Assembly: GCA_964036045.1 (NCBI GenBank)
Contig: OZ038378.1
Coordinates: forward strand, 24,924,001-24,988,000
Source: Eutreptiella sp. 'Long Island Sound 2002'
Lineage: Eukaryota > Protista > Euglenida
DNA: 64,000 nucleotides
Direction of reading: 5' to 3'
Shown here: positions 1-64,000 of the stretch, in pieces
How the letters are laid out: every line of letters begins with the position of its first letter
Position numbering within the stretch: position 1 is the first letter of the stretch
Translations under genes and position numbers: made by a program
Notes under the pieces: model-generated
What the model was told of the DNA's origin: nothing
The model's input: only the letters and a program-made list of their open reading frames with translations
The model's database searches: none

Positions 1-268
1 CACCAGTGTTCAGCCCACTCCCGTACATCCCCTTGGGCAGTGCGGAGGTGGAGAGGATGCTTAGACGGTCGCAGGCGGAAGCTGGGGCGGGGGATGAGCC
101 AGTTACCCCAGATATCATCCCCCTCCCGTACACCCCCCTAAGCAGTGCGGAGGTCCAGCGCATGCTAAAGAGAGCAAGAAAGCACCCAAGAACGGCCGCT
201 GAGGTCTTCCAGTAGGCGGGGCCGCAACAATTATGTCAGGTTTGAACCATTTTTGTGTGAGATAGCAT

Positions 269-335
269 AAGAGGCATGGACGGTCTGGTGGTATGCGCCA
301 TGGGTGGCGCTGGTCGTCGTCGGGTGCAACTGGGC
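269..335 (+). other. tRNA-derived (Pol III A-box) head sequence, degenerate B-box
   Basis: AAGAGGCATGGACGGTCTGGTGGTATGCGCCATGGGTGGCGCTGGTCGTCGTC matches the minus-strand tRNA-like element starting at 36463 (49 identities, 4 substitutions, 1 gap by manual alignment). Confidence 0.55.
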
Positions 336-1193
336 AATAAGCAACTACACCACGTTGTGCGATGCATGGGCAAGTCCGGCCCGGACTGGGTGACGTATCC
401 GTCCCGTGCGTTGGGGATGGCGCGCGTGGTGTATCACCCCATGGAAGACGAAGAGCCGTCGGACATGCTAAATCACGACTCGGAAACACCATTCTTTGCG
501 GCCATGAGATATGATGAATTCTTCGGCAAGGAATTCCAAAGCTGCCCGATGGTGTTGCATTGCTACTGGACCGGGCGGAATGATGAACTCAACGCAAAGC
601 TTTGGTGGATGATCTGCTCTGAGACGCAAAAGCTCATCCCACGAGAGAAGTTCTCCCTGCAGGTTACGTCCCGAAAGAGGGTGAAACTGGGGTTCTCGGA
701 GGCGTCCCACTACAAGGAATGGCAGCGAGACGCCATGCCGGAGCTCATAGTGCGAGGGCTGAAGTTTATGGACGACCGGACGGATCAGGAGATTGGAGAA
801 TATGGGGGACTATCGGACACGGACACGTCTATTTCGTCCTCGTGCTCTGAGGGACAAGGAGCAGAGACATTTATCGTGTATGATGTACAGCCTTGGATGA
901 AAAAAGCAGAGGTGCGGTCCATTTTCAGCGCCACCAAGGCGGCAGAGCCAAAGCGCTTGAGACCCGTGTCCTGGATGCCCGGGGACACGGATTTGGCGGC
1001 ATGGCGCGTACAAAACCCCGGAGTGGAGGCGTCAATCACCAGTGTGAATAGGGATGGTACGACGGGCCAGAATGTTTATGTGATTTCACTCCGACAATAT
1101 AGCTCATGGATTGAACCCTCCAAGTTGTGCCTCGAGCACAATTCGATATCTTTGAGCTCGGTACAAGGGTGGCTGTGCTGGGTCGCCATCTAG
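276..1193 (+). CDS. 305-aa ORF, possibly a retroelement ORF1/gag-like protein with a degenerate RRM-like segment
   Basis: Long intronless ORF whose ATG lies inside the tRNA-like head. TFIVYDVQPWMKKAEVRSIF resembles RRM beta1-alpha1. No family securely recognised. Confidence 0.35.
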   Translation: MDGLVVCAMGGAGRRRVQLGNKQLHHVVRCMGKSGPDWVTYPSRALGMARVVYHPMEDEEPSDMLNHDSETPFFAAMRYDEFFGKEFQSCPMVLHCYWTGRNDELNAKLWWMICSETQKLIPREKFSLQVTSRKRVKLGFSEASHYKEWQRDAMPELIVRGLKFMDDRTDQEIGEYGGLSDTDTSISSSCSEGQGAETFIVYDVQPWMKKAEVRSIFSATKAAEPKRLRPVSWMPGDTDLAAWRVQNPGVEASITSVNRDGTTGQNVYVISLRQYSSWIEPSKLCLEHNSISLSSVQGWLCWVAI

Positions 1194-1687
1194 GCGAGGT
1201 GGCTTATTCCGTGCGACTATATCTCTTTTCTGCGGTTGGACGCCACGACAGCAGTCTTGCAAAGGTGGTACTCTGTGATCCAACTGTGGGGCTCCCTTTC
1301 GCAAGGGGCGCTACCGGCCAGTGTGGTCAAGACCACGTTGCACGCAATGGCGCAGTTCCTTCAAGTCAGACAAAGCTCGGCGGTACTACCAGTTCACAGA
1401 CAGCAACGATATTTCCCATTGGGCTTTTTTCGAGCCACACCAGCGGATCAAACGGAAGAGAGCCTGCCAATTGGTGGCAGCGGCAAACCCCCTTCCCTCT
1501 CGGTATGTACGGCGGCTTTATGTTCCCCATGGGGACCTGTGCCAGGAGGCGCCAGCTTCGGGCACGGCGGCAGGGGAAATTTTCACAGGGTGTTTGAACC
1601 CGACATGTCTCCACTTCAAGGCGAATGTGCGGTGTTGGCACAGGCCCTCAGAGACACACCACAGGATGTTGCCCTACAATTTTCTTG

Positions 1688-2152
1688 TCAAGTGTCGGGG
1701 TTACGGGTGAGTGTGCCTGAAAAGGTGTTACAGGGGTGGACGTCGGAGTGGTCCGCAAGTTCTTTACTTAACGCCCTGAGCTCTGGGAGCGTCATCGCTT
1801 GATTTATTTCCAACAAGAGGTCCAGTCTGCCTAATTTTATCATGGGTGGCACATGCCTATACCATTTCCCCAAGTCAGAGAGCTCCTTCGCATCTGCCAC
1901 CAGCAGTGCATTGAGCCCTTCCTCCTCGTCTGGCAGAAGGGCCCTGATAAACTCCTCCCAACGGCCTGTGAGAGCTTGCCATTGGACCGGCTCGTTTCGT
2001 GTGTCCATCCTGGACAAACTCTGAAATACTTGGTCCATATGATCCCATGCAAACCGAAGAGCAAGTTGCTTTTGCTCCGTTGCTTTGATTGGTGTTGCCG
2101 ACGACGGCGCTAATCCCCGGTCCTCTGGGTCCTCCGTCATGCTATGGGCCAC
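1688..2152 (-). CDS. 154-aa helical-looking ORF of unknown function
   Basis: Amphipathic, protein-like composition (GRWEEFIRALLPDEEEGLNALL...LLLEINQAMTLPELRALSKEL). Convergent with and overlapping the + ORF 1236-1802. Confidence 0.25.
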   Translation of the reverse strand: MAHSMTEDPEDRGLAPSSATPIKATEQKQLALRFAWDHMDQVFQSLSRMDTRNEPVQWQALTGRWEEFIRALLPDEEEGLNALLVADAKELSDLGKWYRHVPPMIKLGRLDLLLEINQAMTLPELRALSKELADHSDVHPCNTFSGTLTRNPDT

Positions 2153-2271
2153 CTTAGGCAGCCCTAGGACCCACGGGATCGAGCAAGGTAGGAACCACCT
2201 GTCGGTGCGAGATGCTCGGTAACTCCAGTAGACGGCATGAAAAGTGGTTATGACTATGAGTATGACTATAC

Positions 2272-2274
<3 letters not shown>

Positions 2275-2309
<35 letters not shown>
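2275..2309. repeat. (TA)n microsatellite
   Basis: Direct reading; abuts the foldback element. Confidence 0.95.
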
Positions 2310-2311
<2 letters not shown>

Positions 2312-3199
2312 GCGTTTGACAGGGGGGGGGGGGTAAACAGGCTGTTTTGGGTGTTTTCCCGGAGTAGGTCCCGGTGCCGGCTGATTTCACAAAAATGGGT
2401 GTCAAATCATATGGGTACGTTGTACCTTTTTGAAAAGTGCATGGAAAGGGCTTTTCAGTGCAATTTGAGTTGGGGTCTAACTCATCGATATGTTGAAATG
2501 CCGGGCCGGACGAAAAAAACGTTTCGGTTCCAAAGGCCAGATTTAGCTGTTCTGCTTGCAGCTTGCGCAGGTAACCAATAGTGGTCCGGGGATATTTCTC
2601 CAACATACTGTGACTTCGGCAAAATATGCTAGGGAGTAAAAAGATGCAGTTTTTCGTGCCGAATCCATTGGCGCAGGTCTCACGTTCCAACTCAACGATA
2701 TCTTAGAGAAATTCACCAAAAACTGTCTAGCTCGCAGCCTGAAAAAAACGAAGATTTTTCATCGCTTACTTTTTCAGGCTGCCAGCCGGACAGTTTTAAG
2801 TGAATTTCTCTGTCATATCGTTGAGTTGGAAGGTGAGACCTGCACCAATGGATTCGGCACGAGAAACTGCATCCTTTTAACCCCTAGCATATGTTGCTGA
2901 AGTTAGGATATGTTGCAGAAATACCCCCCGGACCACTGTTGGTTACCTGCGCAAGCTGCAAGCAGAACAGCTAAATCGGCCCTCTGGAACCAAAACGTTT
3001 TTTTCGTCCGGCCCGGCATTTTGACATATCGATGAGTTACACCCCAACTCAAATTACATTTAATAGCCCTTTCCATGCACTTTTCAAAAAGGTACAACAT
3101 GCAAGGGCGAATTTACACCCATATCCCGGAATTGGCTTTGGACCACCGCCGACTCCGAAAAAACACCCATATATCCCCCCCCCCCCCTGTCAAACGCCC
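2310..3199. mobile_element. Foldback/MITE-like element made almost entirely of two ~430-bp inverted arms, TA-flanked
   Basis: Left end GGGCGTTTGACAGGGGGGG, right end CCCCCCCTGTCAAACGCCC. Arms pair inward to GCAGCCTGAAAAA (2734) / TTTTCAGGCTGC (2782). TA at both flanks. Confidence 0.85.
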
Positions 3200-3330
3200 A
3201 TATATATAATATATATCCTCTAATCTACACCCCTCTCCCATACTCTACGTGGCTCCACTCTAAGGTACGTGCGAAGGGTACAACTTGGTGCATACACGCA
3301 GCGGAAGGGACTAAACTCGATCAAAACAAG

Positions 3331-3870
3331 CTCAAAATGGGCTCAAAACACCTGTTTGTGCACCCCCAATGGTCCAAGATCACTTTTGGAAAAATGCGGT
3401 TTTGACCGATTTTTCACCCATTTTTGCTCCCAAAACGGCCCCTTTTCAAGGAATATTGGGATTTCCATTGGCCAAAACCCGTCCAAATGGGCTCAAAATG
3501 GGCTAAAAAAACTTATCCGAGGATCCCCAATGGTCCAAAATCACTTTTGGAAAAACGCGTTTTTGACCCATTTTTGACCCACTTTCGGTCCCAAAACGGC
3601 CCCTTTTCAAGGCATTTTGGGATTTCCATGGGCCAAAACACGTCACCACGGGCTCAAAATGGGCTAAAAACACTTGTTTGAGCATCCCAAATGGTCCAGG
3701 CTCACTTTTGGAAAAACGCGTTTTTGACCCATTTTTGACCCATTTTTTGTCCTAAAACGGCCCATTTTCAAGGCTTTTTGGGATTTTCCGTGGCCCAAAA
3801 CGCGTCACCACGAGCTCAAAACAGGCTAAAAACACGTGTTTGAGCATCCCAAGTGGTCTGGGCACAACTT
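3331..3870. repeat. ~161-bp tandem repeat, ~3.4 copies, with A/T tracts
   Basis: Unit start CTCAAAA at 3331, 3492, 3653, 3815 (periods 161, 161, 162). Confidence 0.9.
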
Positions 3871-4503
3871 TGGAAAAAATGATTTTTTTCGCCCCGGGGA
3901 CCCTGGTGGACCCACTGTTGGCCCCAACGGTGCGCGGGCCGGGATGCCCTCTGGCTCAACCAAGTGATCACTGGTACGGGTGTCTAGGCGTCCGTTTGGG
4001 CGATTATGAGGCTTGGAAACCACAAAAAGAGGGGGGTTGCGGGTGGACTGGGTGCCATCGGAATCAGATTTTGAGCCACGTAGCCCAAGATACGGCCCGT
4101 GCTTGGTTTCGGGGGGTTGGTGCAAATTGCGCAGATTTTGGGGCTTTTTGGCGCCTTTTTGGGCCGTTTCTCGGACATATCGGGGAGTTGAAGGGCACTA
4201 GAGGGCTCTTTGACACGGTGAAGTCAAGCCGCATGTGGAGTGTAGCCACCGTTTCGCTTCGTTTGGTCGTTTTGAGTGGGTTTTGGGGCCTTTTTGGGCC
4301 AAAAAAAGGCTGTTTTGGGGCACAAAATGCGCAGCTTTGGAAGGGCACCTCCCGACTTGGCGCCCCCGCCCCGGGGCGCCACCGGTGAGTTTTTGGCTCA
4401 AAACTTGGATTTGGCGGGGGCACCACCTAGGCTCTAGGATGGCTAGAGTAGAGTAGAGCCCCAAGCGTTGGAACGGAGCAATGGCCAAAACGGAAAGGAG
4501 AAA

Positions 4504-4566
4504 TGCTTGCTTGTTGCTTGCTTGCTTGTTGCTTGCTTGCTTGTTGCTTGCTTGCTTGTTGCTTGT
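4504..4566. repeat. (TTGC)-based microsatellite with a 15-bp period
   Basis: TTGCTTGCTTGCTTG repeated about 4 times. Confidence 0.95.
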
Positions 4567-4889
4567 TAGCTAGATTTAAGGGGAGAAGGGTGTAGTAATA
4601 TATATATATATATACCAAGGCTTCCATTCCAATCATCCTCAAGCTGCGAGGTTCAACATTCCTACATCCTACATCGCTGCAATAACCATGAGTTTAAAAT
4701 TCATGTGTGGGCCTTGCAGTTGCCCCTAGCACATTGATTCACAACTTCCTAACCGTAGGATCCATACTCCATCCCTCCTGCATATGGAGTGTTTGTCGGG
4801 AGGGGGCATTATTCTGGTGATTTCCGGGTATTTTTTCTAGTGTCGTCTGATTTCCCGGAATGTTGTGTTCCAGATGGAAGGGGGGTGGG

Positions 4890-5400
4890 TAGGTTATACC
4901 TTTTCGGAAAGGTCTTGAAGAGGGCTTTTCAAAAAGGTAGGGGTTGGGGTTGGGGGGGCATATTTTTGAGAAATTTGGCTCAGACTTTTAGCAGTTATGG
5001 TGTTTCTTGGCACGTCCGCGCAGGGTTCTAGTGCACTGTTTTGGTGTGCCCTATAGTGTCCCCCGATTTCCTGGAGCATGGTGTTCCGTATGTTATGCCT
5101 TTTCGGAAAGGTCTTGAAGAGGGCTTTTCGGAGCTGTATGGGTTGCGGGGGGGGGGGGGGGATATTTTTGAGAAACTTAGCCGGGACTGTCACAGGTTGT
5201 GTGGCGTTCGGGTTGATTGTTGCTGTGCATGGTGTGCCATCGGCTGGTAACAGTGTTTTTGAAATTTCTCCAAGGTCCGTGGAGTTTGGGCCTCAAACAT
5301 TCACCAATGCGTTCAGCACCAAAAACTGCACAAATTTGGTCCCTTACAAAATTTGAAAATGAAACGATATGTCAGAGGAAAGTTGAAAACACGATTTTCC
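4890..5400. mobile_element. Degenerate relative of the foldback arm, with an internal duplication
   Basis: CTTTTCGGAAAGGTCTTGAAGAGGGCTTTTC occurs at ~4900 and ~5100 and resembles 2425-2455. CCAATGCGTTCAGCACCAAAAACTGCA resembles the arm sequence at ~2845. Confidence 0.5.
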
Positions 5401-5963
5401 TAGCAACGTAGACTGATAATAGCCTGGTACAAAACTGGCCCTAATCAACAAACAAAAATCCTGAAATGCTCAAAAATACCGTCGAACGGTGACCCGCAAC
5501 CATCAAAAATGGATTCTCCACCCCATTTTGGGGGCAATGGTGCCACTGAGCCCTGAGCCCGGGCCTGCCAGCCAGCATGTAGCTAAATGGCCGGATACCG
5601 GGCATGGCGAACAGGCACCACATGTCCGCGAACAAATATGGGAGCCCCAGGTCCTCGGTCCTTGAGCAGTGAGGGGCGCCACTACGCCCACATGGATCTC
5701 TCCTCCCGGCAACTGCACGAACTAGACTAGGACTAGACGAACAGGTCCGGGGGCAGGAGGAACCACTCGCATGATGTCGCCACGTTTTGGGTTCAAGGTC
5801 GGAACCTACCGTCTACCTTCCCATGGGTATGACGTGCCGGCCTGTTCCCTGGGGTAACAGCAGCCTCAGCATAGTGCCTTCAGCACACAGACGTGCACGC
5901 GCGCAAAGGCTCACAGACACGCATGCGCACGCCCGGGTGCGCGCACACACACATACACACAGC

Positions 5964-5965
<2 letters not shown>

Positions 5966-6025
<60 letters not shown>
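5966..6025. repeat. (CA)n microsatellite
   Basis: Direct reading. Confidence 0.97.
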
Positions 6026-6029
<4 letters not shown>

Positions 6030-9000
6030 GGCATGCGCAGCCACACAACCGCACGCACAAACACAAACCCTCGCATGCAAGAATCAGCAGCCTTTCTTCG
6101 CATGTTTACAGCTTTGCATATGTTGGTTCATGTCTTTATGTGCACAGGTGTAGAAGATGATCATGCTTTGGCGGCACCAAGACCACTGAGACCTGCTGAT
6201 CTCTCAAAGTGAGTCAGCAATTGCTGCCCAACTCCAACATCACATGTTATGGCACGCGACACAAAGTCGCCGGCATATATGATGCGGCAAGCCCTTGGGG
6301 AAGCAGTGCTGGTTAAGAACTGGGTTGGACTGCATGACAATGGACCATGCTGTTTCGTAAGTAGGGGAGCGCATTTGATACCATCAGTTCTTGGAACATA
6401 TGTTGGCTTGTGCTGTACCGCCCGCCCAAGGCATGCTATGTACCCAACATCAGCAGAAAAAACAGCACCTTGTGGCCAAACCCGTTTTCCAGCCCCCTCT
6501 GCGTGGTGCATGTATAGGCCAAACCCATCATCGAACTGTCAGCCGAAGGAAGTCTCGGCTTGGCACATCATCTATCAACTGATCTGGGGCAGTGTTAGAA
6601 GAAACCAAAGCACACAGTCGGAATCCCATGAATGTGCATCGCAGTGCGGAGATGCCAAGTCTGCACACTGCACAGACTGCACAGACCCTTGCTCAGCGAT
6701 TGTCCCTCGCATTCGATCTTCATTGTACTATGACCTGGTCATGGCCCAGCCTCGGGGCGGCGAAGAGGGCATCGCTTGGCGATTGTGGGGGGGGGGGGGG
6801 GGGCAGGGGTGAGAATAGGTCTGGGTTGGCCTCCAGCCAACCGACCCATCCACCCACATCAAAATGATATTTGGCAGAAGAGGACTGCAGCGTGCCCAAG
6901 GGACTGAGCAAGGGACTGCACTGGCATCCGAGGCCAATGTTGGGAACACAGTCATTGCATTCGACCTCTGGCCCACCCACCCACCCAACCCTGTCACCTC
7001 GTTAGGGTTGGCCCAAACCTATGCAACCCCCTGCGGCTGACACCTCCAAACGGGTTTGTGGGTTTTTTGGGGGGAATGGGCTTTCTGGGACCCTCACCAT
7101 TCTCTAAGATTGGCAGCGAGCGCCAGGCCTCCAAACATGGGGTCTGCGGGTGTTGGGGAGGGACGTGGTGAAAAATGCCTCCAAATGATCAACATGACAC
7201 AATCATCATTGTAGGAGCTGCAGTGGCCAGTTTGCTGACCCGGGAGTCCTGTATCAGACCCTTCCCGCACCCCCCCCCCCCCAACCACCTCTGACAAACA
7301 GTTGCGGGCCTGCCTCCACTTTACATGTGCCACACCGTAGCATAGCCTGGATTCAAGTGCAGCTCGAGCAGTGGACAGCCCAATGAAGAATGAAGGGCGA
7401 TGATGAATTTTGAGGGGAGGACTGCAGATGACATTGCAGCCGCTTAAAAACAGGATTTGGACTTGGACTGGGACATGGTATAATGTTGGGCACAGTCGTT
7501 GCACAGCAATGGGCTAGGCACCATGCACAAATCACCCATGTGTTGACCTCATTGGATCTATTGATGGTGGCGGTTGCGGGTTTGAGTAGTACGGCTGGCG
7601 GGACTGGGCCCGGGGCTGGTTCTGTATTGGCACTGAGTGGGTGGACACCAGGGTCTGGGTTTCGTGTTTGTACTTGATGGGTCCGGTGTGTTGGTCGCAG
7701 GACTGGTCGCATGCGGCCTTGAGGACAGCCTCGTTGGGCGAATGGCGGGCCTTGTGTTCTACTGTATGTAGAGGTACTGCTGCACGGGGGCGATGTTGGG
7801 CGACGTGGGGTCTGCTAGGGGCTGGTGTGTGGTGTGCTCCTCCGTGGTGCACGGCTTGCATTTGTGTGGTGGATATGTGCACAACTTGCAGCGCAGTGCC
7901 CAGGAGCGGGACATATCTATAACACACCTCTTGTGGTGTGCAGAAACGGCCTTTTCATATGGAATGAAAACATGTTCTGCTAATCCGTTGATCTGCCGGT
8001 CTGATGATCTTGAGAGTTGATGTCGTGGCTATGGTATCCCCACCCAATCCTCTTCTACTGGAGGGCTCACTTTTCCCGCCAAATCCAACCAGTTGGCTTT
8101 GCTGATGGCGCCACCAGCCCCCTTTGCAAGAGCATGGCAAAAGGCAGCCCAAAGGCTTGGCTCCAGGACTATCACGGAAACTGTCTATATGCACCCTGGG
8201 ATGTGCACCAGCACCAGGGGCGCCCGTAAAACAAAAAAAACGGAAAAAACTCCTGACATCACACTGCCAAAATGAATGCTGATGCTTACCCACAACCCGC
8301 CGTCGGTTACCCGCCCACGGGGCGCCGAACATAATCCCTGTCCCTGAGGGAAAAACAAAAAGTCTGGATCCCGAACGGCCCTGCCCAGCACATGGACTGG
8401 CTTCTTCCCACTTCTTTTCCAAGGCAATAGCACAGCTGAGGCACACAAAGCTTCGGAACAAACCCTTGCTCCTGACCCGCTGTCAGAGGTCAAGTGCTTC
8501 TGCAGCTGAGCAATTGGCAGAGACACTTTTGCCCTCTGAAGAGTGGTCGCTCTGACTGATGCATCATTACACAGTGTGATTGGTGAATCTCGTAAATGGA
8601 CACCACAGACTTTGCATGCCTCTCATAAACCAAACAGAAGACACGTGTAAATCATTGAGTGCACCCATGGGCATGGGGCTCAGTTGTGCTCTGTGTGAGA
8701 GGCACTAAGCATTGCCCTGGGTAACAGGTGTGCCATATCCATGGTTAGCCCTCCAGTGCATGACCCCTCAACCAGCTGCATTCTTGCAAACACCTTCATA
8801 GCACCCCCGCACCTTTGGTATGCGGCAGCCATAGCAGCAGCGGAAACCCATCATCATGATTCCCGGAGTCGCAGCCCCAGCCTCTGTCCCCATCCGATGC
8901 CCATGCCCACTCTAGCTCTCACCTGCTATGTGAAGACTCAATATGGTCTATAGCGCGCCCCCATATGCGGTATTCCCATTTTGGGTGAAGAGTAGATGGA

Positions 9001-12000
9001 TTGCATTGGGGCGCGAGGGAACGCGCCCTGCCCATAAACTACACCTGCAGTGCAAAAGGAATCCAGGATTGTGGACAGAGGACATGTTTGCCCCATATTA
9101 AGAAGACCCACAAGCAATGGCAGGAACAACACAATGTAGCCATGTGCCCACAGTAGCCTATATGCCCAACCAAGGTTGTGTCCACATTATACGGAACCTC
9201 TTGTTGATGGAAATTGGTTGAATGACAGGGATAACATGACTGGCTTGGTGACTAATTGTATCACAAGTTGGTGAGCCACGGACAGCAGTGGTGAAAATTA
9301 TCCTGTCACACTACCAAAAAGGGGGGAGGGGGATGACCATTGCTAGGTGACCCATGGTAACTTGGTTTCGTGCCGTTGCTATTTGGTGGGACCCATTTTT
9401 TTTGGTTAGCGGGCACCAACACAATGCTTCCAAACAAAGCCTTTCCCTTTCACAAAGAAACGCAAACGGACAAGAAAAGAGGAGGAGGAGGAGGAGGAGG
9501 AGGGGAATGAAGAGAAGAAAGAAGAGGATAAAAAGATCACTGTGCGTCTTCCCCAAAAGATTTGGAAAAGCAGATTTTTTTTTGGAAATTGCAGTTTACA
9601 GCATTTTGAGGAGTTTCAGCAATATATCTCCATGGTGCCATTGTAGCTCTTTGAATTGATTGTCTTGTGAAACTCTGCCTTTATGGCATGAGGTACACTG
9701 AGGTGTCCACATACTTGCCCCGCAAAAATGGAGAATAAATCTCAGCCTGGTGTTGCCCAACCCAATTGCCTTCTGAGCAGTACAAAAAAAAAACCGCACG
9801 CCATGCCATGCATAACTCTGGCCCAAATGAAGTAAGAAATTGTTTGCTCCCACTGATTTGTGTACACGGTTGGATGTCCACTATGTGCACTTTTGTTGAC
9901 TACCCGCGAGCTTGGACAATGGCTTCCATGTGCAGCAACGGGTTATCTTTCAAAATGAAAAACTATGGCAAGAAAAGGCCAGCATCAACAAGAAAAACCC
10001 GCTGCATGATGCAAGCACCACTTTCTCATTCCCAACAATCACCAACAAATTGGAATCCTTTGGTATGTGTGGATTTAATTGCACCCTCGGAGGCATTTTG
10101 TGGTGCATGTGTGGGACCCTATGGAAACAACACACAAAATGCAGCCACTCCTATGAGCTTTCAAGGGGTTGAATATCTTATCTCTACCAATCCGAGGCCC
10201 TTAGGAACCCAACGCAATGGATGTATGTGTAGCTACCGCAGTGTGCACATCATAAATCCAACCACCCCTTGCACAATGGGTGTTCACACCAATACCTCCC
10301 ACTTTCATACAAAACGTACTGCAAACTGTGAATGTCCCCCATGCTATCTTTGTCCCAAGGGGCCGTTGTGCATTGGAGATGTTGTCATTACACCCTAGTA
10401 GCCAACTAGGGCTGAGTATTGGGACCGAGCTGATGACAAAGGGAACATTCCGCACTGCACACCGTGCACTCAGCACACGACAGACGGCACACTTTGTACA
10501 TTGCAAAAAATACACTTTGCACCACACACACTGCGCACTTTTGAACACTGTACACTACACCACAATGTTGCGCGCTGCGTGTACATTGTGCACGTGGCAA
10601 ATTGCATACACTATACACACTTTGCACTCTGCACACGCACTACACACTGAATACTCAACACTCTGCACATCAAGCACAGTGTGCATTGTGGGTTTTGCAC
10701 ATTGCACACTATGCACCTTGCAGACCAACCATTGGCACCAGTTGCCAGCTAAAAAAGGGGGGTCAAAAAATGTTTTTGGCCTGATTGTCCTCAAACTCTT
10801 GGACAATCACTAGTGCGCCAAAACATTTGCTTCCAATTGGAGCTGTTTTGTTTCAACAATAATGGTCCCATAACAGGAATGCACATGGGCACAGAAACGC
10901 CCATTTGGAAGAGGAATGCCCCCACTTGGAAGCACTGGCTTGATGCAGCAGCCGGCATGCTGACTTTTCAGGGCGCTCAGCCTCAAAACCATAATAGAAA
11001 TGGCCGCTGTGGACCATTCGAACTGCAACTTGCTTGTATTGTTGCACAGAAACCCTTATTCCTATCCCTGCCATTTCGGGGCCCTCAGAGAACAAGAAAT
11101 TTGTCCCTAAATAACTCCTGCTGTGTTGGGAACCTAGGGCGGGGAAGAGTTGTGGCTCCATGACCCGTGCATCAGTCACTGCAGCCGTCTCAGCGTCCCG
11201 AAAGGGAGGTGCAACAATGGCTTCAGAATCCCTGCCCCTTCACGGGGGCACTTGCACCTCTTAGACGAAAACAATACACCTCTTACGCACCCTAAAATGA
11301 CGAAACTACTCATAGTTACAAATGTAATTCCGAATGCAAAAAAAATGGTCACGGGAATCTCGGCTCAGGAGGTCTCCACCGCTGGTCTGCACAATCCTGG
11401 CGCCTGGAGGGCCTTTTGGGGGGCAGGGGGGGGGGTGTCTGGGGGAGGGCGCTAGCCCTGGCAAAAGGGGGGGGGGGCGTGCATCACAGCACAGCTCATC
11501 GACCAATCCATAAGGTAACAGTGTAGGGTTTTCTCTTACGGCGGTCTTCTCAGGGTCTCCAAAGCAGAGAGGAATCAAAGTGGCTACGTGACCCCTTCCG
11601 TCTTGGGGCATTCACGTTGGGGAAGAAGTGACCCAAGACCTCGGCCAAGTGGCACTATGCCTGGGTCCAGAGGGCCCTCTGGGAGGGGCCCTTGGATTGC
11701 CTGAGCCGAGATTCCCATGAATAATAATATTAATTGTGAATAATAATATCAATTGTAACCATGAGTACATGTTATGGCTGCGAAAGAAAAATATTATTGT
11801 TATCATTATTTGTACTCACGGTTCCAGGTTTTAAGTTGTGGCTCACGGTTGCAACATGAATTTGCTCGCATTTACAACGTACATTCACTCGCAGTTACTG
11901 AAGACTGACGCAATGTTGAGGCAGTGCAACAAATTTTGTGTCTGGCAGAAAGCTTGCACTTAGCTGTGCGTGACGGAGTCTTGGTCTGCAGGAACGGGCA

Positions 12001-13324
12001 GAGGGGTTGGAATTTGTTGAGATTCACTGTCTTCTGCGCAGCGTCAAATGCTGCAGCCAGAAGCATTGCAGAACTGTTTGGGCCTGCTGCCGATTCATCA
12101 CAAAAGAACGCCTTCTTGCTTTGGGAGAACCGGGCACGGATGGGATGATACGCCAGAAAGTACTGTGGTGGTTGTCACCCTTTTCGGTTTTGATCAATCT
12201 GAGGGCGACTTTGGGTGCCGTACCTTGGCGAGACTAACAACCGGGAGTTGGGTGAGAGGTGGCGTTAGATGATTGGCAGACGGGGTAGCCCTACCCTTGA
12301 CACCCAAATTGGAGGCACACCTTGCTCTTGGATTTGGCCTCCCATTTGGCCTGTCCTATTGCCAAATACATTTTGAGCATAGCTGGTCGGTACCTGTGTG
12401 ACAACAGCAACCGTCCATTTACAATGTCTCCAGAAGAAACTTGTCAGAAGAATGCTCCAGAATCAGAGATGATGCTCAGCACCTCACAGGGGGGGTGGAG
12501 GTGGGGGTTAACTGGAAGAAGGCCATTGGGCAAGAGGGCACCAAATGAGACACGCATGCTGATGGTTGAGAAACACATCAAAATTGAAAAATGTATTTCC
12601 AGAAATATTGCCAAATCTTCATTTCAGGTGGAGAAAAACCAACATACCTCAGTAAAAACAATGGGTTGCGCATCCAACACCCCTTTGAGCATGTTTTCAA
12701 AAAGAACGAGAGGCACCCAAACCCATGGTATCTTAGATGGGGAATATTACTTGCCTTGAGATTGCCTTGAGAACTTGCCTCGGATTGGTATTTTTCGATA
12801 ATGAGGGACCAGCTCTTGGAATTGCATCCAGCTTGGGCATAGTCATCAGTGGCCAAAAAATAGCAGCTTCCATGCAATTTTCGTCATCGAGAACCGAGAC
12901 CCCCCACACACACACTGAATGCATCACCATTGAATTCAGGAGGGTGGCATCCTCAGCCTACACAAACACAACAAAAAAAACTATCAAGGGTGTTTTGCAG
13001 TACAGTAAACACCACAACTCATGGCAGTACACGAACCATACCAAATACGACCTGGACAGACCCGAGGGAGACAAAAGTAGGTACAAACAACCATGCTTCA
13101 CTTCATGACTTGAGTAAATACCGTGCCAGGATTGGAGCACATCTGCATGCAAAGCAATGATGTGGTGAGGGGATGTGCATGGAGGCATTGCTCAAGGACC
13201 CATAAAGGCTGGATGAGTAGGCCAGTTGGTACTTCCGGGTGCACGTACATGTGCGCCTTTTGAGGAGTTAAGGATGTTGAGGAGGGGGGGGGGGGGACCC
13301 CAGCCGACCAACCGACCCACCCAT

Positions 13325-13753
13325 TTACATCAGAAAAATTCTCCTCAAGAAAAAATGGAATATCTTAAGCGGGGGGGGGGGGTGAGATTGGAGGCTGGTT
13401 CCAGGTACACAAACTGTTTTTGGCCGCTGACCCACCCACACACCCCTTCCCCAGGGGTGCTTGCCACTAAGCAATGGCATGATGTGCATCTTCTGGGCAC
13501 GCTCTGCAACAGACACAGGGCACACCGGATCCCCATATGTCATCACACTGCTGCCTTGATACCCAAAGCTTCCGCCACTGTTGCCGTGCCCTCCTTTGCC
13601 CTTGCCGGACTTGGGCTCCACCGGCTTGATGGAGATGGGCTTGCCATTGTACTCCCCCGGGAAGCGGGCAAGGGCTTGCCTGCAGGCGTGCTCGGAATCG
13701 AACACCACAAAACCAAAACCCCGGCTGGCTTGCGTGTCACGATTCCGTATGAT
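13325..13753 (-). CDS. RRM gene exon G: IIRNRDTQASRGFGFVVFDSEHACRQALARFPGEYNGKPISIKPVEPKSGKGKGGHG...
   Basis: Acceptor CTCTCCACCAG|; RNP1 and Gly-rich tail. The frame stays open to 13325, but a donor near 13530-13570 is possible. Confidence 0.8.
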   Translation of the reverse strand: MIRNRDTQASRGFGFVVFDSEHACRQALARFPGEYNGKPISIKPVEPKSGKGKGGHGNSGGSFGYQGSSVMTYGDPVCPVSVAERAQKMHIMPLLSGKHPWGRGVWVGQRPKTVCVPGTSLQSHPPPPLKIFHFFLRRIFLM

Positions 13754-16700
13754 CTGGTGGAGAGGGGTGAGGTGATGGAGGGGAAAGAGGTCCAGTGGCA
13801 CAACTGGGAAGGGAACCATCATGCCCTCTGGCCCCCCAAAAGATACTTCATTGTGGCAGCACAGGCACAGACGTGCAGGCCCATGGGATTGAGCATACAA
13901 GCATACAAGCATACAAGCATACAAGCATACAAGCATACAAGCATACAAGCATACAAGCATACAAGCATACAAGCATACAAGCATACAAGCATACAAGCAT
14001 ACCTGCATGCCCAGAGGAGCGCAGGATCCCCAGCCCCTCCCCCAATCTGGGTAGCCCCCCCCCCGCCTTTGGCAAGGGGGATTAATTGCCGGCGTAAACC
14101 AGGAGGCGCCCTCTGTAGATGTGCATCTGGCTCGGGATGGCCACCTCAGACCCTCCACACTACAAATTGCTGTGATAACTTCGGGGCTCTATAGCCCTTG
14201 TGGGGGTGTGAGGTGAGTGACCCCCTTTGGGAGGAGCGTCAGCAGCAGCAACAGCAAGCAGCAGCAGCAACAGTCGTACACGCTTGAGACGCGAAAAACA
14301 TCAGAACTCGGCCTGTGGTGGTATGATTTGTGCAACAATTACGGTGGACGTCACCTTGTTGAAGATGAATTCCACAAACATTAAGGGGGTGGGAAAGGGG
14401 AAGCCTTAATGTTTTCGCGTCGGTTGGGTTGGTTTACATGCCCATGGGACCCAACGGACAGGGCCCACATGCCCAAAACGGTCTGGAAATGGCGATGTCC
14501 GGCCATTTGGGGCAGCTTTCGGAGCGTATCGTCTCAAGTTGCTGCATGGTGAACGTTGGTGAGCAAACACGTCTGACATGACGAGGAATCTACTCTCACC
14601 TTGGCTGAGCTCTGCCTGCCCGTTTCATGCGCATGTGTGTGTAGTCTGCTTGTTGCGTTCTTGCTGGTTGCCAAGGATATCGCGGCCCTATTGGCTGTAC
14701 GTGGCTTAGTTTAGCTGGAGCACCGGCACCACCACCACCAGCTGCACAATCTCAGTGAGCCCAGCATGGAAACAACACCAGCCAACACAGCCCAAGCAGC
14801 CCTTAATGCCAAGCTGTTGTACCTGGGTGCTTGATATGGGCCCGTACTGGCAGAACATTGTGCTGAGCTGGGTCTCATCAACTTCAGGTTGCAGCCCTGG
14901 GAAACAATGACGAATCTTGAGATCGAGAGTAAAACCCCTTTGGGCCAGTGTAACTTCACCACTCAGCGACATGTGTGGCACGCCCCACAGACACAGAGCA
15001 AAAGCAAAAAATCAGACAACGCAACCGTGGGCCCGTGAGCTAGCAAGAGAAACCCAAGCGGTTGAGTTTTTCCAGCTCTTGTAAGCAGTCAGAATGACCG
15101 TCGGGCTGACTACGTTGTTGGTGCTGGTGGTCTTGCCTGAATCACAGTCATTCTTCTTTGACAGAGAGTGGCCACCAAGTAAATATATAGCATTCGCGGA
15201 AAACAAGGGAGCCCTGCATGGTGTGCAAGAGTTGAGACAGCCCCTGGGGGCACGGGTGGGCCGTCTCCTCGCTTTTCCCGCCCTCCCCAGTAGCCCTCCC
15301 CTCGCGACTCCCCCCCCCCAGTAGAAATGGGCCGAAGGCCCCCAGGGGGGGGGGGGGGATTGGAGGGGGGGTTCAGGGAGGGGCGATGGGGGGGGGGTCC
15401 AGGTGGGGCGATTTGGGGTGGTGGTGGGGGGGGGGGGCACAGGCTCCCATTACCTCCCCTTGCCCTCCCTCTGGGGTGAGAGCTAGGGCTAGGGTTAGGG
15501 CTAGGGTTAGGGTTAGGGTCATGGGTAGGGTTAGGTGTAGGGTTAGGAGCAGGCTGAGGGTTGGGGTGGGTGTTAGAGTCAAGGTTGGGTTCAAGTATAG
15601 CGTTGGGGTGCTCCACCGCCTGGGCGGGGAGGGATGCTACGTGGGCAAGGGGAATGAAAAAAAAATTTCGGGCGCCTTTGGCGCCACCATATGTATGGCC
15701 GGTAGCTATTGACCCGTGGTAACTAAGTGGGCCTGGAGGGCAGGGAGGGGGGGGGGGGGGGGAGTCGCGTACCCGAACCGAGGAGATGGCCCCCCCGTGC
15801 CTGGGGGCTATTTGGCAGTGCAGTATGGATCACTGTTGGTTTAGCAGGGCTGTCCTAAACATCACAAGAGGCAACGCACCTCCAACAAATATCTTCCGTT
15901 GCGTGAAATCCTCCTGAGGGATGCTCTCTTTGACACTGACAATTTGGCCTGCAATCACAAAGCAGGCAGTGCAGGCCTCGTGTAGGCGACGCTGCAGACT
16001 GCCTGGGCCCAACAGATACGTGCAACAACAACACAAGAAAGGCCGTAGACAACAAAAAAAAAGGCAACCAAACCTACACATAAACGCAAAGGGTGAGAGG
16101 CCCCAAACGCAGACCGACAGGGTCAGTGGGGTCCCTTACTGGAGGCCTTGTCTTGGGGGCCCTAACAAGAGAGTGACTGCAGTGCATTGCAAGGGACATC
16201 TTGTACAAGGGTGTGAAATCATCAGTGCAGTGATGATGCGTATTTTCTGTCTCACAAAAAAGAGCGGGAAAATGGTGAAATGACAAATGACCCAGCAGAT
16301 GACAAAAACCGTCGAAGTCAATGAAAAACACAACACCACATGCCCCTCTCCATACTCAGCATTAATGCTCATGCCAAACTTGCAGCAGAAAGGTCGGGTC
16401 TGATATGGTTGTTCTCAGGCTGGAAAGTGGCTTATTCGCAAGGTCCAACACACTGTTGCCAGGGGTTAGTTGCGCTTCAAGGAGCAGTGTTACCTGCACC
16501 CTGGCCCTCTAGACTACACCTGCAAGGCACGGCATGTCCAATAGACCAACAGAACTCAGGCGGCGCTCCCAGGGAGAACCCAGGGCCACAGTGGCTGGGC
16601 TAATGACCTTGGCAGGACTGATGCAAGCGTTGGCAGGTCAGCTGACTGGGTCAGCGGCACGGGGTGGTCAGCATGCAGACAGGACAGGGGCTCTGCCACA

Positions 16701-19700
16701 GGGTAGGGAGGGAAAGGCGCGGAGGTGCTCCATCAGGGGTGTGTGGACCGCGCCAGGTAGGCCCCTTAGACAACCGCCACCTCCGGAAATTCGTCTGCAA
16801 AGCTAGCGGCCAAAAGCAGGCTCTCCTTGCACTTGGCAAAAGGCACCACCACTAAGCAGCGGAAATTGCCTTGGTCGAGGTCTAGTTTTAGACCTAGCCT
16901 GAGCATCAACATTGCCATCACACCAGGCAACATACCAAGGCGGCTGCCAGCAGAACTGTGCAGCAGGCTGAAGGCCAAGAGGTCCAAGCGTGCAGCCTCT
17001 CTAGCTAAAATGCAATTAGCTGATGGCATTGACAGCACCGTCCTCGGGCCACTCAGCTGGAGATGCTCCTTACTGAGGCTAGTATGCCTTGGTATCCATC
17101 TTTTTGAATTCGGCCGCATGGTTGAAGCAATAGTATCTATTTCATTGTGGTTGTGATGCACTCAATTTTCAAAGGATTTTTTTAATTTGTTCTACTTCCC
17201 TTTGCTATTGTCACCGTTTTGTACAGTATTTTTTCGTGGCGGCAGCGTCGTAAATTTTTGCAGTTGAATTGTAAATCGGAGGGTCTAAAGTCTATTTTGT
17301 TTACGGCAGTCTAGCCGTAAATTTTTTTGGGGGACAGCGCCTTCGGAGCTAGGGGCTAAACATCATGCATAGTGGTATGAAGTCAGTTTCTGTCCATGTA
17401 TGGGACCAGATTTCTATTGATTTGTGCGGTAATCTCCAGGTGTTTCTAACAGCAAAACGCAACAACCTTGTGAGAGCCACCACATGTAACCCTTTGGGGT
17501 TAGTCGAGGAATGCCCCAGGGTAGCTTACCCGTGGTGGAAGCCAACCTAAGGCCATTAGGAGTGTAGCAACATTTCCGCATAGCCGCTGGAGCGTAGGCT
17601 GCCCAACCCATATTCCCCTAGAATTCCTTGCAATGGGCTCCTCTGATCCGCTGCCGGTGCCCAGCACACAGGGCACACACAAACCCAACAACAACCAACT
17701 GTGGAGTGGGCATGTGTGCCAACACCTCCCAACCCACCCACCCACACCCACAGCCCCACAGCTATGGCGACAACATCATCTTGCTGCAGCACTCATACAC
17801 AGATGAGAACAAGGGAATAGATCTTAGTGGTGCCCTCCAAAAGGATGGTTCTCCTCTTCATGAACACATGTAGGCATGGCCTGCCATGCCCAAGCGGCAC
17901 ACGGCAGCGGCTGTCTGAATGTCAAGCATGCGGGGCGCTGGGGAGTGCCAGTATACAAGGCACCACAGGGCCAGGCATGGACAGCTTTGGGCTCTGGGGT
18001 GCCTGCTGTAGGCCAACCACTCCCACCCTCACATGCGCTGACAGGCATGGCAGTATCACCTGCTCACTTGCCCTGGGGAGGGGGCGGTTGAGACTGTCAC
18101 CAGTCCGTCAGGCCTTGCAACTGACACTGAGGATGGTTAATACAAGTCGTGTGTGGCATGGACAGAGCTGCAACCGTGGTCACCACAGTCCTAGAGGAAG
18201 CCAACATAACCCAACCCAACCCTGCTTATGGGCAGGCGGCCTGTCAAGGGTGGGACCCTTATTCCCAGGAGGCAAAAGCACGGTGCACCTCCCTTAATGT
18301 GGCCCTGAGTTGGGGTGAGGGACTCGCAATCCACGCTTTATTGCGTGGCCCCTGGAGTTGGGGTTAGGGACTCGCAATCCACGCTTTGTTGTGCGGCCCC
18401 TTGAGTTGGGATTAGGGACTCTCAATCCACATTTTGTTGTGTGGCCCCTTGAGTTGGGGTGAGGGACTCTCAATCCACGCTTTGTTGCGTGGCCCCTTGA
18501 GTTGGGATTAGGTACTCGCAATCCACGCTTTGTTGCGTGGCCCCTTGAGTTGGGGTTAGGGACTCGCAATCCACGCTTTGTTGCGTGGCCTAGGCCCGGA
18601 TACTGCCAGGCCCCGGGGGACTCATTGCAGCGCCGACAGCCCCCCACTGGGGGTCCACCCCCGGAGCCGTCCAGTGGAGGAAGCACCCCATGAGGATGTC
18701 CTCCAGGCAGAGGTGGCTGGGGGGCAGGCTTTTTTGGGATGCCCCTTGAGTTGGGGTTAGGGACTCGCAATCCACACTTTGTTTGGTGGCCCCTTGAGTT
18801 GGGGTTAGGGACTCTCAATCCACACTTTGTTGCGTGGCCCCTTGAGTTGGGGTTAGGGACTCGCAATCCACGCTTTGTTGCGTGGCCTAGGCCACGCTTT
18901 GTTGCGTGGCCTAGGCCCGGATACTGCCAGGCCCCGGGGGACTCATTGCAGCGCCGACAGCCCCCCACTGGGGGTCCACCCCCGGAGCCGTCCAGTGGAG
19001 GAAGCACCCCATGAGGATGTCCTCCAGGCAGAGGTGGCTGGGGGGCAGCCCCCCGAGGGCGTGCAGCGCGCAGGTGACGCTCGCCAGGGACTGCTCGGAG
19101 CGCGTGAGGCGCGCAGGTAGCCTGGCTCACATGGGTGAGCCACAGGCGGAGAGCGGGTGCCGGATCGCACCGTGCCATCGAGCGGCGCATCTACTGTTCC
19201 CAGGTGCGCTAGCGGCTGCGGGGAACCGGCTGCAGCGCGTGACGGCCCATGTAGAATGGGGACGGCGGCGGGAGGGCGCGTTATAGTGGGTACATGACAT
19301 TGCGCTGCGGCATGGTGCAAAGCTGTACCCATAGCGCGGAGCGTGCTAAGCGCCCTAGCGCCTCAGCGGGAGGGGAGGGGGGGGGGGTGCCGTTCAGGCA
19401 TCACCGGGTCCACGGCCGCGGTCGCGCCTTGCCCGAACATCTCTCCGGGGTGGCCGTGCCCCTGGGCCTTGTGGTGGGCTGCAGTTGGCGGGGCCTACGA
19501 TGGCGCTCACCGAAAACGGAGGGTGGGGGTGTTCCTTTAGAGGGGGATCAACATTGTCGAGCACACCACCAAAATTTTCAACTTGAGCCCCCACTATCTC
19601 CGCCTTCCAAAGACGTTGTCATGCCGCCCAAATCCATCTCCACTGCACCATTCCTCCCTCCACAAAGTCCTCCAGGCGCTACATACAGGGCTGAATCTCC

Positions 19701-22700
19701 CCCTCCCACGGCGCCGGGGACCCCATCAGTCACACTCGTGGAACCAGTGCCGTTGGACCCCCTTGAAGCCATGCGACACGTGTGGCAGGCCATGAGTGGC
19801 ACATCTGTGACATTTAGGGGGGGGTAGGATTCTTCTTTGAGGCATAGATCGGTTGACCATCCTTGATGTAGAACTTATCGCCAAAAGCCGCCAATCGGTG
19901 CCTTACCACATCCTCAGCAGCTGCTCCTATGGCCCCGAAATGGAAAAACCAGCCAAACTAGAGCCGGCAAGGCACACAAGCGGCTTGGATGACTGCCAAC
20001 CCGTATAACCTATATGGATTGGGGCGCACAAAAGAACTATAGGAATTACTGAACATGATGGATACAATTTAAGCAGATACATTATCAACAGCAATACTAG
20101 CAATACTAAAGTGTCCATCGATGAAGTATACTAGGACCTCAAAGGTATACATGGAGAATGCACAATAGTAGATGACACACCAACTAAAAGTATGTGGACG
20201 CCCTTGCACAAGGCGGTCCACTATGCCAGGTCAATATGATCTTGAAAGATGATGTGTATACAACTTTTTACGGTGCCTCTCAAGGGGCCATTGCCCCACG
20301 GGATGCTGCACCCTATTTGTGAAGGCAACGGTGGTTTGCTTGCCCCCAAACCAGCACTCTCCGGTCCTACATCCAACTAACATAATGCCACCATGCCAAG
20401 GCGATCAAGGCCCAGGTCCTCGCCAATTCTTGTGGATAGGCGCTCTGTGCTCCACTGAGGAGTCAACCCTCACCAAGCTTGCAATTGTGGAACTAACTAT
20501 GGAACAAGGCCGATCAATATCGCGGGCTCCTTGGAGATGGGTGCCCGCCGTCAGTGAGTCACACTTCAGTGCACTTGAGCTGTTGCCGAAGTCCCCTGTG
20601 GAGCTAGCATAGCAGTCCCTGTGGAGCTAGCATAGCAGTCCCTGTGAAGCTAGCATGGCAGTCCCTGTGGAGCTAGCATAGTAGTCCCTATGGAGCTAGC
20701 ATAGCAGAAGCCACGAAGCCTTTAGGGCAAGTGGTTGGGGGTGCAGAAGCCACGAAGCCTTTGGGGCAGGTGGTTGGGGGTTTGGATCCCACCAACACCA
20801 AAAATTGGCAACTGCACCAGGGATCTTTTCTGCTCATCCAAAGCTGGGTCAAGGCTAACCAAGAAGCTTAGTCACCACTAATTGAGCATGGCATGCCCCC
20901 AGGAGTCAACTGAGCACAATTTTCCATGTGGGCTGGTTGACCTCAATAGAAAGTCTGTTGTATTTGTGCATGTTGCCGACAATCAACTAGAATGTGCCTT
21001 TGCATGAAAAAGACAATTGGGAGGAGCAATTTCAACGGAAAATATGGTGATTGTGATGAAATTATAATGCAATTAAAGTAAAGAGCATGTTCAACTGACG
21101 CCGACCCCAACAAGCGATCTTGGATTGAACAGCGGCAGGCAAAATGGCTTTGTAACCCCTACTGCATCGAAGTCTCCAAAAATTGAAAGCGTTGAACCTA
21201 GCTAATAGTCCCTGCTGTATTGGCGTCTCCTAAGCAAAGAGGATTGAAAGTGGCTGTGCAACCACTGTGGTATTGAGGTTTCCAAAGCAGAGTGCGTTTC
21301 CAGCAGCTACACATAACCTGTACTGTCTCGGGGTCCCCAGAATGGGGAATCGATGTCCCCACATAAACCGTGCTGTCTCAGGTTCCCCATATCTGGGAGG
21401 CACCAGTGTGTTGCAAGAAGAGCATGAAATAGGAGTGGTGGTGTTTATCAACAGACGCAGAAATTGAAGTGCACATTCGGAATCTCCATGCAATTCTGAG
21501 CATTTGGAAGTGAACTGATGTCTGATGACATTAAAACGGTCTTCTTCACAGGTCACGCACCACCAGCAAATCCTCGCTGTGCCTTCGGCACTAAATATTG
21601 TCCAGACCCCCTCACCATGTTGGCCCCTGGAGGGATTGGTTGGTGGGGGGTTTCAGTGTAAGGACTGCTGCCCGGCGCCCCCCCTCCCCCTGTGCTGTGG
21701 TGAATGAGACTGCATGACTGCACTCCTGATGTGTGTGAAGTGAAGGGTCCTGTGATGATGTGTGTGTTGAATGTCAAACAGACGCGCAAACCCTCACCCC
21801 CAACGGACATGTTCTCATCCTCTTCAACGGTGCCATGGGCATGGCTTCCATAAGTTACTTCTGCATGTGTTTGATGATCCACAGCTCCACAGCCCGAAAC
21901 GAACCCAAACCTCTCAGACCTGGTGAGGGGTTCCATTTGGATGGCAGCATACATACCCATCACTGCCACCGAGCCACTGAGCAAAGCAGACAGTGGAGCA
22001 GTTTCGAAAGTGACAAATCCAAATCCTCGACTTCGACCGTCAGTGGTCGTCAGCACCACGCAGTCCTGTAGTTGGGCATGGGCAAGGGCAGACAAGTATC
22101 ACTGGGTTTGGAAGGTCAGTGAAGGATGAAGTGGCAATAGGGCTACAAGAAGGCATTAGATAATGACTTGGACGGACTGCTGCCTTACCTGTGTCCTAAA
22201 TCGACCAGCCAGGCCACTGTGGGCATCATCACAATCACAATGTGCATGTATATGCATGTGCATGATGTGAGGGCAACCACATTACGGAAGGACACCAGTA
22301 TGGGTCAGCAGGGCCAGCTGCATTTGGATTCACCGGCCATGCTGTGACTGATGGCCACCATTTCGTCCTTTGGTCTCTCCGGATCGTAACCTGACATTTG
22401 GTGTGCCCAACAACGAACAAGCAACGGAAGCTGTCTGCGAGTATCTTAAAAATAAGTTCACACCCATCAACTGATGTTTGGGATGTGGGCCTATGTAGGT
22501 ATTTGCTTGCTAGGTTTGCGATGGCTGTTGCCCCATGTCAATTACTGGGGTATGTGCTGTGACAATGTGCAATGAGCTTCAACAACAACACTTCTAGTGT
22601 TCCAACAACAGTTCTAGTGCCCAGCAGCTACTACAAAATGCCTGTAACCCTAACCCTAACTGTAAAGATTGTACTAGTGGATACCCCCGGTGTGTGCCAT

Positions 22701-25023
22701 CTTCTTGAGGTTGTCTTGCTTCTCCTCCTCCTTCTCGAACTCACCAATGTGCTTTTGAGCAGCAGATTACAACTTTTAGTTCTATCTACCCCGAACTCCA
22801 GAATCTGAACACCCTGTTGTCTGACTGTACCTCGCTCAATGTCATACCTGATTCGGTACATTATCTGTGTGCAACTCGTGGGGTTTGGCCAGAAGAGCGA
22901 CGAGGGTCGTATGCAATACATGCAGAGCAGTTGACTCGCATAAACCCAGCAAGAGCAGTCAGATGCCCACATGGTTCACCCTTCACTTCCACTTGCCATG
23001 GGGACCATCTGATTTGGCCTCTCAATCAATATGCTGCTTGGAAAAAGGAATGGCTTGCACAAACAAGTGGAACCAAACAAACCTTCACAGCGCCATATGA
23101 ATTCATATGAGACTCCAACGTTTCGGTTCTGCAATCTGGGGGCAACCCACCAATGAAATATTTGAATGCCTCTGCAGGCCTAGAACTCGTCACATTGCTC
23201 ACTGACAAACGGAAGCGCAAAGAAAGAGAAAAATGCAGAGCACTCACTGTAAGGACTGTGCATGATGGCATACGTATACCTTCTGCATCTCGCCCCTGGT
23301 ATCCGTTACAGGGTCCTGGTGTGTCGTTTGGTGAGAAATCAGGGGGGCCAAGGGGCGGCAACCGGAGGAATTGTGGGGGGGGCAGGGAGTGGGGCTACGG
23401 TGTGGCAAATATAGTTTGTTGCTCGGTGCTTCATGAATTGCTGTGGTCCAAGTGATGGACGGGGCGGCACTTGCAATAGGGAAGGTAGGGACAGTAGAGG
23501 CTTGACTTCTAGAGTTTGATAGAGGTGCGAAGTGGCCGACATTCATGTATTTGCAGCAAGGGAGGGTGGGCCACAGTAGTAGCAGGAGGAGCATCAAGAT
23601 GGAACCCTGGAAATTGCTATGCAGCTGCAGCAGTAGCCATTGCACTTGCACATGCAGGTCTGTGCTTGGGGTTCTCTCCTTTTGCCCCGTCCACGAGTGC
23701 CCATGCTCTTGTCCAAGCCCTCCCCTTGACCCAGTCTTCCATGCCTGTCCTGCTCTTCCCCGGGGTGCCGGAAGGTGCCCAACTGACAGTTCTTGCAGCC
23801 ATACCAGCTCCTGGCTCCATTCTCCTCCGGTCTTGTGGATTCTGCCGCCTGTGCTTGCCCCTCTGAGGGGCAAGGGGCAATACTTGCAGTGTGTGTGCCT
23901 TCGGAACACAGTCCCCCAAACACACTGAGAAGCCACCTTAGCATCGACCCATCTCCCACCAAGTGCCTTTCTTGGTAACCCCACGGCTGTTGACATTTTG
24001 GATGTGGTTCGGTGATGGGACGTGGTGTGCAATGTGGTGACGAGGTACGCCTCATGTGAGGCAGTGAATCACCTCATTCTCGTGGTTTTCTTTGCCTCCT
24101 GAACTCCCTAGATTTTTTTTGTGTGGGCCACCCATGTTCCCTATTGTTTTCCCCTTGTGTTCCCTGTTTGGTCTGTGGTTGCTCCAGCCTTTGATGTATC
24201 ATGTCATGCTGCAGATTTGATACATACTAATACTGCATCATAGAAACTCTTGTCCCCAATGTCATTCCCCAGACTGCCCTCCTGCAGGTATAAGCATGTG
24301 TCCAACGGCGGTTGAAACGCACAATCTACATATGATCTATCTGGCATTGAAGCAGAAGCTGGTGGTTCAACACACCTGGAGCCTCTTGCATCTCACTTTG
24401 CCCCACAGCCTGCTTCACAGTGACTTTGGAGCCATTAATAACGATGGGTGCTGACATAACTTCGGCAGAGGGTGCCTCCGAAAATGTTACAAATCCAAAC
24501 CCTCGCCCTACTCCACCTCTGCGTACACAGAAGGCCTCTGCCACCTGTGAAAAAGTAAATAGCAGTACAGAATACCGTCACCGAACAGAACACCCAGTTG
24601 AAGCGGTGTTCCTAAACCATGACCGCAGCCACTGTTACACTTGCCGGAGAGCTATCAAAGAGTCGTTGAAGATTGGTCGAGGAGGGAGATGCTGAAAATA
24701 TTCAGGGGGTCTGCAAGGGTCTACAAAGAGTGGCAATAAATAGGGCAGTACGTGGTGGCAAGCTAAGAGGGGTCCTAACATGGATATGCACAGGCAATCA
24801 GTTGCAACAGTCGCATAGCAAACTTCCGTGGTAGGTACGCGGAGGCAGAAGGGGGAACAGACCACTTCCATTCACAGGATTTCAGCGAGGCAGGCACAGG
24901 AACACACACCAGTCCATACGGTTCAAATGCCTGTGACAGTTCTGTGTCCATCGTTTGTGGATGCACCCCACCGACGAAATACTTATGGGCCATGGACCCA
25001 TCCGTGACTGGAGCACTTTGCAT
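13325..25023 (-). CDS. Multi-exon gene for a triple-RRM RNA-binding protein (hnRNP A/B/D-Musashi-DAZAP1-like) with a Gly-rich tail; 3' end uncertain
   Basis: Exons 25023-24910, 24544-24376, 23171-23083, 22065-21957, 15948-15880, 14896-14823 and 13753 onward join in frame via GT-AG introns. They give three RRMs with RNP2 (KYFVGG, KYFIGG, KIFVGG) and RNP1 (RGFGFVTF twice, RGFGFVVF). Confidence 0.9.
13892..14002. repeat. (AGCATACA)n 8-bp tandem repeat, ~14 copies, intronic
   Basis: Direct reading. Confidence 0.97.
14823..14896 (-). CDS. RRM gene exon F: LQPEVDETQLSTMFCQYGPISSTQ
   Basis: Acceptor TTTCCCAG|, donor CAG|GTACAA; 74 nt; phase 1 to 0. Confidence 0.9.
15481..15548 (+). repeat. Interstitial telomere-like (TTAGGG/CTAGGG)n tract
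   Basis: CTAGGGCTAGGGTTAGGGCTAGGGTTAGGGTTAGGG... Confidence 0.85.
15880..15948 (-). CDS. RRM gene exon E: QIVSVKESIPQEDFTQRKIFVG(G)
   Basis: Acceptor TTGCAG|, donor GAG|GTGCGT; 69 nt; completes RRM2 beta4 and starts RRM3. Confidence 0.88.
18300..19048. repeat. 48-bp minisatellite array with a higher-order 139-bp duplication
   Basis: Unit GGCCCCTTGAGTTGGGGTTAGGGACTCGCAATCCACGCTTTGTTGCGT. Block 18589-18727 is repeated at 18910-19048. Confidence 0.92.
20591..20780. repeat. 23-bp tandem repeat (~5 copies) followed by a 39-bp duplication
   Basis: GTCCCTGTGGAGCTAGCATAGCA repeated, then GCAGAAGCCACGAAGCCTTT(A/G)GGGCA(A/G)GTGGTTGGGGGT twice. Confidence 0.9.
21957..22065 (-). CDS. RRM gene exon D: DCVVLTTTDGRSRGFGFVTFETAPLSALLSGSVAVM(G)
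   Basis: Acceptor CTACAG|, donor ATGG|GTATGT; 109 nt; phase 0 to 1. Confidence 0.9.
23083..23171 (-). CDS. RRM gene exon C: (E)AFKYFIGGLPPDCRTETLESHMNSYGAVK
   Basis: Acceptor CTGCAG|, donor AAG|GTTTGT; 89 nt; phase 1 to 0. Confidence 0.9.
24376..24544 (-). CDS. RRM gene exon B: VAEAFCVRRGGVGRGFGFVTFSE...KVTVKQAVGQSEMQEAP
   Basis: Acceptor TTTTTCACAG|, donor CCAG|GTGTGT; 169 nt; ends in phase 1. Confidence 0.92.
24910..25023 (-). CDS. RRM gene exon A: MQSAPVTDGSMAHKYFVGGVHPQTMDTELSQAFEPYGL
   Basis: AG immediately before ATG; donor CTG|GTGTGT; phase 0; 114 nt. Confidence 0.9.
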
Positions 25024-25138
25024 CTGTCGGCCTCAAAATGCAATGACTTCTGACATCTGCACCCACAAGAACCACCTTAATCAGAGGAGAACGCAATGGT
25101 GCTACACTTCATCAAAACGGATGACGACTGTGGCACAG

Positions 25139-25939
25139 CATGGGGTGGGGGAAAATTGGCTTGCGCCCACGGGGGGTCACGGATGTCCATTTCCCAAACC
25201 CCCTCCCCCCTTCTGGCCCGCCGTGACGGGGCAGTGACAACCGGTATACACAGTCCCCCAGTCCCCCCCCCCTACCCCCAACGGTGGTGGTATTTATGTC
25301 CGGTCTATTCCGGTTGCATCCCATAGCACGGGGGGGGGGGGGGGATGCAACCTGCCTGCCCAGGCACCCAGCCATCAGACAGCACCTGTTTAACTCAGAA
25401 AGGATGGTTCGCCAAAAAAGAAAAAATAAAATTTGCAAAGTGGTGCTGTCAGTGGCCCCCTGTGTTTAACTGACTTTTGTTTGTTTCCTTGTCAGGGGCT
25501 GGTTGCTTCGGGGAAGGGGTCGAGAGCAGGGGGGGGGGGGTTTAAGGGGTATGTGTGCCTGTGACTGACACAAAGGGTCCCCCCTGATGGGGGGACCTGT
25601 AGAAAACTGTCTTGGGGGGGGCATGCACATGCAAACATGCAAACATGAAGACATAAAAAAGACGAAAAAAGCGAAGGGAAAAAAACATTACATGAAACTG
25701 GGTTTGAACCTAGGACTCTGGAATCAGAGCCTAGGCCTACTACCAACTAAGCTAAGTCAGGATCTGGCTAAAATCAAGAATCAGAGAGTGTATAGCATAC
25801 TAAAAAAACAAAAAAAAGGCTGACAATGAGGACCATACATAGGTCCTGTCACAGGTGTCCATTTCCCAAACCCCCCCCCCCTCCTTCAGGCGACAGCCGT
25901 GACCCCCCCCGGGCGCAAGCCAATTTTCGCCATCCCATG
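25139..25939. mobile_element. MITE-like element with ~45-bp terminal inverted repeats
   Basis: Left CATGGGGTGGGGGAAAATTGGCTTGCGCCCACGGGGGGTCACGG. Right end reverse-complemented: CATGGGATGGCGAAAATTGGCTTGCGCCCGGGGGGGTCACGG. Confidence 0.8.
25693..25765 (-). pseudogene. tRNA-derived pseudogene or SINE head
   Basis: A-box TAGCTTAGTTGGT and B-box GGTTCAAACCC. Anticodon arm is non-canonical (CTCTG-ATTC-CAGAG) and no acceptor stem is evident. Confidence 0.65.
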
Positions 25940-27429
25940 TGACTTCTTGAATTGCAAAGCGGGGTCCTGTTGGAAGCCAGACCTCCAACAATCAGTTGCC
26001 CCTGCCCAGGCTCCGTTGTGGCTCTGAGGAGGAGCAAATGATTTTGGGCCTGGATTCTAAATGCACCCATGCAGCCGTTCCCTCCATCTTGTCTGGGCGA
26101 CAACAAAATGCCTTCACCCGAGTTAGTGTTGCGAGATCTACACCCCACTGTTCCGACCCCACGGTTGCTATAATCAGCCTCCATTCACTACACATTTTGC
26201 ACAATCATCCTGCCACCCCAGGCACTTATCCTCACATCAATTCTTGAAGGGCATCTTTCCCCATGGTAACGCCCCACCCTCGCACAGTCACCACCAAAGG
26301 CACAGAAAACGACGATTTCACCAGGTGCCGGTGACTGCGCAAGGCCGGTGACTACGCGTGGCACCCCTGGTCCAAAACCATGATAAACTCATGACGCGTC
26401 CCCCAAACCCAAATGCAAGCACACATGCAGCAGCACAGCATTGCAGAACTCTGGTATCTGTTGAATTGCGTTTCAGTTTCTCATTTCGTCGGTTGATGTG
26501 GTGAGAGGGCCACTTCACCGCTACCCTCATATGTGATGTTGACGAAGCTGTCGCCAAGTGGCGAGGGACCAATGAGGACACCATTTGCCATGTCCCCAGT
26601 GGACGCCCTGTGCTTCAGAGGGTACGCAAGTGGAAGAAAAGACAATTGGGATTGCAGGACACACAATGGGAATTCTTCAGGAAAAAGGTACACCTTCTGG
26701 TAATAAAATGTGCACACCACCACACAAAACAAACTGAAAACCCAATTGGTTGCAAAAATGACGGTTTCACCGGGTAGTGGTGACTGTGCAAGGGCGCTGC
26801 TTGCTGAACCATGAAGTAATCGATACTTAGCTACCGAAAAGACCCTGTGTCATAGGCGATTCAGTCATTGCTCAATCATTCTGCAGTTCGGCATGTGCAC
26901 TGTCTAGCTGCACTGCAGCTCATCTGTTCTGGCGGAGGGTCAGCTCCTTCCCCTCCCTGGGAATCCGGTCAGGCAGTCACTTCCCTTGCGTCTTTTACTC
27001 CCAGTGCCCTCCGAATCAACAGAGCTAGTCACACTGCTGCCACTGGCACCGCCACTGTCACTACTCTCATTTTTACTATCATCTGTGAGACTGCAAACCG
27101 TAGTCCGACGAGTCAGAATTGCAGTCACTTACTACTACCCCATTGTCCGCCTTCCAAGTACGAGGCAAGGAGTTCACAAAGTGGGGGTTGTCCATTGCTT
27201 AGAACTAGCCCCATGTCACAATCCCCTCACTGACTAATTTGGAGCAATAGTAAGAACAACGGAACTGATTGCGAAAGTACACGGAATGCCACAGGGGTAA
27301 CTGCTCCCGTTCTCTAAGGGGGGGGGGGGTCACTTGTGGGGCCACCTGTAAGATCCACAAGATTTCGCTCTGACCATCACAAAAACGTCAAGCCCGCCGT
27401 GCGCACCATCACAAGCTGAAGGTACGGCA

Positions 27430-27780
27430 CGTTATTCGCCGACGGAGCAAATCCAATTGATGATGCCCACTTGGAACGATATTGTCGGCCCCTGCGGAAA
27501 CATGTGTTGCCCCCTGAGTAAGCTCACATGGTGCATGAGGAAAAGCTCCTGGAAGCGCCAGGCCTCCCTTGTGTCGGGGCCTCGAGAGGATAGGTAGGGT
27601 AACACCCCAACTGTTGCTACCCAGCATTATGTGCCACACTAGCTTTAGCTGACGGATCACCGATTCCAGTGCGTAGTAGGCCTTAGCCACCCACGCCACT
27701 ACCGGCAGGATCCAGGTTTGGGGAGGTTCAGGGGGTTTAGGGGGCAAGGAGGCAGAGAATGGCTGCATAAACCCTGCCAC
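27430..27780 (-). mobile_element. Degenerate LINE (L1/Tx1-like) RT C-terminal remnant
   Basis: WILPVVAWVAKAYY...LSRPRHKGGLALP resembles the L-P---GGLGL thumb motif of non-LTR RTs; frameshifted downstream. Confidence 0.5.
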
Positions 27781-30700
27781 ATCAGTCTGACAGCAGGACT
27801 CGCTACTTAACGGCTGTTGTCTCCCAATTGCCACAGCAGGGAGGAAGAAACAAACGCTTCATAAACCCCTGCTTTGCTGACTGGGGAGGCACACAATGCA
27901 TACATCACACAATGCGAAGAAGGGCAACACTACCATTGCTGTCTCAGGGTCCCCAAAGCATGGAGGTGAACAACAGCTACTTATGCACTGCCATATCGAG
28001 GTCCCCAAAGCAGGGAGATGAACAGTGGCTGCATCAATGTGCTCTGAGGGTCCCCGAATTGTGTACCGCATAACCCCTGCCGCCTTGAGGTCTCTCCCAT
28101 GCAGGAGGGGTGAACAATGGCAACCAATTCCAAGTGCCTTGGGTCTTGAAAGTGGGGAGGTAAACAACGGCCACCCAACCACAGACGCTTCAATGTCCCC
28201 AAAGAGGGGAGGCAAGGAAAGGCTACAAGGCTACTTGCCATCTTGGGGTCCAAAAGCTGGAAGGCAAGCATAACTAGTGCCACACCAAGATACCAGTGCA
28301 CCACACGCTAGCTACATAAACCCCGTTGTCCGGACCTTCAAAATGGGGAGGCACACATTGGCTGCAAAACCATTGCCATCGGTAGTCTTCTCATGTCTTG
28401 TGTGTCTGCACACGTCCTTGCAAGTGACTCTCTGTTAGACTCTTTGCCCAAAAAAAAAATGGATGGATCATGAAGAGCAGGTGTTGACACAACACTCCCT
28501 TAAGAGGTCCCTTGGGGGAGTACTTGCACATCGCGCTACTTTTGTAGCCAATACACCTAGAACACCCTGATTTTACTCCAAAAAAAGTGGCCCCCAGGGA
28601 GAGCAAACCAATGGGCCACAAGACTTGTGTAAACCCTCCTTCCAACAATTAAGAGGGCAATATAATCAACTACTTTTTTGCTTGTGCACAATGTAAAGCG
28701 GGCCTATTCACGTAATGTGTGTCCCAATTGACACGACAAATAGCAATGGTGTGGTTGCAGCAGCGGTTACGCTTAGATAGGGCTGGCTCCAATCTGCTTA
28801 TGCGGGGGCACCCCACGTCAAACCATTTGACCCCCCTCCGTAAGAGAACCCACCCCCAAAGCGTGTGGCTGATGCCAACACAAGGAGGGGGCAACGTCTG
28901 GGTTTCGGTGTGCGTGCCACCGAGACAGGTGGAGAGCAGCGGCACAGGCGGCCGGGGGTCATTGGAGGATCATGGATGGAGATGCACTGCTAGTGGTCTC
29001 CAACCTCCCGGGTAGCAGTACTTGCCTGGGGGCACGGGACCTATAACTGGGCGGTTGTTACTTGGGGCAATGTGTGGCTCCACAGGCCTTCAAGAATCCA
29101 ACCCTCTTGCAGGTGGGTGCGCTTTGATCACTGCCAGCATGACCCCTTCGCGGCCTTCTCAGGTAGAGGGCTCTGATTCCAGAGGATCGTTTAGCTTGTT
29201 TCGGCGGCCACGTGCAGGGAATGCTTTAGGGTGCCTTCGTCATTTGCCCCTCCTCTGCCTGAGAGGGTGGAGTTAGTTGGGTGCTCTCCCCATAGATTCT
29301 TGTCTCCTGCTGCCACGGATTGTTTTCGCCCATCTCTCTTTCCCTGTGCCCCGTTCTGCTCATTCCTTTGTTGCTGCAAGATGATCCATGCATTGTAACG
29401 GTGAAATGGCAGGTTGGTTGGTGGGGGGTGGTGCTAGGTCTCTACAGGTCCTGCCCCCCCTCCCCCTGCTTTGAGGTTGTATGCCGTGCAAGCCAATAGG
29501 AATGGGGTTGTGGGGTTTCAAGACTATGGGGCTTGGGGTGCGGCAAAAATCGCATAAAAGGGTCATCATGGCGAAGCATGCAACACAAAATTCACGGCAA
29601 AAAAGCACGTTCTTACAATTATGCTGATATTGAAAAACATGCAGTGTCCCCAACAGCAACCCTGATGCTTTGAGGAAACAATACACGGCATCCAAGTATC
29701 AGTGCCATGCATGTAAAAAACGAGTTTCAATATTCTAAGTAGGAGGGATTTCAGGTCCCCCCCATTGTTGCATAACAAAAATGTTCCACATGGGGTTTTT
29801 GACATATGTAAAGAAAACTCACGCCAAAATCTGTGCCGGAAAGTTTTATTGAAAGGTTGGGGCCATGAGCAACGGATGCTAAGCTCGCATATACCCCCTT
29901 GACACGGGCCTATGGTGATAGCCACCATTCTCAGTTCATTGTTTTGCCTTGCGGCACCGCAGCACAAACCAGACCAGTCCCGAATGTTGCCTTGAGGTCA
30001 ACGCGCAAGGCGGCTATGGAATGTTTCATGGGCCGCCCCGGTCAGCTCTTCCCCCTCCCACAGGTGCCGGTTAGCCATAAACCTTGCATGTGGGTGCCGG
30101 TTTGCCACAAACCTTGCATGTGGGAGTTCACACTTCACCGTATTTAACACAAAAAACAAAAGCAACGGCTCCGTGGTTGGCCGGCCGGGGCTGAGCTTTG
30201 TGTTTGGGGGGTGTTGTTACTTGTTTCCGCCGTGTAGCCATGCTTGCTACACTACCCCGTATGGGAAATGGTCCAATGTGAGGTGTGGCATCACACATCC
30301 CCTTCGGTAACGGTGAACGCTGATTCTGCAGAAGCATTTGTTTGTACCAAGAGAAACGGCAGAGGCCCCAGGCCTCCCACCCCCCTCCCCTGCCCCCGAG
30401 CGGCCAAACAGGTCATCTGTTGGATCGTGGGGAAATCGGAGCACCACACTGCACAGCACAAGTCACAAGTATGCTCTGATGGGAGGTGTCAGGATGCATA
30501 GTGGCCAAGGCTCCACGCTGCATGTGACCAGAGGCATTGTTGGAAGTGGTGGAGTACAAAACATTCTTTCACTGGCAGGGATGGGAGGACGGATGTACAG
30601 TAGGTCAGCGACAAGGGAATATCCCATGCGGTGCGGCTCAAAACGCCAGGCACGCCACCATGAGCCCAAGCTGGTGGATTTTCGATTTTCGACTTTCGGT

Positions 30701-32695
30701 GGATGCCGTCTTCTTCAGTGGCCCAAACGGTTGAATCCCTGAGGCCAGATTGCTCCTTCAGTGGCCGATTGTTTCGGCCCTCCCCCCACGGGTCCCTCAT
30801 GGGCTCACTGGGTCGGCAGCTGTACCCAATCCCACTCCCGCCGTTCCAGTGCCTTGCCTGTGCCCCCCCCCCCCCCACTCATGTGAGCAACATTAAAGTC
30901 CCAATAATTTGACGGAAACAAGACCTAGTGTTGTTGTGACCAGGAGGGGGTTCTGACAAAGCAGCACATGGTCCCAGAAGTTGCGGAAAGAACCCCCACT
31001 GTTGTTCTGACAAGGGCGTTGTTCTCACAAGAGGGGGGGGGGGGGCAGGTGGAACATGCACCCAACGTCTGGCCACGTACGCACCATGCTTCGTTTCTGT
31101 GTGTGACCACGCCCCCTTCCCCTGGAAGCAATCAGTCACTCACCGACACCTTCCCATTTACCTCTGTCCTGCTTTCATTCTGCGACGGTGCTTTTCATTT
31201 ACCACCGAGCTAACTTGCTTCTATTGGCATCCACGTTTTTCGAAAGGGGGCCCTAGGGGGAGGGGGTAGTCCACAAGGGTACAACGGAAAGCTGGTATGC
31301 AGCCCCAGGTCAGATACCAGCGCAGTTTCAGACCGCATCAGACTGCTCAGACTGGCAGACAAACAGCATGTATAGCAACTCCGGCAAGCTGACCCTTTTT
31401 AGCCATAATCTGACGATGGTCGTCACACCAGGCGTCACACCCTCAACAATTTGTAAGCTGTCCAGTATCCAGCGTCCAGCTGACCCTGTTTAGCAGAGCC
31501 ATGCTCCTCATAGGAAGGGGTGGGGAGGTTGGGAGAAAGGGGGGCAAAGTTGGCCCTCGGCGTCTGTGGTGTACCGCCAACCCATTCAGGCAAAAGGTCT
31601 CATGGAAAAGGAGGGGCAGTCTTGTTGAGACCACAATACAGTGTGCACTGCCGTGCTTTGGCGAACACGTTGGAGACGAGAACAGTAACCCTGGACCCCC
31701 TCAAACACATCTCCAACAGTGGTGGCACATGTGGCAGTACTCAACAGCGGCAGTCATGCTAAACCATAAACACTCACCCAGTGTATTAGGCGGCCACTGC
31801 TGGGCAGCACAACGCTGCACTGAAGGGGCTGGTCTGGACTCCTTGAGTAGTCTATGTCTCCTGGGGCCGGAGATGGTCCCAGAGCTGCCGTGGCACCAAG
31901 CCCAAGCTCTGGCGAAGCTCCTAAACACATGATTTCGTTTACTCTGTGCCGTGTGTCCGTATCGGCTGTGCCGTTTCGCCTTCATGGCATACCCCACCAC
32001 ACACACCCTGTGCGTGACGTTCCGTCCTGTTGGTTTGCCACACCCGTCCGTGCACTGTCTGCTGTCAGGGGCGCGCGGCGCGCTGTCCATTCGCCCACTA
32101 GTCCTGCCTGTCCGCATGTGGCTCACCTCAAGGCTCCAGCCGCTTTCCTCGTTTTTGACGGGTCCTCTATTCGTTGGTAGCCGGAATCCCTGTGGGAAGA
32201 CCGTAACTGCTGCTGCTGGCTCATCGTCCGCCCCACCCCCCAAACTTAAGTCCTTCCGATGCACCGGTAAGAGCACGGGGTCAGAGCGAGTGGCTCGCTC
32301 TTTGCCGAACTTCTTCGCATTATTCTTGTGAACCTGAATGACCCCCTTCCCCACAAATAACTATCAAGCCTCCCAAGCGTAATACCCCCCTCACAGACAC
32401 ACAATGACCCCCTCTCCACCGCCCTGGCGGTGCCTCCGTTTGGGCAGTTGGAGGGCCGTTGAGGGCAGTTGAGGGGCAGTGGGAGGGCAGTGGGTGGGCA
32501 GTGAGGGGGCATTGCACTTTCCAGTGGGTCAATCGGCCTCTGGCCCTCAGCCATTGCAACACTAGGCGTTCAGTGGTTGTGGTGCATGCTGCCAAAAGAA
32601 GCGATGTTGTCATGGCGCCGGGGGGGGAGAGGTGTCTCCGTGGGCCAGGGTGCCATATCCCTGCTTCATGACTAGAGTGTTTGCGTCGGGAAGCC

Positions 32696-34543
32696 TCAGC
32701 TGGGGGCCTGACTGCTGGTGGAGTTTGTTGCAGTCTCAACCGCCCTGCGCGCCGCACTCAGCACCGCTTGCAGGACCGCCTCTTCATCCACCTCGTCGCC
32801 CTCCCGCAGCGCAACCGTTGGGGCGTGCAGTAGCCGCCGCGTGCTCGCCCGCACCACCTCCGCATGCCGCGCCGCTGCTCCGGCGCCCAGTTCCGCAGCC
32901 ACCACGTCCTCTGCCCGGGCACGCAGCCGTGTGATGGCCGCGGCGCTGTCAAGCGCCCGCAAGTCCGCCGCACACTGCGCCACGGCGGGCCCGACGACGT
33001 CGCGGGCCACAGCAGCCGCGGCGGTGCGGCGGGCCACCGTGGAGTGCGCGCTTTCCGGGACGGCGTACCTGCCGCCGCCGCTGTACTGACGCAGTGCCGC
33101 GACTTCCGGGAGTATGTCCGGGTTGCGCGCGGCCTTCCCGGCGGCGAGTCCGGCCCGCAGAACAATGCCCAGGCGCGGGCCGCAGGGGGCCGGCATTGCG
33201 AACGCACCGCCGCGGCTGCCAAAAGCAGACGCGAATGGGTCGCCGGACGCCGGGGGTGAAGTCGCGGGCGCAGCCGCCGCGTCAAGGGTGCGCTTTAGCT
33301 GCAGCATCACGTGGGCGTCGCGCGCGGCAAATGGGCGGAACGCCGCTGGATCCTTCCCCGCGAGCCCGACGGCGAGGACGCAGCAGTGCTGCGCCACGGC
33401 CTCCACGCCCGAAACCGGCGTCAGCACCGCGGCCAAGGCCTGCGGGTCCAGGTCGGAGGCAGAATCGCGAATCGCGGCATCGGTGGCGGCGTCGCAGCTG
33501 CCGGGCCGGACGACTCGGGCCTCGTCGTCCGCCCACGCGAGCCACCGCGGATTCCGGCGCCACGCTGCAAACTGCACGGCGATCTGCTCTGCCACATGGC
33601 CCGCGACCGCAGCCCCGGACGTCGGCGCGGCCGTCGCGACGTAGACGTCGAGGCGGGCGCAGTTCGCTAGGACAACGCACTCCTCGACGGGCACGGCCGC
33701 GGTCGCCGAGGCCACGATGACCGCGGCGAAGCGGCGGACGGTGCGGGGCCGCGGTACCCAGCGATCGGCCCCGTCGCCCAGGACCGCATCCTTCCATTCC
33801 CAGCAGTCGTTGCCGGCCCGGCTCCAGATCTGACCCTCTGCCCCCGGCTTCAGCATCGACACCAAATGCACTGTGTCCTGTACGGCCGCGAGCGAGCCCA
33901 CGTGGCCTGCCTCTGGGTTTGCGCCCGAATGCCGTAGGGCGCACCGCGACGGGGTCAGGGAACGCGCGCGCGCCGTCCCCCCCCCCGCGCGCTTCCCAGC
34001 GATGCCACAGAGTGCGACGGCACGGGGCCCGGGCTGCGGTGCAGATACGGCGCGCAGCGCTCTGCTGCACCAGAGGGCCCCGCAGAGGGTCACGAGGCCG
34101 GCCGCAGGCACCAGCCACCCGCTCGGGGCGAAGGAAGTGCTGGAAGGCGGTCCCTGCGGTCGTGGATCCCAACGGAATCGGTTGGTGCATTTCACGCAGT
34201 CCGCGGGGACGCCCCCTGTGGGACGTGTGCAGGGGCTGTGTGGTCGGCTGCCGAGCACGCGCCCACGCGTTGCAGCGCTGGGGCCTGCGAGAAGAGTCAG
34301 GCTCGCGGGTGTGCGGAGGGGGTGGGCCCTGTGCTGCGCGATGGCGGACCGCAGCGGGATCGCGCCTGCACAAAGCGTCGTACCCATGGGGCTGTGGGGG
34401 ACGACCCGAGGGAGGCACAGCACAATGAGTGCGACGACGAAGGCCGTAGCCGGGAGGGGCCACGCGAGGGCGGGGCTTGGTGTGGGCGCACAGTGCTGTG
34501 CGCCGCTTTCGGGGGCGGCGTAGAGAGGCCCGGCGGGCCCCAT
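32696..34543 (-). CDS. Plastid-targeted glutamyl-tRNA reductase (HemA/GluTR)-like protein lacking the NADPH-binding domain, 615 aa, intronless
   Basis: EECVVLANCARLDVY resembles VVLSTCNRTELY. EAVAQHCCVLAVGL resembles DAVSHLMRVASGL. RDAHVMLQLKR resembles GEPQILGQVKK. LRALDSAAAITRLRARAEDV...TRRLLHAPT matches the dimerisation domain. No GAGE motif. First in-frame ATG is 34543 (the track ORF starts at TTG). Confidence 0.82.
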   Translation of the reverse strand: MGPAGPLYAAPESGAQHCAPTPSPALAWPLPATAFVVALIVLCLPRVVPHSPMGTTLCAGAIPLRSAIAQHRAHPLRTPASLTLLAGPSAATRGRVLGSRPHSPCTRPTGGVPADCVKCTNRFRWDPRPQGPPSSTSFAPSGWLVPAAGLVTLCGALWCSRALRAVSAPQPGPRAVALCGIAGKRAGGGTARARSLTPSRCALRHSGANPEAGHVGSLAAVQDTVHLVSMLKPGAEGQIWSRAGNDCWEWKDAVLGDGADRWVPRPRTVRRFAAVIVASATAAVPVEECVVLANCARLDVYVATAAPTSGAAVAGHVAEQIAVQFAAWRRNPRWLAWADDEARVVRPGSCDAATDAAIRDSASDLDPQALAAVLTPVSGVEAVAQHCCVLAVGLAGKDPAAFRPFAARDAHVMLQLKRTLDAAAAPATSPPASGDPFASAFGSRGGAFAMPAPCGPRLGIVLRAGLAAGKAARNPDILPEVAALRQYSGGGRYAVPESAHSTVARRTAAAAVARDVVGPAVAQCAADLRALDSAAAITRLRARAEDVVAAELGAGAAARHAEVVRASTRRLLHAPTVALREGDEVDEEAVLQAVLSAARRAVETATNSTSSQAPS

Positions 34544-34601
34544 CACCGGAGGGTGCCGCCGCAATGGCCCCAAAGTGGCAGAATGTACCCCGTCAAAGGG
34601 C

Positions 34602-34645
34602 CTAAAGTGAGGCGGAGTGCGTAGGGGGTTGGGGGTTGGGGGTCG
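34602..34645 (-). promoter_or_regulatory. Candidate trans-splice (SL) acceptor for the GluTR-like gene
   Basis: C-rich tract CCCCCAACCCCCTACGCACTCCGCCTCACTTTAG ending about 58 nt before the ATG. Confidence 0.45.
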
Positions 34646-36077
34646 GACGCACTGGCGCTCGCTAACTGAGTGCCTACACCTTCTTTAGTGATGATTGCGC
34701 CACATCATGCCATCCACTGGCCCTCCGGTAGCCCGGCACTGGTTGTGCTTGGCGTTGAATGCTGTCCTCCCGCCCCCAGACCGAAAAGCAGGTGCGCAGT
34801 AGGCTCTCGCTCTGTCAGTGCGTCTTTGCCGTGCGCTGTTCACACACCAATTTGCATCCCCCCCTCCTTCCCAGTCGCCTTTGAAGTTCTGTGCCTCTGA
34901 GTGGGTGCAATCCAGTAGCTCTTGGTGGGGGGTTGTGTTACACAGGGCACGTCCACCAAAGGTCCCACCTACGCCTTCGCTTAGCTCCCCGTAATGAGGG
35001 TCCCCCCACTCCTCTGCAGTTTTCCCCTGCTGACTGGCAACGAGGTGTGCTTGCTTTGGTGTACATCTGTGCTGGCCTCGAAGGGGGGCGCAGTACATTG
35101 CACGAGTCACCTGGCAGTCCGTTTTCCGGTACGATGTCCTGAGCAAGTGTGGGCACCCCACACCCCACACCCTCCCTCACTGCAGGTGTGTAGCCCTTCT
35201 TCGGCGACCACAAGCTGTTTAAGTGGGGACCCTGCCTGCCCCCTTGCAGCCTGCAAACCTACGCCCATGGGCAGCAGCAGTTTTGCGCCCACACCGCGGG
35301 GCCGACAACAACATCACGGCTCTTGGGGGCTTTGGGAGGTTCATTGATGCGTCTGCCGCAATCTCCTGGTTCTTGTGAGTGGTCAACAGTTTTTTACTCC
35401 CCATTTATGTGTCGTCGAAATGCTCAGAAGTGAATGGGGTATTTGAACATGCCGCAGAACAACACGTGATCCTCCCCCCCTCCCCTGCACTGGAGCCCCT
35501 GCTTAACACGCCGGTGTGAGAGGCCACAACTACACTGAAACGCTCCCCATGGCGCAGATGTAGTGCACAGGCTCACCCTGCTTCATAGGATCGCCCTTAT
35601 GCATCTTTGTCCTTCCCATTGATTGCTTGTTTGCTGCGCGGTTGCTGCGCCTCTGTGGCACCCTTGGCCTTCTTCATACTGCTTTTGGACGCAATCATGA
35701 TTCCACTGCAACAGTTCGAAAGTCTTTGGGATGCTATGTACAGGATGCATACATCTATGAACAGAAAAGCAACTCATAGTTATATGGGCCTGATTTCGAA
35801 AGCCAAATCAAAACGATTTAGTTGCGGGCGTCATGGTGAGACGACAGCCCTATAATATACTCGCTGTCTACATGCATAAAACTGCCTTCCTTCTCAGTTC
35901 CTGTCGGTAAAACCCCGGCACTCATTCGGCCATACAGTTGCTGAGTCCTAGTCTATGGCGTGTGTGTAGTGTGTTGGCTCAAAAGGAAGGTTGGCTGTGT
36001 ATGACTGGCACTGTGGTTTGTGGGCAGTAATGTTGGCTGTAGCTTGCTGAGGGCTGTCGGCCCAAAAGATAGGTTTT

Positions 36078-36150
36078 TGGCTACGTGCTGCAGCGGCAGT
36101 GCAGCTGGCCGCTACCCTGAAGTCGCCGGTTCGAATCCCCGAGAGGGGAA
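36078..36150 (+). pseudogene. tRNA-derived SINE-like head
   Basis: Perfect B-box GGTTCGAATCCC with a degenerate A-box (CGTGCTGCAGCGG); no canonical cloverleaf. Confidence 0.55.
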
Positions 36151-36382
36151 TACGAGGAGGAGATGCGGCTCCCGTCGGCCGGCGGTGCCAGTGGCGGGGC
36201 GCGCTGCTGCAGGTATGCGGTGCCTGGTGCCTTGTTTTTCTGCATGTAACGTATCATGTCATAGACTGAGTTGACAAAAACTACGAGGACGAGACACGCC
36301 ACCCATCCACCGGCGGTACTGATGGTGGAGGGGGGTGCTGAAGGGGGCGGTGGCGGGGACCTCGCCAATGGGCCCCTAGACG

Positions 36383-36463
36383 GACGGACGAACCGGGGCT
36401 TGAACCCCTGACGACGACGAGCGCCAGCCCATGGCACATACCACTAGACCGACCATGCCTCTT
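36383..36463 (-). pseudogene. tRNA-derived head (A-box GGTCTAGTGGTATG, B-box GGTTCAAGCCC)
   Basis: D-arm region resembles tRNA-Pro/Gly; T-loop present; a homologue sits at 269-335. Confidence 0.65.
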
Positions 36464-36655
36464 GCGTTATATAGCGTAAAAGTGTTATAAATCCAGCGGA
36501 TCGACCCGTCAGGGGGGAAGCAAAACAAGTAGCAAATCAGGGCCTATCGCTAACGTGTGGTTGCCGTGGCAGGAAGGTCAGCCCTAGAAAATCCTGGAAA
36601 AGTCGTGTGCTCATAAGTGGTGCTAGGAGGGGGCCGTAGGCCCAGCCCCTGTGGT

Positions 36656-37501
36656 TTAAGTGGGCCCATTGTGCCCATCAGTGTGAAGTTCACACGAGAA
36701 GTCTGTAGAGCAGCTACAGACACTATCACGCGGGAACCCAGGCATGGGCTGCATGCCCAGAGCGTTCCACAATTCATGCGTGCTGTCGCATGGCACTAGG
36801 GCCGGCTCGGGAGACAAAATGGCAAAGAAAGAAAAGTCTAGGAGTTTGGGCAGGAGTGGCGTATGGGGGTCCTCAGGGAGGTGTTCATGTTTGGCCTTTT
36901 TCACTTTAGGGGTGGCGGGTGTGGTAATGACTTGTAGTGCCGGTGTGGCCTTTGTTGGAAAAAGGGGGTGGGACATGCGTCCCACTTTTGAGAGTCTGTC
37001 AGCCTCCTCATTGCCGGGGACGTCGACGTGCAACGGCACCTTGACCCAGAGGATTTCCCTGTCGGGGTTGGATAACTCCTGCAGAAGGGTTTGCCAGAGA
37101 TCGACACAAGCCAACTTGCCGCTGGATCCCCTCCAGCCTCGGCATTGCCACCTTTTGGCCGCCCCCTGGGCACCTAGTAGGACATACTCAGAGTCTGTGC
37201 AAATGGCAATTTTGGTGTTAGGAACAATTTGCAGTGCTCGGACAGCCGCGTAGAGCTCTGCCGCATTATTGGTTTGGCGGCGATGCAGTGGCATATAGTT
37301 GGTCACTCGAACACCACTTTCCGTGGCAATACCATATCCAGCGATTCGTCCGACACCGGGCTCATCTTCCGAGGAGCCGTCGGTGAAAATGAGCAGGTAT
37401 CCCTGTGCCCGGAGCTCGGCGAGCTCCGGGTACAGTTCCTCCGCTCTCTGCAGCTTACGCAAGTGTCGGTTTGTGGAGCGTACCCCCCCCCCCTTGCGCA
37501 A
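36656..37501 (-). CDS. Ribonuclease HI-type ORF of the LINE; the first track codons come from the MITE end
   Basis: IFTDGS, TNNAAELYA, CTDSEYV, W--RGW, WVKVPLHV--PGNEEADRL: all four acidic catalytic residues and the His are present. Confidence 0.88.
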   Translation of the reverse strand: MRKGGGVRSTNRHLRKLQRAEELYPELAELRAQGYLLIFTDGSSEDEPGVGRIAGYGIATESGVRVTNYMPLHRRQTNNAAELYAAVRALQIVPNTKIAICTDSEYVLLGAQGAAKRWQCRGWRGSSGKLACVDLWQTLLQELSNPDREILWVKVPLHVDVPGNEEADRLSKVGRMSHPLFPTKATPALQVITTPATPKVKKAKHEHLPEDPHTPLLPKLLDFSFFAILSPEPALVPCDSTHELWNALGMQPMPGFPRDSVCSCSTDFSCELHTDGHNGPT

Positions 37502-38031
37502 GCACGCTGAAAGTCAGCAAAACGACGGTAACACGGGCTCATGTGCTTAGACAAGGCCGTGCCTGCGCGCGACGCGCGGTACCAAAAGAACGTATGTCAC
37601 CGGAAACCTGCCCACACCTCACCCTAAGCACAATTGTCGCAACAGGGCACTACAACACAATGTGCAGGCAAATTTCAGCGAGTTCTGGGGGTCCTCACTG
37701 CCCATCAGTGCCATCAGGAGCTGTGGAATAGAAGCCCTTTCCCAGGACTGGATGTACGTAACAGCCATGCCAGGTGTAGCAACATGATCCATGGCTGAAA
37801 ATCACATCAACAGGGACATCATTGGGTTGCAATTGCAAGCAAAATGTGGGTATGAGCAGGAGGAACTACCACAAGCATGATCAAGCCCCCCTTTCCCTAT
37901 ACAAGCGAAGCACAATCGCATAATGTTACATTTCTGACCACAAAAACCATGGTCAGAAAATTCCATCAAAACAACGGTAACACGGGCTCATGTGCTTGGA
38001 CAAGGCAGTGCTTGCGCAAGGGGGGGGGGGG
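37483..38031. mobile_element. 549-bp TA-flanked MITE inserted in the LINE
   Basis: TA|CCCCCCCCCCCTTGCGCAAGCAC ... GTGCTTGCGCAAGGGGGGGGGGGG|TA, with an internal 33-bp direct repeat (37525 and 37974). Confidence 0.8.
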
Positions 38032-39678
38032 TAGTTACGCCGCCGTGGGGGGGGGGGGGGTGCAGGGGGGGCACTGGAAAGTGTGACCGTTGGTATGTAG
38101 TGCTTTTCAATGTAAACCTCCAAGGTGTGAATGAATAGTGTCAAGCCATCATCACTGATGAACCTGTCGGTGTTTGTGGCCCATTTGGCCAAGTACGAGC
38201 ACCATTTGGTCAAAAACGCCATCCACGGCAGCGCTGTAGCTTGCTGTTTTTTGACGGCACATCGTATGATCCAGTTTGTGTGGACTGCGGACCAGGCCAA
38301 AACACCAGCGGGTGTGGTGAGTGTGGTTGTCGTGTCCGTAGGGAAAATATGTGAAATGTCCACCTTGAAGCATTCTTGGATGATCTTAAAGGCATGTTTG
38401 ACAAAGGTGCATTCGTGCATGCAGTGTGCGATTGTTTCCAAGGAGTGATCAATGGGGCAATGTGTATCAAAAGGTTTCCAAGCTCGTTGGCGTTCCCCTG
38501 TTGGGAGCTTTTTCTAAAGAGCCGTGTGTACGAAATTGTGCAGGCGTGTGGGCAAGCCCGCCCGGGCCAGTGTCGCCCAGACATCCAAGGTCTGCCTTGA
38601 TTCGGGGGGCCTGGATGTGGACAGAAACTCGACCATTTGATGGTGCGTCCAATTACACCAAAAAGACAGGGGGGGCCATGGCTTGGCGCCCGGCGGTGCC
38701 AGGCCCTTCTGCCTGGACTGTGCTGCCTGGTCGGGGCAGCGGGGTGGGTCAGTGTTTCCACCTAATGCAGTTTGGTAGACATCCCTCCACGTGGAGGTAA
38801 TGAGCTGAAAAGAAGAGTCATCTTCTAAAAGCTGTCCCACAGTGAGCACCCCAGCTCGGATGAGCTGGGGGCAGAAGTAAGTTTGTGCCTGTTGGTTGCG
38901 AAAGCAGTTGTTGTGCCATAATGGAGTGTCATAACTGAGCATAATGTCAGGATATGCCATTATTGGTTGTCTAACCAATTTTTGGTTTGGCTTAGGGGGA
39001 TGAGGAGGACTACACACTGCAGCCGTGAGTTGTACTCAGGGTCATACTCAGTGTCAACAACAACGATTACAACAATAAAATTGTCCCAGATGGTATGGGA
39101 CTATTGTGCAAAGGGCATAGATTCTACATGTCCGAAACAACTCCAGTAAGTTGGGGTGATGCCACTGCTACATGAATGACAAGCCCCACATGCTCCTTGA
39201 GGCTGGGGGAGTGGGTTTTGTTACCATCCCAACACGCAACTAGACCTCCCCTTGCAACGACTTCCTCCCTCCAGACAACAACAGGTGCACTGGGACTGGT
39301 ATTAGGTTCTAGCACCTTTGGATGTTGAACTTCTTGAGAACAAAAAGGTAACACACACGAGTACATGCGGCGAACAAAGGGGGAATCTTTGCACTGTGCG
39401 CGCACTGCGCGCTACTTTTAGACTATGTTCCCCCGGAAGAGCCCCCAAGCACACCCCTTGGAAACGCCCTTAGAATTAGGTGACCCAAACTGCCCCAGCT
39501 CAAGAAAATTGCAAACCACCTTCCCTGAACATAACACACATCATGCACATCTGGAAAGGCCATGAACAGCGCATTGGTCGCCACCCTCAAGAACACACAA
39601 CTGTTCTCTGGTCCATTGTCAACTAAGTACACATTGAGAATACGCAACTTGTGTGCACAACATGACACAGTTGCAGAA

Positions 39679-39990
39679 TCAAAGAAATGTCACACTGTCA
39701 CATGTGTGCGTGTCAATGCAATCCGTACAATATTGCAATTCACACTTGTCACACATGGACATCTTTTCAGGGTCAAACTTGGTGCAACAAAGGGCACAAA
39801 CATCCCCATCATCACCCACAACATCCTCATCATCATTGTCCTCCTGTGTAGGTGCGGTCCATACATGTGCAGGTACGTGTTCCCATGGACCATATGGAGG
39901 GTACCGTACCTGTCTTCGAATCAAAAATTGCTGCAAATGCAAGAGTACACGCACGTACTCATGCAACTCCGTACCGGATCCCCTCCATAT
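39679..39990 (-). pseudogene. 3' fragment of an unknown transposon-like gene with an acidic spacer and Cys/His finger
   Basis: ELHEYVRVLLHLQQF...RYPPYGPWEHVPAHVW...CALC..CDKC..CTDC..HTC; homologous to 62044-62400. Confidence 0.6.
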
Positions 39991-40039
39991 GTTCCTTACG
40001 ATGCCCCAGTGCCACATGCGTGCAAACAAGTGCTCAAGG

Positions 40040-40135
40040 GCGGAAATGCTACGTCACCCCTGCATTCTCGGGGGTCCCCAAAAGAAGGGGAACAAAATCA
40101 GAAGTCAAAACCTACGCTAGGGGTCACCATGATGC
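40040..40135. repeat. Dispersed satellite-like family (GCTACGTAACCCCTGCATTCTCGGGGGTCCCC...AAAATCAGAAGT)
   Basis: The same motif occurs at 54180-54290 and 60290-60790, with variants near 11560-11610, 27850-28270 and 41790-41880. Confidence 0.8.
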
Positions 40136-43100
40136 CCCTACGGGCCCCTAGTATCACAAAGTATGGGTCTCTAGTACGGCCAGACGCCCAAATAGTTGCA
40201 CTGCGCGCGCACTGCGCGCGCACTGCGCTTAAGGCTCCCCCAAAGACAACTGCAACGCCAAAACACGGTTTCTGCGCTGCAAATGCACCCAATTTCTGTT
40301 GCAGCCAAGAATTGGGGAAAGCGGGGTCCCACAACAGGTCGGTACGGCCCTTGAAGTGTTGTTCGGCAGGGCGTTGTTTGCATACGGGAGTGGGAGTGGG
40401 AGGAGGGGAGAGAGTGCACTTTGGTCCATTGAGTGCCTTGGTGGCTGAGGTTGTGTCCTCGCTCGGCATAGCCCCCCCCCCCCCCCCCTCTCTGCGGCCT
40501 TTTTGCGTGGTGGGCCCGTCCTTTAATTCGCCCCAGCCTGTTCCGGGTTCCTGGTTGTATCTGCATCACATCTTCTTGCATCCGCCCACCCCTTTTCCGT
40601 TCCCCTTGCCTGCCCTCACGTGTTCGTTGCCCCCGCTCCGGCATTGGTTTTGCTTTTGATTGTTGTTATTTTTGGTGGTGGGGGGTGGGGCAGGAAAGGG
40701 GGCTCTCGTGACCACCGAATGGGGTGGGGGGTGGGGGGTGGGGGTCATTTCAGCTCAGTCCCGGACCCCAACCCCTGCAGTGTGGGCCTGGGGGGTCAGG
40801 TTTTTTTTCAGGTTGGGGTCATTCTTGTATCCCCCATTTCATTCGGAGCATTTTGAATACAAGTTGGGGGGGATCCCCTTTTACCATTCACCACAATTGG
40901 GGGAAATGGGGGGAAATGGGGGGGTATGGGGGAAATGGTGCTTGTGCTTGTGCCTGTGCTTGTGCTTGTGTCTCGCCAATCACAGCAGGCGGATTGCTGC
41001 CAACCTTGTTGTGTGCCGCCAACACTGGAGGAAATATCCTGTCTAGCACCAAAGAATGCCGGTCTACATCCAGTGCGGGCGCAAGGTCCCCACCCTCGCT
41101 ACTTTGGAGGGCAGCTCCCTTCGGCACCGGAGATAAGTCCATCGGCAACAAAGATAAATCCGCACCGGATGAGCATGCTAAGATATGCTCGGTCACCACT
41201 GGCGCACCAGCACCTTCAGAGGAAACCTCCCTTCGGTCAGCAGGGTCATTCCGCACCGAATGGGCAGTGAGGACTCCCCGTGGCTGTGTGAGTGCCATGG
41301 ACACCCGCACATGGCAAGCATGGGCAACACCAAAGGCTGTGGACGGAAATGCAGGGGAACGGGGGGAAATGGGGTGAAATGGGGGTAATTGGGGGGACAT
41401 TTTCTGATCCGCGTTCCATAGAGGCTAGAAACATTTTCCGGGCGCCGCTGGGCCCAAGTCGGTTGTTCCTCATTGTTTGCCGTTGGAGTGTGAGGGCTAC
41501 ACTCGCACGCCGCAGGCGCGCCGGAGGTGCGCCGCAGGCAAGAATAATCCTCTTAAACTGTAGAAACAGTGAAACTTGCAACAAGAAGGAAAAAACACCA
41601 CTCCATGACCATTCGGAGTACCTGCCTGTACAAAACCCACTGAGTGAACAGCACAAGGACCGCACTTGAGCCGGGGAAGAGCTCAGAATGCAGGATCTTC
41701 ACTGAGCAACCAACGATATTTTTCTAGTGCCTTGTCTTGCGAATCTTGCGCTCAAAGCATGGACATTTGCTGAAAAGGAGGCAAAGGGGAACCCCTACCT
41801 TCTCAGGTAGCAACATAACCCCTGCCTTCTTGAGCATGACAACATGGGCTAAATGATTTTACTAACCCCTTCAAGGGCACCAAAATGTAGAGGAAGCAAA
41901 CTCGGCACCCATAGACCGTCGGCGGCACGCCTACTTAGCCCAGCATTCCCCAGCACCCCAACCCCAAGCCCCAGCACACACAGGTTAGCAGGGGGGGGGG
42001 GGGGTCAAAAAAGAAAAAAGAGTCCCCAAGGGACGTATTGCACAGTGCAAAGGGGTGGCGTGTGAAAAAGTAGTGAATCCAATAACAATGAATTGCCTGT
42101 CTTGTTTGCTGTCGGGATTATTCTGAACGCTCGCCGCAGGGCGCACCGCAGGCGCCACAGGCGCCGCATGGGTGTAGCCCTCTGTGTGGAGCCTATGTGA
42201 CATAGCACTCACAAGGGCTGGGTCGGGCTTGAAAGCGGGTTTGAATTGGCCATGCTGTGCTGTGTGAGTATGATGACCGACGAAACTGCATGTTTCCTCA
42301 CTCAAATCCGACACAAATAACTTTGGCCAACAGAGGCAGGGCACACACATGCGCACCACACAGCACTCACCCCGCCTTAACGGAACATGTCCCATCAACC
42401 CCATTCTCAATGCCCTTCACCACCATCAACCTCCCCCAAATGCCCATTGGGCTATGAGGTGGCACACACGCGTACAAATAGCATAGGCAGAGAACAGGGC
42501 GCGGAGAAGGGTGCGGGGTGGGCGTACCGTGGTCCCACACGGCGCCCTTTGTGGGCAGTTGCAGCAGCATGTCATGTCCGCCCCATATCCTGGGTCCATG
42601 GGGTCGGCTTCAGAGTATTCAGTGCAGAGGGCTGGCCATGTACCTGCTCCAGCCCCGCTGGGGGGGGGTGGGGGCTCAGGTGAGTGTGCAGCAAACACGC
42701 ACCTCGTCACGCTGATTGCGAACCCTGATGGATGGGGGGGGCATGGGGTCGAAAATGGGGCTTGGGCACCCGCCTCCCTTTGGGGCCCCGGTGTGACTGT
42801 TGAGGAGGGCTCTGGCTGCCAAGTTTGTTGTGCTGCGTTGTTTGGGCTGCTTACCTGGGGAAACCTGTTGTGTGCACTCCAGACCTCACTGACCCCACCC
42901 AAAGCCCAATGCCTCATGCCCGCAATGCTGGATGGCCTGGTGGTAAAAAAACTCAGCCTCCACACGAAAGTGTGCACATTGGCATGCCTTCCGGAGCACT
43001 TCGATTGTTTCAGTCAGAGGGTACAAAACGGTGAGAATGGAACTTGTTTCCAATTGCAATATGTGTGTTTGTGTCGTGCCATGCCCCCAACTGAGCCCTG

Positions 43101-43399
43101 CTTGACCCAAAATGATAATTCCTCAACATGAAAGCGCCCACATCACAGGGTGCTGTCCAAGTGGCTAGGGGCTTTCTGACTTGTCAACGAGCCACACACG
43201 ATCAGGATTGAACTGCCTCTGGTGTGCGCATCCACGTCGTGCCATACCCCAAACCAGGCCAAGGAGGGCAGTGCAGTGCAGTCGTGTGCCACAGCATATG
43301 AAGAGGGGATGGGACAAAAAAGGGGGGGAAAGAAGTGCAGTTGAGGGAGTAGTGGGGGGGGGGGCGGGGAAGAGCTGTCCTCAAGGATCAACACTTGGA

Positions 43400-44175
43400 A
43401 AAAGAACGGCCCTCATTGGAGACGCCTCTATGACACACTGGCGATCGTCCTCAATGTTCAAGACAATCGTCCTGGAAATTGGCTGAAAAACGGCTCATTT
43501 TTACCTCAAAATGGACCACTGCATGGCACCACGCATGAGAGACGCCTCTTTGAATCATTTGCAATCATTTGATGGTCCAATCGCTTTGGAAGAAGAACGG
43601 CCCTCATTGGAAACACTTACATGAAACAGTGGTAAATGTCTTGAAAACGGGCTGAAAATAGCCATTTTTTGGACACTAAATCGGCCATGGAACAGGCTAG
43701 ACGGCTCGAAATCACACAAAACTTGTTTCAGGCTATGCGCATTTGCTCTGCGGTCCTTTGAGCTACCTGGATGCTGGTTTTGAGCCACAGGACCTCCAAA
43801 AAGACTTTTTTCCCCGCCTACCGCTGCTTGATGCTTGCTTGCTGTTGCTGCTAAAATACATTGCTCACCCTAGACCCTATATTAAGACTTACGACTAGGA
43901 CTGAGCTGGGTCCTAGTCTTGCTCATTGCATACAAAATCACTGTGGAAGAAGAACAGCCCTCATTGGAGACACATACTTAACACAATGGTGATTGTCCTA
44001 AACTTTCAGGATGATCATCTTTGAAAAGGCTGAAAGCGGTCATTTTTGGACATCAAATTGGCCATACAATAGGCTAGACGGCTCAAAATCACACGAAACG
44101 TGTTTCCAGTGAGGCACATTTGCTCTGTGGTTGTTTTGAGCTACTTGGATGCCGGTTTTGAGCCACCTGTGCCCA
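43400..44175. repeat. Three diverged direct copies of a unit starting AAGAAC(G/A)GCCCTCATTGGA
   Basis: Unit starts near 43402, 43593 and 43950; copies 2 and 3 share a further ~200 bp (GGCTAGACGGCTC...TTTTGAGCCAC). Confidence 0.8.
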
Positions 44176-45206
44176 ACAAGACTTTGTTTGTGCCTGCGGC
44201 TTGCTGCTGCTGCTGCTGCTTGCTGCTGCTCCTAAAATGTCTTTCTCACTCTGGAGGGTTGTAAAGCAGGGTTGTAAAACCTCCACTAGGAGACCATATA
44301 AAAACAAAGGCTTCTTGAGGACACCGCTGCTCCCCACTCCCCACTTTCTCCGTGCTTCAAGTCCAACACCTGCAATTGGCCCCAGCCTTCACCGCTGTGG
44401 AATTGCCTACACCAGGGATAGGCCTGAGTGGTTGATGCCCCTGAGGCCTTGAGGGAGGGGTTGGGGTGGAGGTGCCCTCTGGGCACATTTGGAGCCACAT
44501 GCTATCGACCATGGGGTGGCACCAGCCGTGTTGTGCCCAGAGTTCACAATTGGACTTGGTGTGCAGCTTTTGATCGCACCGAGAGATTGTGTGTCGCCTC
44601 GGTCCCGTCGTCAGGGGCGGCAGCAGGACAGGGCCAACGACAGCATGCCCAGAGCTTGGCCCAGGGGACAGGTGGGGGGGAGAGGATTAATAGAGCCCCT
44701 GTAGCCAGACCTGCTCTGGAAGGGACGCCATCGCCCAGACCCACCCACCCCCCTCCCTAAAAGGCCCACAGGCGTTGCTTGGGGAACCCAGACCCCAGAC
44801 TTCAGACAAAATGAACATGGCATTGGTGGAATGAGTGCAACGAGGGGGTCCACAACATCATCACTTGTCTGCAATGCAGTGAAAAAGGCATTTTTCACCG
44901 CAGACAATCTTCTCTGCCACCTTCAGCGGGTTTCATAGTGCCCAGTCCATTGAAACCCCCGCCCCAGGGAACCCCTTCCTTCGCAATCGAAAGTCCGACT
45001 TCCCCTGCTCCCTCACCCCCGAGGGGGCTCAGAGGGCCGCGTGTCCGACAGCACGGCAGCCATTTGCAGGTGCTTGTGGCAGCACATGGCCTGTGGAAAC
45101 AGCCATGTCAATCACAGTCCATGACCTCAGACCCAAGTCATGTGACACAAGCGCAAAGACACGCGGCGCTGCATCACCGGTGCACGGCCCCACGACCACC
45201 CGGTCG

Positions 45207-45758
45207 TCACCTGCACTCCACCACCCCTTCATACGGCCCCCTGTAGGAGCCGCAGCCCGCGGGGAACGGCTTCAGCTGCCCCTTTGACGGGGCCATGCAC
45301 CGCGGGCCCCGCATCTTGTGGAAGAACGGGTGCACGATGGGGACGTTGCAGAGCTCCACCGAGTACCCGAAGGGCCGGCCCTCCTGGCAGCACATGAGCT
45401 GGACCGTGTCCACGTACTGCTCCTGGGTCAGCCACTCCGGAAGCATCGAGGGGTGCAGCTCCCCCATGACGGGGATGGCGCCCAGGCGCAGCCGCACGGC
45501 CGGCGACACGAAAGGCACGAGCTCCCACTCACAGCCCTCGCAGTCCATTTTCAGCGCAACGACCCTCCGGAGGGCAGCGTCCAGTTTGTAGTCCCGCAGG
45601 ACGTGGTGCAGGGGCACGGTGGGGACCGTCACGGTGAGCTTGGTGCCCTGCCAGCCGGCGTATGCCCCTGAGGCAGGGGGCCACCCTGGGACATAGAAGG
45701 TCTCCAGCAGCTTGTGGTCACGGCCGATGGCCAGATTGAACGGGATGACATTGGTCAC
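45207..45758 (-). CDS. FkbM-family methyltransferase, exon 2
   Basis: Acceptor CTGCAG|; phase 0; NLAIG, LKMDCEGCEWE, GELH; ends in TGA. Joined protein is 342 aa. Confidence 0.88.
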   Translation of the reverse strand: MTNVIPFNLAIGRDHKLLETFYVPGWPPASGAYAGWQGTKLTVTVPTVPLHHVLRDYKLDAALRRVVALKMDCEGCEWELVPFVSPAVRLRLGAIPVMGELHPSMLPEWLTQEQYVDTVQLMCCQEGRPFGYSVELCNVPIVHPFFHKMRGPRCMAPSKGQLKPFPAGCGSYRGPYEGVVECR

Positions 45759-47212
45759 CTGCAGCGGGGGGGTGGGGGGGCGCAGGACGAGGGCCCGACG
45801 TTTGGACGTTCGGCAAAATGACAGAAAAATCTGGGGCCGTCCGGTATGCGGCTCAAGAGACTGCAGTGGTCTCGTGTGGTAGCCTATTTCCAGGCTGATG
45901 ACAGCATTTCAGGCCACCTGTCGGCAGTTGAGGGAAAAAGGACAGCCGATCGGGGGCCAAACGACGGCGGTTGGGCTGGGCGTCTTTTTGAAACAAAAGT
46001 AAACACAAACTCTCGCCAAACAACGGCCTTGTGCAGGAGGGGGCCGCACACCTGCAGTAACGGGGGAATGTGCAGCGGTTGCCCACCCGCAGTGCAGTGC
46101 GGGTCAGGCCCTGATCCATATCCCGTGGGGTCTCCGGGCACCATCAGACAACGACGAGACGTCAGGGATGTGTTGTTGAAGGGGGGCGGGGGGGCAAACG
46201 GTGGAGGAAAATTGAGCAGCAGCCTGGCTTGTCCGTGGTGTCCTTGTGTTGCTCCTTTGCTGTGGCCGTGCTCAGGTCCAGGGCGGTGCATCTGTCAGGC
46301 TCTTTGCTTCCCGGCACAGCGTGGGGCAGCCCACCAAGTGTAACGTATCAGTGGTCCGCTGCATCGAGGGGGGGGGAGGGGTCAAAACTTGATTAAGGTG
46401 AGCGAAGCGAACGTGTAGGTGGAGCCTTTGGTGGACGTACCCTGTGTAACACAGCCACCCACCAAGAGCTACTGCATTGCACCCACTCAGGGGCACAGAA
46501 CTTCAAAAGGGGGGGGGGGCACGAGGCACGCGGGGGTTTGGCTGGTTGGTACTTCAGGACTTAACGCAATGGTTCGGGTTTTCAGGAGGAATTAAGGAGT
46601 TGTGTGTCCCCAGACGGTGGGGGAACACGTTTTTGGGATGTGGGAGTCGGGCTGTTGTCCCTCGGCTCACAGGTACCGGTGCCAGGGGGGTACAATCAAG
46701 GCTGAGTAAGGGTGGTACTTACGGGTGTACCCACTGATGTGGGTTTTCAGGAGGAGATTGTCTACATTGCGTGTCCCAAGCCTCTGAAGAAACGTACTTT
46801 TAGTCCGTGAGAGTGGAACAATGGCCCCTCTGGTCACAAGCGCTGCTTCTGCCCCTTGGTGTCCCTCCCGGCGGCGCGGAAGTGCGTCACATTCAGCCAT
46901 TCCCATGACAGTGAAAATTGGAGGGTGCCCAAACCAGAAAATGAGAGGGGTTGAGACCGAGACTTACGAGAAGAACGTGAAGAATGACCATCAGGTGCCG
47001 AAATCAAATGCATATGAGGCAGTGCACTCCACAATCTGACTGGAGTGCGTCTGTATTCTCCAATTCAGACCTGGTTGAGCCTCAGAACCTCAGGTCCTCG
47101 GGAGAGGGGGGAATGATCTCCTCTCAAAATCCGCTCAAACTGCGAGGTTCACAACTGGATGCAGCGGACTGATGGGGGACTTAACTAGGGGGAGGGGGAT
47201 TGTGCCGCAGAC

Positions 47213-47689
47213 CTTGTTCATCTTGAGGTTCTTGCGGAGGTAGTAGAAGTTGGCGGGCATGGGCTCAAAGCTGAGGATGGTGGCCGAGGGGTGGGTCTTC
47301 GCCAGTAGGATGGCCACCAGCCCCAGGTTGGCCCCGAGGTCCAGGATGAAGTCCCCCTCCTCAGTCCGCAGCTGCTGGATGTGGTACGGGTCCGTCATGA
47401 ACTCCTTCCACAGGAACGCGCCCCCCTTCCCGTCCCTCGTGGGCGCGCTGAGGTACACCCGGTGCCCCAGGATCTGCCGCGTCTTGTAGTCGGACCGCGG
47501 GGGCCGGTACGTGACGTTGCCGCTGTACGTGGCCAAATGGCAGCCCTCATACCGCGGGAGGGCCATCTGCGCCAGGTCCTGCGGCAGCGGGGGGCAGGGG
47601 GGGGCGTGGTCCAGGGCGTGGCCCAGGCCCAGAGCCCAGGCCACACCCATCACAAGGATGCAACATGGCCGCCAGGTCACATCCGGCAT
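47213..47689 (-). CDS. FkbM-family SAM methyltransferase, exon 1 (signal peptide and motif I)
   Basis: MPDVTWRPCCILVMGVAWALGLGHA signal peptide; ILDLGANLG; SFEPMPANFYYLRKN; donor AAG|GTCTGC; candidate acceptor CCACACAG 3 nt before the ATG. Confidence 0.88.
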
Positions 47690-50600
47690 GTGCTGTGTGG
47701 AAGGGGATGCGCTTGAAGGCGGGCCACAAAGCAATTCAGCATGATTGAGCGGGACCGTACCGGGGCTTCTCAGTGTTCTCACATGCAGCTGCGCAGTCCC
47801 GTTGGAGTCCAGAGTACCTATGCCTCCCCTGACTGCCGGACGGTCAGGATCTATGCCCTCAATGCCAACAACGATTTCTTGTTGGCAAATTTTTGTTGAG
47901 GGGTTTTTTGTTAGAAAATTTTGCTGGCAAAATTTTTCAGTTGGAAACCCTTCCTCCCTGAGTCCGGCCCATCACTGTGATCATTCATAGAGGCCCCCTC
48001 ACCCCCCCCTCCAAGTCCTAGGTCAGGTTGGAACCATCTGGACTGGTAACCCTCTTAGAGAGTTGCAGTTCGCTCCGCCCCATCTGCTTCTTTTCGCCCC
48101 CCCCCCCCCCTCCCTGGCCCATGAACCGTTTGGTACCCGCTAGATCTTGTCCCCTGACCGCTTTTGCAACCGCCAGGAATCGCCTTGGAAACCGCTTTTG
48201 AAAACCATCTCCAGCCTCTCGCTGACTCAACGGCATCCCTGATGCGGTCCCCACTGTGCGGGGCAACATTCTTGTGGTCGGTGTCTGAGCCAATGTGTAT
48301 TGTGTTGCAGACAGAATTTTTTTGAATACAGGACTGTTTTCCGTTATGCAAGTGTGTTTTTCATGAAATGCTGCTGCCGCCCATGTGGTGTCAGCTGTCA
48401 ATGATCCAAAGTTGTCGGCATGATGATGAATGGCACAAACACTGCCTTTCGCTAGTCGCCATAATCCAATCACCCCTGCAAAAGCATGGCATGATACTCA
48501 GAAAGCCCAACTCTGTTATGAAAGACTGGCGACATGACACACAAACATTGAAAACAGAGTCTCTGGGGAAGTTGGGCCATTCCAGGTATCGCACTGCATA
48601 AAGGGGCTCCATCGTTGATTCTCATCTACCTCCTGTCCCCGCCATAGACACTTCCGACCATTAACGTAGTGCTGAGAGCACCTAAATCGCTGACAAATCG
48701 GCCGGCGATCCAAAGATGGTCTCTGTGGACGGAATGACCGGGCCATAGATGGTCTCGTAATATGGAGGACGTTCATACTTCACTTTTGAAAGCGCATTTA
48801 CATGGACTGCATGTTTCGGTTGGCAGAGGCTCAGTCTTTGGTTACCAAGGCCCCCGCCCACAGGTGGTTGGGTTTGCCGCAGTCGGTTCAATTGCGAATC
48901 GTGCAGAAACGGTGAATGCGCTCCTGCGCTTTGGAAGTGGAATCGCATGTTTTGGAGGTGCATGTGTTTGATTCCTTGATTGCTCGGACCTGTCACCGTT
49001 CCCCATCTACTCCAGCTGGCACAGGAATGGGTTGCACTCTGAGGCCCAGGAGGCAAAAGGAGTGCTGGCCTGATACGCCATCTAATGTGCATACTAGACA
49101 GGTAAAACGGACCTATTCCACCCTTTTTGTGCATCAGATGTTCACGTTTACAACGTGTGCACCGTGTCTACAACATGTGCATGCTGTACACCAAATGTGC
49201 ACAGTGTCTACAGACTGCACACAGGCAAACGGGTATGTGCACAGTGTCTACCAACTGTGCAAAGTGTCTACAGGGCGGATAATACGTGTGTTACATCTCA
49301 TACATATTAGCTAATACATGTTAAATTGTAGGGCAGGCATCTGCATCGGGCGCCACATTCACTTTTTGGGATCTTTCCCCCGATTTAACGCTGACGGTTT
49401 ATTGTGACCCCACCCCACTTCCCTTCAGCCCTTCCGCAAAAATGCTGTCGCTTCATGGCATGGCACTACTACGCACGTGCACCACAACCCTCGTCGCTGA
49501 CGGATTTTTGTGACCCCACCCCTAGAATGCGCACACACTGCGGCCAGTGCTCCCCCAGAATGTGTTGATAAGCAGAAACAAACTTTCACAGGCGACCAGC
49601 CTTCCAGAACAGAGTTCAGCTCGTGTGAGTGGGATGCTGTGTTTTGCCCATTCTAGGCTGGGCCAGATGTATTGTCTGTAGCTCTGGCAGTGAGGAGACT
49701 CGGGAGCAGACATGTTGGTTTTTCACTTCTGTCTGGCGTCGGGTCTGAGGTGTGCAGAGATGCCTCCCGGGGGTAGATTGAGGCGGCAATTCGCATCCGC
49801 TGCACGCTGTGCACATCGAAGATGGTCCGCCTTCCCCCAAAACGAGCAAAGTGTGGAATGGTCCATCATGTACATGATGTTGATCTAACAACATCGATGT
49901 GTTTGTTTAAGTGTGAGAATGCCACTACTGCATTGATCAATCGCTGCAGCAACGTGCGTGCAATCCAGTGCCAGAGCACAAAACAGGGGACCAGCATGCC
50001 CTCAGAAATATGCCCTGAGGAATAAATGCGAGGAACTACTGTGCAAAGATGTGTCAGCGATCCATCAGTGGAATGGCACCGCGAATTCTCACCTCAGTGG
50101 GAGCCCCCCCGTTTCTGATGCCTGTTGATCCTGACAGGCCGGAAAGCATGGGGGCAGAAGGCTGCGTACATGAGCACTAGTACAAATCACCACCCTCTGC
50201 CGCTAGACACCAGTCAGACAACACTCGACCCAGCCCCCCGCCCCTCCCGTTCTCTGTGCACTTCTGTACCGTGGGCAATGTTTGTGTGTTCATTGCACGG
50301 AGCGTGGAGTGTGGAGTGTGCCTTGGACCTGGTGACCTCGGGCTGCATCAATGAATCAATGACAGAGGCGCACGGAGCAGGTGCTGTGCTCATGGTCTGT
50401 GTGCACCGTTGCGTGCTCTGTGGTGCAATCAGTGGTGTCCGGAGGCCCTTCAGTAGCCTCTGGGATGCACTCATGTCTGTGGAGCGCCATGGCTGTGCTG
50501 TAAGGAAGTACGACTACGGTTTGATTGGACCTGCGGCGAGGGGGTGGAGTGACCGGCAGTTCCTTGGTTGGGCCCCTGGGCAACGCGCGTGCGTCGGGAC

Positions 50601-53251
50601 TTCACTGCGGCTGCCTCAGGCAGGGGTCCGAGACGGTCACAGCGCCAGTCCAGTGCGGGGGGGCCTGAGATGCCCTGAGAGGTCGATTGATCACCAGGTC
50701 GAGGAGTAACGTTTCAGACCACATCGATATGTCGTTGAACACACTCCCATCCCATCCCATCCCCCTCTCTCCACGCTGCAGGTTAGGGTCCCATACGACA
50801 CCCCGGCACTCCTGATGCCCCAAGCAATGCCAAGTTGCGCTGAGTGCCAGCGGAGGTAGATAATTCCCTTGAAAATGACCCTTCTGCACCCCCTTGCCTA
50901 CACCAGCGAGACAGGGCGCCACAGCTGCTGCAGGAAAAAATTTGACAAAAACTTTCAACCGCAAAGTCGCCCCCCCCCCCCCCACACACCCTAATGAGTA
51001 CCCAACGACACATTCCCCGCATTACGTACCCACGTACCCACATGACATCCGCCACATTACATCCGCCACAATCGTCAGGTTGAGGAACGGGAGTGCATAC
51101 GGGGAGGACCAGCTTTTGGCACCTGGCTTCCAGCTTTTGCATACAGTGATGGTGGCCGACCCCCCCTTTGGCATGGACCGGCATCATGCCCCTTGATCTG
51201 GCAAGAGCATCAATTCGTGGTAAGATTTTGTTTGTTTTTTGTCAATCGCAACAGAACTGGCCAATCCAGGAGATCTACACAGTGCGGGTTGAACAGCAGC
51301 AGCAACAACAGCACCAGCAGTAGCAACAGCAAAAGCAGCTGCTGCTGCTGCTGCAAGAACAAGAACAATGACAACAACAGGATAACTGTCTCAAAGTGAA
51401 AAACGAGCCATGCCCATTGGTTGCACTTTAACGAGGCTCAACAACACTCATTATCCAATGAATTGGTGGCCACCAGCGACGCTGCGCAGCTTGCGCTGAA
51501 AGAGAATCAAGCGCGGGATGCCCCACCCTTACAGGTACGGAAACAACTTCGATCCACAACCGCTCAAATGCATATCTCCGGTGGTCTCCTTGGTTTGTTC
51601 TCACCTTCGCAGAGTCACGGAACTGTCTCTATCGAATGGTCGGCTCAAGTAACTATCTCCCTGCATTGGCCCCAGCAGCTTTGGGGGAAACATGCGCACC
51701 GCGCACACCACACCGCGCGCGCACCGTGCGCGATCTTTCGCATGCACTCTCGTGGAAATTGCATGTTTTTCAGGGTGGCAGGGATGCAGTGGCCTAAGGG
51801 GTAAGCATACAACAACGGAGGCCTCCACTCCATCCTCCTCACCAATTGCATGGTGGTTGTAGCCGCCCACACCCCCTGCCGGGGAGGGGGGGGGCATTGG
51901 TTGATGATGAAAGGAGAAGAGCCCGCTCTCCGGCACAGCATCAACTCATTTGTCTACTCCGTGTTCTCATCAGCGCCCGTAAGTGACGACCTGATGAAGA
52001 AGATGCTAAGTCGGGAGAGGATGAATCTGAGTCAGTGTGCCGCTGCATCGCCTTTGGCTGCTTGACAATGGCCGCGGGAAAGCGGCCCCACAGACCATAT
52101 GGTTCGAAACGGACGTTGCGGACATTCAGAAATTGCGAGATGTGCACCACGGCATGCACCATCCATTGCAATTTCGGAAGAGGATCCCCACACTTCCGGT
52201 ACGTGTCGTGGCACACGCAGCATGCATGCAACTGCATCAGGACGTGCTCCGAACGGGCACGCAAGAAACTATGCCCATTGTTTGCCTTTGCCTTCCAAGG
52301 GGGCATCTCCTTTTTGGGGGCTTCGGAAATGGGGTGATGGACCCAAGCCGGCACCAAACCCACCATCCAACAAATGGGGGCCATATCCCGCAGCCACAGC
52401 ACACGGGCCCACGGGGGGGGGGGGGTACAAGGCCAGTGGGATGCTGAGGAAGATATGGGAAGGGAGTCAGTTGCACTACCCAAAAAACCACGCACTGCGC
52501 ACTGCACCGCGCATTGTGTTTCCCCCTTTGCCTGGGATTGAATTTGATCGCAACATTGGACTGGTCTGATTTTGCGAGATTTCGGTACATTGCACTTCGA
52601 AATCCACCTCTCGGCCTCAAAATCCCCATATGCCCAGATGGTTCAGCATATGAGCAAATACATACTCAAAGTTTCAGAACAGTACCACCTTCAACGATGG
52701 TCTCCAGGCGGCGCTGCCAGCCAGAATGTGCTCAGCACAGGGCATTTGGCTATAGAAAGCTCCACTTAAGGCGTCCACCAATCCTCTGTGATCACATGTC
52801 CTACCTCTGGGCGCTTTGTCGCCGGTGGCGCCGCACGATGGGACAGCCATATCAAACCAATGGTGCCCCCCACGCTGTGTGTGTTCCAGCAATCATCAGC
52901 GCGTAAATACACACTGGTTCACACCATATCGAACTCCAACACCAAACTGATGTGCGGGCAAGTAAAGGGGAATGCATTCGTCTTCATTCGATGTTTGTTA
53001 GCCACAACATCACTGATTCCGGCAGCCTTGCATGTCATGGTGCCATATTCTGCCAATGGACACTCCAGTTCTTCGTGGCGATGACACAACTGCGCCACAG
53101 AAGCCTCCAGCTCAGCATTTGTTTTGGCCAGGGCTCCCACTCTGCGCATCACACTCCTTCGTCAGGCCCGTCCGAACTCTAAGAGCACTCTCATCGGATC
53201 CAAAACCGTAGAGCGCTTCGATTTGCAAGAATGCGTCCTGCTTGAAGAGCC

Positions 53252-53731
53252 CTAGCCGCAGTTCCACTGTCGAACCACCTCATAGGCAGCAATGCTGAAT
53301 GCGGAGCCCACATTCAAAGAATTTTTCACACCGAAGCAAGGGATGCACACAATGTGAGTGCATAGGCCGAGCACATCTGGCTCCAACCCATGCCTCTCGT
53401 TGCCGACAAGCAGTGCACAACCTGTCCCCACAGCAGGAAATTGAAAAGTGTGCAACGTCCGTTGATCCTGGACTGTCTCCAATGCAATCACCGGCAGCTG
53501 TTGCTCTCTCATCCCCTGCAGCAACTGTTTTATGTCGCCGTGGTGTTCCCAAGGAATCGCCTCATGTGAGCCCATGGTGGCTTTCTTCGTTTGATCATCT
53601 GCTGGAGTCGCTGTGTAGCCACACAAGTGAATTTTGGAAGCACCCATGCATTCTGCACTTCGGAAGATCGCTCCCACGTTGAAGGCCGATCTCAAGTTAT
53701 CCAGTATTACAACGAACGGGAATTTTTGGAC
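53252..53731 (-). CDS. SpoU/TrmH-family (SPOUT) RNA 2'-O-methyltransferase, terminal exon; 5' end unresolved
   Basis: VILDNLRSAFNVGAIFRSA (motif 1), LLVGNERHGL (motif 2), IPCFGVKNSLNVGSA (motif 3); acceptor CTGCAG| at 53732. Confidence 0.88.
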   Translation of the reverse strand, partial: VQKFPFVVILDNLRSAFNVGAIFRSAECMGASKIHLCGYTATPADDQTKKATMGSHEAIPWEHHGDIKQLLQGMREQQLPVIALETVQDQRTLHTFQFPAVGTGCALLVGNERHGLEPDVLGLCTHIVCIPCFGVKNSLNVGSAFSIAAYEVVRQWNCG

Positions 53732-54807
53732 CTGCAGACGAAGGTGGGCTTTCGGAAGTACCAGGGTCAATGACAGCTTTGCCATCTCAAGAGCAGATAG
53801 GAAGATCAAGAGACGGTTTTCCTCATCGATGCCCTTCCTGCATCGACGCCCAGGGGGAATGTTTGCCCGGCGCGCGCCCGGCGCGCTACCTTTCTATTAA
53901 CTATCCCGACTTCAGCCCGAGATTTACCCTCTGGTGGAGAAGGGCCCCCAAATAGACCATGATGGACTGCGCACCTTCCCTACAAAGCACGTTGCATAAT
54001 TAGACAATAGCTGTGAATTCAACAACTCCAAATGTCATTTGTATTGTACTTAACAAACAGTACTCTGCCTTTACCTTTCCCATAGATTTCGCTATGGTAA
54101 TGAGTCCCCAAGCGGCAAGCGGTTTGGACGGCGTTTCTGCCTCACGTCATAAGAACGAAGCGCAAACTCAGTATTCCCTACATCACCCTTGCCTTCTCGG
54201 GGTCCCCATGGTGGGGAGAAATCAATATGGCTACATTACCGCTGCTTTCTTGGGGTACCCATGGTGGGGAGAAATCAACCTAGTAAGGAGTGGATGTGGT
54301 GGAAACGAGCAGAAAATGGAAGAAAACTGGTGAAACTGGGTGATAATCCAAATATACCATATCCCGAATGTGAAAGAAGCATCAAAATACCAATTGTCAA
54401 ACAACAATAATGCCCATAGTATCACAAAGTATGGGGTTCTAGGACGGCTAGACATCCAAATAGTTGCACTGCGCACGCACTGCGCTCAGTGTGCCCCCTA
54501 AAAGGTCACCGGTGGGGCACGGGTCAAAAAAGATGCCCGGCGCGCTAACGCTCCCCCCGAGCCGACCTACTTTTGTGTGCAATGAGCACCGAGCACAGGG
54601 CCCACAGAAGGAAACTTCAACGACAATTTGCCATGAGGCCACAGCCTTTCAAGATGAATTGAGCGACAGGTTCACAAAGTGCAAATGGTGACCAACAAGC
54701 GTCATCAGCAATCACCCCAAAAGGCGCAGTCAGTCTTCAAGGTCGGTTCACAAGAGTCGTTGTAAAATGCCACTCAGAAACTCATTTGGTAATAAGGCCT
54801 GGAGCGA

Positions 54808-54811
<4 letters not shown>

Positions 54812-54842
<31 letters not shown>
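54812..54842. repeat. (GA)n microsatellite
   Basis: Direct reading. Confidence 0.97.
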
Positions 54843-54844
<2 letters not shown>

Positions 54845-55635
54845 TCAAAGTGGCGCTCCCATTTGGACACCCAGTTCCACACCCATTTTCACTTCACATT
54901 TTCACTTCCAACTTGCATGCCTACCATGACATGAAATCATGCGCGCTCCTTTGCATGCCTTGGTGCAGCTTTTGGCATCACCGCGGACAACTCCGCCCAA
55001 GCTAACAACCCTTGAGTGGTTAGCAGAGGCAGCCGGGTATAGTCAATTGGCAGGGTTGTGTTGAGAACGGAGCCTTGTCCCTCCTGCAGAACACATCTAT
55101 GGGGGGCATTGCCGCACAGCATGCACGAAGCACCCATTATTGGGGTATGGTGGACACTTTCGCCAACAAAATCGGTCTGCACCACGTAATGCCATATTCA
55201 TCAGACCTCAGAGAATAAGCTACGCGGCGTACATTCGAAATAAAAGCATTGCGTGAAAAATGGCGATCGAATGTCTTCAAAAGAAAATGCATTCACAATG
55301 ACTCATTTAACAACCGTCACAAATTCCGTTGGCGGCACTCAAAATTGTGCACCCTCTGGAACAGTGGTGCACAGTACGGTGGGTTGCGTAGAAGGAAGTG
55401 ATGCGGCCGAACCGGGTGACTTGGGGTGCCACAACCATGTGGTACACAAAACTCAACACAACAGTGGTATCTGAGACGGAAAACCAAGAAAGCACTCATT
55501 GACCACCCCACCGCACTTCACCCAAGGACGACCATCGGAAAGCAGGTCTTAGAGCATGGAAAGCACACTATTATTGTGGCGCAGCTGGACGATGCACTTC
55601 AGTTTTGTCGGCAACATGGTCCACAGAGTCATCCA

Positions 55636-55925
55636 GTCCCCCCCCCCCTATTGGGAGGCCTATTAGGGGGCCTATTGGGGGACCAATTCGGGGGGGCCTA
55701 TTAGGGGGGTTACTAGGGGGCCTATTGGGGGGTGCCTATAGGGGGGCATGTTGGAGGTGTTGGAGGAAAGCGTAGCTTGATTGGGGAAATCGGTGTAACT
55801 TGCTTTTTTTTTCGGCGTAAGTCACACAACTTTTTTGGGGGGGCGTAAGTCACGTTTTTTTTCGACGGAAATTTTTTTTTTGGTGTAAGTCGCGTAAACT
55901 TTTTTTTTTGGCGTAAGTCGCGTAT
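55636..55925. repeat. GGGGCCTATT repeats followed by a (G)CGTAAGTC/T-tract array; candidate transposon terminus
   Basis: Starts GTCCCCCCCCC; CGTAAGTC occurs repeatedly between T tracts; its inverse GACTTACG recurs at 61230-61292. Confidence 0.6.
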
Positions 55926-56658
55926 GGAAAGAAAACCCCTTTTTTCCAAAGAAAAAAAAAGAAAAGAAAAGAAAAAAAAGGTGGGGAAACACGAGAACTA
56001 CCCAACAACCTCCAGTGCTATTGGAGGAGGTGAAGCATATAGCCCCCACGGACATTTTGGGTACCTCCGGCACGGGTAAAGCAATGGAGCCGTGGCGTGA
56101 AGGGTGGTTTTTATACTCATCGCCGGCAGATGGCGGAAATAACGTGGAGCACACTCATCATGATCGCAAACAAAAAATACAACTCGCCCTTCGGCCTTTG
56201 CAAGCGGTATCAAAATGACTATATTGCTGCCGGCGCCACCGGCTACGAAGCTCAAGCCAGCGATACCACCTGAGTCCAAGCTCCTTAGGCCAACTACATT
56301 CTTCGCATGCAACCATAATGGCGTGGGGGCAACTACAAGAAGTCGCCGAACACACACTTGTAGATCAAAGCAGTCTTTGTGTCCTATGCCTTCGGCTTTG
56401 CATGCGGATTCGTGTTCCGCGCACAAGGGAGGCCAGGTTTTCGTTTCCCGGGGGGGGGGGGTGACAAAGCCCTCCGGCCGGAACCCCCCCCAAAAGGGGC
56501 TCAATTGACGGGACCCCCAAAGTACCCCAAAAACCGACCCGTGGACGTCCGTGGTTCCAATGGCGGTGGTACTTGTGTTTAAGGACACAAGGCCCCCGGT
56601 TAATTCCGGCTACATGTATGTAGCGCCCCACCATGGCCTCCCATTAGAACCACTTGAG

Positions 56659-57060
56659 CTAGTCAGACTCATATTCGCCAGCAGAGTCACACTCAGAGTC
56701 GGTAACAATGTCGCAGCCGGAATCAGAGTCAGAGTCAGAGCTAAAGCTAGAGTTAGAGTCGGAGCTGGAGTCACAGGTGGAGGTAGAGGTGGAGCTAGAA
56801 GAGCTCGAGCTCGAGGATGCACCCGTCGATGGTGCATAGCCAGGATCAGCCAAGCGGCTACTTGGTCCAACCTGTGCAGAGACACGCTCAGGACACAACC
56901 AACGGCCCGTAGGAATCTCCTGGAGAGGAGGTGTCAGGCACAACTGGTGCCAACCAACTGTGGCAGAATGTGCACCCTCACAAATGAGAATGTCATTCCC
57001 ATGAGATGCATCACCACTGCGGCAATGGACACAAACAATGTCCTCATCCTCATCTTCATG
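56659..57060 (-). pseudogene. PHD finger followed by a Ser/Asp-rich tail
   Basis: [50 protein letters not shown] is a C4HC3 PHD pattern with the last Cys changed to Arg. Confidence 0.8.
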
Positions 57061-57172
57061 GGAGTCCGTATCCCCAACTCAAGGGGCCACACCGAAGCTT
57101 GGGAGTCCGTATCCCCAACTCGAGGGGCCACACCAAAGCGTGGGAGTACGTATCCCCAACTCGAGGGGTCAC
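57060..57172. repeat. 41-bp tandem repeat related to the reverse complement of the 48-bp unit at 18300-18900
   Basis: GGGAGT(C/A)CGTATCCCCAACTC(A/G)AGGGG at 57060, 57101 and 57142. Confidence 0.85.
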
Positions 57173-57852
57173 ACATGGGCAGAGAGGCACATGAGCAAGG
57201 GTGGGTGCCTCCCATCCACGCTCTAGCACATGGGCAGAGAGGCAGGTGAGCAAGGGTGGGTGCAAAGGGGACAAAATTTTCGGGAAAGAAACACCTAAAA
57301 AACGTGGATCCTAACCTTTTCATTAGTGAAAATGGTGTCTGTCAAGTGAGCCCTTTTCGCAAACCTCCCCCCCAGTTTTGGAAGGCTCTATTGACCCCCC
57401 CCCCCCCCCGCGGAAGTGAAAACCCGACATGCCCAAGCCTCACGGATGTCCTTCGCAAGAAACTCTTCTAGCTCTCGAATAAATCGTTGATCGTTCACCA
57501 ACCAACCCTCTACGCCCTTTGGGTACGCCTCGGGGACCTCGACACGCTTCTTATGGATGAACACGTATGGACGGGCATCATCACTTGTGGGGGGGGGGGG
57601 GGGTTAGAAGAGGAAGTGGATTGCGGGGTCTATGGAGGGGCCGTGATATTGCCCTTCACTAACTTCCCATCTAGGGGCACGTCCTCGGAGTTGGAGGCCG
57701 GGAAGGCAGGAGATTCTCTAACCGTTGGCTCCGAGGAGGAGGCAACAATGTTGCCCTTGGGTTCCGAAAGAGGATCCTCTTCATCAAAAAGGAGGGGGGA
57801 AGTAGAGGGGGGGGCGGGACTCGGGGCTGGAGGTTGGGCTAGGAGGAGATTC

Positions 57853-58450
57853 TCAAGGCTCCCAACAATCTACCTCCCCCTCCCACCCATTCTCCAAGAT
57901 GGTGCCGGGGACTGAGACGGAGCGATCTGCATTGATGATGCGCAGTGCTTCCTTGATGAATCCTTTCGGCAAAGGTGTAACATCAACGTCCTCTAGGCTT
58001 CCCCTGTGGCCAGCCACCTCATCACAAAGATGCAGTGATTCATAGCCACATGACCAACCATCCTTTTGAAAACCCAAAGCCCGAGCATGTGCGGCAACAC
58101 CCTTTGATTGGAGGCGTTTCAACATTGGCCGGACCAAGGAAGTGCCAGAAAGTGGCTCCCAAATGTGGACTTTGAAGGTCCATACCGGCACTCTGCAGTC
58201 CAAACCAATGGAGCCCTTCACGATCGTCACTATTAACAATGAATATGTGGCACCAAGCCAAACCAACTGTTGTATGGCTGGTGCCCTTAGTGTCTTCGTA
58301 CTTCCTCATGATGCTCGGGCGGGACACAATGCATGTCACCGCCGTAGGCGATGCCCATGGCTCACCAACCTCATTGTAGTACAACTTGTCGTGAAGCCAC
58401 GCACGAATGTCCTTGTCGCTCAACCAATCTCCCACAACAAGAGGCTTCGT
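57853..58450 (-). pseudogene. Ulp1/SENP (C48) cysteine-protease-like domain, frameshifted
   Basis: GDWLSDKDI...IVNSDDREGLHWF, then a frameshift, then IWEPLSG...QKDGWSCG: His, acidic residue, Gln and Cys in C48 order. Stops follow in a Ser/Pro-rich linker. Confidence 0.72.
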
Positions 58451-58609
58451 TTCATCGGCGGGCCTAGTGGTGCCGTCTGGGGCTCCCCAACGCTTCGGAG
58501 CAGGGGACAGAAAAAGGGTACATTACGCAACAAAAAAAAAGCATAACACCCTTTTTCTTTTGAGAAAAAAGTGTAACTCGCTTATTTTTTGTCAATAGGT
58601 TGCCTATCA

Positions 58610-60264
58610 CAGCCCGGGGATTTACGGGGGTTTACAGTGCTTTTGGCACCCGGCACCCACCTTGTGTAAATTGGTGTAAATTTTCCCAAAAGTGGCATAA
58701 ATTTCCTTCAAAAAGTGTAAATTTAAGAAAAGGACGGTGTCACTCAACAGCTCAACCAATGTGCAAAACTCAGAAAAAAGTAATGTAGAGTTTTGTGATT
58801 GGTTGCTTGGGCCTTGTGACCCCAAGTGGCGTTTTCCCACCGTTTGCATGGTTGGTTTGGTGTTTGAATTAGAAAATGTGTGTATACATACTTATATATA
58901 CCAGCAGGCAGGGTTTGTTTTAGGTGGGTTTGCCCAAGCACTGCCGGGGGGTAGAGGGGTCACGGGGGATGGGGAATGCACCATGGACCTAGGCTGTGGT
59001 CCAAATTTTGTCTTGCCACAAGGGCAAAAAGATGGTGAAAAATTCGGAAGCAAAGGGCAAAAATTTTGGTGCACTCTGGGCAGGGGAAGGGGGTTGTTGC
59101 GGCGGGGGGGGGGGGGTACATACGTTAGTTTCGCTATATGTTGTTAGTTTACAGTGTGTGGCAGGGTGAGTGGATACATACACCGGTTACAAACAAGAGT
59201 TACACAATTAGTTTAGCAATTTTCTTGCTGAGGGGGTGGGGAAGCAGGCATAACAGGACAAAAGGTTAGCAGGTTAGAGGCAAGTTAAAACAAGCTGCAA
59301 ACATACCAAGACGCTTCACAACGCGGTAGATTAAACGAACCATCAACAAACCATCAAGTGCACATTCAACATGCACATAGCATTTGCATTGCCTGCATTG
59401 TTGGGTATCAGTGTTACCCAAAGGCTTCTCACAACCTCTGCAGACACATGCAAAACACCAACGGTGCCCCTCACCCCCCACCGTGACAAAGCAATGCTCA
59501 TGGACACCCCTCTTGCATTGCGAGCATGAGCTGGTCACCCCACACAGCTTGCCACGGCAACTACTGCAATATGACGCACCCAAAACTTCGACAAAGCTGC
59601 CGATGGATTGCGTCGTAGTGGGAGGGGAGGCGGCTTGCGACTGTGGGGGTTGCTGTGGCGCGGCGGCGGGGGGGGGGGAGTTGTATGAGAACTCAAAGCC
59701 ATTGCGGGGCTTGGAGTTCTTTGCGGCGCGCTCGATCTGCACTTGCTGCAGCGTCGAGGGTGCACCTTCGGCCTTGATGTGGCGGAGGGCGGCGGCGGGT
59801 GTAGAGAATTCTTGCCATTGGGCGTCCGCTTCTTGCTTGCAAACCCACATCACATGACAAAAACTGCCACAACAAACAGCAATGTGGAAGTAGGTCTACT
59901 AGCAAGGCAATTGCTAAGAGTGGAAATCTTATAACATGCAAAGTACTCGGGGTTGGTCATTAACATAGAAATTCTTGCGACCCCACTGCTTACACACCCA
60001 GGTCACATGACAAAGAGCACCAAAACAAACAGCAATGTACAACCTTTACAAATTTTCATGTTCAATACTCACAATTGTAGACCTCCTACATATCTAAATA
60101 TCCACCTAATAACATGCAAAGTACTTGGGTTCCTCAATTTACACCGAATTTACAGAAATTTACAGAAATTTACGCCACTTTTTGAGAAATTTACAAAAGT
60201 TTACGTAATTTACCGCGTAAATTGGATTTGGCACCCGGCACCCCCCCCATTATTCCCCGGGCTG
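58610..60264. mobile_element. Non-autonomous hAT-like DNA transposon (1655 bp) carrying a PHD-finger ORF
   Basis: TIR CAGCCCGGGGA / TCCCCGGGCTG; 8-bp TSD GCCTATCA (58602-58609) and CCCTATCA (60265-60272); inverted subterminal GTAAAT(T) arrays. Confidence 0.78.
59266..59850 (-). CDS. ORF with an N-terminal NUMOD1/HTH-like segment and two tandem PHD-like fingers
   Basis: CSSC..CSQC..HEHC..WCFAC, then CRGC..CRQC..HVEC. The second finger is incomplete, so it may be spliced or truncated. Confidence 0.7.
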   Translation of the reverse strand: MWVCKQEADAQWQEFSTPAAALRHIKAEGAPSTLQQVQIERAAKNSKPRNGFEFSYNSPPPAAAPQQPPQSQAASPPTTTQSIGSFVEVLGASYCSSCRGKLCGVTSSCSQCKRGVHEHCFVTVGGEGHRWCFACVCRGCEKPLGNTDTQQCRQCKCYVHVECALDGLLMVRLIYRVVKRLGMFAACFNLPLTC

Positions 60265-60289
60265 CCCTATCAAAACAAAAGAATCAAAA

Positions 60290-60790
60290 CACAAGTGGGC
60301 CATAAGTGGGCCTGGTGGCTACAGCACCCCTGCCATTGGGGGGGTCCCCAACGCTTTAGAGCGGGGACAAAATCGGAATTGGCCCGCAAGTGGGCCTAGT
60401 GGCTGCCTCAGCACTGCCTTCTCGGGGGAAGTGCTACGTAACCCCTACATTCTCGCGGGTCCCCAACAAAGGGGACAAAATCAGAAGTGGCTACCTCACC
60501 CCTACCTTCTCAGGGGCCCACGAGTGGGCGGAAGTGCTATGTAACCACTGCATTCTCGGAGGCCCACAAGAGGGCCGAAGTGCTACGTAACCCGTGCATT
60601 CTCGGGGGTCCCCAAACAAGGGGACGAAATCAAAAGCAGCTGCCTCACCCCTGCTTTCTCGGGGACCCACAAGTAGGCAGAAGTGCTACGTAACCCTTGC
60701 ATTATCGGGGGTCCCCAAACAAGGGGACAAATCAGAAGTGGCTGCCTCGCCCGTGCCTTCTCGGGGGACAAAATCAGAAGTGGCACGTCA
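60290..60790. repeat. Tandem array of the dispersed satellite-like family
   Basis: Repeated GAAGTGCTACGTAACCC..GCATTCTCG and GGGGACAAAATCAGAAGTGGCT units. Confidence 0.85.
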
Positions 60791-61352
60791 AAAAGAGCGT
60801 ATCTCCCTTTTTTTTGAAAAAGCATAACTCACTTCTTTCTTTTTTGGTAGTAGGTCGCATATCAAAAAAAGCACAGCTCCGTAACAAAAAAAAAATTGCC
60901 TCGCTTTTTTTTCAAAAAAAAAAAAAAAAGAAAAGGGTAAGTCGCTTACTTTTTTTTTTGGTTGTAGGGTGCGTATCAAAAAAAGCGACAGCCGCATAAC
61001 AGAAAAAGCGTACCTCGCTTTTTTTTTCAAAAAAAAAAGCCCAACTGGCATATTTTTTTTGGTTGTAGGTCGCGCATCAAAAAAAGCGTAGGTCGTGTAT
61101 CAAAAAAAGCATATGTCGTTTTCTTTTAAAAAAAAAGTGTAAGTTGTGTAACTTTTTTTTTTTAGGTGTAGGTCGGGTCACAAAAAAATCGTAAGTCGCG
61201 TGCCATACATTCTCAAGTTTTTTCTTCCACACACGACTTACGCCCCCCAAAAAAAAACACGCGACTTACGTCAAATAAAAAAAATAAGCGACTTACGCTT
61301 GGGAAGGCCTGTTGGGGGGTCCATGGGGGGCCTATTGGGGGGGGGGGGGACA
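60790..61352. repeat. A/T-tract array (GTAGGTCGCGTATCAAAAAAAGC; GACTTACG) ending GGGGGGGGAC
   Basis: Short motifs separated by A/T runs; the same unit is present at 58500-58601. Confidence 0.75.
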
Positions 61353-62043
61353 AGAATGCAAAGAGCCCCAAATCCTAGCATGGCACTGAAGTAGAGCACG
61401 CGAAGGGAAGATGAGTGTCTGCTTTCTTGTCAGGTTTAGCAAAAGGCGAATAGCATGTCCGACGCCACAGTAAGTGCCCTTCTAAAGCGGGACACGCAGA
61501 TGTTGTGGCCCATCAGTACAGCCGACAGGCGCTGTTGGCAATGTTGGCTTGTGGTGAAAGACAGCACGTGTTGTGAGAGTCCAGTGTAAAAGCTCCGATC
61601 ACCCATTGTGCCGCCATGACACCCCCGCCAAGTGACTGCCGCGGTACCGCCCCCCAGTTGGTTGATCTAGATGGCAATCCCACGGGGTTCCCATTATTCA
61701 TTTCTCAAACGCGCCCCCTCCCCAGCCCCACGTGCGACGGTTAGTACCTGGGATCTGACAGAAGATACCGGCCTTGGACAATGCTAAGGATACCGAGGTT
61801 GAGAGTACTTTGTAACACACGGACACGCGGTCACACGCCGAGGGAGGGGGGAGACTAGCACGTCAGCCATGCACTGTTTGCAGGCTACGGCAGAGCATCG
61901 AGAGAGCACACTTAACTCTAAGCACACCATGTGGTTTTGGCAAATGTCTTGCACTGTGTACGCACTGTGTGCATACTGCGCACGCACAGGCTGGGATACT
62001 CAGCCAAGAATACCTGTCACCTATCTAGTAGCACGGCGAAGCA

Positions 62044-64000
62044 TCAAAGCCCACATAAGAACAACGAAACTGCCTTCAACTTGGTAATCCACTGTCGATA
62101 TGAACAAGCCACTCGGTCTTGTAAAGCACAACTATGCAAGGGCATGCAAAATGCACACATGTTCAAGTGGCAAGTGCCACACTCGGATATATCACCAGGA
62201 CGGTGGCCACACAATTGGCAACCAACACCGTCTTCATTTTCCTCCTCCTGGATGGTTGCCTCCTCCTGTGCCCATACAGACCCAGGCACATGGGGCCAAG
62301 GTCCATAGGGTTGATACCTAGTCTATCTGTGAATGCCAAACTCAGTAAGGTGGAGCAAAATACGCACATGGCTGTGCAGCTCCTTTCGAAGCATGTCCAG
62401 ACATTGTGAACAATCCTCCATTGTAACGCGGTCAACGCCAATGAGATAGACTTGTTTGCGGAGTTACGTATAGGTTTTGTGAGGCTCGCTTGGCGGAGCA
62501 CCTATTGATCCACCACCTCACATCTTTAGGGTCAGGGTGGTGTGGATGCGCCATATTATTGTACACACACATTAGATGAGTCAAAATCTGTTTATCTACC
62601 TGTGAGTGCATCTCCTTCTTTGTGATTGGTTCCTCTCCCTCTTCCGTTTGAGCTTTTCCTGAGGTTTTGGAACACTCCCTGAAGAGCTAAAGCTAGAAGT
62701 CGAGCTGGAAGCTGCAAGTTAAAGGAGACAAGACATGAAGCCGGTACGAGACCTTTGGCTTGCACATTTTGCTACCTTTGCTAATTGCTTTGCCAACCGG
62801 TAATTTTCGCTTGTACGGAGGCGAGGAATCTCTGGGACAATAGTTGGCTCAATGTTGCCACCGGATGGGGGTGGAATCACATCCTCGGGCTTGCGGAATC
62901 CCTGCCCAACGTGGTAAATGCGCCTTACAAGAGGGGAAAGAGAACCAAGAGAGAAATCGGGGTGCAATGGGGCCGCACCAGGCCTGAGTGAGGCACCATC
63001 ACGGCAGTTCTTTTATTATGAATTATTGTTGTATTTATATGAAAAGATGTAGCAAAAAACATGATGCACAAGTCGCACTGGTACTGCAATGCAGGACGCA
63101 GCAACTGAGATAACACTAATTCAGTGTAATGCAGAAAAGAATGGCAGAAGAAATGAATAGGGGGTGCACGTTTTATTACACTACGCGGAATTTCCTTTTA
63201 TTGTATATTTGTTTGCAGGCATGCAAAGGGATCGCTTTTAAATCCCCCTTCGGCGATTTAATTGTCGGCGCCCGCAAGCAGGATAATGAGAGGAACCTGA
63301 TGCAGATGAAACAAAAATACCGATTGTGGGTTTATGCTATGTTGTGTCGTGCTGCGTTGAGTTGCGCAGGGTGGTTTTCTTGGATATTTGAAAACTTCAA
63401 CCATGTTTGAACGACGCCGTAAAGAACAAACACAGAGTTCAAACAATATTGGCATTGAATGCTTCGGGTAAAATGGCATGCAGACTGTCAAGCTCCCTCC
63501 AGAAATTCATATTTTACACGAGTATTCGTGTGTAATATGAATACACATCGCCGGCTGCTACCTTCTCGGCATAACCTGAATGTACTCCACGTTCAATCCC
63601 GCCCATGATGTCCTTTAGGTCAGGGGAATTAATGAATTGTAATAGTCTATGACTATTATTATGCTGAAAGTCCCAAGGAACACATAGTTCTTTTCCACTG
63701 CAGAACCCAATGATTTTGAAATACAAATCCACAGACCACAACGGAACTCTCGAGCACGGGCACAAGGAAAATCAGGATGTCAATTGTTGAATGGCGAGTG
63801 GTTCATTAATTATGCTGACAGTGCCCTGCACATAAAAGAGGCATTTCAGCAACACACAGAAGTATTAAAAGTTCAAATTACAACAGTTCTGTGCCAACTA
63901 TGTAGCAATTCATTTGGCGCATGGTGTGCGCGCATGCTCCTGTTACTACCAAATGGATGGCACTAACTGAACACCATCCACTTATGATCGAACCTATTAC
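62044..64000 (-). mobile_element. Heavily degenerate transposase-like gene, tentatively Mutator/MULE type
   Basis: Frameshifted coding-like segments: DF..AVEKNY/CVPWDFQH (MULE-core-like), CC..LC-HVF (SWIM-like), VIPPP, and a terminal Cys/His finger shared with 39679-39990. Confidence 0.35.

Follow-up and report, generated by a model that had tools for sequence, protein, structure and literature searches.

A predicted plastid protein derived from glutamyl-tRNA reductase but lacking its NADPH-binding domain in a euglenid alga, and its relatives in other algae

Glutamyl-tRNA reductase (GluTR, HemA, EC 1.2.1.70) is the rate-limiting and heavily regulated first enzyme of chlorophyll and haem synthesis, and it competes with translation for the plastid Glu-tRNA. 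It consists of an N-terminal catalytic domain, a central NADPH-binding Rossmann domain and a C-terminal helical dimerisation domain. What, then, is to be made of a gene that apparently encodes the first and the last of these domains but not the one in between? Such a gene was noticed in a 64,000-nucleotide stretch of the genome of Eutreptiella sp. 'Long Island Sound 2002' (GCA_964036045.1, contig OZ038378.1, positions 24,924,001 to 24,988,000), referred to here as the window, to which all coordinates below refer. The original prediction described it as a plastid-targeted GluTR-like protein with the NADPH domain deleted, and proposed that it is a pseudo-enzyme regulating tetrapyrrole synthesis. 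Is the gene real, is the domain truly missing, and has the remaining active site decayed? In short, the observation holds in full, whereas the interpretation is only partly supported.

An intact gene with two of the three GluTR domains

The gene lies on the minus strand at 32696-34543 (615 codons plus stop, starting from the ATG at 34543), in an open frame that extends upstream to a TTG at 34573 (625 aa) and is the longest in the window. In the mature part, GC3 (0.76-0.90) exceeds GC2 (0.54-0.66). ORF length alone is weak evidence, since this 69% GC stretch also carries chance ORFs of up to 393 aa in other frames, but homology settles the matter: the protein shares 46% identity over 386 residues (E 3e-82) with P0023, a relative encoded on a transcript-derived contig, and 41% over 391 residues (E 4e-70) with a protein of the prasinophyte Cymbomonas. 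The possibility of an artefact or a pseudogene (a decaying hemA copy, a mis-assembly, or a gene whose NADPH-domain exon was missed) could draw on the GC-rich context, on the high-copy repeats that flank the gene and on the thin RNA support for this exact locus. Against it, the ORF is colinear with its relatives across the whole mature region without frame breaks, the linker between the two domains is continuous coding sequence, and genomic DNA contigs of three sequencing runs are colinear over 31400-34913 with no joints inside the ORF. Together with the occurrence of the same architecture in hundreds of other sequences, some of them transcript-derived (see below), this largely refutes that explanation, which we consider very improbable. 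The three runs behave as genomic DNA and hence say nothing about splicing or spliced-leader addition, and no reads cover the 5' end. Expression evidence for this gene is weak: three 151-nt contigs of an estuary metatranscriptome, without differing letters, cover the 3' end of the ORF and its downstream flank (32194-32814), which is a weak hint of a transcript with a 3' UTR of about 0.5 kb, given that DNA may be present in that library. An Rfam search found nothing in the window.

Domain searches with Pfam models placed GlutR_dimer (PF00745) on ORF residues 523-604 with 30-31.5 bits (cut-off 22.9) and gave a weak GlutR_N match on residues 293-329 (13 bits, below the cut-off of 27), while there was no Shikimate_DH (PF01488) hit either in this protein or in any of 60 relatives; a Rossmann hit of this kind had been named in advance as one of the results that would overturn the prediction. 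Scores with the curated equivalog models for whole GluTR (TIGR01035, NF000744) lie far below their cut-offs (28.2 against 209.55 and 32.5 against 429). A phmmer search of PDB sequences with the protein gave no GluTR hit, and neither did a first, small profile; only a profile of 60 family sequences reached Arabidopsis GluTR1 (4n7r_A, E 2.6e-6), aligning to it in three colinear pieces, namely the Cys motif, the QxK...GKxxR segment and the dimerisation domain with its LHxP motif. Between the last two pieces there are 42 profile positions, against 193 residues in GluTR, so that the whole NADPH-binding domain and most of the long spinal helix are missing. When the family was aligned by hhalign to E. 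coli HemA alone, only the dimerisation domain was matched, at 31% probability. A GxGxx[GA] pattern, as expected of a Rossmann fold, occurs in only 6 of 154 family sequences.

The predicted structure is in agreement with this. A single-sequence AlphaFold model was poor (pLDDT 45.5), although the helices of the dimerisation-type domain were modelled confidently even without an alignment, whereas the AF2 model built on 60 relatives (pLDDT 91.5, pTM 0.90) has only helices after residue 273 and no beta-alpha-beta domain. GluTR chains are its only strong structural matches (Z 18.7, 18.6, 18.5 and 15.9 over 252-262 residues, the highest to 5yjl_A; next best 5.3), and GluTR structures in the PDB include 1gpj, 4n7r, 5che and 5yjl. 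In the ESM Atlas, a feature search returned nothing and a fold search returned only canonical three-domain GluTR clusters.

Along the gene, the GluTR-like N-terminal (catalytic-type) domain occupies 33083-33880, and GlutR_N is detected in 37 of 60 family members (best E 3.4e-9). It contains, near its start, a WxWKD motif (33788-33802, the beginning of WxWKDxVLGDG) that is specific to the family; the NCAR motif (33653-33664), which aligns to the STCNR of Arabidopsis GluTR and is the counterpart of TCNR, with the nucleophile Cys and the glutamate-binding Arg; the RDAH motif (33311-33322), counterpart of GExQ, since the profile residues that follow it (IllQLKR) align to ILAQVKQ of GluTR; and, at the end of the domain, GKAAR (33125-33139), counterpart of GKRVR. 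A short linker of about 33 residues (33008-33106, EVAALRQYSGGGRY...AAAV) stands in the place of the NADPH-binding domain, followed by the helical domain of the dimerisation type (32762-33007). The motifs named in the original prediction are all present at these places, including the replacement of GLDS by GLAG and of GExQI by RDAHV.

The first 222 or so residues (33878-34543) form a presequence that is not conserved in relatives, as BLASTP homology to P0023 and to the Cymbomonas protein begins only at residues 223-225. It was predicted to be a euglenid class I plastid signal, which in E. gracilis is defined as a signal peptide at residues 9-60 plus a stop-transfer signal at 97-130 (bioRxiv 10.1101/573709). 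A first, signal-peptide-like hydrophobic segment (34406-34474, containing AFVVALIVLCL) peaks at residues 31-44 on the Kyte-Doolittle scale, within the E. gracilis range, although the region before the peak has no Lys or Arg, which is atypical. It is followed by a transit-peptide-like region (34121-34405, residues 47-141) with 2% Asp/Glu, 12% Lys/Arg, 20% Ser/Thr and 16% Pro, compared with 10% Asp/Glu in the mature part. A second hydrophobic segment (34058-34120, GWLVPAAGLVTLCGALW, then Arg), a candidate stop-transfer signal, peaks at residues 148-154, outside the range reported for E. gracilis and about 113 residues from the first peak. P0023 has the same layout, with peaks at 14-27 and 121-126, about 103 residues apart, and its contig lacks a spliced leader at the 5' end. 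The presequence is class-I-like in this sense, and the plastid location remains a prediction.

A two-domain family in several groups of algae

Is this a deletion that happened once in a euglenid? The loss is not local to this lineage. An exhaustive profile search found 308 cluster representatives with the same two-domain layout at E<=1e-3 (117 at E<=1e-30). MAFFT misplaced exon fragments of a diatom-like gene in two attempts, and the resulting profile was checked before that search. Named members come from diatoms, Symbiodiniaceae, a green-plastid dinoflagellate (the MGD dinoflagellate) and Cymbomonas, and another carries a euglenid-type presequence, whereas a motif scan of about 186,000 prokaryotic genomes found none. 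Members derived from transcripts exist, namely MMETSP transcripts, a Seminavis 'expressed unknown protein' and the P0023 contig. Furthermore, the same junction between the two domains appears in a spliced diatom-like gene whose 85-nt intron leaves no room for a hidden exon, and in the diatom-like locus L001 the His codon of RDAH is split by an intron and restored by splicing. Diatom copies carry predicted signal peptides followed by an Ala/Ser-Phe/Trp junction.

The family, as defined here, is characterised by the motifs WxWK[DE]xxLGDG, [NT]CAR, FRPxSSRDAH, QLKR, GKAAR and LLHxP in this order, present in the window protein (which has FRPFAA where the family consensus has FRPFSS), and by the short spacing between GKxxR and LLHxP, which is 102 residues in the window protein and 73-119 in 25 of the 26 members where both motifs were found (one outlier at 146). 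The nucleophile Cys and the adjacent Arg are invariant (225/225 each), and so are the Lys of WxWKD (209/209, with the second Trp in 207/209), a Gln (229/229), the Gly and Arg of GKxxR (219/219 each) and the His of LLHxP (166/166). In the motif that replaces GExQ, the Glu position is Asp in 220/232 and the Gln position is His in 227/228, and it is preceded by a conserved insertion of roughly a dozen residues, whereas the Ser position of GLDS is variable (GLA-x). The equivalent of the conserved His of GluTR, which the original prediction counted as kept, is only moderately conserved (His in 172 of 233, otherwise mainly Tyr or Arg). In the databases examined, members are labelled only 'hypothetical', 'domain-containing' or, wrongly, 'uidB', and full-text literature searches on GluTR-like, HemA-like or truncated GluTR proteins, on the Pfam names and on diatom and dinoflagellate GluTR found no description of the family. 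What is known is the parent enzyme; what appears to be new is a conserved algal family that retains its catalytic-type and dimerisation domains without the NADPH-binding one.

The retained site: enzyme or regulator?

The analysis shows an intact gene that belongs to a conserved family of eukaryotic algae derived from GluTR, which has kept the catalytic-type N-domain and the C-terminal dimerisation domain and has lost the whole NADPH-binding domain; plastid targeting is predicted, and anything on dimerisation, substrate binding, catalysis or regulation is inferred from sequence and predicted structure alone. That the protein cannot reduce Glu-tRNA on its own, as originally proposed, is a sound inference from the missing domain. 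That it is a dead pseudo-enzyme is not supported, and even the term pseudo-enzyme is doubtful, because an invariant nucleophile and a nearly invariant replacement motif are the pattern expected of a site still in use, most likely for Glu-tRNA binding and thioester chemistry, and not of a decayed one.

GluTR reportedly forms a Cys-thioester with the glutamyl moiety and acts as an esterase in the absence of NADPH (Moser et al. 1999 and 2001; Schauer et al. 2002). By analogy, the protein would dimerise in the plastid through its C-terminal helices and bind Glu-tRNA(Glu) in the retained pocket (the invariant Cys and Arg, Glu/Asp after the Arg, and GKxxR), and the Cys would attack the aminoacyl ester to form a glutamyl-thioester. 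With no hydride donor, the intermediate would be either hydrolysed (a Glu-tRNA esterase) or passed to another acceptor, and the family-specific Asp-x-His that replaces Glu-x-Gln would take over the chemistry. This is the explanation we favour, although only with even confidence. Three pocket positions of GluTR have changed (Ser of GLDS variable, Glu to Asp, Gln to His) and the insertion sits next to the pocket, so the ligand may no longer be Glu-tRNA; the counterpart of the conserved His is His in only 74%; and an invariant Cys could serve binding, redox sensing or structure rather than catalysis.

The alternative put forward originally, that of a non-catalytic regulator, remains possible but seems less likely. 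In this view, the protein would bind Glu-tRNA, glutamate or haem, or heterodimerise with true GluTR through the shared dimerisation domain, tuning ALA synthesis without turning over a substrate. The loss of the hydride-donor domain, the retention of a dimerisation domain above the Pfam cut-off and the changes in several glutamate-pocket residues speak for it, and a partner plausibly exists, since Euglena, like other photosynthetic eukaryotes, has a canonical GluTR (called GTR) and the C5 pathway (PMC5654406). However, the complete invariance of the Cys and the near invariance of the new Asp-x-His over 225 or more sequences at 25-48% pairwise identity is unusual for a site that no longer does chemistry, and the dimerisation domain is highly diverged from that of GluTR (only 11 of 60 members reach Pfam significance, besides the 31% probability with E. 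coli HemA), which does not favour a conserved hetero-interface. A split reductase is a further candidate, in which the two-domain protein would work with a separately encoded NAD(P)H-binding subunit and still make glutamate-1-semialdehyde or reduce a related acyl-tRNA. The catalytic pocket is retained and the insertion near it could be a docking surface, but no partner was identified, no fused or extra domain was seen in 10 long full-length members or in the 60 aligned ones, the Gln of GExQ has changed to His, and the activity would be redundant with the canonical GluTR that co-exists in Euglena. We regard it as very unlikely.

Both outcomes, enzyme and regulator, have parallels among truncated paralogues of tRNA-handling enzymes, such as GluQRS/YadB (a GluRS core without the anticodon-binding domain, with a different catalytic job) and HisZ (a HisRS paralogue acting as a regulatory subunit), in which a paralogue of an enzyme handling an aminoacyl-tRNA or amino acid loses one domain and is kept under selection for another role. 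Their folds and chemistry are unrelated to those of the present protein, and the analogy implies no homology. If the regulator reading were right, the functional neighbourhood would be that of the post-translational regulators of plant GluTR (FLU, the GluTR-binding protein GBP and TTP1), plastid proteins that act on the ALA-forming step but have no sequence or fold relation to this protein and bind GluTR rather than being derived from it (4n7r and 5che are complexes of GluTR with such partners).

A second, conserved and predicted plastid-targeted protein that keeps the nucleophile and the substrate pocket of GluTR, albeit with the changes mentioned, but cannot reduce is an obvious candidate for an unknown enzyme or regulator at this step, and it occurs in diatoms and dinoflagellates, which are ecologically dominant and genetically tractable. 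Under the mechanism favoured above, the protein would draw on or sense the plastid Glu-tRNA pool shared by translation and chlorophyll/haem synthesis. The most far-reaching possibility, which we hold only tentatively and consider less likely than not, is that the family is a new class of tRNA-dependent enzyme in algal plastids, a GluTR-derived glutamyl-tRNA thioester-forming hydrolase or transferase with a putative Cys/Asp/His site, which would either drain or proof-read the plastid Glu-tRNA pool or transfer the glutamyl group to an unknown acceptor. Because the family is found in diatoms, dinoflagellates, euglenids and a prasinophyte, this would add an unrecognised control point or branch at the entry to chlorophyll and haem synthesis in major marine primary producers.

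The coding sequence and its genomic surroundings

The minus strand of the window carries one open reading frame running from a TTG at 34573 to the stop codon at 32696-32698, whose first ATG, at 34543, gives 615 codons, which is the same protein held by a public gene call (P0001). This ORF is the longest in the 64-kb window, although its length alone proves little, since the stretch has 69% GC and other frames carry chance ORFs of up to 393 aa. That it is coding is shown instead by two other features, i.e., the third-position GC of the mature part (0.76-0.90, against 0.54-0.66 at second positions) and the existence of strong relatives elsewhere (see below). Genomic contigs from three sequencing runs of the source organism cover 31400-34913 colinearly and at uniform depth, with no joints in the ORF. 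In contrast, the stretches just upstream of the gene (34740-35073 and 35575-36400) are high-copy repeats, where the summed contig depth reaches thousands to tens of thousands (against about 10-23 over the gene), with many variant copies and loose ends.

Regarding expression, three exact 151-nt contigs of an estuary metatranscriptome lie on 32194-32344, 32532-32682 and 32664-32814, that is, on the 3' end of the ORF and downstream of it, with nothing on the rest of the ORF. This pattern fits a 3'-biased mRNA signal, but DNA may be present in the library, and the evidence is therefore weak. The identity of these contigs to the window also suggests that the same organism, or a very close strain, lives in that estuary. 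The putative 3' UTR contains, about 200 nt downstream of the stop codon (32442-32511), a tandem array of an 11-nt unit (GGGCAGTGGGA, about 6.5 copies). On the other side of the gene, a pyrimidine-rich tract on the minus strand (34602-34650), ending in ...CTCACTTTAG, lies about 60 nt upstream of the ATG and, by inference only, could be the spliced-leader acceptor site.

Domain architecture and predicted fold

Pfam scanning of the protein detects GlutR_dimer near the C-terminus above its cut-off (30 bits against 22.9) and a weak GlutR_N match (13 bits) around the Cys motif, but no Shikimate_DH/Rossmann domain, while the scores against the NCBIfam GluTR equivalogs are far below their cut-offs. 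A profile built from 60 relatives aligns to the solved structure of Arabidopsis GluTR1 (4n7r_A, E 2.6e-6) in three colinear pieces, in which ieEcavLSnCaR of the family matches IEEAAVLSTCNR, IllQLKR...GKaaRn matches ILAQVKQ...GKRVRTET, and the C-terminal ...LHePtmeLR matches ...LHGPMQHLR. Between the second and the third pieces the family has 42 profile positions where GluTR has 193 residues, a difference that is the size of the NADPH domain plus part of the spinal helix.

Using the 60-sequence alignment, AlphaFold gives a confident model (pLDDT 91.5, pTM 0.90) with a mixed alpha/beta N-domain (residues 8-273 of the mature part) followed only by helices (285-318, 320-345, 347-366 and 373-397). 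The seven best PDB matches of this model in Foldseek are all GluTR chains, the next hits having a probability of 0.25 or less, and VIA-align gives Z scores of 18.7, 18.6 and 18.5 to the Arabidopsis structures and of 15.9 to M. kandleri GluTR, over 252-262 residues, whereas the next best Z is 5.3. Its neighbours in the ESM Atlas are all three-domain GluTR clusters. Hence, the original prediction, which described a GluTR-like N-terminal domain joined to the dimerisation domain by a short linker in place of the NADPH domain, is confirmed in every structural point.

A family of two-domain proteins in eukaryotic algae

The absence of the NADPH domain is not a one-off deletion. A word-index search first retrieved only two relatives, both from metagenomes, whose diatom-like contigs (L001, 353-2147, and L002, 182-2008) show a gene with two short GT-AG introns. 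Splicing of the first one (114 nt) restores the His of the RDAH motif from a split codon, and the second one, of 85 nt, lies in the linker and is followed by an exon encoding the dimerisation-type domain, so that there is no room for a hidden Rossmann exon. The corresponding database proteins (P0002 and P0003) are mis-predicted, since the public gene calls read through the first intron and stop inside the second, and the dimerisation-domain exon was called as a separate 81-aa gene. A small profile built from these sequences was then run against 1.84 billion cluster representatives, of which 308 scored at E<=1e-3, 237 at E<=1e-10 and 117 at E<=1e-30; the 150 that were listed are 119-648 residues long. 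Among the 154 family sequences collected at this point (two of them cluster members), none has TCNR, while 135 have [NT]C[AN]R and 125 have RD[AS]H. Where both motifs could be located, GKxxR and LLHxP lie 73-119 residues apart in 25 of 26 cases, with one outlier at 146. Of 60 near full-length members, 37 hit GlutR_N, 11 hit GlutR_dimer and none hit Shikimate_DH, and ten long members scanned in full show no extra domain.

The members with a name include the diatoms Cyclotella cryptica, Thalassiosira exigua, Detonula confervacea, Chaetoceros neogracilis, Cylindrotheca closterium, Seminavis robusta (as 'expressed unknown protein') and Fragilariopsis cylindrus, the Symbiodiniaceae Symbiodinium natans, Cladocopium goreaui and Effrenium voratum, the green-plastid dinoflagellate MGD and the prasinophyte Cymbomonas tetramitiformis. 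The S. natans protein (P0039, CAE7391523.1) is named 'uidB' in NCBI and UniRef, a name with no support from its sequence, which has the GluTR-like two-domain layout. Another member, P0023, from a 1.7-kb contig of a JGI sample, is 46% identical to the window protein over 386 residues and has a euglenid-type presequence with two hydrophobic segments. Family members of other species come from transcriptome assemblies. A quick maximum-likelihood tree splits the family into two well-supported groups, one of 12 sequences (SH-aLRT 100), holding the window protein, P0023, Cymbomonas, MGD and the Symbiodiniaceae, and another of 48 sequences, holding the diatoms. This is compatible with the euglenid gene having come from the green plastid donor, but does not prove it, since the euglenid rows are not resolved as sister to Cymbomonas. 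In prokaryotes, a scan with the most conserved motif of one genome for each of 185,579 species found no relative, although this test is pattern-based and of limited sensitivity.

Conservation, predicted targeting and possible function

The alignment of 239 family sequences to the family profile reveals which positions have been retained. The counterpart of the GluTR nucleophile Cys is Cys in 225/225 and the Arg two residues later is Arg in 225/225, while the residue after that Arg plus one is Glu or Asp in 215/225. The counterpart of GluTR's conserved His is His in 172/233 (otherwise Tyr or Arg), and the Ser position of GLDS is variable. In turn, the Glu of GExQ is replaced by Asp in 220/232 and its Gln by His in 227/228. 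In the QLKR segment, Gln is found in 229/229 and Lys in 226/229; the Gly and the Arg of GKxxR are present in 219/219 each, and the His of LLHxP, in the dimerisation domain, in 166/166. To these positions the family adds its own elements, i.e., WxWKDxVLGDG near the N-terminus (Lys 209/209) and a conserved insertion ending in FRPxSS just before RDAH (Pro 233/233). This is the signature of a pocket that has been remodelled and then frozen, not of a decaying one.

Concerning the targeting, the window protein has hydrophobic peaks at residues 31-44 and 148-154, separated by a region with 2% acidic, 12% basic, 20% Ser/Thr and 16% Pro residues, and its homology to relatives starts at about residue 223. 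In E. gracilis class I preproteins, the signal peptide has been placed at residues 9-60 and the stop-transfer signal at 97-130 (10.1101/573709). P0023 fits this layout, whereas in the window protein the second segment lies further along, so its assignment to class I is likely but not clean. Diatom members begin with signal peptides followed by junctions such as GNA-F, CSA-F and VEA-FAP, which resemble the diatom plastid-import motif, and Cymbomonas has an N-terminal extension rich in Ser, Thr and Arg. A plastid location is thus the common prediction across lineages, although it rests on sequence alone.

In canonical GluTR, the Cys reportedly attacks Glu-tRNA to give an enzyme-bound thioester, from which hydride supplied by the NADPH domain releases glutamate-1-semialdehyde, and in the absence of NADPH the enzyme is reported to act as an esterase (Moser et al. 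1999 and 2001; Schauer et al. 2002). While the architecture, the conservation pattern and the predicted targeting of the family follow directly from our analysis, any statement about its binding, its chemistry or its role is inferred. The protein is inferred to be unable to reduce by itself. With the nucleophile, the carboxylate-binding Arg and the GKxxR segment all invariant, the most likely reading is that it would still bind Glu-tRNA and form the thioester, which would then be resolved by water or by another acceptor, with the new Asp-x-His taking part, but we consider such a chemically active site only about as likely as not. The interpretation in the original prediction is partly supported, but its pseudo-enzyme reading is doubtful. 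A purely regulatory role, by sequestering tRNA, by sensing or by heterodimerising with GluTR (canonical hemA is present in Euglena, PMC5654406, so a partner plausibly exists), remains a serious rival, albeit a less likely one. A split reductase appears improbable, and a small remainder is left for something else.

Databases carry the members of this family only under automatic or wrong names, and searches of full-text literature returned no paper on it, which does not exclude its coverage in journals beyond those searched. What was already known is the GluTR fold; what appears to be new is a version of it without the NADPH domain, and its interest is fairly high because the hypothesis is sharp and testable in tractable diatoms. 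Lacking a defining domain and departing from GluTR in two pocket motifs, the protein is not a GluTR in the enzymatic sense, but belongs to a distinct, ancient paralogue family within the GluTR fold.
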